Shown piece after piece: positions 1-64,000 of a stretch of 64,000 nt of DNA; position 1 is the stretch's first letter; every line of letters starts with the position of its first letter. The DNA comes from an uncultured Acidobacteriaceae bacterium (GTDB lineage: Bacteria > Acidobacteriota > Terriglobia > Terriglobales > Acidobacteriaceae), in contig CAWGFZ010000001.1 in assembly GCA_963821995.1 (NCBI GenBank), positions 183,897-247,896 on the forward strand. The letters run 5' to 3'. The notes beneath the pieces are model-generated. The model ran no database searches and had not been told where the DNA came from. It worked only from the letters and a program-made list of their open reading frames with translations. Position numbers and translations under genes: made by a program.

Positions 1-724
1 CGACGGGGGTGAACTCCTGGTGCGGATGCTTGCGTCCGCCCTGCGGCGGAACGTTGGCAACCGTGCCTTCCAGGATCTTCAGCAGCGCCTGCTGCACGCC
101 TTCGCCCGACACGTCGCGTGTGATCGAGGGATTCTCGTCTTTGCGTCCGATCTTGTCGACTTCGTCAATGTAGATGATGCCGGTCTGCGCCCGGGCCACA
201 TCGCCGTCGGCTGCCTGCAACAGCTTCAGGATGATGTTCTCGACGTCCTCGCCGACGTATCCAGCCTCCGTCAAGGTGGTGGCGTCAACGATGGCGAAAG
301 GAACATCGAGCATTCTGGCGAGCGTCTGTGCCAGCAGAGTCTTGCCGGTACCGGTCGGGCCAATCAACATGATGTTCGATTTCGAAAGCTCGACTTCGCC
401 ACCTCGCTGGCGGTTCATGTACACCCGCTTGTAGTGGTTGTAGACGGCCACCGCCAGCTTCTTTTTGGTGTTCTGCTGGCCGATGACGTACTCGTCGAGG
501 AACTGCTTCACCTCTGCCGGTTTGGGAAGCTGGTTGGGAGCTGCGCTGGGCTGAGCTTCGGAACGATCGTCTTCCAGAATGGAATTACAGACGGCAACGC
601 ACTCATCACAGATATAGGCTCGCGGATAATCGGTGGGCGACGAAATCAGCTTGGCAACCGCGTCCTGTGACTTGTGGCAAAAGGAACAGCGCAATACTTC
701 TTCGGAACCTGTCCTGGTTCTCAC
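1..724 (-). CDS. clpX: ClpX ATP-binding subunit of Clp protease (5' part; 3' end lies beyond the window edge)
   Basis: Absent from the ORF track (no stop in window). Minus-strand translation from GTG at 724-722 reads [53 protein letters not shown] (ClpX zinc-ribbon N-domain). It continues through Walker A ([20 protein letters not shown]) and [38 protein letters not shown]. Lies downstream of tig-clpP. Confidence 0.93.
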
Positions 725-1042
725 TTATCGAACTCCTTTACAGCGCATGCAGCCAACTGATTCTCTCCAGCCGTCTGTCCCGTTTGCTCGTTCTTGGGAG
801 GAGCCATGCTAACTCTTGCAAGAAAGCGGCCATACCTGGTAAGAGCACGCTTCTCACGAAACCCTATCCTGGTGCGCCCTGGACGCTATTGAAGCATAAC
901 TCCCTCGTCCGCAAGGCACCATTAGTGCAATACCTGATACAACTTTGGCCGCACCGAGCGGAAAATTTTTCCTCACTCGATGATCCCTACTCTTACCTAC
1001 TCACGCCCCAGATGGCAATGAAGGATCTTGCCATTTCTTCCA

Positions 1043-1078
1043 TGAAAACGCCGTCTCCTGTGCGTCAATAGACGGGCG
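1043..1078 (-). terminator. Candidate intrinsic terminator/attenuator between clpP and clpX
   Basis: On the minus strand CGCCCGTCT..AGACGGCG forms a hairpin followed by TTTTC, 13 nt after the clpP stop. The clpP-clpX spacer is unusually long (366 nt). Confidence 0.4.
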
Positions 1079-1090
1079 AGAGAAGCGCCA

Positions 1091-1675
<585 letters not shown>

Positions 1676-1800
1676 TGGTTCGTCTCCTTCAGGTGGTTAA
1701 TCGTTCACTAATCTCAATGCCAGGCGAGATACAACGCCCGCGCGTTTTGACCATGCCGCACATAATTTTTCCTATAGAAAGAATACGGCAGCCGCTCGCC

Positions 1801-3108
1801 TTACGCGGACCTGCGGTACAGCGAATCTAAGGTTTTCTCATTGCGGAGGCGGTGACGGATGCGTTCCAGTCCTCCGTCCTGCGCCAGGCGCGCGTGTACC
1901 TGCTCGAGGGTTTGTTTCGCCTGGTCCGCCAGCCCCTGTAATTCCCGCTCAATCTCCTCGTCGCTGACCTCGATCTTTTCTTCGTCAGCAATGTGCTCGA
2001 GGATTAACGAGGCCTTTACCTCGCGCAACGCAGCTTCACGCTGTCCCGCCCGAAGGCGACCGAAGTCCATGCGCTTCATGTCTTCTGTGCGCATGCCCTG
2101 CGCAGCCAGTGCCCGAAGACCACGTTCCAATCGAAGATCGATCTGGTCGTTCAACATCGCCTCAGGAACAGGAAAATCGTTGCGCTTTACCAACTCCTCG
2201 ATGAGATTGTCCTTGCCCTGGTGCTCCGCTTCGTGCTCTTTCTCAGCCTTCATGTTCTCGCGCAGGCGATTGCGCAGCTCTTCAAGCGAGTTGAAATCGG
2301 CGCTCAGCTCTTTCGCGAACTCGTCTGTCAATTCAGGCACGCTGCGGGTCTTGATGGCCTTGACACTCACCTCATAGGTCATCGACTTGCCGGCCAGCCG
2401 CTTGTCCGAGAAGTCATCGGCATACTTGACGTCAAAGGTGCGTTGCTCGCCGGCCGTGGCGCCGCGCAGATTTTCCGAGAACTCGGGGATCGTGTTCTCG
2501 CCGCCAATTTCCACCATGATCTCTTCGACTTCGACCGGCTTGGCGTCGGCTTCGCCTTCCTTCGGCGTGCCTTTGAAGCTCACGACCGCGAAGTCACCGG
2601 CGGCCAGCGGCCGGTCCTCCTCGACAGGACTGTAGGTGGCATGCTGTTGGCGCAGGTTGTTAAGCGCGTTCTCCACGTCCTCATCGCTGACGTTCGTTTC
2701 AATCGTGCTCACGTGGATGTCATCGTAAGGCGCGACCTTGAACTCCGGAAGAATCTCGAAGGAAGCTTTGAACCGCAGCGGCTCGCCCTCGTGAATATGC
2801 AGGTCCGTCACCCGCGGCTGCGATACCGGCGCGAGGTTCTGCTTTTTTGTCTCCTCGCGGATATAACGCGGAACCAGCGCTTCCACAACCTCGCCCTCGA
2901 TGTCCTTGGCAAATCGCTGGCGAACGACGGAAGTGGGGACTTTGCCCTTGCGGAAGCCGGGAATGCGCGCCAGCTTTTGGTAACGGCTTATGAGATTATC
3001 GGTTTCCGTTTTCACCACCTCTGCCGGAACCTCGATGCTGAGCTCGCGCTGGCAGGGATTAGGAGTTTCGGAGGAATTGGTTTCGGTTGGTGTAATGTCA
3101 GTTGCCAA
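1801..3108 (-). CDS. tig: Trigger factor (ribosome-associated PPIase chaperone)
   Basis: 435 aa; the N-terminal GFRKGKVP ribosome-binding motif, a central FKBP-like domain, and the tig-clpP-clpX gene order. The start is a TTG at 3108 (no in-frame ATG nearby), so the start is uncertain. Confidence 0.9.
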   Translation of the reverse strand: MATDITPTETNSSETPNPCQRELSIEVPAEVVKTETDNLISRYQKLARIPGFRKGKVPTSVVRQRFAKDIEGEVVEALVPRYIREETKKQNLAPVSQPRVTDLHIHEGEPLRFKASFEILPEFKVAPYDDIHVSTIETNVSDEDVENALNNLRQQHATYSPVEEDRPLAAGDFAVVSFKGTPKEGEADAKPVEVEEIMVEIGGENTIPEFSENLRGATAGEQRTFDVKYADDFSDKRLAGKSMTYEVSVKAIKTRSVPELTDEFAKELSADFNSLEELRNRLRENMKAEKEHEAEHQGKDNLIEELVKRNDFPVPEAMLNDQIDLRLERGLRALAAQGMRTEDMKRMDFGRLRAGQREAALREVKASLILEHIADEEKIEVSDEEIERELQGLADQAKQTLEQVHARLAQDGGLERIRHRLRNEKTLDSLYRRSA

Positions 3109-3332
3109 TGAATTGCCTTCGAATTAATAGGGTTGAGGACCTGAACAACGGCGAATGCGACCGGCATGGTCTGTCGTTGCAGGACGCTGCCCACGGGCGA
3201 GCCGCGGGCGAACAGACGCCAATGGCTCCAAAATCAAGTTTATGAGACGGATGTGAGGCGGTCAAACGGCGTGCAGTGGTGTCTCAGTTCGAAATTGTGG
3301 GAGCCGATGAAGATAGGGCGGGCGTTTGGAGA

Positions 3333-3510
3333 CTGCGTCACGAGTGGTTTCGCCGCTCTGTGGCTCCGACAAATTTCCCGCTTCACCGGGGGCTTACGAG
3401 CGCGTGTGAGAACTGTGTCGTCCCTAAAGGGACTCGAATAGATTTTCCACTTCACCCAGGACTCCGCTTCGCTCCGTCCTGGGCTAACTGCAATTCCACC
3501 CCTTCGGGGT
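3333..3510. repeat. Composite intergenic repeat, same family as 7044-7162
   Basis: GACTGCGTCACGAGTGGTTTCGCCGCTCTGTGGCTC and TTTTCCACTTCACCCAGGAC..GTCCTGGGCTAACTGCAATTCCACC align with GACTGTGTCGCGAGTGGTGTCGTCGCTCCGCGGCTC and TTTTCCCACTTCCAGCGTGGGC..GCCCACGCCTAACTTCATGCCGCC at 7062-7150. Contains the hairpin CCCAGGAC/GTCCTGGG. Confidence 0.7.
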
Positions 3511-3729
3511 TCGATTTGCGGATCTCGCACTCCACCGCCGAGGAATAAAGTTGGTTCTCACACACCCTCTTACGCCACCGGCTAAATTCATCCGCCGCTG
3601 CGCGGCTGGGTTAGCGGTTTTCGAACAGTTTGTCCCACCGCAAAATTTTCTGGCGGGTCACAACATAGTTTCTGAAGGCCAGTTCTATTAACCGAAAGAA
3701 CTTGTTCCGAGTCTCCCTAAAGGTCCGCT

Positions 3730-5073
3730 TTACCGTCGTTCAAGACTCGCACTTTCGCCTCCGGCGGTGCTGCCTGGCTCACCCGGGTTATCCAACAGGT
3801 CGAGCGAGCGCAGTTCTGTGACTTCGATCCACGTCTTGCTCCACCGGGCGGCGACGCACTTGTCAATTCTCGTACCTGCGGGTGGAAAACCGAAACCATC
3901 GTAGAACGACAGAATATTCTTGCGCAGATCGTCATTCACGTTCGCGAAATGCTGTTCGGCAAGCCGGTCGAGCAACTCGCGATAGGTGGCGTCTGCCAAC
4001 GGATAGGCACCGCGCTGGGTCGGCTTGCCGGTATCAAGGTTGATCTCCGGAGTTTCCAGAGTGTCGTTCCCGACCGCGCGGAGCGCCTTCCCGTACTGTG
4101 CGACTGTCTGGTTCACACTCTTAAAGTAGAGGTTTTCGGTACGAGCGTTGGGCTCTTTGAAATCGATGTCGCGCAGTGGGCCGACCTTGGGAACGATCTT
4201 GAAGAGAACAGCCAGGACGTGGGCGCCGGGTCCGGGTTTCTGGTATCCCGATCCCCAATACTTACGGTAATCGGCATTGGAGAGATGATACAGAAAACGT
4301 TGCCGGTTGAAATTCGGCACTTCACGGCGGAGTTGATCGCCCTTTACCAGCAGCGCAACTTTCGTCATCTCGGGAATAATCTGGCTCACGCTGCGACGAT
4401 AGGTATTGATCGCCAGTTGCTCTTTAGGCACGACATCCGTGAGCTTCAGTCCATAGGTCTCGTAGAATGCGCGCTCGAGTAGGGGCGTTGCCACTTCAAA
4501 ACCGATGAAGTTGTGGTAGTCCTCGGGAGCATAACGGCCTTTGGCTACCTGCAGAACATCGAAGCCAAACTCCGTGCGAACGTGCGCCTTATGGTCGACG
4601 TCGTAGGGAACTTCAGGACCATAGAGCCGCGCCAGCTTAGGGTAATCGATGCCGACGGCCAAATTGATGTAAGGATGCCCGTTTATATCGGAGACATAGT
4701 GCGAGAGCGCGCCCAGCGCGAAGGCGTATTCATTGATGTCCTGAGAATCCTTGATCAGCGCCTGCACGAAGTCGCCGGTGCGCACATAATGCGTCAGATC
4801 GCTGAAGGTGTGATTTCCAAACGGATAGTAGCCGATGTCCTGAATGACGCTGCCGCCATAGGCGTACGCGTGTGCCGTTTTTAGCTGCTCCGGAGTTGCG
4901 TTCGGATAGCGCGCCAGAAGGAGCGGCTTGATCTGCTGGTCCCAGAGCAGATCGATGATCTCTTCGTGCGTCAGTACCGAATAAGCGGACGCAAGCGACG
5001 CGTACGCTACGAGAGCAATCAGCAGCAAACAGCGGAGGCTTGCTGCGCGGGAACGGGGCGCGCGCGAGGTCAT
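3730..5073 (-). CDS. Secreted zinc-dependent phospholipase C-like protein
   Basis: The longest ORF is 3730-5184. The likely start is the ATG at 5073, giving the signal peptide MTSRAPRSRAASLRCLLLIALVAYASLASA. Family assignment by recall of His/Asp-rich motifs (SVLTHEEIIDLLW, GALSHYVSDINGHP, DHKAHVRTE). Confidence 0.55.
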   Translation of the reverse strand: MTSRAPRSRAASLRCLLLIALVAYASLASAYSVLTHEEIIDLLWDQQIKPLLLARYPNATPEQLKTAHAYAYGGSVIQDIGYYPFGNHTFSDLTHYVRTGDFVQALIKDSQDINEYAFALGALSHYVSDINGHPYINLAVGIDYPKLARLYGPEVPYDVDHKAHVRTEFGFDVLQVAKGRYAPEDYHNFIGFEVATPLLERAFYETYGLKLTDVVPKEQLAINTYRRSVSQIIPEMTKVALLVKGDQLRREVPNFNRQRFLYHLSNADYRKYWGSGYQKPGPGAHVLAVLFKIVPKVGPLRDIDFKEPNARTENLYFKSVNQTVAQYGKALRAVGNDTLETPEINLDTGKPTQRGAYPLADATYRELLDRLAEQHFANVNDDLRKNILSFYDGFGFPPAGTRIDKCVAARWSKTWIEVTELRSLDLLDNPGEPGSTAGGESASLERR

Positions 5074-5087
5074 GTTCAGCAGAAGAT

Positions 5088-5240
5088 TCAGATTCGGCCA
5101 ATCAGCAGCAAGACGACCAGGATCACCAGGATGAGCCCCAATCCTCCCGTAGGATAGTAGCCCCAGCCGCGGCTGTAGGGCCACGCAGGATAGGAGCCGA
5201 CAGATAACAGCAGCAGAATAATGATCAACAGGATCAGCAT
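5088..5240 (-). CDS. DUF3309-family small membrane protein
   Basis: MLILLIIILLLLSVGSYPAWPYSRGWGYYPTGGLGLILVILVVLLLIGRI matches the characteristic WPYSRGWGYYP core flanked by two hydrophobic helices. Start taken at the internal ATG 5240. Confidence 0.7.
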   Translation of the reverse strand: MLILLIIILLLLSVGSYPAWPYSRGWGYYPTGGLGLILVILVVLLLIGRI

Positions 5241-5295
5241 ACGTATTGTTCTCCCTTTGCTTTTGGAGAAGCTCTGATTAAGTCGCAATGAAATC

Positions 5296-5375
5296 CTTCA
5301 GCGGCTAAAGCCGGATTGATTTCGAAGCGTTTACGGACGGCCTAAAGGCCGTCCCCTTCAAGACGAAGCGTTAAT
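5296..5375. repeat. REP-like hairpin module
   Basis: CGGCTAAAGCCG and GGACGGCCTAAAGGCCGTCC hairpins followed by CCTTCAAGAC. Same style as the modules at 33.6, 43.9 and 48.5 kb. Confidence 0.6.
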
Positions 5376-5462
5376 CAGAGCATCCTTAGAGCTTCGCGAA
5401 TCGAAGCTGCAGGTTAGAAGCGCCGGGAGTCTTAGAAGGATGCTTACGCAGTTTTCGACAGG

Positions 5463-5963
5463 TCAGGAGCGGTCAAGGCTGGCATGCAACGCCTTGAGGT
5501 AGGCATCGATGGTGCCGTTGTAGCCGATCATGTATCGTGCAACGAAACGAAAGATCGGGTTGTAGATCTCTCCGTTCTCGGTGATCGTGAGGACAGAGCC
5601 GTTCGGCGCCGGCTCAATGATGTACGTCCACGTGCCACCGAAAGGAAGACCGGCATCAGCGATGCGCGTAATCATCTTGCGAGGTGGTTCGAAGGCGACG
5701 ACTTCGTAGGTGATCTTCTGGCCATGCGCGCTGTACTCGCGCCACTTGCGGTGGGCTGGATCAGATTTCAGGACCTCATAACGCTGCACATCCGGGCGCC
5801 ATGTCGGTGGGCTGGTAATTACCTGCCAGACCTGCTGCGGTGCGGGATCGAAGCTCGCGCTTCGCGATGCGACATGCTTTACCGGCAGGGTAGCACCAAT
5901 CGTGGCGACTACGGCAATCACGGCGATCAAGACGAGCAATACGGCGCCGGCCCATTTCAACAT
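5463..5963 (-). CDS. SRPBCC (polyketide cyclase/dehydrase-like) family protein with N-terminal membrane anchor
   Basis: 166 aa; N-terminal TM (AGAVLLVLIAVIAVVATIGA) followed by sequence typical of the START/Bet v1 fold (WRPDVQRYEVL..GGTWTYIIEP). Confidence 0.55.
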   Translation of the reverse strand: MLKWAGAVLLVLIAVIAVVATIGATLPVKHVASRSASFDPAPQQVWQVITSPPTWRPDVQRYEVLKSDPAHRKWREYSAHGQKITYEVVAFEPPRKMITRIADAGLPFGGTWTYIIEPAPNGSVLTITENGEIYNPIFRFVARYMIGYNGTIDAYLKALHASLDRS

Positions 5964-6051
5964 GGCTTTGAAAATGCCTCGGTCGAATTAGAGGGTGCAG
6001 TTTAGCAGGAGAGCGAAAGGCGCAAAAGCTCTGCCTGGTTACAATCAAGAT

Positions 6052-6741
6052 ATGGCTTCCGCTCTCCAGGTGCTCAATTCGGAGATTGTGACTTGCACGC
6101 GCTGCCCACGGCTGGTGATTTATCGCGAGCAGGTCGGCCGCGAGAAGCGGCGTGCCTATCGCGACCACGAATACTGGGCGCGACCTGTACCGGGATTCGG
6201 TGATCCTCACGCGCGCATATTGATTCTTGGCTTGGCGCCCGGCGCGCATGGTTCGAATCGAACTGGCAGGCCATTTACCGGAGACGCGTCCGGCAAGTTC
6301 ATGTATCCGATCTTGTATAAGTGCGGCCTGGCGTCACAGCCCAGTGCCGAGCACCGGGGCGACGGATTGAAGTTGATCGATTGCTACATCACAGCCGCGA
6401 TTCGCTGTGCTCCGCCGGACAACAAACCGCTGCCCTCGGAGCTCGCAAACTGCGCTCCCTTTCTCGATCGCGAACTGGCCTTGTTGAAGCAGTTGAAGGT
6501 GGTAGTCGCGCTGGGCAAGATCGGCTTCGATGCTTACCTCAACCATCTTCAGCGCACGGGGGTCGTGCAGACAAAGGCGGCGTACCTATTTGCCCATGCA
6601 GCCAATTACCAGATGCCGAATGGAGTTGTGCTTCTGGCGTCTTATCATCCCTCGAACCAGAACACGGCTACCGGCAAGCTGACGGCGGAGATGTTTGAAC
6701 AGATCTTTCGCGAGGCAAAGAGGATAGCGGCAGGTCGATGA
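6052..6741 (+). CDS. Uracil-DNA glycosylase, family 4/5 (UdgB-like)
   Basis: CTRCPRL Fe-S motif, GLAPGAHGSNRTGRPFTGD active-site region, and SYHPSNQNT near the C-terminus. Start taken at ATG 6052. Confidence 0.8.
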   Translation: MASALQVLNSEIVTCTRCPRLVIYREQVGREKRRAYRDHEYWARPVPGFGDPHARILILGLAPGAHGSNRTGRPFTGDASGKFMYPILYKCGLASQPSAEHRGDGLKLIDCYITAAIRCAPPDNKPLPSELANCAPFLDRELALLKQLKVVVALGKIGFDAYLNHLQRTGVVQTKAAYLFAHAANYQMPNGVVLLASYHPSNQNTATGKLTAEMFEQIFREAKRIAAGR

Positions 6742-7029
6742 TCACGGCCGGGGCAATTCATTGATCCGCGCGGCCATCTTGATGTCGCGTTGCGTCACTC
6801 CCCCGGAATCGTGCGAGACGAGCGTCAGGGTCACTTTGTTGTAGTTGATGAGGATATCGGGATGGTGATTCACGGCCTCCGCCGCTTCCGCTATGTGGTT
6901 CACGAACTCCATGGCTTGAACAAAGCTGCCGAACTGGAAAACACGTTCGATGGCGTTGCCGTTCTTCTTCCAGCCGGAGAGCTGTGGCAAAGCCTTTCGT
7001 ACCTCATCGTCGCTAAGAACGGTGCTCAT
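6742..7029 (-). CDS. phhB: 4a-hydroxytetrahydrobiopterin (pterin-4-alpha-carbinolamine) dehydratase
   Basis: 95 aa; GWKKNGNAIERVFQF..F..A..FVN.IA..AE..NHHPDI..NYNKVTLTL.SHD..G.T..D is the PCD signature. Confidence 0.85.
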   Translation of the reverse strand: MSTVLSDDEVRKALPQLSGWKKNGNAIERVFQFGSFVQAMEFVNHIAEAAEAVNHHPDILINYNKVTLTLVSHDSGGVTQRDIKMAARINELPRP

Positions 7030-7043
7030 GATGATTTCCTCTT

Positions 7044-7162
7044 GACCGGGGCTTTACGAGACTGTGTCGCGAGTGGTGTCGTCGCTCCGCGGCTCAGCGC
7101 TTTTCCCACTTCCAGCGTGGGCTTACGCCCACGCCTAACTTCATGCCGCCGCTGAAGCGGAC
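7044..7162. repeat. Composite intergenic repeat, same family as 3333-3510
   Basis: See 3333-3510. Hairpins GCGTGGGC-TTAC-GCCCACGC (7115-7134) and CCGC-TGAA-GCGG. Confidence 0.7.
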
Positions 7163-7406
7163 TGGTTTAGCAGATCCGCGAGCTCGTTTTGCCCCACTGC
7201 AAAATGCTCTTGCGGTCGCGAAACAGGCTTTTTGGGCCGGCGTCCAAGCCGTTGATTTCTTCGTCGAGCCGACTCTAGCCGGCGGAAACAGTTGTTCCAG
7301 ACCCTAAAAAGCCCCACATATTTTTCGTCGCCCTGACGCGTGCCGAAAGTCTCGCTCTACCTATCCTTCGGCAGGACACAATCTCTTTAGGGCCGCCCTT
7401 CGCGAT

Positions 7407-8504
7407 TCAGCTGTCCCGCCGGCCCAGCTTAACTTCATAACGTCGCTTCGAGCTGCTCTCAATTTCTCTCCTGAGCTCCTGCCAGATGTGCTCGGCTACG
7501 CTCAGGAAGACTCTGACCACTTCGGGATCGAACTGTTTGCCGGCGTTGCGTTCGATCTCGCGGCGTCCGGCAGAAATGGACTGTGCGGCGCGATAGGGAC
7601 GGTCGGAAATGATGGCATCGAAGGTGTCGGCAACGGCGAATATGCGGGCTCCCAACGGGATCTGGTCTCCCTTCAGACCGCGGGGATAACCGCTGCCGTC
7701 GTAACGTTCCTGATGGGAATATACAATGTCCGCGGCCTCTTGCAGGAACGGTATTTTCCGCAGCATCTGATAGCCGAGGGCCGCGTGTTCGCGCATGATG
7801 GCCTGCTCCTCCAAGCTCAAACGGCCCGGCTTGCGCAGGATTGCGTCCGGAATGGCCATTTTGCCGATATCGTGAAGAAAGGCTCCACGGGCGATTATCC
7901 GCACCCGGTCCTGGGGCAGTTCCATAGCGCGCGCGATGGCGATGGTGAACGCGGTCACGCGCTTGGAATGGCCTTCGGTCTCCGCATCCTTCAGGTCCAA
8001 CGCGTCACCTAAAGCTTCCAGCGTTATGTCGTAGGAGCGCTCCAGGTCTGCCAGGGCCTTGCGCAGCATCTCAGTTCGGGCTGAGACCAACGATTCCAGC
8101 TTGGTTTGATACGCCAGATTCTCCAGGCGGAGGCGTCGCGTTTCCAATGCCCGCCGAACCATTGCCAGGAGCTGCTCTTTCTCAAAGGGCTTGAGCAGGT
8201 AGTCATAAGCGCCGTTACGAATGGCCGCCAATGCCACCGAGATATCGTGGACCGCGGTCACCATTACCACCGGAATGTCGGGATGCGTGTCCTTCATCTG
8301 CGCGAGCAGGGTAAGGCCGTCCATGCCTTCCATAATCAAATCGGAGAGCACGATTGAGATGTTGTTGCTGGAGCGCAGCACCGAAAGAGCATCGCGAGCC
8401 GATGCCACCGGCCGGCACTCAAAACCAGCTTTGGTCAGGATAGAGCATATGATGTCGCGGACAGCGGTTTCGTCGTCGACAACCAGAATGCGTTGGTCAG
8501 GCAT
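7407..8504 (-). CDS. Response regulator with HD-GYP phosphodiesterase output domain (RpfG-type)
   Basis: 365 aa; receiver domain (ILVVDDE..DLIM.GMDG..K) followed by HD (FLHDIGK) and the HQERYDGSGYPRGL motif. Confidence 0.88.
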   Translation of the reverse strand: MPDQRILVVDDETAVRDIICSILTKAGFECRPVASARDALSVLRSSNNISIVLSDLIMEGMDGLTLLAQMKDTHPDIPVVMVTAVHDISVALAAIRNGAYDYLLKPFEKEQLLAMVRRALETRRLRLENLAYQTKLESLVSARTEMLRKALADLERSYDITLEALGDALDLKDAETEGHSKRVTAFTIAIARAMELPQDRVRIIARGAFLHDIGKMAIPDAILRKPGRLSLEEQAIMREHAALGYQMLRKIPFLQEAADIVYSHQERYDGSGYPRGLKGDQIPLGARIFAVADTFDAIISDRPYRAAQSISAGRREIERNAGKQFDPEVVRVFLSVAEHIWQELRREIESSSKRRYEVKLGRRDS

Positions 8505-8926
8505 AGGCAGAAGGAGCGAGAGCTGGTGAGCGGCCCGGAACTCGATTCTATATAGTAGCTGCCAAACCGGAGGCGCTCAATCGTCATCGCAAGAATATTC
8601 ACCGCGTTCGTCCACCGCAGCACCATGTAATGTCAAACGCAAAACTTACACGCCGTTCGCGAAGGAGTGGGCATGTCGATGCCAACTTTCGGTACGACTC
8701 ACCCCTAATGTCGACCGTTGACTCCTGTCACAGATGATGTCTCGCTTTTGTAGCGTGGCACCGGAGCAATAACCGTAGAGGAATCGTGTATTTGTTTTCA
8801 ATGAATTGCCGAGGACTTCTAACTTCCTCTGCGGACGCGTTCGGTTTGGGCAGCGTGATTGCTTAGTACTAAGGTGTCGAAGCGAGCAAGAACATCCAGC
8901 CCGACCAAACACCGAAGGAGAAACCA

Positions 8927-9442
8927 ATGAGTATCACTACCGGGGTAGCCAACCTTGCGGGTTTTGCGGAATGCGTACCAGCGATCTTGCAAACGCGTGC
9001 GGAAGAGCGTCGAGAGGTGTACGAGCGCAACCGCCATCGCATTTACTCCTGGGCCTTCTGGATGACAGACCATGAGCTGGCAGCCGAGGATCTGATGATT
9101 GCCTGCTTCTGCCGCGCCTTTGCCAACAGTGATGCACCTTCTGCCGATGACATTGACAGCGCCCTGATCGCTGAATTGCGCCAATGCATGGTGTTGGGCA
9201 CGCTTACACTCAGGTGCACGCCAAACGAGCGGGTATCGTCGCTTCGCCGCAACGTTCTGCGCGTAGAACTGGAACGCGCGCTGGTTCAGTTGCCCGAAAC
9301 CGAAAGACTAATTTTTCTGATGCATGATGTTGAGGGCTACGATCATGCCCGCGTCAGCCGCCTGTTGAACGTCGCCGAAAATGAGTCCCAGCAGGGCGTC
9401 TATCAGGCTCGATTGCGCCTGCGCGAGCTGCTGGCGCAATAA
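8927..9442 (+). CDS. Sigma-70 family (ECF-like) RNA polymerase sigma factor
   Basis: 171 aa; the region 4 signature LPETERLIFLMHDVEGYDHARVSRLLNVAENESQQGVYQARLRLRELL. GAAGGAG RBS. No adjacent anti-sigma gene seen. Confidence 0.7.
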   Translation: MSITTGVANLAGFAECVPAILQTRAEERREVYERNRHRIYSWAFWMTDHELAAEDLMIACFCRAFANSDAPSADDIDSALIAELRQCMVLGTLTLRCTPNERVSSLRRNVLRVELERALVQLPETERLIFLMHDVEGYDHARVSRLLNVAENESQQGVYQARLRLRELLAQ

Positions 9443-9488
9443 GTTCCACTCTCCGTCGTATCCCACTCTCTCTTTTCTCCTGAACTCT

Positions 9489-9511
9489 GCCCCTCGCGAG
9501 AGGGGCTTTTT
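9489..9511 (+). terminator. Rho-independent terminator after the sigma factor gene
   Basis: GCCCCTC-GCGA-GAGGGGC hairpin followed by TTTTT. Confidence 0.75.
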
Positions 9512-9762
9512 CGTGTGCGGATTAGAGCCACGGCGGGAGGACACTAGTTCGCCAACCCCGCTTTCCGTCGCGCCAGCTTGCTTTCTTGGGATAATCGTCT
9601 TGTCTCTGGCGTACGATCTGGCGGGTTAGTCAAGCTGATTGCACCCGCATCGGACATTTCGTGGGCAAGATAGCCCCAGCCGTCCCGGTTTCGGACTGGA
9701 GGGGCTGCTAGGTTGCGCTGATGCGCGCGACGCTGTGTTTGCTTGCGGCGGATTGAGAAGAA

Positions 9763-12231
9763 ATGAGTCCTCGCGAGCGCACGTCCTCAAAACGGCCGCA
9801 TGGCAGCATGAACACCGTTCGCCCATTCACTCCGACAGGCAACCGCCGGCTCAATGAGCTGATCGGCTTCCTGCTGTTCGTCTTCGCGGTCCTCCTGGTC
9901 CTCGCGCTGGTGTCGTATTCGCCGCTGGATCCTTCGCTGAACACCGCGGCCACGCCGCCTGCGGGCAAACCGGCGCATAACTGGATCGGAGTTGTGGGCG
10001 CACTGGTCGCCGATCTTGCGCTGCAACTGTTCGGCGTCGCGGCGTTTCTGTTGCCGGCATTTCTCGCGATGTACTCGCAGCACTGGTTCCGCTCGCGCCC
10101 CATCGGCTCGCCATATGCAAAAACCATAGGCGCGGCCGGGCTCATCGCTTTTCTGTCTGGCTTCGTAGGACTACTCCCACACACCGTCCGCTGGAAAGGC
10201 GTGATTCCGTCTGAAGGCCTGCTCGGCCGGATTGTCGCCGACGCGCTGGTTCATTACTTCAACGTGATTGGCGCGTATATCATCTGCGTCGCTGTAATCG
10301 GTGTCGCCCTGTATCTTTCGACTGCATTCTCCTTCGGTGCGGTGCGCATCTGGTCGCAAACCCGCTTCGGCTTTGCGTATGCGGCACTTGATCGCTTCGC
10401 CGACTGGCGCATGGAACGCGCCCGCAAGAAAGCCGCCAGAGATCTGGAGAGGAAGCGCGCCGCCAATCTCAAGCCGGTGGTAACGGCACAATTGGTGCCG
10501 AAGCGCGAGACCGCGCCGGAAGAAGGCAGCGTGCCAGCTTCGCCAGGCTCGTCGCCGCAAAATTTGCCGGCGCCGGTTCCGCTGCCGAACCGCGCCAACG
10601 TGAAGAGTGGTATCGAGCGCATGTTCGAGGCCGAGAGCAGCGCGCCTCCGGCAGCGCAGCCCGCTGAAGATGCGCCTGATGACGATATAGCGGTCGGAAC
10701 GCGCGCTGACGCGGTGCATCATGGCAAGACCACAATGCCGCGTCTCGTCGGCAGTTACAAGCTGCCTTCGACGACGTTGCTGCATCGCCCCGACGAGCAC
10801 AGCGCCATTAACGAAGCAGAGCTCAAGATCCTGGCCCAGGTGCTGGCGGAAAAATGCGGCGAGTTCGATGTTCGCGGCCAGGTGGTGCAGATCAATCCCG
10901 GGCCGGTGGTGACGACGTTCGAATTCAAGCCCGAGGCCGGCATCAAGTACAGCCGCATCACCAGCCTGTGTGATGACCTCTGCCTCGCCCTGCGCGCCGA
11001 AAGCATTCTCATCGAGCGCATGTCAGGCAAGTCGACGGTCGGCATCCAGGTGCCGAACCACGAGCGTGAGACGATCTGGCTGCGCGAAGTGGTCGAGGCG
11101 CAGGAGTTCATTGGCACCAAATCGAAGCTCACGCTGGCGATGGGCAAAGACATCAACGGCCGCATCGTCACCGCCGATCTCAACACCATGCCGCACCTGC
11201 TGATCGCGGGCTCAACCGGCTCCGGCAAGAGCGTCGCCATCAACGCCTTCATCATGTCGATCCTCTACAAGGCGACGCCGCAGGAGGTGCGGCTGATCCT
11301 GGTCGATCCCAAGCGGCTGGAGCTGGGCAACTATGAAGGCGTGCCGCACCTGCACACCCCGATCATCACCGAGCCCAAGCTGGCCTCGAATGCGCTGCGC
11401 AATGCGGTACTGGAGATGGAGCGGCGGCTGAAGGTGCTGGCGGAAAAAGGCGTCCGCAATATCGATCAGTACAACAAGCTCTTCGACGCCTCGACCGCCA
11501 GCCTGTTCGAGGAGGGTGTCGATGACGCTCGTCCGCTGCCATACATCGTCATCATCATCGATGAGCTGGCGGACCTGATGATGCTGGACGGGCAGAACGT
11601 TGAGGCGTCCATCACGCGGCTGGCGCAGATGGCGCGTGCGGTCGGCATCCACCTGGTGCTGGCGACGCAGCGGCCGTCGGTGGACGTCATCACCGGGTTG
11701 ATCAAGGCGAACTTTCCCGCGCGTATTTCCTTCCGGGTGGCGACCAAGGTCGATTCGCGGACCATCCTTGACTCGAACGGTGCGGAAGCTCTGCTCGGCC
11801 GCGGTGACATGTTGTACCTGCCGAATGGCTCGGCGCGAGTGCATCGCGTGCACGCGCCATTGGTGACGGAAAAGGAAATCGCCGCCGTGGTGGAGTTCTG
11901 GCGTGCGCAGGGCGAAGCGCAATATCAGGAGAAATTCCTGCAAGCTCCGCGCGAAGATGGCGACTCGGTGAGTGGGGGCGGCGCTGGCGACGGCGCCGGA
12001 GACGACGATCACGACGAACTCTACCAGGACGCCGTGCGCATCGTGCTGGAGTACGGCAAGGCTTCAACTTCATTACTGCAGCGCCGCCTGCGAATTGGCT
12101 ACGGCCGCGCTGCCCACCTCATCGACCTGATGGAGCGCGACGGCATCGTGGGCGCCGCCGATGGCCCCAAGCCTCGCGAAGTTCTGAAGCGCCCCGACTG
12201 GCTCAGCGAAGTCGAAGACGCGATGCGGTAG
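9763..12231 (+). CDS. ftsK: DNA translocase FtsK
   Basis: 822 aa; N-terminal TM segments, a Pro/Ala-rich linker, the motor domain with Walker A (IAGSTGSGKSVAIN) and IIIDELADLMM, and a C-terminal gamma winged helix (SLLQRRLRIGYGRAAHLID.ME). Confidence 0.95.
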   Translation: MSPRERTSSKRPHGSMNTVRPFTPTGNRRLNELIGFLLFVFAVLLVLALVSYSPLDPSLNTAATPPAGKPAHNWIGVVGALVADLALQLFGVAAFLLPAFLAMYSQHWFRSRPIGSPYAKTIGAAGLIAFLSGFVGLLPHTVRWKGVIPSEGLLGRIVADALVHYFNVIGAYIICVAVIGVALYLSTAFSFGAVRIWSQTRFGFAYAALDRFADWRMERARKKAARDLERKRAANLKPVVTAQLVPKRETAPEEGSVPASPGSSPQNLPAPVPLPNRANVKSGIERMFEAESSAPPAAQPAEDAPDDDIAVGTRADAVHHGKTTMPRLVGSYKLPSTTLLHRPDEHSAINEAELKILAQVLAEKCGEFDVRGQVVQINPGPVVTTFEFKPEAGIKYSRITSLCDDLCLALRAESILIERMSGKSTVGIQVPNHERETIWLREVVEAQEFIGTKSKLTLAMGKDINGRIVTADLNTMPHLLIAGSTGSGKSVAINAFIMSILYKATPQEVRLILVDPKRLELGNYEGVPHLHTPIITEPKLASNALRNAVLEMERRLKVLAEKGVRNIDQYNKLFDASTASLFEEGVDDARPLPYIVIIIDELADLMMLDGQNVEASITRLAQMARAVGIHLVLATQRPSVDVITGLIKANFPARISFRVATKVDSRTILDSNGAEALLGRGDMLYLPNGSARVHRVHAPLVTEKEIAAVVEFWRAQGEAQYQEKFLQAPREDGDSVSGGGAGDGAGDDDHDELYQDAVRIVLEYGKASTSLLQRRLRIGYGRAAHLIDLMERDGIVGAADGPKPREVLKRPDWLSEVEDAMR

Positions 12232-12437
12232 AACTCGCGAACAGATTGAGGTAGAGTCGGCCGGCCACTCCTGACAATTGATCCTCACCGGACTTTCGCT
12301 GAACCTGGAGCACTCTATTCTGGCGCAGGTTCGTGCTTAGGAAGCCCTTGGGCATGGCCCGCGGCCGCCAATCTTGCTATCATTTGCGATTATCGGCTTA
12401 AGCTCTCCCGGATTCCTGACCGACACAACCGGGCGAT

Positions 12438-14433
12438 ATGGGGTCTTCGGTGCCCAACTGCGTGCGAATTTCTGGACCTAGGTGTCTGCGCCTGATCGGC
12501 ACACTCGTGTCCGTGTGCGCGCTGTGGACTGCGCCCGCACTGGCGCAGGGCTTTGGTGTTTTCAGGACGATCGTCACCCTGCATCGCAAATTGCCGCCCA
12601 TCGCCCCGCTCCCCGGAACGACCTTTCAGGTGGAGGTGAAGTCGCCTGACAACGCCGAAGCCGGCCACCAGCTAAAAAGCATGCTCGAAGCCGAGCTGAT
12701 CAAACGCGACCCGCGGCTGCGGGTGGCCGGCAAGGATCCCGAAACGCTGATCTCCTGCACGCTGACAAAGTTGTCGGTGGAGCAGTCGGCTGAGGGAGCG
12801 CGCGTCACGTCCGATGGCCAGCCGGTGAAAACGGACAATACAACCATCGATCGTTACAGCGGTTCGCTGCAGGCCGCATACTCGCTAAAGCAGGCAAACG
12901 GAAAGACTCTGGATGAAGACAATCTGGCAGCCCGGTTTGACAAGGTTTTCGATTGGACTGCGATGACGGGCAATGGCGCAGGCGCAGCCGTGGGCGTCAT
13001 TCACATCGATCGCGGGGCATACGAGAACGCGGCTAGCGGAGCGCACCGTGCAGAACGCTCTGCTGAACGATGTGGTGTCGCAGATTGCAGCGCGGCTGGT
13101 GGGAATCGACGACACGGTTGAGGTGCCGCTGGCGCGCGGCAAGTTCGACCGAGCCAATAAGCTGGCCGAGGCCGGACTGTGGGAGCGGTACCTCGAGACA
13201 CTGAGCGCAATGACGGCTCTGCCGACTCCGGCCGAGGATGCCTACCGGTACTACAACATGGGGGTTGCATATGAAGCACTGGGATACGCTGCCACAAGCA
13301 ATCTGACAACTGTTTTGAGCTCACTGCAGGGTGCGGCCGGTATCTACGAATGGACGGTTCGCGAGAATCCGAACGAACCGGTGTTCCGGGCCGCAGCTCT
13401 GAGGGTCGAAAGCACCATCGCACCCTACCGCCGGTCATTGACGACCACATCGGCCGGTGCGTCGTCCGCTTCGCACTCGACCAGTGCAGGCCACGCCAGC
13501 TCGTCCGGATCATCGGCCCTACGAGGAAGAACGACCGGCTCGTCCGCTTCGGCAGCAGGTGGCGGAGCCGCAGCCACGCTCACCAACGAGCAGGTGATTT
13601 TAATGGTGCGGTCGGGGTGGGACGACGATAGGCTGGCGGATACGATCCGTGCGACTTCGTCCGTGAATTTCGATCTGAGCCCAGACGCGCAAGTCAATCT
13701 CATGCGCAACGGCGTCAGCAGCAAGGTGCTGAAGGCTATGAAAGAGCGGTCATTGCGCGTCGCGGCCGAGCAGACTGCACCCCCGCCTCCACCGCCGGCC
13801 GAGCCGGCCTCTCCACCGCCGCCGGCGATCGGCTCTGTCCCCGACCTGCCGTGGCCGCCACCCGAGGCCTCGGCGACCATCGTTCTGCCAGGCAGCGCCT
13901 TTCAGAGCAGTAAGGACTACGGAGAGATCGAAGCCAGCCTGAACCAGGCGCTCAACCACACCGGCTACGTGGAGAGAAGCTATTACAACGTTCCCGGCGG
14001 ATTCGCGGTGGTGACGCGCATCGAGCGCATCTACGACGACGGCCGGCCGGATCCGGCGCCCGAGCGCTGGCAGGTCAATGCCGCGCTCACCCGTCCCCTC
14101 TCGCTTGCCGACTACATTCACGCATTGTTCTCGGCCCGAGTCGGATATTATCGCGTGCTGGTGTTCGTGGTGACCGACCAGCCCTTCCGCTCGGGCCCAG
14201 CCACCATGACGGCCAGCGCCGCGCTGAACCTGCTGGCCGGCGGCGCTAACGTTCCGGCCGCCGGCGTGATGAAGCAGCCGGTGCCGCCCAACTACGCCTG
14301 CACCGCGCTGATCTACGAGTTCCGCAAGGAAGAACAGAAACAGCCCGAGTTCGTGATGCCGGGACACCTGGATGCGCGCACCCACCTGGTGCAGGCCGGA
14401 CTGTGGCTGGCACTCGGCCTTCCCCGGCTCTGA
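12438..14433 (+). pseudogene. Secreted protein of unknown function whose reading frame is interrupted (+1 shift around 12970-13050)
   Basis: ORF 12438-13121 (signal peptide ...LVSVCALWTAPALAQG) and ORF 12973-14433 overlap by 149 nt in different frames. The tail of the first and the head of the second look like out-of-frame sequence, while sensible sequence resumes at LAERTVQNALLNDVVSQIAARLVG. May be a frameshift, a sequencing error, or two genes. Confidence 0.45.
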
Positions 14434-14441
14434 GGCAGACG

Positions 14442-14921
14442 ATGAACGGCAAACCCGCAGCAGCCACCATTCCCAGCGATCAACTGATTTCGCTCGACGA
14501 TGTCCGCTTCAAGCTGGCGCGGGTTTGGCTCATCGGCGCCGGCATCATCTTCGTTCTGCTGGTGGTGCAGTCGCTGCTGCACGTCTACGGCGACCTTACG
14601 CAGGAAGTCTGGGGATGGTTTCTGCCCAACCTAATGCCCTCGCTGGGCATGATCATCTCGGTGCTCGCCTATACCGCTCTGGATCCGCACAGCTCGCGCG
14701 CCATGGTACGGCGGACCTTCGTGCAGATCGCGGAGTGGTTGTCGCTGATTTACCTGCTGCTGGTGCTGCTGACCATCCTGATGCAGCCGTTCGCCGCCGG
14801 CTCGGCCGCCGACCGCGTGGCGCTGATGCACACCTCGAACCTCTGGCTGGGCCCGGTACAGGGCCTGGTCGCCTCCGCCCTGGGCGTGCTCTTCGTCTCC
14901 AAGAAGAAGCACGAGGGCTAG
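14442..14921 (+). CDS. Integral membrane protein, unknown function
   Basis: Four hydrophobic helices (e.g. VWLIGAGIIFVLLVVQSLL, WLSLIYLLLVLLTILM). ATG 14442 lies 9 nt after the upstream stop. Confidence 0.5.
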   Translation: MNGKPAAATIPSDQLISLDDVRFKLARVWLIGAGIIFVLLVVQSLLHVYGDLTQEVWGWFLPNLMPSLGMIISVLAYTALDPHSSRAMVRRTFVQIAEWLSLIYLLLVLLTILMQPFAAGSAADRVALMHTSNLWLGPVQGLVASALGVLFVSKKKHEG

Positions 14922-14970
14922 AGTTCAACATGCCCCTTGCAAACTTCAATCCGGGTAACCGTCATCCGAA

Positions 14971-15777
14971 CTATTGCGAATTCGGGGTCTGACCCTGGTT
15001 TTGGTCTTTGGGAACAATCCCCAACAGCTCTACCTCGAAAATCAGCGTCTCGTCCGGCCCGATGGCGTCGCCGGCGCCGCGCGCGCCGTAGGCCAGATCC
15101 GGAGGAACGAAGAGCTCCCACTTGGATCCGACCGGCATCAGCGGCAACGCCTCGCTCCATCCCTTGATGACCCCATTGACGGCAAACGTCGCCGGACCGC
15201 CATGCTTCTCGGAGCTATCGAATTCCTTTCCATTGATGAGAGTGCCGCGATAATTGCACTTTACGGAATCGGTTTCGGCGGGCTTCGGTCCCGTGCCTTC
15301 TTTCAGGATTTTGTATTGCAGGCCGCTGGGCAGAGTGACAACGCCAGGCTTGGTTTTGTTCTCCGCCAGAAAAGCATCGCCTTGCTTCTTGTTGGTTGTT
15401 TCGGCCTCGGCGTGCTGCGCTTCCATCTTCTGGCGGACGTCGCCTTGCAGTTTCACCATCACCTGCTGTACCTGTTCGTCCGTCAGCGCGGTCTTGTTAC
15501 CTGCCATTTCGTCCTTCATGCCGCGCAGGAAAATGTTTGGATCGATATCGATGCCATCGCGATGCAGGCCTCTGCCGATGTTCATGCCGAGAGCGTAGCT
15601 GAGTTTTTCCTTGTCGGTGGTCAAGGTTGGGGCGCTCGTACTGGTCGTAGCCGTATGCGTTGTTGAGGACTTCTTAGCAGGAGCGCTTGGTGAGGTGGAT
15701 GACTGCTGGGCCGATGCGCTCGCAAGCAGAACGACGGCAACAGTCAGGAGACTGAGGGCAGAAACAAATTTGTGCAT
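14971..15777 (-). CDS. FKBP-type peptidyl-prolyl cis-trans isomerase (FkpA-like, exported)
   Basis: 268 aa; signal peptide, FKBP N-terminal dimerisation region, and a C-terminal FKBP domain (YRGTLINGKEFDSS..F.V..VI.GW.EAL..M.VGSKWELFVP..LAYG). Confidence 0.88.
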   Translation of the reverse strand: MHKFVSALSLLTVAVVLLASASAQQSSTSPSAPAKKSSTTHTATTSTSAPTLTTDKEKLSYALGMNIGRGLHRDGIDIDPNIFLRGMKDEMAGNKTALTDEQVQQVMVKLQGDVRQKMEAQHAEAETTNKKQGDAFLAENKTKPGVVTLPSGLQYKILKEGTGPKPAETDSVKCNYRGTLINGKEFDSSEKHGGPATFAVNGVIKGWSEALPLMPVGSKWELFVPPDLAYGARGAGDAIGPDETLIFEVELLGIVPKDQNQGQTPNSQ

Positions 15778-15808
15778 ATAAGCATTGTTACATGATGCGC
15801 GGCTTGCG

Positions 15809-15841
15809 CAAACAAGAAGAGGAGAGCTTGCGCTCTCCTCT
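15809..15841 (-). terminator. Intrinsic terminator after TIGR03118 paralog A
   Basis: Minus strand: AGAGGAGAGC-GCAA-GCTCTCCTCT perfect 10-bp stem followed by TCTTGTTTG. Confidence 0.65.
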
Positions 15842-15864
15842 GCCCTGCCCGGTACCGGAGGATT

Positions 15865-16947
15865 CTACATACCAGGGTGAGGCGTGATCGACCCGAAGAT
15901 CCCGTGGTTTTCCCCATAAGGCCCGGCGGTGAAGAACAGCGTTCCGGTGGGACCGTCCGAGCCGCCGTTGCCGAACGTCAATGCCCACAGGCCGTCGATC
16001 TGCACTGGCAGATCATTGACGTTGAGCATGTTTCCTATCCATGCTCCCGTTGATAGGTTGTAAGCGGTGATCAATCCGCTGCCAAAGTTTCCGACCAGAA
16101 GATCGCCAGCGAAACCGCTGAAGCTGGATGGCGCTTGCACCACACCCCAAGGAGCGTTGAGGTAGAGCGTGTGCGCCAAACTGAGTTGCAGATTGCCTTG
16201 AGTGTCATAGACGTCGACATACCCATTGCCCGGTCCCGGCACATCGTCGTGCCTGGCCGCGTCCTGCTTGGCATAGGTGACGACCAGGCTGTTTCCGATG
16301 AGCTGGATGTTGAAAGGGGCGAAGCCGGCGGGAATGTTGGGATCCATAAACGAGTTCGACCCGAAGGAGAAGGGACTGTAGTTCCCGTCGTACACTTCTA
16401 CAGCTCCGGACCAGAAGTTGGCGACGTAGAGGTAATTGTTTCCATTGGCCGTCGCGATGGCCATCCCTTTGTATACGGCGTTGCTGCTGCTGTTGTTGAC
16501 GGCAATGAAAGCCTGGCTGCCGGCGTACCATCCGGAGATAGTTCCGTCTTCGGTGCAGAACAGGAAGGGAGTTGCCTGGTCGTGAATCTTGAAGCTGGTT
16601 GTGCTGGCGTTATAGACCGTGCCGCTGGGCGATCCCGTACCCGATCCACTAGCAGGAGGGATCGTGACCACCAGGCTCTGCGGCTGGCCACTGGCGACGT
16701 ACAGCGTGGAAAGGCCGCTGTTATTGTCCGATATCCACCACGGACCAGAAGGGCTGGTCGACATGCCCCAAGGGTTCACCAGGTTGGTGTCATTGTACGA
16801 TCCTACGGCTGTGATGTCCGATGTGAGGTAAGTTATGTTGACCTTCTGTGCTGAAGCGGGCAGGCTTAGGGCGGCGATGGCCATCAACGATAGCAGTGCC
16901 ATCAGCGCCAGTCTGGAAACGATTTTTTGTTTCTCGCTGCTGAACAT
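15865..16947 (-). CDS. TIGR03118-type secreted beta-propeller-like protein, paralog A
   Basis: Start at ATG 16947 (GAGGAGA RBS). Signal peptide ...LSLPASAQ, then NLVNPWGMSTSPSGPWWISDNNSGLSTLY and other blocks shared with paralog B. Family name is by recall. Confidence 0.7.
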   Translation of the reverse strand: MFSSEKQKIVSRLALMALLSLMAIAALSLPASAQKVNITYLTSDITAVGSYNDTNLVNPWGMSTSPSGPWWISDNNSGLSTLYVASGQPQSLVVTIPPASGSGTGSPSGTVYNASTTSFKIHDQATPFLFCTEDGTISGWYAGSQAFIAVNNSSSNAVYKGMAIATANGNNYLYVANFWSGAVEVYDGNYSPFSFGSNSFMDPNIPAGFAPFNIQLIGNSLVVTYAKQDAARHDDVPGPGNGYVDVYDTQGNLQLSLAHTLYLNAPWGVVQAPSSFSGFAGDLLVGNFGSGLITAYNLSTGAWIGNMLNVNDLPVQIDGLWALTFGNGGSDGPTGTLFFTAGPYGENHGIFGSITPHPGM

Positions 16948-17048
16948 GGTTTCTCCTCTATCTCGCAAGCTTGGATTGCCTTGGCTAGCTTCGTCCCCAT
17001 GACTTGCTGCTGCCATAAGCTGCATGGACTGTAGAAAAGTTCAGCAGG

Positions 17049-17094
17049 CAAGTTGTCTTGACGAGGTAACGATGTTGTCAAAACTTGTTGACAA
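17049..17094 (-). promoter_or_regulatory. Conserved upstream block plus TTGTCAA-N6-TTGACAA inverted repeat (candidate promoter/operator of paralog A)
   Basis: CAAGTTGTCTTGACGAGGTAACGATGTTGT (17049-17078) matches 18435-18464 at 24/30 positions, at the same distance (about 100 nt) from the start codon. A perfect 7-6-7 inverted repeat lies at 17075-17094. Confidence 0.5.
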
Positions 17095-17206
17095 TTACAG
17101 AATTGCCGCGGGCTGTGCTGACAATTGCGGCGGCGGATATGCAGCTCTCTAAGGATCACGAGCCGGAGGAGAGCCCATGCCCTCCTCCGTTTGTGAGCCG
17201 TCCGAT

Positions 17207-18340
17207 TTACTTCTGGTTTTGAGCGCCGTGACGTGGCCCGGTTGCGCCTCCCTGGTTAGATGTAGGCACGATACTTCCGAAGGTCCCGTACGCTTCATCA
17301 AACGTCCCAGCCGTGTAGTAGAGCGTAGTTGTTGGACCTGCGGAACCACCGTTGCCGAACTGCAATGCCCATAGGGCGTTGATTCGCATCGGCAACTTGG
17401 ACTCATCCAGCATCAGCCCAAGAAATGCGCCCTTCTTGGGATCGAACGCCATGATCGACCCGCTGCCGAAATTGCCGATCAGGAGATCGTTGCTGAAGGC
17501 GCCAAAACTGGCCGGCGCCTCCACAATTGCCCAGGGAGAGTTCATCTGCAGGATGTGAGGCAGACGGCTGAGCAAATTGCCTTGCGTGTCGTATATATCG
17601 ACGTAGCCATTGCCCGGACCGGCGACATCGTCGTGCTTGGCCGCGTCTTGCTTGGCATAAGTCACGATCAGATTGCCGCCGATAAGCTGGATGTTGAACG
17701 GGGCGAAGCCGCTGGGAATTGCGGAGTCAACAAACGCACTCGCGCCAAACGAATGCGGCGCAAAATTCGTATCGAAGACATCCACGGTTGCCGCGAAGAA
17801 GTTCGCCGCATAGATAAAGTCAGCGCCGCCGGCAGATGCTAGCGCCATGCCTTTGTAGACCGCAGTCTCGAAGTTGTTTACTTCAATGACCGCAGAGGTC
17901 GGATTTACATTGTGGTTCCAGCCCTGGACCGTTCCATCCTCCGTCACGAACAGAAAAGTGGCTGGATTACCCGTTGAGAGCTGGAAATCACTTGTGCTAT
18001 TGAAGGCGATTCCCGACGGAGCGCCGGTTCCTGAGCCGGTCCATGATGGAATCGTCACCACCAACGAAAGCGGTGTGCCCGTCCCGTCGTAAAGGGTGGA
18101 CAGGCCGGTGTTGTTGTCGGAGACCCACCATGGGCCAGACGAACTAGCGACTAATCCCCATGGGTTTCCCAGATTAGGGTCGGTGTTAGCGCTGATGCCG
18201 GCGATGTCGGACGTCAGGATGGTTGCCGTATATGTCTGAGCGGATGCCGCCAGAGACATTAACGAGATGGTCAGGATTGCCAGAGCCGCGATTCGTGGGA
18301 ATCGGATTGGCAAGTTGTTGAGTTGCACTGGGCTGAGCAT
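17207..18340 (-). CDS. TIGR03118-type secreted beta-propeller-like protein, paralog B
   Basis: 377 aa; signal peptide ...SLAASAQ, then NLGNPWGLVASSSGPWWVSDNNTGLSTLY, VTYAKQDAAKHDDVAGPGNGYVDIYDTQGNL and LWALQFGNGG, colinear with paralog A. Confidence 0.7.
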   Translation of the reverse strand: MLSPVQLNNLPIRFPRIAALAILTISLMSLAASAQTYTATILTSDIAGISANTDPNLGNPWGLVASSSGPWWVSDNNTGLSTLYDGTGTPLSLVVTIPSWTGSGTGAPSGIAFNSTSDFQLSTGNPATFLFVTEDGTVQGWNHNVNPTSAVIEVNNFETAVYKGMALASAGGADFIYAANFFAATVDVFDTNFAPHSFGASAFVDSAIPSGFAPFNIQLIGGNLIVTYAKQDAAKHDDVAGPGNGYVDIYDTQGNLLSRLPHILQMNSPWAIVEAPASFGAFSNDLLIGNFGSGSIMAFDPKKGAFLGLMLDESKLPMRINALWALQFGNGGSAGPTTTLYYTAGTFDEAYGTFGSIVPTSNQGGATGPRHGAQNQK

Positions 18341-18434
18341 TTTCTTCTCCTACTCGGATGTTGAATACTTCTGGCAGCGCTGAGTTCTCAGGCTGCTGCT
18401 GGAAGCTGGTCCGAAGTTACAGCGGAGAAAGGCC

Positions 18435-18464
18435 CCAGTTGTCCGATTGAGGTAACGATGTTGT
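18435..18464 (-). promoter_or_regulatory. Conserved upstream block (candidate promoter/operator of paralog B)
   Basis: CCAGTTGTCCGATTGAGGTAACGATGTTGT includes the 16-nt GAGGTAACGATGTTGT, identical to 17063-17078. Confidence 0.5.
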
Positions 18465-18513
18465 GAAGTTTTCTTGACCGTGCAACGAAGTCGAGACTCG
18501 CGCTGCGCTTGTA

Positions 18514-18531
18514 TTTGTCACAGATTTGTCA
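18514..18531 (+). promoter_or_regulatory. Direct repeat TTTGTCA-N4-TTTGTCA upstream of the OmpR-family regulator gene
   Basis: Two identical heptamers 11 bp apart (start to start), 63-80 nt upstream of ATG 18594. This is the geometry typical of OmpR/PhoB-family binding sites. Confidence 0.4.
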
Positions 18532-18593
18532 ACAGACCGTTGACTGCCGATCTGATCTGTTATTAGCTGTAAGTCGGGCACAACGGAACCAAT

Positions 18594-19274
18594 ATGGAGA
18601 AGATACTGGTCATAGAAGACGACGCGGCTGTGCAGCGAGCTTTGCGGCGGACCTTCGAAACTGCGGGTTTTGATGTGGCCATTGCTTCCGATGGCACGGC
18701 AGCGATGGAAACTTTTCGTGCCACCATGCCGCGGCTGGTGATTTTAGATCTTCGATTGCCAGGCAAGTCAGGCCAGGACCTTTGCCGCGAGATCAAGCAA
18801 GAAAACTCGAACACCCCCATCCTGGTACTAAGCGCAGCCAGTGATGTCTTGGATAAGGTACTGCTGTTGGAGTTGGGCGCCGATGACTATGTCACCAAGC
18901 CCTTCAGTCCGCGCGAGCTGTTGGCGCGAGTTCGGGCCGCAGTACGCCGTCTGAACCAAGCTTCCGACAAAGTCGAGGCGTTCAGCTTTGATGACGTAGA
19001 AGTCAATTTCTCCAGGATGGAACTGCACCGCAGCGGTCAATTGATTCCGCTCACGCCACAAGAATTCAAGATGCTGCGATTCTTCCTCAATAATCAGGAG
19101 CGGGTCATCTCGCGCACTGAGTTGCTGAACGAAGTCTGGGGATACCATAACTATCCCACAACGCGCACCGTGGACACGCACATCCTGCGCTTGCGCCAGA
19201 AGCTGGAAAAAGATCCCACAGATCCCGTACACTTCCGCACCGTCCACGGTACGGGCTATAAATTTGTCAGGTAA
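18594..19274 (+). CDS. OmpR/PhoB-family DNA-binding response regulator
   Basis: 226 aa; receiver domain (ILVIEDD..LDLRLPG..K) and a winged-helix output domain (LTPQEFKMLRFFLNN..ISR.ELL..VWG..T.RTVD.HI.RLR.KLE). Confidence 0.92.
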   Translation: MEKILVIEDDAAVQRALRRTFETAGFDVAIASDGTAAMETFRATMPRLVILDLRLPGKSGQDLCREIKQENSNTPILVLSAASDVLDKVLLLELGADDYVTKPFSPRELLARVRAAVRRLNQASDKVEAFSFDDVEVNFSRMELHRSGQLIPLTPQEFKMLRFFLNNQERVISRTELLNEVWGYHNYPTTRTVDTHILRLRQKLEKDPTDPVHFRTVHGTGYKFVR

Positions 19275-19286
19275 TCGAGCCAGGTA

Positions 19287-21083
19287 ATGAAAAAGGCGAT
19301 GGGTAGATTGCGCTTACGCACCAAGTTCCTCATCGCCATGTTGCTGACCTCGGCCGGCCTGACGGCGATGTCGCTGCTCATTGTGCAGCGTACGGTGGCC
19401 AACCATGTGCGCCGCGGCCTGAACAGTGACCTGGCCGACTCGGTTGCTACCTTTCGCAATCTGCAACGCGAGCGCGAAGCGGACTTGACGCGTCTGGCCG
19501 AGCTTATGGCCGACCTTCCAAGTCTGAAGGCGCTGATGACATCGCGTCACGCTCCCACAATTCAGGACGGATCGCGGGAGATGTTTCATCTTTCCGGTGG
19601 TGATCTCTTCGCCTTGCTGGATGCCAGAAACCAGCTTGTCGGTTTTCATACCAAGTCTCCCGGGATCTCGCGCGAGCAGGCACAGCAGTTGCTCGACGCT
19701 CGCGGCTCCATGGACGAGCCGCTGCAATGGTGGTTCGCTGGCGGACATCTCTATCAGGTGGTTCTAACCCCCATCTACTTCGGTCCTCGATCGGACAACG
19801 CCCTGCTGGGCCTGGTTGCGGTCGGATACGAAATGAACGCAGCGGTTGCCCGCCAGGTGAGCGAGGTGGCCGCGAGTCAGGTGGCAATTCTCAGCGGAGA
19901 TGCCGTCGTTGTCAGCACGCTGAGTTCGGAGCAGACGGCTGAGTTGAAGGCGCAACTGGCGAATGGGTCGGCGCCGGCAGGACCTGCAAACTGGAAGCTG
20001 GGGCAAGAAAGCTACGTCGTTTCCGCCTTGACGTTGAACCCCAATGAGTCGCCGCGTGTGACGATTATCGTTATGAAGTCTTACGATCAGGCGACTGCCT
20101 TCCTTCATGACCTGCGGCGTCTGTTGCTCGCCGTCGGCTTGGGGGCGGTGTTCGGTGGCAGCCTGCTCGTCTATTTCATCGCGGGTACCTTTACCCGCCC
20201 GCTTGAAAAGCTGGTGGACGGCGTACGAGCGTTGGGCGGCGGAGATTTTGGGTACCCCTTGCAGGCAACCGCGGCCGGAGAAGTCGCCCAGCTGACGGAA
20301 GCCTTCTCGCGCATGCGCGACAGCTTACGAATTGCACAGCAGCAACTGCTGGACGCGGAGCGGCTGGCCACAATCGGCAGGATGGCCAGTTCCATCTCGC
20401 ATGACCTGCGACATCCACTTACCGCGGTGCTGGCGAATGCTGAGTTCCTCGCCGAGGCCGAACTGACTCCGGCACAGCGCGAAGAGCTCTACCTGGAGAT
20501 TCGCGTTGGAGTTAACCGGCTGACGGACCTTGTCGATTCGCTGTTGGAGCTTTCGCGCCCGGCAGAATCTCTGAACGTGATAGAAACTCCGGTCGAGAGA
20601 ACCATCAGCCGCGCCATCGAACTGGTGCGCGCACATCGGCAGTTTCAGGAAATTGTGGTCGCAATCGAGTCGCCGGGACTGCACAGCGCGCAATTTGATC
20701 CTCGCAAAATGGAGCGCGTCTTCTACAACCTGCTGCTGAATGGCTGTCAGGCCGCGCAGCTCTGCGGCGGACATGTGGGGGTGACGGTCGCCGACCAGAA
20801 CGGCGATCTCGCGATTCGCGTGACCGATGACGGGCCGGGAGTAGAATCTTCCATCCGGGACAAGCTCTTTGAACCCTTTGTCAGCTATGGCAAGGAGAAT
20901 GGCACCGGACTAGGGCTGACGATCGCGCAGAAGATCGTGCAGGACCATAACGGCAGTCTGCACCTGGAAAGCTCGATTCCGGGAAGAACCGTCATGGAAA
21001 TCGTGTTGCCAAGGGTTTGCAGCAAGAAGGCCGCTGCAAGCGATCCGCATGTGGCCGACGCTTCGCAACACTTCACGGTTTAG
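19287..21083 (+). CDS. Sensor histidine kinase (two TM segments, large periplasmic domain, HAMP, HisKA, HATPase)
   Basis: 598 aa; H-box SSISHDLRHPL, N-box FYNLLLNGCQA, G-boxes DDGPGV and GTGLGLTIAQ. Starts 13 nt after the regulator gene. Confidence 0.9.
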   Translation: MKKAMGRLRLRTKFLIAMLLTSAGLTAMSLLIVQRTVANHVRRGLNSDLADSVATFRNLQREREADLTRLAELMADLPSLKALMTSRHAPTIQDGSREMFHLSGGDLFALLDARNQLVGFHTKSPGISREQAQQLLDARGSMDEPLQWWFAGGHLYQVVLTPIYFGPRSDNALLGLVAVGYEMNAAVARQVSEVAASQVAILSGDAVVVSTLSSEQTAELKAQLANGSAPAGPANWKLGQESYVVSALTLNPNESPRVTIIVMKSYDQATAFLHDLRRLLLAVGLGAVFGGSLLVYFIAGTFTRPLEKLVDGVRALGGGDFGYPLQATAAGEVAQLTEAFSRMRDSLRIAQQQLLDAERLATIGRMASSISHDLRHPLTAVLANAEFLAEAELTPAQREELYLEIRVGVNRLTDLVDSLLELSRPAESLNVIETPVERTISRAIELVRAHRQFQEIVVAIESPGLHSAQFDPRKMERVFYNLLLNGCQAAQLCGGHVGVTVADQNGDLAIRVTDDGPGVESSIRDKLFEPFVSYGKENGTGLGLTIAQKIVQDHNGSLHLESSIPGRTVMEIVLPRVCSKKAAASDPHVADASQHFTV

Positions 21084-21135
21084 GATATCTCGCCACTTCT
21101 CAGGGCCACGCAACGTGGTTGCAACGAGGTGCGAC

Positions 21136-22725
21136 ATGAAAGACATTCGCGGTCCTCAGTCCTTCCCGCGCGAGCGCAACTCCGGCATCTCTCCGGTCCG
21201 TGCGCTCGCTATTCTATGGCTTGGATTTACTCTCGGCTCGACCTGCGTGGCGCAGAATGCGCAGCAGAGTGGCGGCGATGCAGCTGCTCTACAGGAATTG
21301 CAGAAGCAGGTCGGCGAACTAAAAGACCTGGTGCTGCAACTTCAACAGCAGACGGTCGCCAGCCGGGCCGAAATCACTCGCCTGCGCGAAGAGATCGAAG
21401 CTCGCAGCGCCGCTGTATCCGCCTCCGAGGATGCTGTCATTGACCAGCAAGCTCCAGCGTACGGAGTTTCTACGACGGCGCAGTTGGAGCAGCGGTTGGG
21501 CCAGGTCGAGGAAGAGCAGCAACTGCTCTCGGGAAAAGTCGACGAGCAGTATCAAACCAAAGTAGAAAGCGCTTCCAAGTATCGAGTTCGGCTGTCGGGA
21601 ATTGTGCTCTTCAACCTGTTCGGCAACAGTGGTTCAGTCGACAACCAGGACGTGCCCACCTGGGCCCAACCAGCGGCTCCTGGCAGCTCCTCGGGCTCGG
21701 TCGGAGGGACGCTGCGGCAGTCGATCATCGGGCTTGAAGCTTTCGGTCCGGATATCTGGGGCGCACACACCAGCGCCAACGTCAACTTCGATTTTGGGGG
21801 AGGGTTTCCGGGAACCGACAACGGAGTGGACTCTGGATTAGTGCGGCTGCGCACGGCAGCAGTTCGTCTCGACTGGAAAGACACATCGGTGATTGCCGGG
21901 CAGGACCAGTTGTTCCTATCTCCGCTCAACCCTACTTCATTTGCCTCGCTGATTGTTCCGCCGTTGTCCTACGCAGGCAATCTGTGGGCATGGACACCAC
22001 AATTGCGTGTCGAGCATCGTTTCGCGCTCAGCCAGGATTCCAAGGTAACGCTGCAGGGGGCGCTTCTGGATCCGCTGACGGGAGAGCTACCGGCTGACGG
22101 TTATTACACCTGGTATCGAACTCCGACTGCCGGGGAACAGTCGCGCCAGCCCGCATACGCAGCGCGAGTTGCTTATTCCCATCGATTCGCAGGGCAGGAC
22201 TTCACCATCGGCGCGGGCGGATATTACAGCCGGCAAAATTGGGGTTATGACCGCATCGTCAACGGATGGGCGGGCACCATGGACATCAGCTTGCCGCTGG
22301 GCACGCGCTTCGCCTTGAGCAGCGCATTCTATCGGGGCGCTGCCATTGGAGGACTTGGTGCTGCGCTCGGACGCAGCATTCTCTTCGATGGCATGCTTTC
22401 AAGTCCCAACACCGAAGTTGTTCCGCTAAACACCGTCGGCGGCTGGGCCCAACTGAAGTTTCGCGCCACGCCAAAACTGGAGCTCAACGGCGCTTTTGGA
22501 CAGGACAGCCCGTTTGCCTCCGATGTCCGCTACTTCGGCGATCAGGTGAACAGTTACGCTGCGCCCGACTTCACCGCCAATCGCGGTGCGTTCGGAAACG
22601 TGATCTACCGGCCACGTTCTGATCTGCTGTTGTCAATGGAATATCGCCGCCTGCGCACCTTCACGATTTACGACAACAGCTATCAGGCTGGGCAACTGAA
22701 TATGTCCGTAGGGGTGTTGTTCTGA
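21136..22725 (+). CDS. Outer-membrane beta-barrel (porin-like) protein with N-terminal coiled coil
   Basis: Start at ATG 21136; signal peptide ...GSTCVAQ. Heptad-like segment LQELQKQVGELKDLVLQLQQQTVASRAEITRLREEIEA, then alternating beta-strand-like sequence ending NMSVGVLF (terminal aromatic residue). Confidence 0.6.
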   Translation: MKDIRGPQSFPRERNSGISPVRALAILWLGFTLGSTCVAQNAQQSGGDAAALQELQKQVGELKDLVLQLQQQTVASRAEITRLREEIEARSAAVSASEDAVIDQQAPAYGVSTTAQLEQRLGQVEEEQQLLSGKVDEQYQTKVESASKYRVRLSGIVLFNLFGNSGSVDNQDVPTWAQPAAPGSSSGSVGGTLRQSIIGLEAFGPDIWGAHTSANVNFDFGGGFPGTDNGVDSGLVRLRTAAVRLDWKDTSVIAGQDQLFLSPLNPTSFASLIVPPLSYAGNLWAWTPQLRVEHRFALSQDSKVTLQGALLDPLTGELPADGYYTWYRTPTAGEQSRQPAYAARVAYSHRFAGQDFTIGAGGYYSRQNWGYDRIVNGWAGTMDISLPLGTRFALSSAFYRGAAIGGLGAALGRSILFDGMLSSPNTEVVPLNTVGGWAQLKFRATPKLELNGAFGQDSPFASDVRYFGDQVNSYAAPDFTANRGAFGNVIYRPRSDLLLSMEYRRLRTFTIYDNSYQAGQLNMSVGVLF

Positions 22726-22760
22726 AAACCGAAAAGACGATCTTCGGGATCTGGGCTTCG

Positions 22761-23459
22761 GTGTTCTTAATTGTGTGCTGTCTGGCTGCGGTCGTACTCT
22801 GCGCCGCAGAGGAGGTAACGGTTACAGGCAAGGTGATTGCCGCAGGCAGCGCCAGTGCCACCGTAGCTCCCAGCGTAGTCTGGTTGGCGCCGGTTGGCTC
22901 GGCGGCCAATTCCACGCCGCTCCCCCCCATGCATGGCGTTTTGACGCAAAGAAATAAGACCTTCGAACCCCACCTGCTGGTGGTCACGCGCGGCTCGACC
23001 GTTGATTTTCCCAACCGCGATCCGTGGTTCCACAACGTTTTCTCGCTGTTCAACGGCAAGCGATTCGACTTGGGACTCTACGAGGCCGGTACCTCGCGTA
23101 CCGTGCATTTCGATCGCGAAGGCATTTCGTTCATCTTCTGCAACATTCATCCCGAGATGAGCGCAATTGTGGTGGTGCTCGGAAGTCCGTATTTCGCGAC
23201 GACGAATAAGGAGGGCGAGTTCTCGATCGCAGGCGTCCCAACCGGGCGATATGTGCTGCACGTGTGGAATGAGAACGCGTTGCCTGCGGCGTTGCAGGGG
23301 CTATCCCGCGAGGTTCACATCAGCGACAGCGACCCACATTGGTTGGGGACGATTCAGCTGCAGCTGACCAGAGCTGCCTCCGCCCCGCACAAAAACAAGT
23401 ATGGGCAAGACTACGAACCACCCTCGCCGAACAATCCGGTGTATGTGCAACCGCAATGA
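22761..23459 (+). CDS. Exported cupredoxin-like plus carboxypeptidase-regulatory-like domain protein
   Basis: 232 aa, GTG start. F.PH..VV..GSTVDFPN.D..FHNVFS...G..FDLG.Y..G......F...G...IFCNIHP.M.A.VVV resembles the plastocyanin-like family often annotated 'methylamine utilisation protein' (by recall). C-terminal NKEGEFSIAGVPTGRYVLHVW. Confidence 0.55.
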   Translation: MFLIVCCLAAVVLCAAEEVTVTGKVIAAGSASATVAPSVVWLAPVGSAANSTPLPPMHGVLTQRNKTFEPHLLVVTRGSTVDFPNRDPWFHNVFSLFNGKRFDLGLYEAGTSRTVHFDREGISFIFCNIHPEMSAIVVVLGSPYFATTNKEGEFSIAGVPTGRYVLHVWNENALPAALQGLSREVHISDSDPHWLGTIQLQLTRAASAPHKNKYGQDYEPPSPNNPVYVQPQ

Positions 23460-23524
23460 TCTATTGAGAGTTGCAAATTATAGTGACGTGGCGTGGTTGC
23501 CCGACGCCGGTCGCGTTTCGAATT

Positions 23525-23595
23525 GGCATCACGAGCGCCTCGCCTTTGGGTGCGAGGGATCTGCTTTCCCGACTTTTCAGCGGCCTGTTAAGTCG
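23525..23595. repeat. TCATCACGAG..GAGGGATCTGC intergenic repeat module
   Basis: GGCATCACGAGCGCCTCGCCTTTGGGTGCGAGGGATCTGCTTTCCCGACTTTTCAGCGGCCTGTTAAGTCG is colinear with 33794-33860 and 50230-50295. Confidence 0.75.
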
Positions 23596-23633
23596 TAATC
23601 ATCAATATTCGGGTTGTTATCATCGTGCCGACC

Positions 23634-23942
23634 ATGGACAAACACCATTACTACTTCAAGCTCATCCCCCCTCGGGCGACTTTTCCTCACGACATAACTG
23701 ACGAAGAGCGCGAACTGATGGACAAGCACAGCGACTACTTCAAGCAGCAGTTTGAGGCAGGCAAGCTTCTTCTCTATGGTCCGGTAATGGCGCCCGAAGG
23801 AGCCTTCGGTCTAGGAATCCTCGAGGTTGCCGACGAGAGTGAGGCCCGGCAATTCGGTGAGCAAGATCCTTCTGTCCGCGCCGGACTGAATCGTTTCACG
23901 ATCTGTCGCATGAGTGTGGCTGGGGCTCGCGCCAAGAGCTAA
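23634..23942 (+). CDS. YciI-like family protein
   Basis: About 102 aa; HYYFKLIPPR......T.EE...M..H..YF...F..GK.LL.GPV......G..ILEV....EA..F...DP is typical of the YciI/DGPF superfamily. An alternative GTG start lies at 23625. Confidence 0.6.
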   Translation: MDKHHYYFKLIPPRATFPHDITDEERELMDKHSDYFKQQFEAGKLLLYGPVMAPEGAFGLGILEVADESEARQFGEQDPSVRAGLNRFTICRMSVAGARAKS

Positions 23943-24004
23943 GGGCGACGGACTGACTCCTATCCAGCCGTTCTCGCCCCTAAACTTGAAATACGAAACT
24001 GTGG

Positions 24005-25369
24005 CTACGATCCTGGCGGTGGCGGAGTTGTGTCCGAACTGCCGCCCGTCCCCGGTGCGGGTTCCTCAGGCGGCCTTTCGCGCTGCGGCGGCAAGGGATA
24101 GTATCCGTGTTTTGCAAATACCTGCAGCCCCGGGCGCTTCACACGCACTTCGATGTCGCGGTAGTTGCTGGATGGCTGCTGCGCGGTGTTGTAGCCCAAG
24201 GTGTACTGATTGCGAGCCTCCAGGGTGATGCGCTGATAAGCGCTCTCGATCGCTTCCTTAGAGAATTCATTCAGCACGTCACCGCCGGTCGCATTGGCGT
24301 AACGCTTCAGAATGTCGCTGTACCCGAATCCGGGGATGTGTGCTTTGGAAATCTTGCCGTAGAGCGGCATAGCCGCTGTGTCGACGCCGATGGCGTAAAC
24401 CGTTATGCCGTCGGTCAGGAGCACCTTCAGCACCTGAGCATAGCTGGCCCGGCTGCCATATTCCTGACCGTCACTGATGATGAAGATAATCTTGCGGCTG
24501 GTCGGCGAGCGATGTGCCAGGTCCTGTGCTGCCATCAGAATGGCATCGTTCAAGACGTGATATTCCGGGGTGGGCGTTTGTACCTGCACTGCCCCGGTGA
24601 TCGGTTTACTGTTCGTAGCTGGTCCCGCTCCGAACGGGCCGCCCACTACAGAGGCGCCAGCGTTAGCCCCAGTATCATCCCGTATACGGTGCAATGCGAG
24701 CTCCATGCGAGTGGCATCGCCGAAATCCTGACGTTTGTTGACGGTGTTTCCGTAGGTGTAGACAGCCACTTCGTCGAAGGGACCGAAGGCGCCGCCGAGC
24801 GCGCTGAACGTCTGGTTCACCTTGCGCAGAGCCGGATCAGGTAAGCCCTGATCGACGATCAACGCTGCCGACAGCGGAAATGGATCGCTGGTGAAGAAGG
24901 TGAGTTTCTGCTTTACGCCGTCTTCATAGATGCTAAAGTCCTTCGCGAGCAGCCCGTCGATCATCTTGCCGTCGCTGTCTTTGACAGTGACGGGAACAGT
25001 CACAAAGCTGACGGTTTTGGTCAGGGTCAGAAGTTCGTCGCGTCCAGTTTCGCGGGCTGGGACGCTGCCCGGCGGCACCGTCTTGATTTCCTGCGAGCCG
25101 GGAGGAGGCGGGTTAACCGGTCCCGGAGCGGATTGCTGATTGTTGGGGGGAGTATTTGGCGGCTGCTCCGGGTTTCCACTGGACGAGGAACTCCCCTGGT
25201 TTTCGCCGCCGGCGGGCGGAACGTTGGCGTCCGGCGCCGGAGCATTGTTCTGCGGGATTGGCGCCTCAGGGAGCTTTTGCTCCTGAGACAGGGCTGAAGC
25301 GGCGGTCAGGGTGAGGCCCACCGCGAGTACGGCCGCTCTCATGCGGAAACGCAAGGAAACAGGAAACAT
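24005..25369 (-). CDS. VWA-domain protein (TIGR03436 'VWFA-related acidobacterial' type), exported
   Basis: Start at ATG 25369; signal peptide; Pro/Gln/Asn-rich linker. Then VTV.D..GK...GL.K.DF.IYEDG..Q....F, a VWA core (IIFIISDGQEYGS), and a C-terminal YRDIEVRVKRPGLQV..K.GYY. Family by recall. Confidence 0.7.
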   Translation of the reverse strand: MFPVSLRFRMRAAVLAVGLTLTAASALSQEQKLPEAPIPQNNAPAPDANVPPAGGENQGSSSSSGNPEQPPNTPPNNQQSAPGPVNPPPPGSQEIKTVPPGSVPARETGRDELLTLTKTVSFVTVPVTVKDSDGKMIDGLLAKDFSIYEDGVKQKLTFFTSDPFPLSAALIVDQGLPDPALRKVNQTFSALGGAFGPFDEVAVYTYGNTVNKRQDFGDATRMELALHRIRDDTGANAGASVVGGPFGAGPATNSKPITGAVQVQTPTPEYHVLNDAILMAAQDLAHRSPTSRKIIFIISDGQEYGSRASYAQVLKVLLTDGITVYAIGVDTAAMPLYGKISKAHIPGFGYSDILKRYANATGGDVLNEFSKEAIESAYQRITLEARNQYTLGYNTAQQPSSNYRDIEVRVKRPGLQVFAKHGYYPLPPQRERPPEEPAPGTGGSSDTTPPPPGS

Positions 25370-25490
25370 GACTGTGTTTAGTTGTATCGTTGCCGAAACT
25401 CTGCACAGTATAACCTCAGCCGGGCCAATTGGCACTTCTTCGCGCATTTGTCGGCGGTGCAATAGAATGAACATACATAAGAGAGAGATT

Positions 25491-26525
25491 ATGCCGTCCC
25501 ATCCCTTCCGCCACTTTCTGACCGCTATGTGTCTGCTCCTGGGTAGCTGCCTGGTAACGAGCGCGCAGCAACAGAATCCGCCGGTCTCACCTCCCAGCCA
25601 GGATCAGCAGTCGCAATCCTCCGACCAGGACTCTTTGCAGACGTTCAAGGCCGAGGTCAACGTCGTCAACCTGTTCTTCAACGTGAAGGACAAGCATGGC
25701 ATGTTGATACCGAACCTGACGAAGGACGATTTCGAGGTGCTGGAAGACGGCAAGCCGCAAACCGTCAAGTACTTTTCGGCGGACTCCGATCAGCCGCTGA
25801 CGCTGGGCATCATGATCGACACCAGCGCCAGCCAAACGCGCGTGCTGGACATTGAACAGCAGTCGTGTGCGCAATTTCTGCGCGAGGTGCTGCGCAATAA
25901 GGACCTGGCTTTCGTCATCAATTTCGATGTCGATGTCGATCTGGATCAGGATTTCACCAACAACGTTCACGACCTGACGCGCGCGCTCAACAAGATGCAG
26001 ATCAATGCCGGCATCGGGGGTGGACCGCCGGGACTGGGCGGCGGCCCGATTCCCACCACCCCGCGCGGCACTTTGTTGTATGACGCGATCTACCTTGGCG
26101 CGGACGAGAAGCTGAAGAACGAGGTCGGCCGCAAAGCAATGATCGTCTTTACCGACGGCGAAGACCAGGGCAGCCGTCTGCGCATACAGGACGCTATCGA
26201 GGCGGCACAAAAGGCAGACACGATCTGTTATGTCATCCTGATTGCAGACCGTGGGTTCTACGGCTTTGGTGGCTATAGCGGAGACTCGGAGATGCGCAAG
26301 TTAGCCGAGGCCACAGGCGGGCGCGTCATCGAAGTGGGTAACAAGCAGGATAAGCTGAGGCAGGCGTTCGACCAGATTCAAAACGAGCTGCGCAGCCAGT
26401 ACAATATTGGATACACGCCCACCAACCATAAGCTCGACGGCAGCTATCGCAAGATCCAGATCAAGACGAAAGGTGACTACAAGGTGCAGGCCCGCCAAGG
26501 CTACTACGCGCTGGCCAGGGAATGA
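25491..26525 (+). CDS. VWA-domain protein (TIGR03436 type), exported; divergent paralog of 24005-25369
   Basis: Start at ATG 25491; signal peptide ...LVTSAQQQ. VNVVNLFFNVKDKHG..IPNLTKDDFEVLEDGKPQ, MIVFTDGEDQGS, and a C-terminal YRKIQIKTKGDYKVQARQGYYA. Confidence 0.7.
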   Translation: MPSHPFRHFLTAMCLLLGSCLVTSAQQQNPPVSPPSQDQQSQSSDQDSLQTFKAEVNVVNLFFNVKDKHGMLIPNLTKDDFEVLEDGKPQTVKYFSADSDQPLTLGIMIDTSASQTRVLDIEQQSCAQFLREVLRNKDLAFVINFDVDVDLDQDFTNNVHDLTRALNKMQINAGIGGGPPGLGGGPIPTTPRGTLLYDAIYLGADEKLKNEVGRKAMIVFTDGEDQGSRLRIQDAIEAAQKADTICYVILIADRGFYGFGGYSGDSEMRKLAEATGGRVIEVGNKQDKLRQAFDQIQNELRSQYNIGYTPTNHKLDGSYRKIQIKTKGDYKVQARQGYYALARE

Positions 26526-26528
26526 AGT

Positions 26529-27029
26529 TTAGCGGTCAGCGGATGCTTCATCGGCGACGCTGGTTTCTGATTCTTCCAATCGCCGGCGAAGATAACTCCA
26601 GTCCGCCCGAAATTTGCTGCGCTCGGCCCGCGCTTCGCGCTCGGCCTGCTGTTCGGCAAATCCTGCCCTCCACCAGAGAAAAATCGACAGCGCGGCGAAG
26701 ATCAGACACAGATAGACGCTGGGGTATCCAAGATAGGCGCTAAACGCCGCCAGGCACATCACCAGCCATGAGCCCAAATAGCGCCGGTAGCGCAATTCTG
26801 CGCGCGATTTCAGTTCCTGCAGCTGGTTCCACTCCCAGAGTTGCGCTTTGACCATCTCCATTTGGAGGCGCTCGGCGTCGTCGGCATCCAATGGAATTGG
26901 CGCGGTGAGATCGCCGGTGTCAGACGAGAGCACAAGCGCGACGCCGTTCAAACGAAGTTCGAAGCCGCGAATCTCGGTACGTACCTGCTCGTCAATAAAC
27001 GCCCCTCGGACTAAAGCAGCTTCAGTCAC
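26529..27029 (-). CDS. Membrane protein of unknown function
   Basis: 166 aa; two adjacent TM helices (WLVMCLAAFSAYLGYPSVYLCLIFAALSIFLWW). Its start overlaps the aspS stop by 4 nt, suggesting translational coupling. Confidence 0.45.
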   Translation of the reverse strand: MTEAALVRGAFIDEQVRTEIRGFELRLNGVALVLSSDTGDLTAPIPLDADDAERLQMEMVKAQLWEWNQLQELKSRAELRYRRYLGSWLVMCLAAFSAYLGYPSVYLCLIFAALSIFLWWRAGFAEQQAEREARAERSKFRADWSYLRRRLEESETSVADEASADR

Positions 27030-28831
27030 AGGTCCTTCTTTCCCACCACCGCGATGCCCAGCTCTTTCAACTGCCGCTCGTTGACCGGAGTCGGGGCATC
27101 GACCATCAGGTCAACCGCTTTCGCTGTCTTGGGAAACGGGATCACTTCGCGCAGGCTTTCCGCGTCAGCCAGGATCATCACGATACGGTCGAGCCCCAGG
27201 GCGATTCCGCCGTGCGGCGGTGTGCCATATTGCAGCGCTTCCAGGAAAAAGCCGAAGCGTGCCTGCTGCTCTTCCGGCGACATCCCCAGCGCTTTGAAGA
27301 TCTTCGCCTGGATGTCCTGGCGGTGAATCCGGATCGAGCCGGAGCCCAGCTCAGTCCCATTCAACACCACGTCATAAGCGAGCGCGCGCACCGCTCCGGG
27401 ATCGCCTTCCAGCTTGTCCATGTCCTGCTCATGCGGCGAGGTAAACGGATGGTGCGCGGCATTCCAGCGCTGCTCCGTCTCATCCCACTCGAACATCGGG
27501 AAATCCGTAACCCAGAGCAATCGGAAGTTGCCGTGTTGGAACGCGCCATGTCGGTCCGCATACTTGTGTCCGAGCGCGAGACGCAGTTGCCCGGCGGCGG
27601 AGTAGATTGCATACGCCTGCTGGCGAGCTTTGATGGCGCTCGCGGCTTCACCGCGCTTCGCGCCCGCGACTACTACTACCAGGTCCTCGGCGGCCGGCTT
27701 CGCCAGTTCGCGGATCTTCGCGGCCGCGTCCGGGAACGACTTCTCCAGGCGCTTCATGTCTTCGAACACCTTGGCGTCTTTGCGCTCTCCGAAGGTGCTC
27801 TTGATTTCGTCCCGCTGTTTGCGCGACAACTCCCCAACGTTCGGAATGACAATCGCGACCACGGGCAGTTCGGGATCAATGTTCAAGCTTTCGAGGTTCT
27901 CGGGCGCAAACGCCTCGCGGACATCAGTCATCGCCGGCAGCCGCAAATCGGGCTTGTCGATGCCGTACAGACGGATTGCCTGGTCGTAGCCCATTTGCGG
28001 AAACGGCGTCTGGAGATCGACACCGATAGTCGTGAACGCCGCTTTAAGAAAACCTTCAACGACTGCGAAAACCGTTTCCGGCCGCGGAAAACTCATCTCC
28101 AGATCGATTTGCGTGAACTCCGGTTGGCGGTCGGCGCGCAGGTCTTCATCGCGGAAGCAACGCACGATCTGGAAATATTTGTCGAAGCCCGAGATCATCA
28201 GGATCTGCTTGAACAGTTGCGGCGACTGCGGCAGGGCGTAAAACTCGCCGGGATACACCCGGCTGGGCACAAGATAATCGCGCGCGCCCTCAGGCGTGGA
28301 GCGCGTCATGAACGGCGTCTCGATTTCGTAGAAGCCCTGCGAGTTCAGGTACTCGCGGATGGCGATGGCGACGTTGTGCCGCAGTTGGATGTTGCGATGC
28401 ATCTCCGGCCGCCGCAGATCGATATAGCGGTATTTGAGCCGCACTTCCTCATTCGCCAGCACGGTGTCGGCAGGCGAGAACGGCAGCGGCTTGCAGTCAT
28501 TGAGCAGGCGCAGCTCGTCCGCAACCACTTCGATTTCGCCGGTGGGAATGTTCTTGTTGATGGTGCCGGGGTCGCGCAGTTTAACGTGCCCGATTACGGC
28601 AAGCACAAATTCGGAGCGCATTTCAGTGGCTTTGTCATGAGCTGCGCCCGCGTCGGCGGTGACGACAACTTGCGTGATGCCGGTGCGATCACGCACGTCG
28701 AGGAAGATGAGGTTGCCGAGATCGCGCCGCCGGTTCACCCAGCCCATCAGAACAACTTTGGAGCCGGCATCGGCGGCGCGCAGCTCGCCACACATATGAG
28801 TTCGTTTCAAATCACCTAAGAAGTCGAGCAT
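27026..28831 (-). CDS. aspS: Aspartate--tRNA ligase
   Basis: GWVNRRRDLGNLIFLDVRDRTG (OB anticodon-binding domain), FYALPQSPQLFKQ, class II motifs (FRDEDLRADRQPEFTQ.D.EMSF; GGIALGLDR). Start taken at ATG 28831 (MLDFLGDLKRTHMCGELR) rather than the TTG at 28852. Confidence 0.95.
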   Translation of the reverse strand: MLDFLGDLKRTHMCGELRAADAGSKVVLMGWVNRRRDLGNLIFLDVRDRTGITQVVVTADAGAAHDKATEMRSEFVLAVIGHVKLRDPGTINKNIPTGEIEVVADELRLLNDCKPLPFSPADTVLANEEVRLKYRYIDLRRPEMHRNIQLRHNVAIAIREYLNSQGFYEIETPFMTRSTPEGARDYLVPSRVYPGEFYALPQSPQLFKQILMISGFDKYFQIVRCFRDEDLRADRQPEFTQIDLEMSFPRPETVFAVVEGFLKAAFTTIGVDLQTPFPQMGYDQAIRLYGIDKPDLRLPAMTDVREAFAPENLESLNIDPELPVVAIVIPNVGELSRKQRDEIKSTFGERKDAKVFEDMKRLEKSFPDAAAKIRELAKPAAEDLVVVVAGAKRGEAASAIKARQQAYAIYSAAGQLRLALGHKYADRHGAFQHGNFRLLWVTDFPMFEWDETEQRWNAAHHPFTSPHEQDMDKLEGDPGAVRALAYDVVLNGTELGSGSIRIHRQDIQAKIFKALGMSPEEQQARFGFFLEALQYGTPPHGGIALGLDRIVMILADAESLREVIPFPKTAKAVDLMVDAPTPVNERQLKELGIAVVGKKDL

Positions 28832-28844
28832 GATGTCCGTTCTA

Positions 28845-28945
28845 GTCAGCAATTAGCAATTAGCAATTAGCAGTTGGCAATTAGCTAAAGCACGCCGCTC
28901 AGACGGTGCCTGGCTAGATGCCAAGTGCTAATTGCTAAGTGCTTC
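28845..28945. repeat. Heptamer-tandem palindromic element in the hisS-aspS spacer
   Basis: (AATTAGC)x3-AGTTGGC-AATTAGC at 28851-28885 faces the complementary GCCAAGT-GCTAATT-GCTAAGT at 28920-42. Arms 28856-28878 and 28920-28942 pair at 21/23 positions around a 41-nt loop. Confidence 0.8.
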
Positions 28946-28947
28946 TG

Positions 28948-30225
28948 TTATTTTCGCAGGTATTCGGTGAGTTTGGCGCGGGGGACTTGTACTTGCTCGC
29001 CGGTGGCGAAGTTCTTCACCGCGAGCTGATCCGCAGCCACTTCATTTTCGCCGACGATAACGATGTAATGCGCTGCGGCTTTTTCCGCCAGCTCGAAGGA
29101 CTTTTTCAGACGAAAACTCTCATCGCCAACATCCGCGCTCACGCCGGCCCGTCGCAACTCGCGCGCGAGCCTGAGCGCGTGAACGTTCATTCCAGCGCCG
29201 AGAGGAGCGATGAACGCCTGCAAGCTGGCCGCTGGCCGCTCGCCTTGCGATTGCAGCGCCAGCATCAGCCGGTCTTCGCCGATGGCAAATCCGATGCCCG
29301 GCGCCGTAGGCCCGTCGAGCGACTCCGACAATCCATCGTATCGGCCGCCGCCGAGCACTGCACTCTGCGCTCCCAGGCCGCCGTGGGTGAACTCGAACGT
29401 GGTACGCGTGTAGTAGTCGAGGCCGCGCACCATGCGCTCGTTAATTGAATACGGCACGCCGACGGCATCGAGCATGGTTCGCACCGCCGCGAAATGTTGC
29501 CGGCACGGCTGGTCGAGATAGGCACTGATCCTCGGCAGCTTTTCGATGATCGGCTGGTCTTCGGGAACCTTGCAGTCGAGCACCCGCAGCGGATTGGTTT
29601 CAGCGCGGCGCTGGCAATCGGCGCACATCTGATGCACCACCGGCCGCAACGCTTCGCGCAGCGCTTGGTTGTAACGCGCGCGGTCTTCGGCGCAACCGAC
29701 GGAGTTCAGTTGCAGGTTCCAGTTCTGCAAGCCAAGTTCGTCCAGCAGCGTGGCCAGCATCTCCAGCACTTCGGCATCGCGCAGCGGTGACTCGCTGCCC
29801 GCGCTTGGGGGACCAATTATCTCGGCATCAATTTGATAGAACTGACGATAGCGTCCCTTCTGCGGACGCTCGCGGCGAAACATCGGCCCGATGCAATACA
29901 GCTTCTGCAGCGTTCCTTTGTCTCCCATCCGGTTTTCAATGTAGGCGCGAACGATCCCGGCAGTGGCTTCCGGTCGCAACGTCAGCGACTGTGCCTTCTC
30001 ACTTTGCGCACGTGCCCTGTCCTCCCAGGTAAACATCTCCTTCGAGACAATGTCGGTCTCTTCACCGACGCTGCGGGAAAACAGTTGGGTGTCTTCAAAG
30101 ATGGGGGTGCGAATCTCGTGATAGTTGTAGCGCGCGAAGACATCGCGCACCTTCGCCTCCACGCGATTCCAGAGATCGGTTTCGGGCGGGAGCAGGTCAC
30201 GAGTTCCACGGACGGCTTTGATCAT
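28948..30225 (-). CDS. hisS: Histidine--tRNA ligase
   Basis: 425 aa; GTRDLLP, YHEIRTPIFE, MFRRERPQKGRYRQF.Q, GGGRYD.L and GFAIG motifs. Confidence 0.95.
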   Translation of the reverse strand: MIKAVRGTRDLLPPETDLWNRVEAKVRDVFARYNYHEIRTPIFEDTQLFSRSVGEETDIVSKEMFTWEDRARAQSEKAQSLTLRPEATAGIVRAYIENRMGDKGTLQKLYCIGPMFRRERPQKGRYRQFYQIDAEIIGPPSAGSESPLRDAEVLEMLATLLDELGLQNWNLQLNSVGCAEDRARYNQALREALRPVVHQMCADCQRRAETNPLRVLDCKVPEDQPIIEKLPRISAYLDQPCRQHFAAVRTMLDAVGVPYSINERMVRGLDYYTRTTFEFTHGGLGAQSAVLGGGRYDGLSESLDGPTAPGIGFAIGEDRLMLALQSQGERPAASLQAFIAPLGAGMNVHALRLARELRRAGVSADVGDESFRLKKSFELAEKAAAHYIVIVGENEVAADQLAVKNFATGEQVQVPRAKLTEYLRK

Positions 30226-30318
30226 AATGGTCAGTGGCTAATGGCTAGTGGTCAGTTCCTGGCCATGAGGGCATTCAAGCCTGTATCTGGCCACTGGCAA
30301 CCAGCCACTGGCCACTAC
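30226..30318. repeat. Heptamer-tandem palindromic element in the gamma-CA/hisS spacer
   Basis: Left arm GGTCAGTGGCTAATGGCTAGTGGTCAG (30229-55) and right arm CTGGCCACTGGCAACCAGCCACTGGCCACTAC (30287-318) are built from complementary CAGTGGC/GCCACTG heptamers. The right arm overlaps the upstream stop codon. Confidence 0.75.
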
Positions 30319-30833
30319 TTGCTCCGCTCCGCTAAGTACTGCTGCTTGTACCCAAGATAATTGTTCGCGTAACGCAGAATCATCTGCTGGTCTTCATCCT
30401 TCAGCTTCTTTCGGAGCTTGCCGGGCACTCCCATTACGAGCGAGCGCGGCTCGACGATCATTCCCTCGGGGACTACCGTTCCCGCCGCAACAATCGACCC
30501 CGCTCCAATCCGAGCGCCATTGAGGATAACCACTCCCATACCAATGAGGCACTGATCTTCCACGACGCACCCGTGCAAGGTGACGCAATGGCCGACGGTC
30601 ACCCAATCGCCCACGATCACCGGCCACTGGTTCAGCATGCCGTGAAGCACGCTGCAATCCTGGATATTGCTGTTGGCGCCGACACGAATCGAGTGCACAT
30701 CGCCGCGCAGCACGGCATTCATCCATACGCTGGCGTGCTCGCCCAAGGTGACATCGCCGATAAGCTGCGCCGACTCGTCAACGTAGCACGTCGCCGGCAC
30801 GGTAGGGGTGATTCCCTTGTAAGGACGAATCAT
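30315..30833 (-). CDS. Gamma-class carbonic anhydrase / left-handed beta-helix (LbH) family protein
   Basis: 172 aa from ATG 30833; hexapeptide repeats with SVWMNAVLRGDV..I.VG..SNIQD.SVLH (the PaaY/YrdA-like signature). Confidence 0.8.
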   Translation of the reverse strand: MIRPYKGITPTVPATCYVDESAQLIGDVTLGEHASVWMNAVLRGDVHSIRVGANSNIQDCSVLHGMLNQWPVIVGDWVTVGHCVTLHGCVVEDQCLIGMGVVILNGARIGAGSIVAAGTVVPEGMIVEPRSLVMGVPGKLRKKLKDEDQQMILRYANNYLGYKQQYLAERSK

Positions 30834-31092
30834 TCTTCCTCGTTGAGAGCTCGCATCAACGTGCCGCGCTTTCGGTGCAAGTTGCTGAATCGGCAGCACA
30901 CTGCAGCTTTCCCGCAGTTTGCACGAATCATCGAACTTATCACGACGGCGTGGAAGTACGGAAGGACTTCGGGGCACGTATGGGTGCCGTCCCCGTGTCC
31001 CTAAAGCGAAAAAATTTGCCTTGACCACAAATGGCGTAGTGCATCTACCACTTTGTCGGGATGGCAACCCGCCCATCTTGCGATACAACACA

Positions 31093-31575
31093 ATGAGCGC
31101 CACTTCGAATGAGCGGTTGTTACATCCAAGTCCAATGTATGAGCAAGCAATTCAGGTAGTTGAAGACGGCAGTTCGCGGTTGGGTATCGAACAGCAATTG
31201 GAAGCCACGGTGAGCTGGATGAGGGCTCTCGGTTCGAAAACGGTGCTTTGCGTCGATGACGAGAAAATCGGGCTGCGCGTCCGCAAGATTCTGTTGGAGA
31301 GCCATGGCTTCAAAGTCTTGACCGCCAACAGTGGCCATCAAGGCCTGGCCATGTTCGACGACAAAGTCGATCTCGTGGTCCTCGACTACTACATGCCCGG
31401 CCTCAACGGTGGCGAGGTGGCGGCCGAGATGCGCCGTCGCCGTCCGGAAGTGCCAATCATTTTTCTGTCCGCGTATTTCTCCCTGCCGGCCGCCGCTCTG
31501 GAGCTGGCCAACGCGTTCATTACCAAGGGCGATCCGCCCGACGTGCTAATTCAAAAGATTGAGCAGTTGATGTAA
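31093..31575 (+). CDS. Stand-alone CheY-like response regulator (receiver domain only)
   Basis: VLCVDDE..LVVLDYYMPGLNG..A...R......PIIFLSA......A..A..FI.KG. The start at ATG 31093 is uncertain. Confidence 0.65.
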   Translation: MSATSNERLLHPSPMYEQAIQVVEDGSSRLGIEQQLEATVSWMRALGSKTVLCVDDEKIGLRVRKILLESHGFKVLTANSGHQGLAMFDDKVDLVVLDYYMPGLNGGEVAAEMRRRRPEVPIIFLSAYFSLPAAALELANAFITKGDPPDVLIQKIEQLM

Positions 31576-31657
31576 AGCAGTTGTCAGCGAGGCCAGCGCC
31601 GACCCGGCTGCTTCTCCGTTCCAGCCAGACCCCACTGGTACCGTAGAATCTCAGTTC

Positions 31658-32074
31658 TCATTTCGCGCGCAGCAACAGAACCGGCACACTCACACTGTGT
31701 TGCACCTGCGTGGCCGTGGTTCCCAGGAAAATATCGGCAAGAAATCGGTGCCCATGGGTGCTCATTGCAATCAGGTCACACCCCTTCTGCTGCACCCACT
31801 TGATGATTTCCTTGGCCGGGTCGCCATACGCCAGCTCGGTCTCTGCCAGAATCCCGAGCCGCACGAACTCAGCCCGCACACTTTCCAGATACTGCGTGTC
31901 CTCCCGAATCTCCGGACTGACAGCATCCGGGCCGTAGGTCCGCGCCGCCCAGCCATCGGCGACATGCAGCAGGACGAGACGGCTGCCGGCGAGCTTCGCC
32001 AATTGCTTGATGTGCTCGATGACGGCTCGGTCCGTCGCCGTACCGTCTAAGGTCACCAGGATCTTGTCGTACAT
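31658..32074 (-). CDS. Universal stress protein (UspA family)
   Basis: 138 aa; MYDKILVTLDGT..S..A..H...LA...G..L.LLHV and a C-terminal GSTA..V......PVLL. Confidence 0.85.
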   Translation of the reverse strand: MYDKILVTLDGTATDRAVIEHIKQLAKLAGSRLVLLHVADGWAARTYGPDAVSPEIREDTQYLESVRAEFVRLGILAETELAYGDPAKEIIKWVQQKGCDLIAMSTHGHRFLADIFLGTTATQVQHSVSVPVLLLRAK

Positions 32075-32086
32075 GGCTTGCCGAGC

Positions 32087-33511
32087 CTATCTGCCAGTGA
32101 TGATCTGCCAGGAAGCGCGGATCGACTCCGGCAGTCCATAGATGTCGATGGCGGTGATCAGGATAGCACTGCCCCATCCGGCAATGAGCAGAAACCAGCC
32201 GATCTTCCAGCTTCCCATCCGCCTTCGCGAAGTCGTGAACTGCAGCAGTGGAAACATCGCAAAAGGAAGCTGCAGTGCCAGAACCACCTGACTGAGAACC
32301 AGCAGATCTGTCACGCTGCTCTCCCCGCGCAGGCCGATGATAAGCACGGCCGGCAGGATCGCCAGCGTGCGAGTGATGAGCCGGCGCACCCACGGCTGGA
32401 TTCGCCAGCGCATAAATCCTTCCATCACTACCTGACCGGCCAGCGTTCCGGTGATGGTGCTGCTCTGGCCGCTCGCCAGCAACGCAATCGCAAACAGCGT
32501 GCTTGCGGCTGCAGTTCCCAGCAGAGGCGCTAGCGTCAGATATGCGACCCGAATCCAGTCGCTGTCGGCGCTGAAGGTGATAACCTCGCCGCCCGGCACC
32601 GTCACGCTCTGCTTGCCGAAGAAGACGGTAGCTGCGAGCACTAGAATCGCCGCGTTAACGAAGAAAGCGATGGTCAGCGCCACCGTCGAGTCAATGGTGT
32701 TGAACTGGATGGCGCGCCGGACGGACGCCTCGTCCTTCTGAAATTTGCGGCTCTGCACCAGAGCGGAGTGCAGGTACAAGTTGTGCGGCATGACCGTCGC
32801 GCCGATTATGCCGATGGCGACATACAACATCCCTGCTTGATGAAAATGCGGCGCAATCAACGCTCGTCCCATCTCCAGGAAGCTGGGCTGGGTTTGCGGC
32901 AGGACGAAAATCTCGATGAAGTAGCAGACGCCGATGGTAGCCACCAGCAACAAAACCAGCGCTTCCAGGGTTCGCATTCCGAAACGCTGCAGGCCCAGCA
33001 ACAGCAGCACGTCGAGCCCGGTGATGATTACCGCCCACAGCAGTGGAATGTGGAAGAGCAGGTTTAGTGCAACCGCGCTTCCCAGCACCTCCGCCAGATC
33101 GCAGGCGGCGATCGCAACCTCGCTCATCAGCCAGTTCGGCCAGCGCGTCCATTCCGGATACCAGTCACGGCAACACTGGGCCAGGTCCTTGCCGGTCACC
33201 ACTCCCAGCCGGGCAGCGATGACTTGCATGAAGATCGCCATTACACTGGCGATTCCGACCACCCATAGCAGTCCGTACCTGAACTGCGCACCGCCTTGCA
33301 GGTCGGTGCCCCAATTGCCGGGATCCATATACCCGACGCTGACCAGAATTGCCGGACCGACGAATGCCCGCCACTGCTCCCAAAAGCCGGCTTGCTCATG
33401 CGGTACCTCGACCGTGCCGTGCAGACCCTCAAGCGACACCTGCCCGGCGGCGCTGAGCGGGGTTGCGACGCTCGGACTCGCATCGTTCGGCTGTGGCGGG
33501 GTAGGCGACAT
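32087..33511 (-). CDS. mntH: Nramp-family divalent metal (Mn2+/Fe2+):proton symporter
   Basis: 474 aa; GPAILVSVGYMDPGNWGTDL (the DPGN motif), ATVMPHNLYLHSALV, and about 11 TM helices. Confidence 0.93.
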   Translation of the reverse strand: MSPTPPQPNDASPSVATPLSAAGQVSLEGLHGTVEVPHEQAGFWEQWRAFVGPAILVSVGYMDPGNWGTDLQGGAQFRYGLLWVVGIASVMAIFMQVIAARLGVVTGKDLAQCCRDWYPEWTRWPNWLMSEVAIAACDLAEVLGSAVALNLLFHIPLLWAVIITGLDVLLLLGLQRFGMRTLEALVLLLVATIGVCYFIEIFVLPQTQPSFLEMGRALIAPHFHQAGMLYVAIGIIGATVMPHNLYLHSALVQSRKFQKDEASVRRAIQFNTIDSTVALTIAFFVNAAILVLAATVFFGKQSVTVPGGEVITFSADSDWIRVAYLTLAPLLGTAAASTLFAIALLASGQSSTITGTLAGQVVMEGFMRWRIQPWVRRLITRTLAILPAVLIIGLRGESSVTDLLVLSQVVLALQLPFAMFPLLQFTTSRRRMGSWKIGWFLLIAGWGSAILITAIDIYGLPESIRASWQIITGR

Positions 33512-33592
33512 AAAAATACGGACGACTTCTCTCAGTTTCGCTGTGTCAGGGATTTCGGATGCTCCTGAGAAAATCGCTGTCAGGCGCTTTGT

Positions 33593-33871
33593 ATCAGGGC
33601 ACGACCTCAGTCGTGCCGAAAGGAAGCCATAATGGGTTGGGCTTTAGCTCCTGCGAAGTTGTTGCAGGGCCGAAAGGCCAAACCTAAACTGCGCTCTTCG
33701 GCACGACTGAAACAGGCTGCTGAAAAAGTCGATTTCTCCGCTAAGATCGGTAGAGCGGGCCTTCAGGCCCGCGTCTAAGTCGTTTATTTTTTCAATCCCG
33801 AGCGGGCTTCAAGTCCGCGAGGGACCTGCTTTTTCGACTTTTTCATCGGCCTCTGAAAGTCGTGCCCTGAT
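33593..33871. mobile_element. MITE-like composite repeat (279 bp) with perfect 13-bp terminal inverted repeats
   Basis: ATCAGGGCACGAC at 33593-33605 and its exact reverse complement GTCGTGCCCTGAT at 33859-33871. The interior carries GGCACGACCTCAGTCGTGCC, GGTAGAGCGGGCCTTCAGGCCCGCGTCTA and TCAATCCCGAG..GAGGGACCTGC modules that recur elsewhere in the window. No transposase. Confidence 0.65.
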
Positions 33872-33937
33872 GCAAACCGCAGCGATCTGTATTCTGATAA
33901 TCGGCGCTAGCCATCTTAACAGGAATATATCAGCAGC

Positions 33938-33954
33938 AGTTAATCGGCGTTAAC
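33938..33954. promoter_or_regulatory. GTTAAT-N4-GTTAAC box (candidate MntR/DtxR-type operator upstream of mntH)
   Basis: AGTTAATCGGCGTTAAC has the same architecture as the box at 34634-34650. Only two other single GTTAAC hexamers were noticed in the window. Confidence 0.4.
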
Positions 33955-33960
33955 AAATTC

Positions 33961-34617
33961 TCAGGCAGAGGGTGCGACCCAGATCTTCTCCGCCGCCGGA
34001 CTGCCTAACTCAACTTTGCGCCGCTCAATTCTTAGTGAGGTTGTGCCGTCGTAATTGCGGGCTTCGACTTTGAAGGAGGTGCCCGGCCGGATGCCTCTTT
34101 CCTCTAAGAACTCCAGCAGCCTGCGGTCGCGTTCGTAGACGCTGTGGACGGCATAGTGTTTGCCCGGAACGGCTTCGCAGAGTAGCAGCAGCCCGCGTTT
34201 GCGTTTGCTGCGCGGCAGCTCCGGGGTTGCCCAATTGCCGTGCGGGCAGGGGCCGGTAAGGCCGAGCTTTTGCGAGAGCAGACTCTCGAAATCGCTGGAA
34301 ACGGCATGCTCCAGCCGCTCCGCCTCATCGTGCACCTTGTACCATGCCATGCCAAACACTTCGTGCAGCATCCGTTCGATGAGGTGGTGCCGCACCAGCA
34401 ATCGGGTGGCAACTTTCCGGCCGGCTGAGGTGAGCCGTACGCGCCCGTCGCCAGGGACCATCACCAGGCCATCCCGCTTCAGCCTGCGGAGGGCCATCGT
34501 CACGGCCGGAGCCGAAACTGCGAGCCACTGCGCCAGGCGCGCGGCAATCACTTGCTCGCCTTCCCCTTCAGCTTCCAGAATTGCCTTGAGATAATCTTCT
34601 TTAGAAACCGTAATCAT
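33961..34617 (-). CDS. mntR: DtxR/MntR-family metal-dependent transcriptional regulator with C-terminal FeoA/SH3-like domain
   Basis: 218 aa; EDYLKAI..L...G....A.LA..L.VS.PAVT.AL.RL..DGLV, HHLIERML, and a C-terminal ERGIRPGTSFKVEARNYDG. Confidence 0.85.
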   Translation of the reverse strand: MITVSKEDYLKAILEAEGEGEQVIAARLAQWLAVSAPAVTMALRRLKRDGLVMVPGDGRVRLTSAGRKVATRLLVRHHLIERMLHEVFGMAWYKVHDEAERLEHAVSSDFESLLSQKLGLTGPCPHGNWATPELPRSKRKRGLLLLCEAVPGKHYAVHSVYERDRRLLEFLEERGIRPGTSFKVEARNYDGTTSLRIERRKVELGSPAAEKIWVAPSA

Positions 34618-34633
34618 GGCATTCGTAATCCTC

Positions 34634-34650
34634 AGTTAACGCTCGTTAAC
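34634..34650. promoter_or_regulatory. GTTAAC-N4-GTTAAC box (candidate autoregulatory MntR operator)
   Basis: AGTTAACGCTCGTTAAC lies 17 nt upstream of the mntR ATG, just after a TGCAATAC direct repeat, in the mntR/purD divergent region. Confidence 0.4.
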
Positions 34651-34807
34651 AGCGTATTGCAAAAGTATTGCAGACGCGGTGGTGGCAGTTCTAATTTCGC
34701 CCATCTCCGTCAGCAGTGGTCCGTAGCTGTCCACACGTTTGACATAGCCTGCGTCAGACCCTACTCTTTCTCTTCTGCTGGCTCAGTTTGATAACGGAAT
34801 CTTCGCA

Positions 34808-36091
34808 ATGAAAGTACTCGTCCTCGGCAGCGGTGGTCGCGAACACGCGCTCGTTTGGAAGCTGCGGCAATCGCCGCGGGCCCCGAAAATCTACTGCGCT
34901 CCCGGCAATGGTGGCATGGCGACGGACGCGGAGTGTCTTTCCGCCGATGTGAAGGACATCGATTCGCTGCTGCAGCTGGCAAACCGTCTCAATCCCGACC
35001 TCACGATTGTCGGCCCGGAGCTGCCGCTCACGTTGGGAGTGGTGGATGAATTTCAAAAGCGCGGCTGGCCGATTTTCGGCCCTACCCGTGCCGCAGCACG
35101 CCTCGAATCCAGCAAGAGCTTCGCCAAGCAGTTCATGCAGCGGCACAACATTCCAACCGCCAAATACGCAGTGGTTGCGAGCAAGCAGGAGCTCGACGAG
35201 GCGCTGAAACTTTTTCACGCTCCGCTCGTCGTCAAAGCGGACGGTCTTGCGGCCGGTAAGGGCGTCATCATGGCCGCATCCAAAGAAGAGGCGCAGCGCG
35301 CAGCCGAGGACCTGCTTTCCGGCAAACTGGGCGAGGCCGGTGCGCATGTCGTGTTGGAGGAATGTCTCCAAGGCGAGGAGTTGTCGTTTCTCGTTATGAG
35401 CGACGGTGAACGCGTCGTTCCGCTGGTGGCCGCGCAAGATCACAAGCGAGTGTTTGACAACGACCAAGGCCCCAACACTGGCGGCATGGGCGCCTACTCG
35501 ACCGACCAGATCATCGACGAGCAGATGCGTGACTGGCTGATGACGCACATTGCGCGCCCGGTAATTGCGGGTATGCGCGCCGAGGGCGCAGAGTACAAAG
35601 GGATCCTGTACTGCGGAATTATGATGACAGCTACCGGGCCGTTTGTGCTGGAATTTAACTGCCGCTTCGGCGATCCAGAGACGCAACCCATCATCATACG
35701 CATGGAGAGCGACCTTCTTGACGCTGTCGAGGCTTCGATTGCAGGTCGCGTCAGTGCTGGCGATTTTCGCTGGTCGCCACAGCCCGCCGTGTGTGTCGTG
35801 ATGGCCTCCGGAGGATATCCGGGAGCCTTCGAAGCAGGAAAACCGATCAGCGGAATTGAGGACGCTGGCCGGATCTATGGCGTGCAGGTGTTCCATGCCG
35901 GAACGGATCGCCGCGATGGGCTCTACTACACCTCCGGCGGTCGAGTCCTAGGTGTCACTGCGCGCGGCAAAGATTTGCCCGACGCCGTCGAGCGCGCTTA
36001 TGACGCGGTGATGAAGATCCGCTTCGACGGCATGCACTATCGCAAGGACATCGCCGCCCGCGGGCTGAAGCATTTGCAAGCCGGGGGATGA
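34808..36091 (+). CDS. purD: Phosphoribosylamine--glycine ligase
   Basis: 427 aa; MKVLVLGSGGREHAL.WKL, ATP-grasp (VVKADGLAAGKGV), GPNTGGMGAY and FNCRFGDPETQ. Confidence 0.96.
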   Translation: MKVLVLGSGGREHALVWKLRQSPRAPKIYCAPGNGGMATDAECLSADVKDIDSLLQLANRLNPDLTIVGPELPLTLGVVDEFQKRGWPIFGPTRAAARLESSKSFAKQFMQRHNIPTAKYAVVASKQELDEALKLFHAPLVVKADGLAAGKGVIMAASKEEAQRAAEDLLSGKLGEAGAHVVLEECLQGEELSFLVMSDGERVVPLVAAQDHKRVFDNDQGPNTGGMGAYSTDQIIDEQMRDWLMTHIARPVIAGMRAEGAEYKGILYCGIMMTATGPFVLEFNCRFGDPETQPIIIRMESDLLDAVEASIAGRVSAGDFRWSPQPAVCVVMASGGYPGAFEAGKPISGIEDAGRIYGVQVFHAGTDRRDGLYYTSGGRVLGVTARGKDLPDAVERAYDAVMKIRFDGMHYRKDIAARGLKHLQAGG

Positions 36092-36124
36092 AGCTCCCGA
36101 TGAGGCAGCCCCAGCACCTCAAAA

Positions 36125-36760
36125 TTACTTGTTCTTGGCAACGGGATTCTCGCTGCGGGATTGAATGTACTCACCGATCACGCGCTCCAGGATGCCTTGT
36201 TCCCGCAGCACATATTCGATGGCATCGCGAACCGCGCCCTTGCCGCCTTCGTGCGGAGTCACATAATGTGACTCGCGGATCACTTCCTCGCGCGAGTTCT
36301 TCACCGCAATCGCCAATCCACAAAGCCGCATGACGGGCAGATCGATGACATCGTCGCCCACATAGCAAACCTGCTCCGGCCGCAGCCCAGTCTTGTCGAG
36401 AATTTCATAGAATGCCGACGCTTTGTCCTGCTGTCCCTGGTAAACGTGCTCGATTTTCAGGTCGCGCGCGCGCAGCGCCACCGTTTCAGAGATGCGCTTG
36501 GTGATGATGCCGGTCTGCAGCCCGCCAAGCCGTGCCAGCGAGAATCCTGTGCCATCATGCGCGTTGAAGCCCTTAGCTTCGATGACCTGGTGGCTGGCAA
36601 TGCCAAACCCGCCTGCGTCGGCCATCTGCTCGCGATGAGCGTGCGTGCCCTGACCTGCGCCGCCTCCAGGCGCGGGAAAGAAGTAAATCGTGCCGTCCGT
36701 CATCACACCGTCCACATCGAACAGCATCAGCTTGATCTTCTTCGCGCGTTCGTCGGACAT
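36125..36760 (-). CDS. kdsC: HAD-IIIA hydrolase, KdsC-like (3-deoxy-D-manno-octulosonate 8-phosphate phosphatase), with an internal insertion
   Basis: IKLMLFDVDGVMTDG (DxD motif), YVGDDVIDLPVM, AVKNS..EV...S.YVT...GG.GAVRD. About 35 extra residues (PAPGGGAGQGTHAHREQMADAGGFGIASHQ) follow motif I. Confidence 0.65.
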   Translation of the reverse strand: MSDERAKKIKLMLFDVDGVMTDGTIYFFPAPGGGAGQGTHAHREQMADAGGFGIASHQVIEAKGFNAHDGTGFSLARLGGLQTGIITKRISETVALRARDLKIEHVYQGQQDKASAFYEILDKTGLRPEQVCYVGDDVIDLPVMRLCGLAIAVKNSREEVIRESHYVTPHEGGKGAVRDAIEYVLREQGILERVIGEYIQSRSENPVAKNK

Positions 36761-36847
36761 AGCGAAAGTGTAGCAGTAGCTTGCCTGCCGCCGCCCCGTT
36801 GCGGCCGAGATTCCGGTTCGTACGCCGTTCGGCTATGCTTGGAATCT

Positions 36848-37507
36848 ATGTCGGCCGTCATCCGAAACGTGCTGCTCATTTTTGCGGCGCTGCTCCCCAT
36901 TGTGAACCCGCTGGGGATGGCGCCCATTTTCGCTGAGATGACCTTCGGCTATGGGGATGCCGTGCGGCGAACAGTTGCGATGCGTGTTGCCGTCAATGGC
37001 GTCGCCTTGTTGGTCGCATCGTTGTTCATCGGCTCGTACATCCTGCAATTCTTCGGAATCAGTCTGGCGGCCGTGCAACTGGGCGGCGGGTTGGTCGTAG
37101 TTTTCTCTGGATGGCAGATTCTGAACAAGAAAGGCGGTCACCTGAGCGACCATCAGGTCGAATCGCCTCCGACGAGCCAGGAAATTTTGTCCCAGGCTTT
37201 CTATCCTTTGACCATGCCGCTTACGGTAGGGCCCGGCTCGATTGCAGTCGCGCTCACTCTAGGCAGCAATCTTCACGAAGAAACCCACCTGCAACTCATC
37301 TTCAGCGCGTTGACGGCTGTAATCGGCATCATTCTCATCGGCGTTGCCATATTTCTGTGTTACCGGTTCTCAGAAGGCCTGCAGCGCCTGCTGGGTCCAA
37401 CCGGGACGAGCATCCTGATACGCTTGTCAGCTTTCATCTTGGTCTGCATCGGCATCCAAATCATGTTCAATGGCCTGACGGACTTCTACCGCTCTGTCGT
37501 ACGCTGA
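36848..37507 (+). CDS. MarC-family (UPF0056) integral membrane protein
   Basis: Start at ATG 36848; FAALLPIVNPLGMAPIF and six hydrophobic helices, the typical MarC signature. Confidence 0.75.
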   Translation: MSAVIRNVLLIFAALLPIVNPLGMAPIFAEMTFGYGDAVRRTVAMRVAVNGVALLVASLFIGSYILQFFGISLAAVQLGGGLVVVFSGWQILNKKGGHLSDHQVESPPTSQEILSQAFYPLTMPLTVGPGSIAVALTLGSNLHEETHLQLIFSALTAVIGIILIGVAIFLCYRFSEGLQRLLGPTGTSILIRLSAFILVCIGIQIMFNGLTDFYRSVVR

Positions 37508-37594
37508 AGGGCGCTGGCGGATAAAAGCGAATCGCGGGCCGGTTGCGTTCCCCCAATTTGCTTTGCATTCGGAACATGCTTGAGGTGAGAACGC

Positions 37595-37796
37595 ATGTCG
37601 AAACCGACCAATCTGACCTCCCCAACGCGGCTTGACCCCTTCGACACAGGCAAGAAGAGCCTGAGGGTGGTGATCGAAACGCTAAAGGGCAGCCGCAACA
37701 AGTTCAAGTACGACGAGAACCTCGCCTGTTTTCGGCTCAACAAGGTGCTTCCAGAGGGGATGAGCTTCCCTTGGGACTTTGGCTTCGTCGCCTGGC
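37595..37796 (+). pseudogene. ppa: Truncated inorganic pyrophosphatase (N-terminal ~65 codons only)
   Basis: LRVVIETLKGSRNKFKYDENLACFRLNKVLPEGMSFPWDFGFV matches the family I PPase N-terminus (..E.PKGSRNK.EYD.....F.L.RVL......P.DYGF.P). Similarity stops where the convergent ispA 3' end begins (37797), and the Asp-rich catalytic core is absent. Confidence 0.7.
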
Positions 37797-38681
37797 TCAC
37801 TTCTTTCTCTCCACCAGAAAATGCGCGATCTCGCGCAGGGGCGCAGCGCGGCCGCCGAAGGTATCCAATGCGGCAGAAGCTTTGGCAACCAATCCATCCG
37901 CCATCTTGAGCGATTCGTCGATGCCAAACAGCCCGGGGTAAGTAGCTTTCTCCGTCGCGGTGTCTTTGCCGGCAGTCTTGCCCAGTTGCTCCGATGTCTG
38001 GGTCACGTCGAGCACGTCGTCGACAATCTGGAATGCAAGGCCAATATTTTGTCCGAACACGCGCAGGCTGCGAATCTGCCACTCGCTCGCTCCGGCATAG
38101 ATGCCGCCAGTCACTACGCTGGCAGTCAGTAGCGCACCCGTTTTTGATCGATGGATATATTCCAGCGTCGCGGCGTCGGGGCGGGTATGTTCAGCCTCCA
38201 GATCCATTACCTGGCCGCCGATCATGCCGTCAATCGTGCCCGTGGCATGCGCGATTTCTGAGATGATGGCCACGCGGGCCACGGCCGGGCAAAGCAGATT
38301 GGCCAGCACCTCGTAGGCATAGGTCTGCAAGCCATCGCCGGCGAGGACGGCCGTCGCCTCGCCGAAAGCTTTATGGCATGTGGGGCGCCCGCGGCGCAGA
38401 TCGTCATTGTCGAGCGCGGGCAGGTCGTCGTGAATGAGCGAGTAGGTGTGCAGCATCTCCAACGCGGCGCCGAGCTCTTCGATGCCGGTGGGAACGCAGC
38501 CTGCGACCATTTGCGCCGACTCCATGCAGAGAATCGGCCGCAGACGCTTGCCTCCGGCAAAGACGCTGTGACGCATGGCCTGATGGATGGAAGAGGGATA
38601 CTGATCGGCTGCCGGAAGCAGGCGTTCAAGAGCTTTGTCGGTTATACTTCGACCCTGTTGGAGAATGTCTTTCAGCATCAA
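37797..38681 (-). CDS. ispA: Polyprenyl (farnesyl/geranylgeranyl) diphosphate synthase
   Basis: 294 aa; first Asp-rich motif LIHDDLPALDNDDLRRG, second FQIVDDVLD, and GKTAGKD. Confidence 0.92.
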   Translation of the reverse strand: MMLKDILQQGRSITDKALERLLPAADQYPSSIHQAMRHSVFAGGKRLRPILCMESAQMVAGCVPTGIEELGAALEMLHTYSLIHDDLPALDNDDLRRGRPTCHKAFGEATAVLAGDGLQTYAYEVLANLLCPAVARVAIISEIAHATGTIDGMIGGQVMDLEAEHTRPDAATLEYIHRSKTGALLTASVVTGGIYAGASEWQIRSLRVFGQNIGLAFQIVDDVLDVTQTSEQLGKTAGKDTATEKATYPGLFGIDESLKMADGLVAKASAALDTFGGRAAPLREIAHFLVERKK

Positions 38682-38866
38682 GACCGCAGTATAACAACGG
38701 CGCTTCTCCGCCAGGTTCTTCGGCGGCTTGGCAGCTTCCAGAGTTATGGAAATCCAAAGCGATACGTCGTGATTTGAAACCAGTAAACTGCTAAGATGCT
38801 TCAGGCTTGTTCGTAGCGTTACCGGCTACGGCGCTTTCCATCACGAAACTCTTCGGAGACGAGCTT

Positions 38867-39253
38867 ATGAAAACGGCGGGATTTCTGGTACTTGTAGCTG
38901 CATTCTGTGTGGGCACGGCCGTAGCCCAGGACAACTCCTCGTCGTCGCAATCCGGTGCCAAGCAGGACATGAAAGACGCCGGCCACGCGACTAAGACCGC
39001 GGCCAAAGACACCGGGCACGCCACCAAGACCGCGGCGAAAGACACCGGTCATGCGACCAAGACAGGTGCCAAGGACGTCGGTCACGATACCAAGACCGCC
39101 GGTAAGGACGTCGGCCATGGAACCAAAACCGCCGCGAAGGATACCGGCCATGCCGCCGACACGGCCGGCAAAGACGTGGGCCATGGAACCAAGAAGATCT
39201 TTCACGGCGACTCTTCCAAGAAGCCGGCCGACAAAACCGCTCCTCAGCAGTAG
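38867..39253 (+). CDS. Exported His-containing 11-residue-repeat protein (KDxGHxTKTAx)x7
   Basis: Start at ATG 38867 (GGAG RBS); signal peptide MKTAGFLVLVAAFCVGTAVAQ. Seven consecutive 11-aa units follow: KDAGHATKTAA KDTGHATKTAA KDTGHATKTGA KDVGHDTKTAG KDVGHGTKTAA KDTGHAADTAG KDVGHGTKK. Confidence 0.7.
   Translation: MKTAGFLVLVAAFCVGTAVAQDNSSSSQSGAKQDMKDAGHATKTAAKDTGHATKTAAKDTGHATKTGAKDVGHDTKTAGKDVGHGTKTAAKDTGHAADTAGKDVGHGTKKIFHGDSSKKPADKTAPQQ
38972..39196 (+). repeat. 33-nt in-frame tandem repeat (about 7 units) inside 38867-39253
   Basis: AAAGACACCGGGCACGCCACCAAGACCGCGGCG-type units. They differ mostly at synonymous positions. Confidence 0.85.
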
Positions 39254-39344
39254 CGCCGAATGTGCGCCATGTCCGCCTGCCTTGTGACGTACGCCACAGA
39301 CCGCATGTACATGGCCTCCGCAGAATCGAAAGCGGAGGATCCCC

Positions 39345-40247
39345 GTGTACGACATTGTGGAAGCGCGTCCGTTGGCGCGCGGTATCAAGCTATTTGTCAT
39401 CAAGGCGCCCCGAATTGCCCGCAAGCAGAAGCCAGGACAGTTCGTGATCGTACGGCTGGACGATTGCGGTGAGCGCATCCCGCTGACCCTGGCCGATGCC
39501 AATCCCGAAGCCGGCACCATTACCATCGTCGTCCAAGCCATCGGCAAGACCACCATGCTGCTCAACATGCTTGAGACCGGGGACAAGATCCTCGACGTGG
39601 TCGGCCCGCTCGGCAAGCCGTCAGAAATCGAAAACTTTGGCACCGCCGTGGTGGTGAGCGGCAGCGTCGGCACCGCGATGGCCTATCCGACCGCTCGCGA
39701 ACTGAAGCGTGCCGGGAACAAAGTGATCTCCATTGTCGGCGCCCGCAGCAAAGAGCTGATGGTGCTGGAAGATGAAGTACGCGCGGTAAGTGACGAAACC
39801 TACGTAGTGACCGATGACGGCAGCTACGGCGACAAAGGCCTGGTCACCGACAAGCTGAAGCAGGTGATGGCGGAGAAGAAGCTGGATTACGTGCTGGCCT
39901 GCGGGCCGGTGCCAATGATGCGCGCCGTCGCCAACATGACCGGCCCGGAGAAGATCAAGACCATCGTCAGCCTGAACTCGATCATGGTCGACGGCACCGG
40001 AATGTGCGGCGGCTGCCGCGTGCTGGTCAACAATAGCAGCCAATTCGCCTGCGTGGACGGTCCCGAGTTCGACGCTACTCAGGTCAACTTCGAGGTGCTG
40101 ACGCAGCGCAACAACATGTATCGCGAGCAGGAAAAGGTCAGCATCGATCGGTTGCAGGCTGACCCGCAAGGCGAGCTGGAAAAGCTTCGCCGCAAGAACC
40201 ATACGCATGAATGTGCGCTTGCAGGGGTGGGGGTGAGCAATGAGTGA
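39345..40247 (+). CDS. nfnA: FAD/NAD(P)-binding ferredoxin-reductase-like subunit with C-terminal 2Fe-2S site (NfnA / sulfide dehydrogenase small-subunit type)
   Basis: 300 aa, GTG start with GGAGG RBS. PGQFVIVR..E.GERIPLT, GPLG.P, and the cluster motif DGTGMCGGCRV......FACVDGPEF. Confidence 0.65.
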   Translation: MYDIVEARPLARGIKLFVIKAPRIARKQKPGQFVIVRLDDCGERIPLTLADANPEAGTITIVVQAIGKTTMLLNMLETGDKILDVVGPLGKPSEIENFGTAVVVSGSVGTAMAYPTARELKRAGNKVISIVGARSKELMVLEDEVRAVSDETYVVTDDGSYGDKGLVTDKLKQVMAEKKLDYVLACGPVPMMRAVANMTGPEKIKTIVSLNSIMVDGTGMCGGCRVLVNNSSQFACVDGPEFDATQVNFEVLTQRNNMYREQEKVSIDRLQADPQGELEKLRRKNHTHECALAGVGVSNE

Positions 40248-41703
40248 TGCGACGCAGACCAAGGTGAGCAACAACCCGCTGCCCAATAAGGAGCGCGTAA
40301 AACTGCCGCGTCAGCGCGTGCCCGAGCAGGAACCACAGGTGCGCGCGCACAATTTTCAGGAAGTGAATTTGGGATTTCCAGCCGAGCAGGCGCGACAGGA
40401 ATCGCTGCGCTGCATCGAGTGCCCTAAGCCGGGATGTGTCGCGAAGTGTCCAGTTTCGGTGGACGTACGCGCAGTCATCGATCTGATTCTGGCTGGAGAC
40501 TATCTCGGCGCCGCCTCTAAAGTGCGCGAAGACAATGCGCTGCCTGCCATTACTGGTCGCGTCTGCCCGGTTGAGGACCAATGCGAGTCCGGCTGCGTGC
40601 TCGGCAAGAAAGGCGAGCCGGTCGGCATCGCTTATCTGGAGCGCTTTGTCGCCGATTGGGAGCGCGAAACCGGCTCCTTCGGCGTGCCCAAATCTGCTCC
40701 CGCGACCGGCAAGAAAGTCGGCATCGTCGGCAGCGGTCCGGCCGCGCTGGCCTGTGCCGGCGACCTCATCCAAATGGGACACCAGGTCCATGTGTTTGAA
40801 GCGCTGCATGAGCTCGGTGGGGTGCTGGTGTATGGCATTCCCGAGTTCCGCCTCCCGAAAGAAATTGTGCGCCACGAGATCGACGTGCTGCGCCGCCGCG
40901 GTGTGGAGTTCGAGACGAACGTTGTGGTCGGCAAGACGGTGACGATCGACGAACTGATGAACGACGAAGGCTACAATGCCTTGTTCGTCGCCACCGGCGC
41001 TGGCCTGCCGCGGTTCCTGAATGTTCCGGGCGAACACCTCAATGGGGTCTATTCAGCCAACGAATTCCTCACCCGCGTCAACCTGATGCGCGCCTACCGC
41101 TTCCCTGAATTCGATGAGCCGATTTATCCATGCAAGGGCCGGGACGTAATCGTCGTGGGCGGCGGTAATACTGCCATGGATGCGGTGCGCAGCGCGTTGC
41201 GCCTGGGTGCGCGCAGTGCCAGCATCTACTATCGCCGCACTGAAATCGAGATGCCCGCCCGTGTGGAAGAGGTTCATCACGCCAAAGACGAAGGCGTGCA
41301 CTTCGAGATGCTGGTGAATCCGGTCGAATTCTTTGGTGACGAAAAAGGCAATCTGACTACGGTGCGCTGCATTCGCCAGGAACTCGGAGAACCCGATGAT
41401 TCGGGTCGGCGCAGCCCGGTGCCGATCAAGGGCTCGGAGTTCGATACGCCATGTTCGGTGGCCATCATCGCCGCAGGAACAAGCGCCAACCCGCTCATCC
41501 AGTCCACAACGCCCGGCTTGGCGGTAACTAAGCGCGGCTACATCTCAGCCGACGATAGTCTGGCCACCTCAAAGCCAGGCGTCTTCGCGGGCGGCGACAT
41601 CGTAACCGGAGGCGCGACGGTAATTCTCGCCATGGGCGCAGGCCGAAAAGCCGCGAAGTCCATTGATGGATACTTGAAAGGCGCGGCACAAGAGACTAAC
41701 TAG
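40240..41703 (+). CDS. nfnB: GltD-like NADPH-dependent oxidoreductase (glutamate synthase small-chain homolog / NfnB type)
   Basis: 487 aa; overlaps the upstream stop by 8 nt. RCIEC..P.C...CPV (Fe-S), VGIVGSGPAALACAGDL (dinucleotide fold), VVGGGNTAMD, and VFAGGD.VTG.ATVI.AMG.G..AA. Confidence 0.7.
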   Translation: MSDATQTKVSNNPLPNKERVKLPRQRVPEQEPQVRAHNFQEVNLGFPAEQARQESLRCIECPKPGCVAKCPVSVDVRAVIDLILAGDYLGAASKVREDNALPAITGRVCPVEDQCESGCVLGKKGEPVGIAYLERFVADWERETGSFGVPKSAPATGKKVGIVGSGPAALACAGDLIQMGHQVHVFEALHELGGVLVYGIPEFRLPKEIVRHEIDVLRRRGVEFETNVVVGKTVTIDELMNDEGYNALFVATGAGLPRFLNVPGEHLNGVYSANEFLTRVNLMRAYRFPEFDEPIYPCKGRDVIVVGGGNTAMDAVRSALRLGARSASIYYRRTEIEMPARVEEVHHAKDEGVHFEMLVNPVEFFGDEKGNLTTVRCIRQELGEPDDSGRRSPVPIKGSEFDTPCSVAIIAAGTSANPLIQSTTPGLAVTKRGYISADDSLATSKPGVFAGGDIVTGGATVILAMGAGRKAAKSIDGYLKGAAQETN

Positions 41704-41735
41704 AGCGTTTCCCGAGTTGCTGTACCCCGGGGTCG

Positions 41736-41867
41736 GGTAGAGCGGCGCTTCAGCGCCGCGTCGAGGGGGGCTCTCTTCGTCAGGCTTTCCGCCCACTGCA
41801 GCGCAGTGGGCGGAAAGCCCAGACTTCGGGGTGCGGCTTGGACGCGGACCTGAAGGTCCGCTCTACC
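41736..41867. repeat. Inverted pair of GGTAGAGCGG..CTTCAG..CGC modules flanking a 37-nt palindrome
   Basis: GGTAGAGCGGCGCTTCAGCGCCGC (41736-59) and its inverted copy GCGGACCTGAAGGTCCGCTCTACC (41844-67). Centre: GGCTTTCCGCCCACTGC-AGC-GCAGTGGGCGGAAAGCC (41783-41819). Confidence 0.8.
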
Positions 41868-42086
41868 TGGATACACCAAATCTGGAACCGCTCTAATTAC
41901 ACTGTTCTACGCTTCAGACGAGACAGCTTGGCGGGATCGCCTGGGTGCCCCGTTCTAGCCTTGCTTTGGCTAGAGCCTGCCCTGAGCGGAGCCGAAGGGG
42001 CGGGGCAGTTCTGTATTACGGCGTTAATCTCCCATCTATGCGCTGGCGGCATTCCGGACAACCCAGATGCGCCGTGCAACTGGTCG

Positions 42087-42851
42087 CTACAAGGCCCGTG
42101 GCGGTGGAGGTGGGTAATTGTTCTCCGCCAGTTGCCTCTCGGCCTCGCGCAGCGCCTGCTGCGGATCGCGGCCCGTTACAGCCTTGTACCACGCAGGATG
42201 GTGCGTCCACCCCCAGGCTTCCGGGACAGTGCCGCGCGTCATCGCCTGGATCGTTCCCGGCTCGCCGAAGGTGCTGAGGTAGATGTGGAAGAAGATTCCG
42301 AACAACATGATCAGCGCGGAGATGTCGTGAATCACGTAGGAGATGGAAACCAGGATTCGTCCGAAAGTGTGGGGAAACCACATGATCACGCCAGTGATCA
42401 GGTACGCGATCGACCCGCAGACGATCTCCCAGAACTGCAGTTTCTGGCCGGCGTTGAAGAAACCGGTTTCGGGAGACTCTACGGAGTCGGTGCGGGTGAT
42501 GTAACTCTTGATGTGTTTCATCCAGCGCGAGTCGGCGTCGGTCCAGCGCATCACCGGCAGCCAGTTGATAGCTTGCAATGCGAAAAAGAAGACGAAGCCG
42601 AGCCCGAACCAGGGATGCAGAAAGCGCGTCATCGCTCCACCGCCGAACAGTGGCGTGAAGAAGCGGAAGATCCACGGCAGGTAGATACCGAATCCCGAAA
42701 GCAGCGCCAGGAAGAAAAAGATCCCAACCATCCAGTGCAGGAAGCGCGTGTACACCGGGTGACGCAGAAGCTCGCCTTTATAAACAACAGTCTGGCCGAG
42801 ATGGTCGATGGCGTTGGGCCGATGCTGGAATACGTTGGTTGAACTGGCCAT
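42087..42851 (-). CDS. fdnI: Formate dehydrogenase-N gamma subunit (cytochrome b556)
   Basis: 254 aa; four TM helices with the FdnI-type RFLHW.. start and conserved His residues. Starts directly after the fdnH stop. Confidence 0.85.
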   Translation of the reverse strand: MASSTNVFQHRPNAIDHLGQTVVYKGELLRHPVYTRFLHWMVGIFFFLALLSGFGIYLPWIFRFFTPLFGGGAMTRFLHPWFGLGFVFFFALQAINWLPVMRWTDADSRWMKHIKSYITRTDSVESPETGFFNAGQKLQFWEIVCGSIAYLITGVIMWFPHTFGRILVSISYVIHDISALIMLFGIFFHIYLSTFGEPGTIQAMTRGTVPEAWGWTHHPAWYKAVTGRDPQQALREAERQLAENNYPPPPPRAL

Positions 42852-43787
42852 CTAATTCTCCTTCCCGGGTGCCGCAGCAGAGGATGGCGGCGGAGGCGGT
42901 ACGATCGTCTTGACCGGCGGTGTGGGCTGCATCCGCCGCGGGCCCTCGAAGACATAGTGCATCACAACGCCCACAAAGCCCAGCATTGCGCCGAACAGGC
43001 CAATGGGTTTGAAGATGTCCTTCCAAACGGTAAATGCCAGCGGAATGCGCGGCTCCTTGGGAAGGTTGCCGTATGCCTCAGGCTTCTCAATGTTGTGCAG
43101 AACGTAAATGACGCTGGTGCCGCCGATGCTGTCGGGATCGTACACGCCGGCATTCTTGAAGCCGTAAACATCGCGCAGTTGCCCGGCTCGTTTCTCGGCG
43201 AGGAACTTCATGTCATCCTTCGTGCCGAAGTGCAGACATCCCGTAGGACACGACTTGATGCAGGCCGGCTCCAGCCCTGCTCCCACGCGGTCAGAGCAGA
43301 GTGTGCACTTGTAAACTTTCTTCGTGCTCTCGTTGTACTTCGGGATATTGAACGGACAGCCGGAGACGCAGAACTGACAGCCGATACAGTTTTCCTGGCG
43401 GAAGTCGACGATGCCGTTGGAGTACTGGACAATCGCGCCGTCAGCCGGACAGGCGCGCAGGCAGCCGGGATCGGCGCAATGCATGCATTGATGCTTGCGC
43501 ATCAGCCAGGCGAAGCTGCCGTCCTCGTGTTCGTCCTCGTTGAACTTGATGAGGTTCCAGTAGTTCCAATCGGTGTCGGGCATTGTCTGGTAGGTGTTGT
43601 CGAAGTGCGTGGTCTGGAACGGCATGTCATTCCATTCCACGCAGGCCACCTCGCAGGCCTTGCAGCCGATGCATGTGGTGGTGTCGATCAGCTTGCAGAC
43701 TTTGTCCTGCCGCTGTGTTCCTTCTCCAGGCACCGGCCCGGGATGGGCCGAGATTTGCTGAATTCGTAGTGTTCCGCGATCGCTCAT
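42852..43787 (-). CDS. fdnH: Formate dehydrogenase-N iron-sulfur (beta) subunit
   Basis: Start at ATG 43787. Four 4Fe-4S motifs (CIGCKACEVAC, CMHCADPGC, CIGCQFCVSGC, CTLC..R) and a C-terminal TM anchor (IGLFGAMLGFVGVVMHYVF). Confidence 0.9.
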   Translation of the reverse strand: MSDRGTLRIQQISAHPGPVPGEGTQRQDKVCKLIDTTTCIGCKACEVACVEWNDMPFQTTHFDNTYQTMPDTDWNYWNLIKFNEDEHEDGSFAWLMRKHQCMHCADPGCLRACPADGAIVQYSNGIVDFRQENCIGCQFCVSGCPFNIPKYNESTKKVYKCTLCSDRVGAGLEPACIKSCPTGCLHFGTKDDMKFLAEKRAGQLRDVYGFKNAGVYDPDSIGGTSVIYVLHNIEKPEAYGNLPKEPRIPLAFTVWKDIFKPIGLFGAMLGFVGVVMHYVFEGPRRMQPTPPVKTIVPPPPPSSAAAPGKEN

Positions 43788-43855
43788 CACATGCCTCTTG
43801 TTGGCGCACCGTTCGACCCCGCGCAGGGCAGCGTCTTGCGGTGCCATTTACAAGC

Positions 43856-44049
43856 TTTGAAGGGGCACGCCTTCAGGCGTGCCGAACAGCGCACCCCGTT
43901 GTCATCCCGACCGAGCGGCTTGAGCCGCGAGCGGAGGGACCTGCTTTCCTCACGCGAACCGCAGATCCCTCGGCTCGGACTAAAGTCCTCGCTCGGGACG
44001 ACAAAGGAAAAACAAACAGCGTCGGCACGGCTGAAGCCGTGCCCTTTCA
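43856..44049. repeat. MITE-like composite repeat in the fdnG-fdnH intercistronic spacer
   Basis: Ends are inverted copies of one ~30-nt module: TTGAAGGGGCACGCCTTCAGGCGTGCCGAA (left) and TCGGCACGGCTGAAGCCGTGCCCTTTCAA (right). The interior carries GTCATCCCGACCGAGCGGCTTGAGCCGCGAGCGGAGGGACCTGC. Confidence 0.75.
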
Positions 44050-44053
44050 AAAC

Positions 44054-47000
44054 TCACACCTTCTCCAACTTCACCAAAAATCCCTTGAATTCCGGCGTGT
44101 AAGCATTGGGATCAATGACCGTCGGCGTCAGCCGGTTCGCCGGCATCTTCGAGGTTCGGCCTTCATCTTCGGAAATTCCGCGATAGCCCCAGTGAATGGG
44201 GACGCCGATCTGGTACAGCTTTTTGCCATCGACCATCATCGGCTTGATGCGCTTGGTCACCATTGCCTTGGCGATGTAGTCGGTCCGTGCGCTGGTGACC
44301 TTCAGCTTCTCGCCGCCGCGAATGCCCATCTGGTCAGCCAGTTCGGCCGGTACCTCGATGAACGGCTCCGGCACCAGTTCGACATTCATCGGATTGTTCT
44401 TCGTCCAGTAGTGATAGTGCTCGGTGATCCGATATGTGGTGCAGATGATGTTGTAGCCTTCTTGCACCGTGCCGTACTTGTCCATGGGCGTCTTGAACTT
44501 CTTCACCACCGGATTGTTGGACTGGTTCGGGTGCAGCGGATTGGCGATGGGGCCCTCGATGGGCTCGTAGTGTTCCGGGAACGGCCCGTCGGCCATCGCG
44601 CCGAGCGGAACGAAAATCCGCCCGACTCCCTCCGGGATCATGATGAATGGCCCCATGTGCTCTTCCGGCTTGGAGTCGGGCTTGAAGTCGGGAACGTCAT
44701 TGCCCACCCACTTCTCCGCGGTTTCGTTCCACCAGACCTGTTTGCGGCTGGGATCCCATGGCTTGCCGGTGAGATCGCACGACGCGCGGTTGTAGAGCAC
44801 GCGCCGGTTCATTGGCCACGACCATCCCCAGTTGGGATAAATGCCCAACCCTGACGGATCCTCCGTGCCACGCCGCTGCATCATCGGCCCGGCCTCTGTC
44901 CACGAGCCGCAATACAGCCAGTTGCCGCACATGGTGGAACCGTCGTCGCGCAGCATGCCGAAGCCCGGCAGTTGCTGCCCGGCCTTGAGAGACGTCTTGG
45001 TCTTCTCGTCCTCAATGTCGGCCACAGCCTTGCCGTTGATCTCCTTTGCCACTTCGGCCAGCGAGGGGCTGGTCGGGAGGGTGTATGTCCACGAGGCGTT
45101 CACGATGGGGTCGGGGAACTTGCCGCCCTCCTTCTTGTAGAGCTCGCGAACCTTGAGAAAGATTTGCGCCAGGATGTCCTGATCGAGTCGGCACTGGCCC
45201 GGCGGCGGCAGCGCAACGTGCTTCCACTGCAGCCAGCGCGCGGAGTTCACGAAGGTCCCGTCTTTTTCGGCGAAGCCTGCGCCCGGCAGGCGGTACACGG
45301 TCGTCGGGATCTGCTTCATCTCCTCGGGCGTGGTGCCAGGCGCCTCCCAGAAGGCGCTGGTCTCATCGGGATAGATCTCGCAGACCACGAGAAAATCGGC
45401 CTTCTTCAGCGCGTCGATGTTTTTCTGCGTATCCGGGCCGATCATCACGCCGTTCATGCCGAATGCGAAAACGCCCTTGACCTGCCCGTTGTACATGTCG
45501 TTCCAGTTTTCGACCCAGGAGTACTTGCGATCGATCTTCGGCAGGTAGTTAAAAGCGAAATCATTCTCTTTCGTGGCCGTGTTGCCGTACATGGCCTTCA
45601 GGAACGAGACCATGAACTTGGGCGTGTTCGACCAGTAATTAAACGATTCCCAGTCGCCCGGCTTCGCCGGCTTGGGCGTGGTGCGTGCGAGGAAAGTCTT
45701 CAGATCTTTATCCGCAGGGGTGGGCATTTTCAGATATCCCGGAAGGATGTCGAAGATGCCGGCCATATCGGTTGCGCCCTGGATGTTGGAGTGCCCGCGT
45801 AGGGCGTTGACGCCGCCGCCCGCGCGTCCGACATTGCCCATCAGCAACTGCAGCATCGCCGCAGTGCGGATGATCTGCGTGCCGTAGCTATGCTGCGTCC
45901 AGCCGACTGCGTAGATGATGGTCCCGACTTTCTTTGTGTCTCCATCCTTGCGGATGGAGGTGTACATGTCGGCGGCCTTCAGGAACTGGTCTTTGGGTAT
46001 GCCGGTGATGCGCTCCACCATCTCCGGCGTGTAGCGTGAGTACTGCTGCTTCAGGAGTTGATAGACGCAGCGGGGGTGCTGCAGCGAGAGGTCGTAGGCG
46101 ACCTTCTCCGGCATCGAGGGAGGCGGGATGGGTCCGCCGCCTATCGCCTTCGCGCCCGCAGGTCCTTGTGGCTGATAACCCTGGCCTTCGGGACCGTGAT
46201 GCGTCACGCTGCCTTCTTTGGCACGAGGCACGCTGCCTTGCGGCTCGTGGCCTTTGGGCGCTCCTTCGGTCGCAGGAGTGCCGGCCGCGACGAGTTTGCC
46301 CGTCTCGTTACCGCCTTCCTGGTAATTCCAGGTGCTCTTGTCGTAGGTCTTGGTATCGGCGTTGAAGCCGGAGAACAGCCCGTCCTCGGGAAGCTTGAAT
46401 CCTTCCTTGACGATGAAGGCGGCATTGGTGTAGTTGACGAGGTATTCGTGGGCGACGCGGTTGTTCTGAATCGCGTAGCTGATGACGCCGCCGAGAAATG
46501 CAATGTCGCTGCCGGCGCGAATCTGGCAGAACAGATCGGCCTGCGACGCGGTGCGGGTGAAGCGCGGATCGACCACGATCACACGAGCGTTGCGGTTGCG
46601 CTTGGCCTCGACTACCCACTTGAATCCGCAGGGATGGTTCTCGGCCGGATTGCCGCCCATGATCAACATCATGTCGGCATTCTTGATGTCGATCCAGCCG
46701 TTGGTCATCGCCCCGCGTCCGAAAGTTGGTCCCAAACTTGAGACCGTGGGGCCGTGTCAAACCCGCGCCTGGTTTTCCAGGCGCACCACCCCCATCGAAC
46801 GCATTGTCTTCACAACCAGGTAATTGAACTCGTTGGTATCGGTGCAGCCGCCGCTGAAGAAGAGCTGCTCGCAGCGGTTGACGGTATTGCCCTTCGCGTC
46901 GGTCTCCATGAAACTAGCGTCGCGAATGGTTTTCGTCTTGCGCGCGATCTCGTCAATGGCCTGGTCCCAGGAGATGTCTTCCCAGTGGTCCGAGCCCGGA

Positions 47001-47338
47001 CGCCTGGCCTGAGGCTTCAACAGGCGCCGCTCGTTCTGGATGTCCTGCTGCAGCGATGCGCCCTTGGGACAAAGCGTACCGCGGTTGATCGGGTGATCGG
47101 GATCGCCCTCCACATGCACCACCTGAGGCGTTACGTTCTTCGCCTTATCGCCGATGGTGTGGATGATGACGCCGCAACTCACCGAACAATACGGGCACGT
47201 GCTGCGCGTCTCCGTCGTACGCGAGATTTTCAGGCTATCGGCTTGTGCCAGAATAGGCCGTGCATCGAAACCGAAGACCGTGATCCCCACTGTGCCGGCG
47301 ATGCCGGTCTTGAAGAATGCTCGTCTAGAAACGTCCAT
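44054..47338 (-). CDS. fdnG: Formate dehydrogenase-N alpha subunit, selenocysteine-containing (in-frame TGA at 46759-46757), Tat-exported
   Basis: Track ORFs 46757-47338 and 44054-46735 are one frame. The sequence reads ...VVRLENQARV-TGA-HGPTVSSLGPTFGRGAMTNGWIDIKNADMMLIMGGNPAENHPCGF, matching the E. coli FdnG context ENQARV-U-HGPTV.SL.PTFGRGAMTN.W.DIKN. N-terminal twin-arginine signal MDVSRRAFFKTG and the CPYCSVSCG Fe-S motif. Confidence 0.92.
46728..46745 (-). promoter_or_regulatory. Candidate bacterial SECIS hairpin for fdnG
   Basis: mRNA GGUCUC-AAGUUU-GGGACC (6 bp including one G-U pair) begins 11 nt after the UGA. It can be extended by GCCCC/GGGGC outer pairing. Confidence 0.55.
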
Positions 47339-47585
47339 GCGGACCTCCAGCGCGAACGACGATTGTCAGAAAAACTAAAGTTTGCTGGTAAGAAGCGGCG
47401 TAATCGACACGCCGGGCAGAGGGAGCGGGAAAGAAGTGTAGATTGATGTTTCTCATGTCGTCAGCCGCCGGAGACGGGGCTACGAACTCGCATCTTGTTT
47501 GCCAAACCCGTAGGAGATTACACCGGCGCACGGCGGAGGGTCAATGCGAAAATGCACCGCGCCCGGCTGGAGATTGGAAAGAAAT

Positions 47586-48419
47586 TTAGAAGCCCATCAG
47601 GTTGGGCTGGATCTTGCGATAGCCTTGGCCGGCGGCCCAGACGTCCAGGGCAATGGTGGCGATTTCGTCCACCTCGGGGACCATAAGTCCGTCGACCGTC
47701 AGGTCAAAGGACTTCAGATAATACTTGCAGGTTTCGCAAGCCTCCACGCGCACGCCAATTGGATCATCCGGCGAATAGCGTGGGAGCTTCGTATGGTCCA
47801 CCTCGCCGCAAAGCGGGCAAAGCACTCTTCGAAACTCCCATTCCGTCAAACAGAACGAGCATGCAAGATGCCGCTTGCCGCCATCGCCCTCCGGCCGGAG
47901 CACGGCGAGTTGCGGCTTACTACAGCACACAGGACAGCTTGACCCGAAGGCTTCTGGAGGCAGGGAACATTGCGATGACAGGAACTCTGCGCAGGGCTGC
48001 AGCGCCACTCGGGCAAATAATGACTCAGCCTCGCTCAGGGAAAGCTGAGCTGCTTGCAGGAATTCAGTCAACACATGCCGTTGCTGCGATGCACCGGCAG
48101 TTGCGACTCGCTCAGCCTCGACGGCGAGCTTGGCGGGACCATGATCTCTGACCCTCTGCAGCACGGCCGGCAACCACTCCATGGCGAAAGCGACGTCCAA
48201 TTGCTGCAGGAAGGAAGGTCCAGGCTGCGGCACTTGAGTTGCGCGAACGGATGCCTCTTCGTAGATGCGCCGCTGCAAGGCAAGTACGTGCTGCAAGAAG
48301 TTGAGCACCTCGGAGGTGGCCGGTTCACGTTCCCGCAATTCGACTGCCCGTCGAATACGCTTCTCCCAATTGACTTTGTGTATACGATGATTGGCGGCCG
48401 AAGACATGCCCGTCATCAT
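47586..48419 (-). CDS. fdhE: Formate dehydrogenase accessory protein FdhE
   Basis: 277 aa; four CxxC pairs (CPVCCS, CSFCLTEW, CPLCGE, CETCKYYLK), typical of FdhE. Lies upstream of fdnGHI on the same strand. Confidence 0.85.
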   Translation of the reverse strand: MMTGMSSAANHRIHKVNWEKRIRRAVELREREPATSEVLNFLQHVLALQRRIYEEASVRATQVPQPGPSFLQQLDVAFAMEWLPAVLQRVRDHGPAKLAVEAERVATAGASQQRHVLTEFLQAAQLSLSEAESLFARVALQPCAEFLSSQCSLPPEAFGSSCPVCCSKPQLAVLRPEGDGGKRHLACSFCLTEWEFRRVLCPLCGEVDHTKLPRYSPDDPIGVRVEACETCKYYLKSFDLTVDGLMVPEVDEIATIALDVWAAGQGYRKIQPNLMGF

Positions 48420-48490
48420 AGCAGCCGTGACTTGGCCGTTCTTCGCTAGTGTCCCGAATTAGAAATTCGTTTCATAAGCCTGGGATTTGG

Positions 48491-48551
48491 GTCAGGGCAC
48501 GGCTTCAGCCATGCCGAAACGCGCACCGCAAGAAAACATGGCCTTTAGGCC
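48491..48551. repeat. REP-like hairpin modules
   Basis: GTCAGGGCACGGCTTCAGCCATGCCGAAACGCGCACC (compare 43861-43897) and GGCCTTTAGGCC. Confidence 0.65.
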
Positions 48552-48636
48552 CTGCGGTGAAAGTCGAAGTCCCCAAAGAGTTCGTAAAGGAATCTGTGAT
48601 TCAACACTCTAGAGCCGAATGCCTTGCGGCTGGTAC

Positions 48637-49359
48637 TCAGATTGACTGCACCGGCAGAGTTAGCAGATCGTCAACCAGTCCGACCTCCTTTTGCACAAAC
48701 GGCTCAGCATAACGCACTCCGGCGAGCAGGCCGTAACAACCTGCCATCGCGGCGATCCGCTCGCGAATTTCCGCGCGCTGTGGGAAGAGACCGCTGCCTG
48801 CGTCCTGGTCTTCATATTGCGAGCGGTAAGCCATCAGCGCGTCAAATCGCGTTTCGAACTGGGCAGAGATGTCGATTACAAATGTCGGACGCACATCGGC
48901 GTAAAGGCTGGCATAAACAACCTTGTACGGGCGATGCGGCGGCAGGCCGAGATCTAATTTCGCGAGTCCGGCGAGAAATGCAGCCTCGTAACCGAGCGGC
49001 GATGCGATGGCATGATCAGGATGGCGTGCCTGCCAGTACGGCAGAATCAGGACGCGCGGACGAAGCTGCCGAATGACGCGCGCGAGCTTCAGCCGGTTCT
49101 CGTACGTGTTCTCGACGCGGCCGTCGGGAATGTCGAGCGCACGCCGCCAGCCGACCTTCAGAATACGAGCAGCTTCGTCCGCTTCGCGGGCGCGATCTTC
49201 TACCGTGCCGCGCGTACCCATCTCGCCCTGCGTGAGGTCGAGAATGGCTGTGCGATGGCCGCGCTCGGCCATCTTTAGCAGCGTACCGCCGCAGGTCTGC
49301 TCGACATCGTCGCGATGTGCGGCAATGGCCAAAATGTCGGCACAGTAGTCTTCCGGCAT
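48637..49359 (-). CDS. bshB1: PIG-L family deacetylase, BshB1-like (bacillithiol biosynthesis)
   Basis: 240 aa; ILAIAAHRDDVE...GGTL......G....I.DLT.GE.GTRG and HPDH motifs. Confidence 0.7.
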   Translation of the reverse strand: MPEDYCADILAIAAHRDDVEQTCGGTLLKMAERGHRTAILDLTQGEMGTRGTVEDRAREADEAARILKVGWRRALDIPDGRVENTYENRLKLARVIRQLRPRVLILPYWQARHPDHAIASPLGYEAAFLAGLAKLDLGLPPHRPYKVVYASLYADVRPTFVIDISAQFETRFDALMAYRSQYEDQDAGSGLFPQRAEIRERIAAMAGCYGLLAGVRYAEPFVQKEVGLVDDLLTLPVQSI

Positions 49360-49365
49360 TTGCCC

Positions 49366-50022
49366 CTAAAGCCTAACCGCGACGGTCACCCCATCGCGCA
49401 GCGGAATGATCGTGGTGAACCAATCGGGTGAAGCATAGAGCAACCTGTTGAATTCGACTATTGCCTCAGTCAGGCGGTCGGGCTCTCCCTTCGGCAATTC
49501 TGGATTCCCGGCGGCGTAGGCTACCCGGCCCTTCCACAAAGTATTGTCCGTGATGAAGAGACCGCCCTTGCGTACACGCGCTGCGGCCATCTGGAAGACG
49601 CGCGGATAATCCTGCTTGTCCACGTCGCAGAAAAGAACGTCGAACTGCTCTTTGCGCTCGGAAAGCAGTTCGAGCGCATCGCCGATGTGAACTTCAATGC
49701 GATTGGCGACTCCCGCCTGCTCAAAATACTGGCGGGCTTCATCGGCGTTCTTTCTGCTGCCATCGGTATAGCTAACTTTGCCGTTTGCGCCTACCGCCTT
49801 TGCCCACCATATCGTGGAGTATCCAATTGCTGATCCCATCTCGAAGACGGTCTTAGCATTGATGAGCGTGGCGTATTGGTACAGCACACGTCCCACCGCC
49901 GGACCGACGATTGGGATGTCGCGCTGCTTCGCCTGGCGCTCCATCTCCAGCAGCACCGGTTCCCGGGGTGGCAGCACGGCGTAAACGTAATTTTCTATCG
50001 GTTCGTAGGTTATGTTGGGCAT
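49366..50022 (-). CDS. Class I SAM-dependent O-methyltransferase (caffeoyl-CoA OMT-like family 3)
   Basis: 218 aa; VFEMGSAIGYSTIWWA (motif I), FDVLFCDVDK.DY, GGL...DN.LW.G.V. Confidence 0.75.
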   Translation of the reverse strand: MPNITYEPIENYVYAVLPPREPVLLEMERQAKQRDIPIVGPAVGRVLYQYATLINAKTVFEMGSAIGYSTIWWAKAVGANGKVSYTDGSRKNADEARQYFEQAGVANRIEVHIGDALELLSERKEQFDVLFCDVDKQDYPRVFQMAAARVRKGGLFITDNTLWKGRVAYAAGNPELPKGEPDRLTEAIVEFNRLLYASPDWFTTIIPLRDGVTVAVRL

Positions 50023-50035
50023 AGAAGTAGCGTCC

Positions 50036-50512
50036 GCACTCAGCAGTCAGCACTCAGCAACTAGCACTCGGCACTTCGCACCGGCATTAGCACTGTGCAC
50101 TTAGCACCTGGCACTTAGCATTTAGCACTTAGAACGTACTGAGCCTCTAGCAAGCTACTGAAAACCTCGGCATTCTACGTCGTTCAGGTAGAGCCGGCCT
50201 TCAGGCCAGCGTCTAGGCCCTTTATATTTGTCATCCCGAGGCGGCTTCAGCCGTCGAGGGATCTGCTGTTCCGACTTTGCCAGCGGCCTGCTAAATGCCA
50301 GCGTTTGACAATCTCGCCGAATACGCCCTCAACGTTGTTATTGCAAGATTGTCATCACGAGCGCAGCGAGGGATCTGCGTTCCTTTCGAGTTCCGAAAAA
50401 CATTCCTCGCTCCCAAAACCTTGGTAATTACAACTTATCTCATAAATCGCTTTGTAACAGGGCACGACTTATGAGATAGCTAGTTGCTAATTGCTAGTCG
50501 CGAGTTGCTTTC
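50036..50512. repeat. Nested repeat block: heptamer-tandem arms enclosing REP/MITE modules
   Basis: 50036-50133 is a run of degenerate GCACTNA/GCACTCA heptamers. 50479-50508 (GCTAGTTGCTAATTGCTAGTCGCGAGTTGC) has the complementary polarity. Between them lie GGTAGAGCCGGCCTTCAGGCCAGCGTCTA (50187-215), GTCATCCCGAGGCGGCTTCAGCCGTCGAGGGATCTGC (50230-66), GTCATCACGAGCGCAGCGAGGGATCTGC (50351-78) and the inverted repeat TGACAATCT/AGATTGTCA. Confidence 0.75.
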
Positions 50513-51217
50513 TTACAGCGTCTCTCCCGGCTTCATCTCCAGCACCTCCGGCCCGCCGCTTCCCAGCAGTTTTTTCAGCTCCGCAGGCGTGCCGGTCAGC
50601 ATTGGAAAGGTTCCAAAGTGCATCGGGATGACCGTCTTCGGCCGCAGCAGATTGCAGGCGTATGCCGCTTCGCGTGGGCCCATGGTGAAGTGATCACCAA
50701 TGGGCAACAGCGCAATCTCGGGCGCGTATAACTCGCGAATGATCTGCATATCCCCGAAGACCGCGGTGTCACCGGCATGGTAGAGCTTAACGCCGCCGGG
50801 CAGCTCCAGCACATAACCGCAAGCCTCGCCGCCATAGACGATGCTGCCGTCGTCGTCCTGAATCCCGCAGGAGTGTACGGCGTTCACCATCGTGACCTTT
50901 ACGCCGGCAATGGTTTGCGTGCCGCCTTTGTTCATCGGCGATATCTGTTTGGCGCCCTTTTTCTCCATCCAGCCGCAAAGCTCAAAAATGCCGACGACCG
51001 TCGGATTGAGCTGCTTGGCGATTCGCACCGCATCCCCGATGTGGTCAAAGTGGCCATGCGTGCAAAGCAGCACGTCGCATTTCTTTACGTCTTTCTCATT
51101 CTCGGGACAGAGCGGATTGCTCAACCAGGGATCGACGTACACGACGACTCCGTCTGCTGTCTCAATGCGAAACGTCGCGTGTCCCAGCCATGTCAGGCGA
51201 TTTCCCTGCAGGTTCAT
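50513..51217 (-). CDS. Metallo-beta-lactamase-fold metal-dependent hydrolase (UPF0173 type)
   Basis: LTWLGHATFRIE, LLCTHGHFDHIGD (the HxHxDH motif), and HAGDT. Start taken at ATG 51217 (GAGGAAG RBS). Confidence 0.8.
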   Translation of the reverse strand: MNLQGNRLTWLGHATFRIETADGVVVYVDPWLSNPLCPENEKDVKKCDVLLCTHGHFDHIGDAVRIAKQLNPTVVGIFELCGWMEKKGAKQISPMNKGGTQTIAGVKVTMVNAVHSCGIQDDDGSIVYGGEACGYVLELPGGVKLYHAGDTAVFGDMQIIRELYAPEIALLPIGDHFTMGPREAAYACNLLRPKTVIPMHFGTFPMLTGTPAELKKLLGSGGPEVLEMKPGETL

Positions 51218-51264
51218 GTCTTCCTCATGCAAATTGAATCCACGGAGTTAGAGCGAAGCAAGAG

Positions 51265-51621
51265 CTACTGGGTTTGCGAGTCGCGCCAACGTTTGTATCC
51301 GCCGGCCAGCGAGATGACATTGCGAAAACCCATTTTCTTCAAATTGACGGCGGCAAGAGCAGAGCGATTACCACCACCGCAGTAAAGCACCAGTTTGCGG
51401 TCCTTATCGGTGGTGATTTGCTCGATGTTGACCTCCAGAATACCGCGCGGCATTGCGACAGCGCCGGGTATGTTTCCCTTGGCGTGTTCGTCGCGCTCGC
51501 GTACATCGACGAGAATGAAATCCTCGCCCGACTGCTGCATCTGTTTCAGTTGGTCCGGGCTGATCTCGGTGATCTGCGCGCGGGCTTCGTCCACCAGTTG
51601 CTTGAACTCAGGCAAAGGCAT
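51265..51621 (-). CDS. Rhodanese-like sulfurtransferase domain protein
   Basis: 118 aa; FILVDVRE..E...G.IPGA, with the active-site loop LYCGGGNRSALAA. Confidence 0.85.
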   Translation of the reverse strand: MPLPEFKQLVDEARAQITEISPDQLKQMQQSGEDFILVDVRERDEHAKGNIPGAVAMPRGILEVNIEQITTDKDRKLVLYCGGGNRSALAAVNLKKMGFRNVISLAGGYKRWRDSQTQ

Positions 51622-51724
51622 CGCACACCTCTCTCGCAGGGATGAATTCTATTGGGAGATGAGGATACGCCGCAAGTTGTGGATGCGAGTTGAGTCCGGC
51701 CACTCGTTGAAAGCGGCTGTTATC

Positions 51725-53515
51725 ATGAGTGCCAAGAGTTCCTGCGCAATGTCATCCGTCTCCGCACAACCGCTGGTGTCCTCGACGCTCGACTCCTACC
51801 TGCTGGAAGTTGCCGACGCCGTAAACACCACGCTGGACTTGAACACCCTGCTGCAGCGTGTAGCCGAGATGCTGAAGCGCTTCATCGACTATGAGATCTT
51901 TGCCATCCTGTTGCTGAACGAAAAAACACAGGAGCTGCGAGTACGGTTCCAGGTCGGCCATCCGCCCGAAGTGGCCGAGCGGATACGAATCAAAGTAGGG
52001 CAAGGTGTCACCGGTCAGGCGGTGCAGCGCCGCGAAGCCGTCCTGGTAAACGATGTCGCCGCGGAACAAAACTTCATTAATTCCGCGCCCGGGGTACGCT
52101 CCGAGCTGGCCGTTCCGCTGATCGTCAAGAATAAAGTTATCGGCGTGATCGATGTCGAAGCCGACCAGCCGGGAGCCTTCACGGAAGAGCACAAGCGGCT
52201 GATGACGCTGTTCGCCTCGCGCATCGCGGTCGGAATCGAGAACGCTCGCCTGTACACTCGCGTGGCGCGGCAGGCGCGGCAGCTCACGCTACTCACCGAG
52301 ATTAGCCGCGAACTGACGTCCATACTGAATGTCGATCAGTTGCTGAGGCGCATTGCCGACCTGCTGACCCGCATCATCGACTACCAGATGTTTTCGATCT
52401 TGCTGCTCGATCCCAGCGGGGCGGTTTTGCAACACCGCTTCTCCTTGCGCTTCAAAGAAAGCGTGCAATTGAAGCACGAGATTCCATTGGGGCGCGGTCT
52501 TGTTGGTTACGCCGCTGAGCACGGCGAGGCGGTGTTGGCACCCGACGTCAGCAAAGATCCCCGCTACATTTCCGCGAATCCGGAAACGCGCTCCGAGCTC
52601 GTCATGCCCCTGATGTATAAAGACAAGGTGATCGGCGTGCTTGATATCGAGCACACACGACGCGGCTATTTCAACGAAGATCACGTCCGCATCATGACCA
52701 CCATGGCCGCGCAGGTCGCCATCGCGATTGAGAACGCGACCTTGTACGAGCGCATTGCCCGCCAGGAAAAAGCGCTGGAGCAGGATTTGGCGCTCGCTCG
52801 CGAGCTGCAGTTCCGGCTGCTGCCGCAAAAGTTGCCGGTCTTCAAGAATGCCGAGGTCGCTTCACTGTTCGTGCCTGCTCGCCAGATCGGCGGAGACCTC
52901 TATGACTTTTTGAAGTACAGCGGACATGGCGTAACCGGAATTGCCGTGGGCGACGTGAGCGGCAAGGGCGCGCCGGCTGCGATCTACGCCGCGCTGGTCA
53001 GCGGAGTACTTCGTTCACATGCGATGGAAGAACCAGACGCTGCAGGCATGCTGGAAGCAGTCAATCTGTCGCTGGCCGAGCGTCCCATCGACGGGCAGTA
53101 CGTCTCGATGATCTATGCGATCTGGCACGATGATGAACGGCGGCTGCAGCTCGCCAACTCGGGGCTGCCGCGGCCAATTCATTGTCACGATGGCAAGGCT
53201 AAGGAAATCGAGGCCACCGGGCTGCCGATCGGGCTCTTTCCCACAGCTACTTATGACGAGTTCACTCTCCGCGCGACCCCCGGCGACGTATTTCTCTTCT
53301 TCAGCGACGGAATTCTGGATGCCACCAGCTCGAAGGGGGAAATGTTCGGGCGCACGCGTCTGGCGCAAGTCGCGCAGGCCAAGGTGCATCTCGGCGCGCA
53401 GGAACTGGTGGACGCGATCTTCACCGCTGTTTCCAGTCATGCTGAGGCCGTGGAAGCGTTCGACGATCAGACCATCGTTGCCCTGAAGGTGAAAGGACCT
53501 GCTGCCAGGAAGTGA
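51725..53515 (+). CDS. GAF-GAF-PP2C (SpoIIE-family) serine phosphatase
   Basis: Start at ATG 51725. Two GAF domains (SELAVPLIVKNKVIGVIDVE; SELVMPLMYKDKVIGVLDIE), then a PPM domain (GGDLYDF, VGDVSGKGAPAA, FSDGI.DA, DDQTIVALKV). Confidence 0.88.
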   Translation: MSAKSSCAMSSVSAQPLVSSTLDSYLLEVADAVNTTLDLNTLLQRVAEMLKRFIDYEIFAILLLNEKTQELRVRFQVGHPPEVAERIRIKVGQGVTGQAVQRREAVLVNDVAAEQNFINSAPGVRSELAVPLIVKNKVIGVIDVEADQPGAFTEEHKRLMTLFASRIAVGIENARLYTRVARQARQLTLLTEISRELTSILNVDQLLRRIADLLTRIIDYQMFSILLLDPSGAVLQHRFSLRFKESVQLKHEIPLGRGLVGYAAEHGEAVLAPDVSKDPRYISANPETRSELVMPLMYKDKVIGVLDIEHTRRGYFNEDHVRIMTTMAAQVAIAIENATLYERIARQEKALEQDLALARELQFRLLPQKLPVFKNAEVASLFVPARQIGGDLYDFLKYSGHGVTGIAVGDVSGKGAPAAIYAALVSGVLRSHAMEEPDAAGMLEAVNLSLAERPIDGQYVSMIYAIWHDDERRLQLANSGLPRPIHCHDGKAKEIEATGLPIGLFPTATYDEFTLRATPGDVFLFFSDGILDATSSKGEMFGRTRLAQVAQAKVHLGAQELVDAIFTAVSSHAEAVEAFDDQTIVALKVKGPAARK

Positions 53516-54816
53516 AACGCCATTATCCGCAGCGCCCTCCTGGGTTCACCTACGTCAACGTTCCCGAACGCAGCGGCAATCGTGAGCTGCACGCAGAGGG
53601 CATCGCAGTTACTAAGCTGGCCATGCGATTTGGAACGCCGCTGTATGTGTACTCGAGCGCAACCATTCGCGAGCGATACATCCACTTTGACGCGGCCTTT
53701 CGCGGCTGCGAACACACGATCTGTTACTCAGTGAAGGCCAATTCCAATCTCTCCATTCTGCAGTTGCTGGGAAAGCTGGGAGGGGGATTCGACATCGTCT
53801 CCGGCGGCGAGCTGCAGCGGGTCATGGCGGCCATTCCCGGGGCTACAGGCAAAGTGGTCTTCTCCGGCGTCGGCAAGCAGGCGGAAGAAATCGATCAAGC
53901 GCTCCGGACGGGCATTCTGCTGTTCAATGTGGAGAGCGCAAGTGAACTCGAGTTGCTTGCCTCACGCGCCGCCTGTCTCCGCAAAACCGCGCCCGTTGCG
54001 GTGCGCGTGAATCCCCACGTGGAAGCAAAGACGCATCCCTACATCGCAACCGGTCTGCACAAACATAAATTCGGGGTTCCGTGGCGGGATGCGCCGGAGC
54101 TGTATCGCCGCGCAGCGAGCGTACGCTGGTTGAAGCCGATCGGCGTGAGCGTGCATATCGGCTCGCAAATCACCGATGTCGCTCCCTTCACCGAGGCAAT
54201 GAAGCGCGTGGCCGCACTGGTGCGGGCTTTGCGAGGCAACGGCTTGGAAATCCGCTATGTGGATGCCGGCGGCGGGCTGGGCATCCTCTACGATCAGAGC
54301 ACGAACGACTTTTCCGCGCGGGTTCGCAGCTATGCGAAAGCTGTGATGCAGCCGCTCAAAGACCTTGGCCTGCATCTACTGCTGGAGCCGGGACGGGCGA
54401 TTGTGGCGCCGGCCGGTGTCCTCGTCACCAAGGTTCTATATCGCAAGCGTAATGACGGCAAGCAGTTCATTGTGGTGGACGCCGCGATGAATGACCTGAT
54501 TCGTCCGTCGCTGTATAACGCCTATCATGAGATTGTGCCAGTGGCTATCGCGGCACGCCGGCAAAAGGTCGAGAAGGCCGACGTTGTCGGCCCGGTGTGC
54601 GAGAGCGGCGACTTCTTCGCGCGTGGCCGGGAGATCGCCGGCTCCGGCGATGGCAGCTTGCTAGCAATACTCGACGCCGGCGCTTACGGGATGTCGCTGG
54701 CCTCCAATTACAACAGCCGGCCGCGAGCAGCCGAGGTACTGGTGCAAGGCCGTCGTGCGCGGCTCATCCGCAGGCGAGAGTCTATCGACGATCTGCTGGC
54801 ACCAGAGCGCGTATAG
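53512..54816 (+). CDS. lysA: Diaminopimelate decarboxylase
   Basis: 434 aa; YSVKANSN (PLP lysine), GGG.G, EPGR..V, CESGD, and GAY. The GTG start overlaps the upstream stop. Confidence 0.93.
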   Translation: MKRHYPQRPPGFTYVNVPERSGNRELHAEGIAVTKLAMRFGTPLYVYSSATIRERYIHFDAAFRGCEHTICYSVKANSNLSILQLLGKLGGGFDIVSGGELQRVMAAIPGATGKVVFSGVGKQAEEIDQALRTGILLFNVESASELELLASRAACLRKTAPVAVRVNPHVEAKTHPYIATGLHKHKFGVPWRDAPELYRRAASVRWLKPIGVSVHIGSQITDVAPFTEAMKRVAALVRALRGNGLEIRYVDAGGGLGILYDQSTNDFSARVRSYAKAVMQPLKDLGLHLLLEPGRAIVAPAGVLVTKVLYRKRNDGKQFIVVDAAMNDLIRPSLYNAYHEIVPVAIAARRQKVEKADVVGPVCESGDFFARGREIAGSGDGSLLAILDAGAYGMSLASNYNSRPRAAEVLVQGRRARLIRRRESIDDLLAPERV

Positions 54817-54948
54817 GTTGGCACTTCCGTTGTCAGGTGCGACATCCACTTCCGTCGCACAGAATTAACTGTCTTGATCTCCATTATTTTGCCGATTGCG
54901 TTCATAGCCACTTTTGGCCTATGCTCACAGTCCGACTGGGGAGAGCCC

Positions 54949-55122
54949 ATGCAACCAAATCAATATGACGCAGCCACTTCCACTGCAGTCTGCCTCTGGT
55001 GTTATTCCCAATATCTGAAAAGCACAAGCCGGGCCCGTGATGGACAAAACTTCTGCTCCAAGAAGTGTGAATATGAAGCGCGCTACTGGCTGCACGAAAG
55101 CATGAAGTCCGAAGGTGACTAA
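54949..55122 (+). CDS. Small zinc-ribbon-like protein (57 aa), hypothetical
   Basis: MQPNQYDAATSTAVCLWCYSQ...FCSKKCEYEARYW has CxxC...CxxxC. GGGGAG lies 6 nt before the ATG. Weak evidence. Confidence 0.3.
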   Translation: MQPNQYDAATSTAVCLWCYSQYLKSTSRARDGQNFCSKKCEYEARYWLHESMKSEGD

Positions 55123-55152
55123 CCGGGCGCGGCATTCGCCGCGCCCTTACCT

Positions 55153-56019
55153 TTATCGCTGGCCCCATTTCAACTTGTTGCGCAAAGCATCGAAGAACGT
55201 CCGGCGCATCCGCATCAGTTGCACGTTATGTTCTGCCCGGCGGCATGCGAGCCGGTCACCCTGCTGGACGGGCATTCCCACTTGGCCATCGATGCTGAGG
55301 TAGGCTTCTTCAGCGCCCGTTTCAATCCGCAGTTCAATCTGGGCTTTGTCAGTGACGACAAGCGGACGATGCGTGAGCGCATGCGGGCACACCGGCGTCA
55401 GGACAAAAGACTGTACGCTGGGCATGAGCACGGGACCGCCGGCGGCGAGGGAGTAAGCCGTCGATCCGGTAGGTGTCGAGATGATCACGCCGTCAGCCTT
55501 GTAGCTGAAGACGTATACCCCGTCGATCAGCAGATCGAAATCCACGAGCCGCGAGATGGCGCTCTTGTTCACCACCACATCGTTTAGCGCGAAATGATGG
55601 CCGATGGTTTGACCGTCGCGAAATACCGTGCAGTCCAGCACCGAGCGCTGCTCGCTGGGACAATGCCCCGCGTCAACTGCCTCCAGCGTGGAATACATCT
55701 CCTGCAGCGGAACCTCGGTAAGAAATCCCAGCGAGCCCAAATTGACCGCCAGAATTGGCACGCCCTCATGTGCCACCGCCCGCGCGGCGGACAGCAGCGT
55801 GCCATCACCTCCCAATACCAGCGCGAAATCCGGGTGTTTGGCGCCAATTTGCGGACGGGGCACCACTTCCTCGCCGTCGGTATATTGCGCAGTTTCCTCG
55901 TCGAGATAAACCTTGTATCCATGGTGCCGGAACCATAGGAGCAAGTCGGGCAGTATCGCCGTCAACTCTGGTTTCGATGGTTTGGAAAGGATGGCCGCGG
56001 ATTTCATCGGATTGGGCAA
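55153..56019 (-). CDS. nadK: NAD(+) kinase
   Basis: 288 aa; LVLGGDGTLL, NLGSLGFLTE, STPTGSTAYSLAAGGP. Confidence 0.93.
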   Translation of the reverse strand: MPNPMKSAAILSKPSKPELTAILPDLLLWFRHHGYKVYLDEETAQYTDGEEVVPRPQIGAKHPDFALVLGGDGTLLSAARAVAHEGVPILAVNLGSLGFLTEVPLQEMYSTLEAVDAGHCPSEQRSVLDCTVFRDGQTIGHHFALNDVVVNKSAISRLVDFDLLIDGVYVFSYKADGVIISTPTGSTAYSLAAGGPVLMPSVQSFVLTPVCPHALTHRPLVVTDKAQIELRIETGAEEAYLSIDGQVGMPVQQGDRLACRRAEHNVQLMRMRRTFFDALRNKLKWGQR

Positions 56020-56152
56020 TTATTCACCAAGGAAGGCATGAAGGTCATGGGGTTGGTTCCCAACGTAAAGACACAGAGCGAGAGGCAAAGCTCTTTGCGA
56101 AATTGACATTGCGAAGCCCTGTGCCTCCCTGCTAAGACAATATTGTCGCACC

Positions 56153-56908
56153 CTAAAGGAAGCGGGCGTGCAGCAAGAACTCACGGTTTCCTTCAGTGCC
56201 CAGGATTGGCGATTCGATAATGTCAACTTGCGCGCCTCCAAGCGCGCCGACTGCACGCTTGACCCTCTGGACCGCGCTCTGTTGCGCCTCCACATCGCGC
56301 ACGATTCCGCCTTTGCCGACGTGTTCACGTCCGACTTCAAATTGCGGCTTCACCAGCACAACCAGCTCGAAATCCACCGTCGAGTTGCGCACCGCAGCGA
56401 CCACCGGCGGAAGCACCAGCGTAGCAGAGATGAAAGACACATCCATAGCGACGAAACTGACAAGAGCAGGTTGCTCGTTCTTCCAGAGCTGTTCCGCGGC
56501 CAGATAACGTGCGTTGGTTTTTTCCAGCAACCGCACGCGTGGATCGCTGCGCAGCTTCGCATCCATCTGTCCATGGCCTGTATCGATGGCGATCACCTGT
56601 GCCGCACCCGCCTGCAAAAGGCAATCGCTGAAACCGCCGGTAGAGGCTCCGACATCCAGGCAGATTTTGCCTCTGACGTCGATGCTCCAGTGTTCCAGAG
56701 CACGCGCCAGCTTGAGTCCGCCGCGACTGACAAAAGGCAGTTCATTGCCGAGGATGCGAATGGCGGCGTTGGGCGCGACGCTGGCACCGGCTTTCTCCAG
56801 CTTTTGTTCGTCAACTAGGACTCTGCCGGCGAGAATCAGCGCCTGCGCCCGCTCACGAGAAGGAACCAGACCGCGCTCCACCATCAACTTGTCGAGCCGC
56901 AACTTCAC
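56153..56908 (-). CDS. tlyA: TlyA-family rRNA (cytidine-2'-O)-methyltransferase
   Basis: 251 aa; an S4 domain (RLDKLMVERGL..SRERAQALI.AG.V.V), VSRGG.KL, CLDVGASTGGF.DCLLQ.GA, and VKPQFE. Confidence 0.9.
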   Translation of the reverse strand: MKLRLDKLMVERGLVPSRERAQALILAGRVLVDEQKLEKAGASVAPNAAIRILGNELPFVSRGGLKLARALEHWSIDVRGKICLDVGASTGGFSDCLLQAGAAQVIAIDTGHGQMDAKLRSDPRVRLLEKTNARYLAAEQLWKNEQPALVSFVAMDVSFISATLVLPPVVAAVRNSTVDFELVVLVKPQFEVGREHVGKGGIVRDVEAQQSAVQRVKRAVGALGGAQVDIIESPILGTEGNREFLLHARFL

Positions 56909-57166
56909 CGCGCCAGACTAGCACGATGGAATTGCCGCCGCGCGACACCTGGCTGCAGGCATGAACCCGGTTCGCACCCGCCGCAGTGCAAACAGTTAGA
57001 AATTTCGAATGCGCTGCAACTTAGGACGTATGTGCGTTCCTTTTCCACAGCCTTATGCACAATTTTGTTGAAAACCCGTTCGCGTGCGCGCCCGCCAATG
57101 GTATCCAAGGATTCCTGAAGCGTTATTTGAGCTGCGATACAATTGCCGATTCGCAGCCAGGCTCAA

Positions 57167-58012
57167 ATGTCTACGAAGACGAGTACGAGAAAACAGAACC
57201 CCGCGCAAAGCGCTGGCGCGACAGCGGCGGCCACGCCCCCAACGGAACATGCAGCGAATGGCAACGGCCGTTCGCTATCGAGTGCCGACACATTGCGGCA
57301 TCTTTTTGCGTCTTTGCTGAGATGCCGTCGGGTGCTCGAGCATCTTCAGCAGACAGCCTCGGCCGATATCGTTTCGCCAAGGTACGACGTTGCCATCGGC
57401 CACGAGGCTGTTGTCGTCGGCGCGACAATGGAGCTTCGCGCCGAAGACACTGTCGCCGCCTCGCGCAGTAATGTCATTGCGCACGTCGCGAGGGGAGTTC
57501 CTTTGCCAACAATATTGAGAGCGTCTGAAGATAAAGCGCCGGCGACCGGGGACGCCCTCAACTTTGCAACAGGCATGGCGCTGACGCACAAGCTGCAAGG
57601 CAGGCAAAATGTTTCGGTCGCACTCTGCGGGCCGGTGAATAGCAGCCTCGACGCCTGGAACGACGCGCTGAAGTTTGCCGGAGCTCACAAGCTGCCCCTT
57701 GTCTATGTTGTGGAGAGCGGGGGAGCGGGAGAGCACGCTGCGAACGCTCATCCGGCCTATCTAGAGCGGATCAGCTTCGTGGCTCGGAATTACAGTTTTC
57801 CGGGGATCATCGTCGATGGCCAGGACGTGGTTGCGGTCTGGCGCGTGGCGCACGAGTCTATTCATCGCGCGCGAAATGGATCTGGTCCCACGCTTATCGA
57901 CTGCCGCATGGATCCCGGTCGCGACCCGCTGCAACACCTGGAACACTACATGAGAAAGCGGAATGTGTGGCACGAGGGCTGGCGCGAGGCCCTGGGCAAG
58001 GAATCTCTTTAG
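57167..58012 (+). CDS. E1-alpha-like (2-oxoacid dehydrogenase TPP-binding fold) protein with a degenerate cofactor motif; no E1-beta partner
   Basis: Colinear with PDH/BCKDH E1-alpha (GMALTHKLQGRQNVSVALCGPVNSS..WNDALKFAGAHKLPLVYVVESGG...GIIVDGQDVVAV...GSGPTLIDC). However, GDG..N..ENN is replaced by GPV..S..ESG. Confidence 0.6.
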   Translation: MSTKTSTRKQNPAQSAGATAAATPPTEHAANGNGRSLSSADTLRHLFASLLRCRRVLEHLQQTASADIVSPRYDVAIGHEAVVVGATMELRAEDTVAASRSNVIAHVARGVPLPTILRASEDKAPATGDALNFATGMALTHKLQGRQNVSVALCGPVNSSLDAWNDALKFAGAHKLPLVYVVESGGAGEHAANAHPAYLERISFVARNYSFPGIIVDGQDVVAVWRVAHESIHRARNGSGPTLIDCRMDPGRDPLQHLEHYMRKRNVWHEGWREALGKESL

Positions 58013-58053
58013 TGATTCCGCCCAGGTGATCGCCGGGGCGGTGGGCCGCGCCG

Positions 58054-58085
58054 ATAAAACAAAGCCGGCGAATTTGCTCGCCGGC
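58054..58085 (-). terminator. Intrinsic terminator after the kor operon (possibly bidirectional)
   Basis: GCCGGCGA-ATTTGC-TCGCCGGC hairpin (58064-58085). On the minus strand it is followed by TTTGTTTTAT. Confidence 0.7.
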
Positions 58086-58109
58086 TTCATCTCACTGCTC
58101 GGGCTGATG

Positions 58110-58712
58110 CTAGTTTTCCAATGCCGCGACAGCCACTTGCGATTCCTGCTTCACAATGACCTGGCTTAGCTCCTTGGCGCCGTAGTCGAAGCCGCGATCG
58201 AAAGCCTTTAAGTTTAGATCCCGATAGGCTTCGGGAACGGAAGCGGCAACCGCTTTGCGCAAGGCATCCGGATCCACAGCTTGCGACACCGCGCCGAAGA
58301 AGCCGACCATCACAATGTTCAGCACCATCTTCTTGCCCAGTTCCTCGGCAATGCGCGTGGCCGGAATGCTGTAAACACGCACGCCCACTGGAAGCTCGGC
58401 AATGCGTACCAGATCTTCTTCGATGATCAGAGTGCCATTGTCCTTGATCTGCGGACTGAATAGCGTGTATGCCTCCTGCGACATCACGACCAGAATATCG
58501 GGGCGTGTGACATAGGGGTACAGCACCGGGCTGTCGGACAGGATGACCTGCGCGCTGCAAGCGCCGCCGCGCGCCTCCGGCCCGAAGCTCTGCGTCATGG
58601 TCGAATAGCCGGCCTGGTAAATGCAGCCGGCTTTGCCGATGACAACCGCAGAGAGAATCACTCCCTGCCCGCCAAATCCCGCAATGCGGATTTCTGTTAC
58701 TGGCATGAGCAC
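58110..58712 (-). CDS. korC: 2-oxoglutarate/2-oxoacid:ferredoxin oxidoreductase gamma subunit
   Basis: 200 aa; IRIAGFGGQGVILSA..IGKA and the SYGPEARGG-type motif (SFGPEARGGACSA). Confidence 0.88.
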   Translation of the reverse strand: MLMPVTEIRIAGFGGQGVILSAVVIGKAGCIYQAGYSTMTQSFGPEARGGACSAQVILSDSPVLYPYVTRPDILVVMSQEAYTLFSPQIKDNGTLIIEEDLVRIAELPVGVRVYSIPATRIAEELGKKMVLNIVMVGFFGAVSQAVDPDALRKAVAASVPEAYRDLNLKAFDRGFDYGAKELSQVIVKQESQVAVAALEN

Positions 58713-59572
58713 GCCTCCGATTCCACGTAGTCTTCGCCTAAAGCGTCGGCCAGGCTGTCGTGCATCAGACCGCCGTAGTCGCTGCGCTCACGGTCCACGA
58801 ACTTACCCACCACGATCTCGCCGCTCTTGGTCAGCCCCACCTCGCTGGTGGGTGCGCCGTTGCGAACTTTGCTGACCTGCTTGTAGAACTTCATAGTGTC
58901 GAGCCCGTCGCCCATCTTGTTGCGGCGTTGATAAAGCGTCGGGCAGGGCGACATCACCTCGATAAAGCTGAACCCCTTTTTGGCGAACATCTCTTCCATC
59001 GACCGGGCAAGCTGCCGAACGTGAAAGGCCGTCCAGCGCGCCACGTAAACCGCTCCTGCGGCCTCAACCAGATACGGCAGATTGAAGGCCGGATCGTAGG
59101 TGCCGTAAGGGTTGGTCGAAGTGATTACCGCTCCCGGGGTGGTAGGCGCCGTCTGACCACCGGTCATGGCATAGATCAAATTGTTCACGCAGACAACTTT
59201 GATGTCCACGTTGCGGCGCGCGGCGTGGATCAGGTGATTGCCGCCGATCGCAAACAAGTCGCCGTCACCCGAATAGACAACGACGTTGAGCTTGGGATTC
59301 GCCAGCTTCAGCCCGGTGGCAAACGGGATCGCTCGGCCGTGCGTCGTGTGGTATGAGTCCAGGTTGACGTATCCGGCCACGCGTCCCGTGCAACCGATGC
59401 CGGAGACAATGGCCAGCTTCTTGATGTCGACTTTGGCCTCAACCAGCGCGCGCGCAAAGGAATTGACGCTGGTGCCGATGCCGCATCCCGGACACCAGAT
59501 ATGCGGAATGCGGTCCATGCGCAGGAACTGCTCGACGGGATTCTGGGGGGTTGCCAGGGTCGCTTCGCTCAC
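58697..59572 (-). CDS. korB: 2-oxoglutarate/2-oxoacid:ferredoxin oxidoreductase beta subunit (TPP-binding)
   Basis: 291 aa; WCPGCG, SGIGC, GDGD.FAIGGNH..HAARRN, MTGGQ. Confidence 0.9.
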   Translation of the reverse strand: MSEATLATPQNPVEQFLRMDRIPHIWCPGCGIGTSVNSFARALVEAKVDIKKLAIVSGIGCTGRVAGYVNLDSYHTTHGRAIPFATGLKLANPKLNVVVYSGDGDLFAIGGNHLIHAARRNVDIKVVCVNNLIYAMTGGQTAPTTPGAVITSTNPYGTYDPAFNLPYLVEAAGAVYVARWTAFHVRQLARSMEEMFAKKGFSFIEVMSPCPTLYQRRNKMGDGLDTMKFYKQVSKVRNGAPTSEVGLTKSGEIVVGKFVDRERSDYGGLMHDSLADALGEDYVESEACSCQ

Positions 59573-60726
59573 TGCGTCACCTCCAGGATGGCTTTAAGAA
59601 TGTCTTCGGGCTTATGAACGCTGCCGCCGGCGTGCGGCACCAGGCGAACCCGAGCTTTTCCGGCAGCGGCGCGCTCGACTTCGCGCACCATCTGGCCGAG
59701 GTTCAGCTCCGGGACGACCAGCGCTTTGACCTTTGCGGCGATGTTTGCAATTTGTTTTGCCGGGAAGGGCCATGCGGTGATCAGGCGGAACTTGCCGACC
59801 TTGACGCCTTTCTGTCGCGCCATATCGATGGCCCGTTGCGCCACGCGAGAGGTGATGCCGTAGCAGACCACGACCACATCCGCGCCTTCGATTGCCTCTT
59901 CCTCGTAGAGCACGATCTTGTCGGCGTTCTTCGTGATCTTTTCGACTAGCCGCTTCACCAGTACGTCCTGCACCGCCGGCCGCATGTCGGGATAACCCCG
60001 TTCGTCATGGGTCAAGCCGGTAACGTGAACGTTGTAACCTTCGCCGGGGCGCGGCATGTCGGGGACCAAGTCTTCGCCCGGCTGGTATGCGAGATATTCT
60101 TCCGGAGGCAGAGTGGTATAGCGACGGGGCTCGATTTCGATCTGTTCAGCTGGTGGAATGACAACCTTCTCCGTCATGTGACCGACCACTTCGTCCATCA
60201 TGACGAACACCGGGCAGCGGTACTTCTCGGAATAGTTGAAGGCGGTGATGGTCAGGTCGAAGCACTCCTGCGGAGAGTTGGGACAGAGCGCGATGATCTC
60301 GTAATCGCCGTGCGAACCCCAGCGCACCTGCATCATGTCCTGCTGCGCGGGGAGGGTCGGCAAGCCTGTGGACGGTCCGCCGCGCTGCACGTCGACGAAG
60401 ACGCACGGCGTCTCGGTCATGACCGCGTAGCCGATGTGCTCCATCATCAGTGAAAATCCCGGTCCGGAGGTCACGGTGAACGCCTTGGCCCCGCCCCACA
60501 CCGCGCCTTGCAGCGTGATCGAAGCGGCCAGCTCGTCTTCCATCTGGATGAAAACTCCGCCGACGGTGGGAACGCGTGAAGCAAAGCGCTCCACAACTTC
60601 CGTCGAAGGGGTGATGGGATAACCTGACGAGAAGCGTGCCCCCGCGGCCAATGCGCCTTCACAGCAGGCGTGATCGCCGTCGAGAAAATGTGTGCCGGTG
60701 AGTACACCGGCAGGATCAGCATGCAT
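59569..60726 (-). CDS. korA: 2-oxoglutarate/2-oxoacid:ferredoxin oxidoreductase alpha subunit
   Basis: 385 aa; GYPITPSTE, TSGPGFSLM.E..G.A...E.P.V.VDVQR.GPSTG.PT. Confidence 0.9.
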   Translation of the reverse strand: MHADPAGVLTGTHFLDGDHACCEGALAAGARFSSGYPITPSTEVVERFASRVPTVGGVFIQMEDELAASITLQGAVWGGAKAFTVTSGPGFSLMMEHIGYAVMTETPCVFVDVQRGGPSTGLPTLPAQQDMMQVRWGSHGDYEIIALCPNSPQECFDLTITAFNYSEKYRCPVFVMMDEVVGHMTEKVVIPPAEQIEIEPRRYTTLPPEEYLAYQPGEDLVPDMPRPGEGYNVHVTGLTHDERGYPDMRPAVQDVLVKRLVEKITKNADKIVLYEEEAIEGADVVVVCYGITSRVAQRAIDMARQKGVKVGKFRLITAWPFPAKQIANIAAKVKALVVPELNLGQMVREVERAAAGKARVRLVPHAGGSVHKPEDILKAILEVTQ

Positions 60727-61024
60727 CTTGTGCCTCCTTCACCTCATCGGTGGCAGGCGCAGCGCTGACCGTCTCAGCCGAAACCTTCTCGGTGGCTGCT
60801 TTTGGCGGCGCGGGCTGCTTGAATCCGAAGATTGCGAAATCGGGGCAGTACATGCCACACAGATCGCAGCCGCTGCACTTCTCCGGATGGACCATGTAGG
60901 GAGTGTGATATCCCTTGGCGTTGAAGGCGGACGACAGAGCTAAAACATGCGTGGGACAAAACTCCACGCAAAAACCACAGGCTTTACATCGTTCGACAAC
61001 GATTTGCACGGAACCTTTGGCCAT
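60716..61024 (-). CDS. korD: 4Fe-4S ferredoxin-type delta subunit of the oxidoreductase
   Basis: Start at ATG 61024; two CxxCxxCxxxCP motifs (CKACGFCVEFCP, CSGCDLCGMYCP). Confidence 0.8.
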   Translation of the reverse strand: MAKGSVQIVVERCKACGFCVEFCPTHVLALSSAFNAKGYHTPYMVHPEKCSGCDLCGMYCPDFAIFGFKQPAPPKAATEKVSAETVSAAPATDEVKEAQDAC

Positions 61025-61366
61025 TGCTTGCCCTTTCTGTTGCGGGACCGTCGAAGGAACTTGGAGGTACCTAGCGATTCGCCATCCCACCTCGCACCCC
61101 ATCGCGCGCAAAACCGGCGCGCGCCGAGGGCCCCGCTACCTGGAATTACGTTGCGGCTGAGGCGGCTCACCCCGTACCGAACGATAGTTCGATTCTTGAC
61201 CAGCCACCGCCCAAGGCGAAGTGATGGGGGTCACATGGCAATGTGAGGTTGGGCACTCCGGAGCAGCCGCGAGAAATAGTCAAGGACGTTGGCTGGCGCT
61301 ATTCGGTTGACAGCGCACAGCTGCGAAAATTAGGGTGAGAAACAGTTGACCGGGGGACGCTTGGCC

Positions 61367-61558
61367 ATGACCGGAATACAGTTCATCACTGACGCAAAGG
61401 GCCGCAAGATGGCGGTGGTAGTCGACCTGAGGAAGCACCGGGCGCTCTGGGAGGACATCGAGGACGGCCTGATTTCGGAATCGCGCCGCAAGGGAAAGTC
61501 GGTCCCTTACGAGGAATACCGCGCCAGCCGCCTGAAGCGCAATCGCCCACGTGCTTAA
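61367..61558 (+). CDS. Putative type II antitoxin (partner of the RelE/ParE pseudogene)
   Basis: 63 aa; MTGIQFITDAKGRKMAVVVDLRKHRALWEDIEDGL. Its stop overlaps the GTG of the downstream toxin frame (GTGCTTAA). Confidence 0.6.
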   Translation: MTGIQFITDAKGRKMAVVVDLRKHRALWEDIEDGLISESRRKGKSVPYEEYRASRLKRNRPRA

Positions 61559-61812
61559 ATACTCTCTCGCAATCAAGCAGTCGGCGCAAAAGGAATTGGA
61601 TGCGCTGGACGATACGCTGTTCACCCGGATCGATCGTAAGATTCTGGCCTGGCTGACGACCCACGCCCCGCAGGATGCAAAAAGCTGAAGGGTTACAAAG
61701 ACCAATGGCGCATTCGTATGGGTGATCATCGGGTCGTCTACACAATCGGCATGCCATCAAAACCGTGACCATCACGCGCGTCGCCCACCGGCGCGAGGTG
61801 TACGAGCGATGA
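61551..61812 (+). pseudogene. RelE/ParE-family toxin gene disrupted by two frameshifts
   Basis: Three frames together give VLKYSLAIKQSAQKELDALDDTLFTRIDRKI / GLADDPRPAGCKKLKGYKDQWRIRMGDHRVVYTI / AIKTVTITRVAHRREVYER. This is a complete RelE/ParE-like sequence only if single-nt indels near 61640 and 61750 are repaired. Confidence 0.7.
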
Positions 61813-61884
61813 CGGCAATAACCTCGCCCTAGGAACGCTCCCACCCAAGGAACTGGACCAATTGGCCGCTCAGTGGGCGATTCC

Positions 61885-62081
61885 CTACCTGCCTATCCAC
61901 TGCAGCCGCAGCGCCTTTTCCTTCGCAGCCATATCACGCAACTCGGGATCGCCGGTCGCCAGCGGCGCGTCCTGCAGGATTGCCGTGGCGGCGGCGAGGC
62001 CGTCAGCGTAAGAAATCGCATGTCGCGCCTTGAGCGTGGCCGCCAGCATGCAGCCCACGCATCCAGAATTGGGTCTCTCAT
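61885..62081 (-). pseudogene. Internally deleted PIN-domain (VapC-like) toxin remnant
   Basis: The ATG at 62081 overlaps the upstream stop (ATGA) and reads MRDPILDAWA. A different frame then reads ...LAATLKARHAISYADGLAAATAILQDAPLATGDPELRDMAAKEKALRLQWIGR* (PIN C-terminal signature). Total length is about 65 codons against about 130 expected. Confidence 0.45.
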
Positions 62082-62521
62082 CGGACTCGAGCTGGGTCCT
62101 TCGCGAACTCGGCCTTGCGGTCCTCCCGCATCATCTTCTCCGCGTCGACTCCGGCAAGAGAACCCTGCAATTTATCCAGCGGGCGCGCTTGCGCCTCCAT
62201 GTAGGCGCGAAGGATCGCGTTTATGCGGGTTTGATAGCCGGGCCCGTTGCGTAACCAGTCCAGGAGATCAGCATCGAGCCGAATGGTCACGACCTTCTTG
62301 GGCCGCGGTAGAACCACCTTGGCTCCGCGCCAAAATTCCGCGTCAGTGGGCTCTATGTCCGGATCTTCAGCGATCGAGGCGCCGATCTCATCGTCGGTCA
62401 TAGAACGAAACTTTTTCCAATTCGTCCTGAGTTCAGCCGGCTCGCCCTCCGATTTCTTGCCAAAACGTCCGGCGCTGATGCGGTGCCGATCGCCACGCCG
62501 AGATGATGTGCCGCTCTTCAT
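62078..62521 (-). CDS. brnA: BrnA-family antitoxin with an atypical ~35-aa C-terminal extension
   Basis: ELRTNWKKFRSMTDDEI...DPD..PTDAEFW..A.VV.P..KK.VTIRLDADLLDWLRNGPGYQTRINAILRAYMEA. The only in-frame start (ATG 62521) overlaps brnT by 89 nt, so the start is uncertain. Confidence 0.6.
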   Translation of the reverse strand: MKSGTSSRRGDRHRISAGRFGKKSEGEPAELRTNWKKFRSMTDDEIGASIAEDPDIEPTDAEFWRGAKVVLPRPKKVVTIRLDADLLDWLRNGPGYQTRINAILRAYMEAQARPLDKLQGSLAGVDAEKMMREDRKAEFAKDPARVR

Positions 62522-62720
62522 TATGGCGCTCCGTGTAAATTACCGTCGTCTCAATGCCATCAACTAAGCCAATCGCGTAAATCCGAACTTCTCCGTAATC
62601 GAAACGATCGTCTTCTTTCTCAACTGTCGGCCCCTCAAAGATGCGCACGGCATCCTTGAAGGCAAGGCCGCGCCGCCTCACATTAAGGTTGTTCTTCGCG
62701 ACATCCCATGTGAAACGCAT
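62433..62720 (-). CDS. brnT: BrnT-family (DUF497) ribonuclease toxin
   Basis: 95 aa; MRFTWDVAKNNLNVRRRGLAFKDAVRIFEGP......DDRFDYGEVR..AIG...G....V.YTER....RIISAWRS. Confidence 0.7.
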   Translation of the reverse strand: MRFTWDVAKNNLNVRRRGLAFKDAVRIFEGPTVEKEDDRFDYGEVRIYAIGLVDGIETTVIYTERHNEERHIISAWRSAPHQRRTFWQEIGGRAG

Positions 62721-62773
62721 CTCTATATTTACATATTGTATTTACGCAAATCAAACCCTATGCGCCACACTGC

Positions 62774-63319
62774 TCAGCGGTTCAGCTTCCTCGCCTGGCA
62801 GGCGTCCACGACCTTGGTCGGATCGATGGCATCCGAATCCAGTTGCATCTCTATCACCTTGCCGTCCTTGTCGATCAGGTAATTCACCCGGCGAGCCGCT
62901 TTGTACTTGGGATTGTAGAGCCCGTATTCCTTGGTTACGTCGCCGCCCCAATCGCTAAGCAACGGGAAGGTGATTCCGATTTGTTCCGCCCATGCTTTAT
63001 CGGCGAAGGGCGAATCCATGCTCACACCCAGGACCTGGGTGTCGGCGGCTTCCAGCTTGGCAAGGTTCTGCTGGAAGGCCTGCATCTGCTTGGCTCAACC
63101 GCCGGTGAAAGCGAAGATGTAAAAGGCCAGGGCGACATTCTTCTTGCCGCGGAAATCGTGCAGCGAAACTTCTTTGCCGTTCTGGTCCCGCAAGGTAAAG
63201 TCGGGCGCGACATCGCCGACCTTGACCTTCGGTGCCGGCATCTCGCTGGGCTTGTCGGCAGCAAAGCCCGGCGAAGACAGCGATCCGCCGAGCAGCAGTG
63301 CTAGCAAAAGCTTCCTCAT
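62774..63319 (-). CDS. Exported AhpE-like 1-Cys peroxiredoxin with in-frame TGA (putative selenocysteine) at the peroxidatic position (63097-63095)
   Basis: Track ORFs 63095-63379 and 62774-63085 share one frame. The sequence reads [113 protein letters not shown].... The TGA aligns with the FTG.C peroxidatic Cys of AhpE-type peroxiredoxins. Start at ATG 63319 with a GGAGAGGAGAGG RBS. Confidence 0.75.
63047..63080 (-). promoter_or_regulatory. Candidate SECIS hairpin for the peroxiredoxin UGA
   Basis: mRNA GGC(C)UUCCAGC-AGAACCUUGCCAA-GCUGGAAGCC: 10 bp with one bulged C, starting 15 nt after the UGA. Confidence 0.5.
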
Positions 63320-63514
63320 TAAGCCTCTCCTCTCCATATTTCGTGAAACCCCAATGGCGTGTGTCTGACATTGTCCCATTGCCGCGCCCAGATTGCCACG
63401 GGCGTTCTGTCAAGTGCATTTTGTAGTTTGTGGCACACCCGCTTCCATTTCGGAACGTGGGTCAAAGGCCACCCCACTTTCCCAATTGCGGAAGCCGTCT
63501 CCTACGAGATACAT

Positions 63515-63531
63515 TGAATGAGTATTCATTC
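63515..63531. promoter_or_regulatory. Palindromic box TGAATGA-GTA-TTCATTC upstream of the TetR gene (candidate FadR/YsiA-type operator)
   Basis: GAATGA-GTAT-TCATTC perfect inverted repeat 67-83 nt before GTG 63598. By recall, it resembles the TGAATGA..TCATTCA box of Bacillus FadR (YsiA). Confidence 0.45.
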
Positions 63532-63597
63532 GGCGCGCAGCGCCAGCGCTTGCAGACACTTTAGGCGCGAGTCTCTCAGGCGGACGACAAGTTGCAC

Positions 63598-64000
63598 GTG
63601 GGAAAACCCGATCACAACTTTGCTTCTCCGGCAGATACCGTCGCCGCTCCCGTAAACCGGAATGCGGACAAGTACCAGCGCATCCTGGATGCGGCCGTCG
63701 CGGTGTTTGCCGAGAAAGGCTTCTTCACCTCGCGCGTCGCTGATATTGCCGACCGTGCCAATGTGGCCGATGGCACCGTCTATCTGTATTTCAAGAGCAA
63801 AGAAGAGATCCTGATGACGGTCATCAATACGGCCTTTGACGCATTTATGACCCTGGCGCGCACCGAACTGAAGAAGCTGCCTGATCCGGCAGAGCGACTC
63901 CGCAGGCTGGCGTTTCTGCACCTGGACGCGCTCGGCTCGAATCGCGATCTGGCGGTTGTTTTCCAGATGGAGCTGCGGCAAAGCACGCGTTTTCTTTCCG
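63598..64000 (+). CDS. TetR/AcrR-family transcriptional regulator (FadR-like), 3' end beyond the window
   Basis: Absent from the ORF track (no stop in window). The frame reads ...NADKYQRILDAAVAVFAEKGFFTSRVADIADRANVADGTVYLYFKSKEEILMTVINTAFDAFM.., a classic TetR HTH. The start (GTG 63598 or TTG 63592) is uncertain. Confidence 0.85.
   Translation, partial: MGKPDHNFASPADTVAAPVNRNADKYQRILDAAVAVFAEKGFFTSRVADIADRANVADGTVYLYFKSKEEILMTVINTAFDAFMTLARTELKKLPDPAERLRRLAFLHLDALGSNRDLAVVFQMELRQSTRFLS

Follow-up and report, generated by a model that had tools for sequence, protein, structure and literature searches.

Peroxiredoxins with the PF00578 domain and selenocysteine (Sec) in a TxxU motif have already been established as a family of selenoproteins (PMC1794560, PMC5029168, PMC13188914). 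The family includes PrxU of Eubacterium acidaminophilum and the Bcp-type protein WP_011365628.1 (supplement of PMC12013277). Acidobacteria are documented as Sec users (supplement of PMC1794560; PMC12013277). The accessible text of the 2006 selenoproteome catalogue (PMC1794560) and its supplement contained neither the FTGGU motif described below nor Solibacter entries.

A further point of comparison is AhpE of M. tuberculosis (Rv2238c), the defining member of the AhpE subfamily. It is a protein of 153 aa without a signal peptide, which uses Cys and not Sec and keeps the canonical active-site Pro. To our knowledge, AhpE has no second (resolving) Cys and is a 1-Cys enzyme. It is reduced by mycothiol and mycoredoxin, which are actinobacterial. 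That a peroxiredoxin can work in the oxidising envelope on electrons received across the membrane has a precedent in PprX of Caulobacter crescentus, a cell-envelope enzyme whose reduction runs through ScsB, a DsbD-like membrane protein (PMC3322552). We liken PprX to the present case by description.

The locus described here lies in a 64-kb stretch of DNA, which was analysed as a whole and is called the window. Two short ORFs on its minus strand very probably form a single gene for an exported AhpE-like peroxiredoxin, whose peroxidatic residue would be a Sec inserted at the UGA 63095-63097; this reading is drawn from sequence comparison. With the known Sec-peroxiredoxins the gene has in common the AhpC/TSA fold, the Sec in TxxU, the occurrence of Cys homologs and a hairpin just past the UGA. 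In contrast to the window family, which has I or V at this place, the known Sec references keep the Pro (FYPGDFTFVU, FYPKDSTPGU). Two references of the Prx1/PrxU type begin with a polar extension, which the Bcp-type reference lacks, whereas the window family has a predicted signal peptide. The family is closest to AhpE, and the two have the TFPLLSD block as well as the Thr and Arg in common. Against the PrxU model NF040737, which has an equivalog cut-off of 270, the score was 77 bits. PprX differs in being a Cys enzyme, whereas the window gene would encode a Sec form and has no ScsB-, DsbD- or TlpA-like gene among its conserved neighbours. These neighbours encode a divergent TetR regulator, a FadD-like ligase and an 855-aa membrane protein; a further one is an unclassified ORF (~275 aa). 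The original prediction had stated that Sec-peroxiredoxins are known, which holds, but its claim to novelty has to be drawn more narrowly, since the TxxU/PF00578 family was already established. What is new, judged from the predicted protein, is an exported AhpE-like branch that adds to the known Sec-peroxiredoxins.

Gene layout, predicted export and active site

The minus-strand ORF 63379..63095 terminates with a TGA at 63097-63095. Nine nucleotides further on, the ATG at 63085 starts an ORF in the same frame that runs to 62774. The layout read from the sequence is therefore that of one frame split by TGA plus 9 nt, as had been proposed. The complete Sec-peroxiredoxin CDS was assigned to 62774..63319 (minus strand) by translation, the Pfam AhpC-TSA match, the AhpE alignment and dN/dS. 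It comprises 181 codons, including the putative UGA-encoded Sec at position 75, and is closed by the terminator TGA at 62774-62776 (minus strand). Neither frameshifts nor additional stops were found. Of the gene extent given before, 62774-63379, the end at 62774 was retained and the start at 63379 was not; the likely start is the ATG at 63319 (MRKLLL...). This ATG is preferred because the Shine-Dalgarno-like GGAGAGGAGAGG (63324..63335, minus strand; direct sequence reading) ends 4 nt 5' of it, because gene calling in L081-L083 starts the 74-aa N-terminal ORF there, and because the ortholog starts agree. A promoter/terminator scan of 62650-63650 gave no signal over background.

The first 27 residues have no counterpart in AhpE. 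They include a predicted Sec-type (SPase I) signal peptide (63260..63319, minus strand) with a putative cleavage site before ADKP, as judged by heuristic criteria; a lipobox Cys and a twin-arginine motif are absent from it. The n-region contains K/R in 149 relatives, and 151 of 155 have a hydrophobic core of 10 residues (Kyte-Doolittle at least 2.0). In the sampled relatives A-D/A-Q is preceded by small residues, despite the sequence divergence of the signal region. The signal peptide noted previously thus recurs with the same architecture in 151/155 relatives under these heuristic criteria, and export of the Sec-peroxiredoxin through it is supported.

The read-through product matched Pfam AhpC-TSA (PF00578) with E = 3.5e-37 and 127.5 bits (cut-off 26), covering profile positions 1-123 of 124. 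This whole-profile match confirms the AhpC/TSA fold that had been suggested. Among solved structures, the best matches were entries for AhpE of M. tuberculosis (E = 5e-28 to 1e-27), with 41% identity over 140 columns. We also used an AF2 model of a Cys-form relative, P0004 (pLDDT 86). Here AhpE was the top fold match, with a TM of 0.88-0.90 normalised to AhpE and an rmsd of 1.5 A, and a helix begins at the Cys (H77-86). The assignment as AhpE-type is tentative. AhpE ranks first by sequence and by fold, but its margin over archaeal Bcp/PrxQ is small (101 bits for AhpE vs 91 bits for archaeal Bcp in the sequence ranking), and the 1-Cys character is not shared. No NCBIfam model scored over its cut-off; the top model, Bcp, was below it as well.

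At the active site, the T72-G-G-U75 stretch aligns with T-G-I-C of AhpE as a TxxC-type motif. The codon of Thr72 (63104..63106, minus strand), the Thr of TxxU, aligns with that of AhpE FTGIC, and 143 of the 147 distinct Sec forms have T at this position and the other 4 have S. The conserved catalytic Arg of peroxiredoxins is represented by Arg144 (62888..62890, minus strand), which aligns with AhpE Arg116; in alignment A1 neither R143 nor R144 varies. The place of the canonical Pro of PxxxTxxC, which is Pro in AhpE, is taken by Ile68 (63116..63118, minus strand). Among the 147 Sec forms this position is I in 98, V in 47, L in 1 and N in 1, and Pro in none. Since this Pro is missing, peroxidase activity is not guaranteed. 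The mature protein has a single Cys, Cys174 (62798..62800, minus strand), which is invariant in A1 and is a candidate resolving Cys. Downstream of the Sec/Cys position, 160 of the 161 family sequences have exactly one Cys, which lies near the C-terminus, and no Cys occurs from the APDF motif to the active site.

The lack of Pro in 147/147 Sec forms would also fit an exported selenoprotein that acts as a TlpA/ResA-like thiol-disulfide (selenol-thiol) oxidoreductase or as a redox sensor, and not as a peroxidase. Exported proteins of the AhpC/TSA fold are frequently thiol-disulfide oxidoreductases, the U and C could serve as a redox couple, and weak matches were obtained to ResA, TlpA, SCO1 and SelL-related models. 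We consider this function unlikely. A UxxC or CxxC motif is absent and the second Cys lies 99 residues from U75, the peroxidase residues Thr72 and Arg144 are conserved, the top sequence and fold matches are the true peroxiredoxins AhpE and Bcp, and the NCBIfam peroxidase models outscore ResA.

The in-frame UGA and the implied Sec trait of the host

The peroxidase reading places Sec 75 at the in-frame TGA 63095..63097 (minus strand), an assignment that draws on the AhpE alignment and on conservation. In the alignment to M. tuberculosis AhpE (FAFTGG-U vs LAFTGIC) the TGA column falls exactly on the peroxidatic Cys, as originally claimed. We then compared ~160 related soil acidobacterial and metagenome sequences from independent assemblies. 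The TGA was present in 80/80 related genome loci (species-level; Acidobacteriaceae, Korobacteraceae, Terriglobales). It was likewise present in 80/81 motif-bearing sequences from a metagenome scan and contig look-ups, down to ~40% identity. Such retention is far beyond chance. At a dS of ~1, dN/dS was 0.086 before the TGA and 0.068 after it. A sense codon in close relatives together with a decayed 3' half would have spoken against a functional UGA; instead the TGA was universal and both halves were under purifying selection. The search for Cys/Sec pairs at this column revealed six Cys-form relatives, which are rare homologs (P0004, P0007, P0012, P0014, P0017 and P0048), and Cys was the only sense alternative observed.

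Sec decoding in the host is implied by fdnG (44054-47338, minus strand), because this gene of the same window, which codes for the alpha subunit of the periplasmic formate dehydrogenase-N, has a TGA at 46757-46759 inside ENQARV-U-HGPTV, which is the canonical Sec site. The original remark that fdnG needs Sec decoding is therefore well founded. An 822-aa ORF at 9763-12231 that an earlier reader had taken for fdnG is FtsK. Downstream of the fdnG UGA, after 11 nt, follows a SECIS-like hairpin with a single 7-bp stem and an AGUU tetraloop. FdnG is likewise an exported selenoprotein of this genome with a hairpin after the UGA. It differs in having a Tat signal and one hairpin at 11 nt, whereas the Sec-peroxiredoxin would have a Sec-type signal and two hairpins, the first at 15 nt. 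Pfam searches of ten ORFs around fdnG and elsewhere confirmed fdhE, fdnH and fdnI, and selA, selB and selD were not among these ORFs. ARAGORN detected no tRNA, including tRNA-Sec (selC), in the 64-kb window.

As the Sec machinery was not located in the window or among the ORFs tested around fdnG, decoding of the UGA as a standard amino acid has to be weighed. This could be Trp or Gly by a reassigned code, or Cys or Trp by hairpin-stimulated near-cognate read-through. Several database entries (P0001, P0002, P0005, P0011, P0013, P0015) indeed show W at the Sec column. The DNA has TGA at this place, and these entries are gene-calling artefacts on short contigs; L084 also reads through the TGA terminator of the gene and another TGA downstream. 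Code reassignment was rejected because TGA also terminates genes here, among them the Sec-peroxiredoxin gene itself in the window and in 28 orthologs. The column is that of a redox-active Cys, catalysis would be lost with Trp or Gly in this place, and fdnG has its UGA at a classical Sec site. Decoding as a standard residue is therefore very unlikely.

Less probable still is a split peroxiredoxin, consisting of a secreted N-terminal piece with 54 residues after cleavage and a cytoplasmic piece of 103 residues from ATG 63085. The Met codon four codons 3' of the TGA is ATG in 80/80 genome orthologs, and because of this conservation gene callers find a start at 63085. The Met is, however, not universal, being Val in L085 and often Leu in the more distant relatives (group B). 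There is no Shine-Dalgarno sequence in the 9 nt GCCAAGCAG between TGA and ATG, the pieces would land in different compartments, and neither would contain the catalytic residue. Moreover, the Cys-form homologs are single chains.

Two RNA hairpins downstream of the UGA

A single read-through chain with Sec requires us to consider the RNA 3' of the UGA. The first hairpin, H1 (63047..63079, minus strand), is a putative SECIS with the stem GCC-UUCCAGC / GCUGGAA-GCC and a 13-nt loop, and its base lies 15 nt after the UGA. Folded alone, it had an MFE of -15.3 kcal/mol (z = -2.5). A hairpin of 10 bp at 15 nt had been predicted. The distance was correct and the MFE fold has 10 pairs, of which 8 (CUUCCAGC/GCUGGAAG) are contiguous and the others lie past a bulge/mismatch. 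The stem codons +7, +8, +13 and +14 were invariant or nearly so at synonymous sites (Mann-Whitney p = 7e-7), and the compensatory pairs include U-A to C-G, C-G to G-C and G-C to A-U.

In group A, 92% of the cells were paired vs 25-42% in slid controls, with double changes at 7 pairs, and the observed value was reached in 0/500 shuffles. In group B, the place of H1 is taken by another hairpin at the same distance from the UGA, with 95% pairing and a C-G/G-C flip at pair 7:8. The hairpin past the UGA is thus conserved across relatives with compensatory changes, in agreement with the original prediction. No G is invariant in the H1 loop, where codon +9 reads CAG in 56 sequences and CAA in 16, and the large size of this loop contrasts with the small G-containing loops of the fdnG SECIS and of the group B hairpin.

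A second conserved hairpin, H2, was observed that had not been noted before. It is located at 63024..63042 (minus strand), 4 nt after H1, and has the structure ACACCCAG-GUC-CUGGGUGU with 8 bp and a G-U-N triloop. Pairing was 99.7% in 74 sequences, and the loop-closing pair was G-C in 57, A-U in 10, G-U in 6 and a mismatch in 1. The ACC and GGT of H2 were invariant in 80 sequences, despite GGC being the usual Gly codon of the gene. As for H1, compensatory substitutions were found together with suppressed synonymous change. In the Cys forms, which served as a control (n=4 sequences), both hairpins decay; H2 was broken in three of the four and weakened in the fourth.

SelB would most likely be recruited by H1, the base of which lies 15 nt past the UGA, and H2 may assist. 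H2 could play an accessory role or be the part of a composite SECIS that binds SelB. Because the H1 loop is large and has no invariant G, both hairpins remain candidates for SelB binding. Rfam gave no matches in the whole window at gathering thresholds, and at E up to 10 the region 62980-63120 yielded no SECIS family but a chance ctRNA match. A covariance model of H1+H2 matched this gene alone in the window and detected no further selenoprotein genes. A possible pairing of 3 bp between GGY on the 5' side of the UGA and RCC on its 3' side was dropped, as it was inconsistent across sequences.

That a nonsense mutation at the catalytic codon inactivated a Cys-peroxiredoxin, or that the TGA arose through an error of sequencing or assembly, might be suggested by the gene callers, which divide the gene between ORFs of 74 aa and 103 aa, and by public data, in which the 103-aa piece is labelled 'peroxiredoxin'. 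But with the same TGA throughout independent assemblies, dN/dS of ~0.07-0.09 on either side of it, an intact frame and a conserved 3' RNA structure, this reading has a negligible probability and appears effectively refuted by conservation.

Proposed mechanism and significance

For the Sec-peroxiredoxin, we propose the following course of events. With the UGA in the ribosomal A site, SelB-GTP-Sec-tRNA(Sec) would be recruited by the downstream structure, and Sec would be inserted rather than translation terminated. The preprotein would pass the Sec translocon and be cleaved after GFA. In the periplasm the U75 selenolate, placed by Thr72 and Arg144, would reduce H2O2 or organic/lipid hydroperoxides and be converted to the selenenic acid. 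This would react with Cys174 to a selenenylsulfide, which would be re-reduced by an envelope thiol-disulfide reductase.

A more far-reaching model remains tentative, and we regard it as rather improbable in its entirety. It describes a large clade of periplasmic peroxiredoxins, almost obligately with Sec, among the Acidobacteriota of soil and peat, in which the Pro was lost, a U/C selenenylsulfide enzyme emerged and a composite two-hairpin signal is used, with the small triloop hairpin H2 as the SelB binder and H1 as a structured spacer that brings it close. We know of no composite two-hairpin SECIS architecture described in bacteria.

More than 100 clusters of 103-aa 'fragments' begin at the Met after the TGA, as do ~70 of the best 150 representatives at 50% identity. 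Because the gene is split and no NCBIfam model covers it, the selenoprotein family is unseen by standard annotation and by selenoproteome counts. Judging from these sequences, the predicted Sec-peroxiredoxin is abundant in Terriglobales of peat and soil. In this family the effect of Sec on a peroxiredoxin active site can be studied as a natural experiment, as loss of the Pro goes with Sec in all Sec forms examined, and the two-hairpin signal is a tractable test of bacterial SECIS requirements. The findings suggest that selenium supply would affect the envelope peroxide defence of dominant soil Acidobacteria.

Conservation of the in-frame TGA

In the window sequence, a minus-strand ORF running from 63379 is terminated by a TGA at 63097-63095, and an ATG at 63085, 9 nt past this TGA and in the same frame, begins an ORF ending at 62774. 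The layout described in the original prediction was thus borne out. Its start at 63379 is simply where the open frame has its earliest ATG, and ATG 63319 (MRKLLL...) is the likelier gene start, because a Shine-Dalgarno-like GGAGAGGAGAGG lies upstream of it on the minus strand and both 74-aa N-terminal calls on the source contigs and the ortholog starts agree. The window copy itself terminates with TGA; terminators of the selenocysteine (Sec) forms among loci L001-L170 were TAG (63), TAA (56) and TGA (28).

When the TGA was read through, the product matched Pfam AhpC-TSA over the entire profile (E = 3.5e-37). Entries for AhpE of M. tuberculosis were its best solved relatives (E = 5e-28 to 1e-27); identity was 41% across 140 columns. 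In the printed alignment, the TGA occupies exactly the column of the AhpE peroxidatic Cys (...FAFTGG-U... vs ...LAFTGIC...), as had been predicted. The AF2 model of the Cys-form relative P0004 (pLDDT 86) likewise gave AhpE as top match (TM 0.88-0.90, AhpE-normalised; rmsd 1.5 A), with archaeal Bcp proteins close behind. By sequence and by the P0004 fold, the protein is thus most like AhpE, as proposed, with a small margin over Bcp.

Scanning a single genome from each species yielded 80 loci from Acidobacteriaceae, Korobacteraceae or Terriglobales MAGs (72-90% identity), and all 80 carried TGA at the Sec codon. Metagenomes were scanned with Cys-form relatives as seeds; with four looked-up contigs added, this resulted in 84 loci with identity down to ~40%. 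Here, TGA was found in 80/81 motif-bearing sequences and TGC in one; three loci outside the first motif pattern include two further TGA forms. A 'W' at the Sec column in database proteins was TGA in the DNA. Relative to the window sequence, and at dS ~1, the 43 codons preceding the TGA had a dN/dS of 0.086 and the 106 codons following it one of 0.068. Therefore, both halves must be translated as protein. A gene decaying behind a stop codon is ruled out by the shared TGA (80/80 genome loci, 80/81 metagenome/contig sequences) and the low dN/dS on both sides, and the original reading stands.

The ortholog alignment, proposed with that reading as a place to look for Cys/Sec pairs, contained rare Cys forms (P0004, P0007, P0012, P0014, P0017, P0048 and the first domain of a tandem protein), giving pairs of the kind typical for selenoproteins. 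The tandem fusion (P0003/P0010; metagenome contig L087, 104-1011) has a Cys-type peroxiredoxin (Prx) domain (TGC) followed in frame by a Sec-type domain (TGA). Some MAGs had two Sec-Prx copies on separate contigs (L004/L007, L021/L030, L054/L059).

Hairpins downstream of the UGA

Two hairpins lie 3' of the UGA on the minus strand. H1 (63047-63079) begins 15 nt past the UGA and has 8 contiguous pairs, more beyond a bulge/mismatch, and a 13-nt loop. The predicted position was correct; the predicted 10 bp are the number of pairs in the MFE fold. H2 (63024-63042) reads ACACCCAG-GUN-CUGGGUGU.

Synonymous variation was analyzed in 80 distinct close sequences. It was suppressed in H1, where codons +7, +8, +13 and +14 were (near-)invariant and +15 strongly biased (UUC CAG ... 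AAG CUG GAA), and in H2, where +19, +20, +22 and +23 were likewise (near-)invariant (ACC CAG ... CUG GGU). Loop codons +11 and +21 were among the most variable of the gene. Stem codons differed from the remainder of the gene with p = 7e-7 (Mann-Whitney).

Among 74 diverse sequences of the closer relatives (group A), 92% of cells were paired versus 25-42% with slid partners. Seven pairs had changed on both sides, and none of 500 shuffles attained the observed values. Compensatory changes in H1 included U-A to C-G, C-G to G-C and G-C to A-U; the loop-closing pair of H2 was G-C in 57, A-U in 10, G-U in 6 and mismatched in 1. The Sec-type domain of L087 has both hairpins, with an H2 A-U pair swapped for G-C. 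The distant group B (L147-L167) lacks these sequences and has another hairpin, GGCNUAUCA-GGC-UGAUAuNGCC, also 15 nt past the UGA, which was 95% paired and showed a C-G/G-C flip at 7:8.

As a control, four Cys-form genes were tested. Three of them had a broken H2 and the fourth a weakened one, while H1 was intact in a single gene; thus, the hairpins accompany the UGA rather than the amino-acid sequence. As a putative SelB-binding hairpin, H1 is canonically positioned, though its loop is large and lacks an invariant G, and H2 has a G-U-N triloop but places it 60 nt from the UGA. Small G-containing loops similar to this triloop are found in the group B hairpin and in the fdnG SECIS of the window. 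An Rfam search returned no family matching the H1/H2 region, and the sole match of an H1+H2 covariance model in the window was the Sec-Prx gene.

Both Gly codons preceding the UGA (63098-63103) were mostly GGT (72/79 and 74/80 orthologs; L001-L080), and GGC GGT in the window copy; elsewhere in the gene GGC is preferred. The GGT bias may reflect an influence of codon context on UGA recoding. Taken together, we are highly confident that 62774-63319 is a genuine selenoprotein gene.

Selenocysteine trait and gene neighbourhood

Acidobacteria are documented Sec users (PMC1794560; PMC12013277). The minus-strand fdhE-fdnG-fdnH-fdnI operon (42087-48419) includes fdnG (44054-47338), which encodes a Tat signal and, as had been pointed out, needs Sec decoding: its TGA (46757-46759) is at the canonical Sec site, in ENQARV-U-HGPTV, the same motif as in the Solibacter usitatus FdhA2 selenoprotein (PMC1794560). 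A SECIS-like hairpin (7-bp stem, AGUU loop) lies 11 nt past this UGA. The 64-kb window has no tRNA genes, and the tested ORFs around fdnG were fdhE, fdnH, fdnI and unrelated genes, with no Sec machinery among them. The 822-aa plus-strand ORF at 9763-12231, considered as a formate dehydrogenase, is FtsK.

Conserved neighbours of the Prx gene are a divergent TetR-family regulator gene (~63590-64000, plus strand) accompanied by one for a FadD-like ligase, a gene for a membrane protein of 855 aa, and a ~275-aa ORF of no assigned class. TetR was adjacent in 62/80 genome loci and the FadD-like AMP-binding gene in 60/80. An imperfect palindrome, CTTTCCCAATTGCGGAAG (63477-63494), within the intergenic region 63320-63590 could be an operator. 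Directly downstream, a minus-strand BrnT toxin/BrnA antitoxin pair (62078-62720) did not appear in the set of recurrent ORF clusters from the 80 loci, which instead have the gene for the 855-aa membrane protein here, on the other strand.

A probable AhpE-like Sec-peroxiredoxin

The predicted signal peptide is supported by an N-terminal n/h/c architecture of SPase-I type, its hydrophobic core kept in 151/155 relatives despite divergence. Lipobox Cys and twin-arginine motif are absent from the window protein and occur in 6 and 8 relatives, respectively. An envelope peroxiredoxin has precedent in PprX of Caulobacter (PMC3322552).

Conservation extends to Thr72 and Arg144, the catalytic residues. 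The Pro position of PxxxTxxC is Ile/Val in 145/147 distinct Sec forms and Pro in none, in contrast to AhpE, published Sec-Prx references and Cys form P0048, which keep Pro. The mature protein has a single Cys, few residues from the C-terminus, in 160/161 family sequences, whereas AhpE is a 1-Cys enzyme. Judged from sequence, these are two departures from textbook peroxiredoxins. In a two-residue cycle, U75 would be oxidized to selenenic acid and then form a U75-C174 selenenylsulfide, which an envelope reductase would reduce; the conserved neighbours include no gene for such a reductase.

Sec-peroxiredoxins are an established family (PF00578 with TxxU) that counted 12 proteins in 2006 and, by 2016, 91 from 78 organisms, and PrxU has been studied biochemically (PMC1794560, PMC5029168, PMC13188914). 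The references compared are Prx1/PrxU-type (FYPGDFTFVU) or Bcp-type (FYPKDSTPGU), with Pro and no evident signal peptide. The window protein scored 77 bits against the PrxU model (cut-off 270), and no NCBIfam model exceeded its cut-off. FTGGU was not found in the accessible part of the 2006 selenoproteome sequence supplement (PMC1794560), and our literature search found no paper linking AhpE to a selenocysteine form or describing a Sec-Prx in Acidobacteria. By sequence comparison, the protein is a new, predicted exported, AhpE-like member of the known Sec-peroxiredoxins.

In a 5.8-billion-protein collection, the close relatives make up >100 clusters of 103-residue 'peroxiredoxin' fragments starting at the post-TGA Met; of the 150 top-ranked representatives at 50% identity, ~70 start there as well. 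The acidobacterial Sec-Prx occurs widely among Terriglobales of soil, and its annotation is systematically wrong. It is more than another Sec-peroxiredoxin in its absent Pro, its lone conserved C-terminal Cys and its two covarying hairpins.
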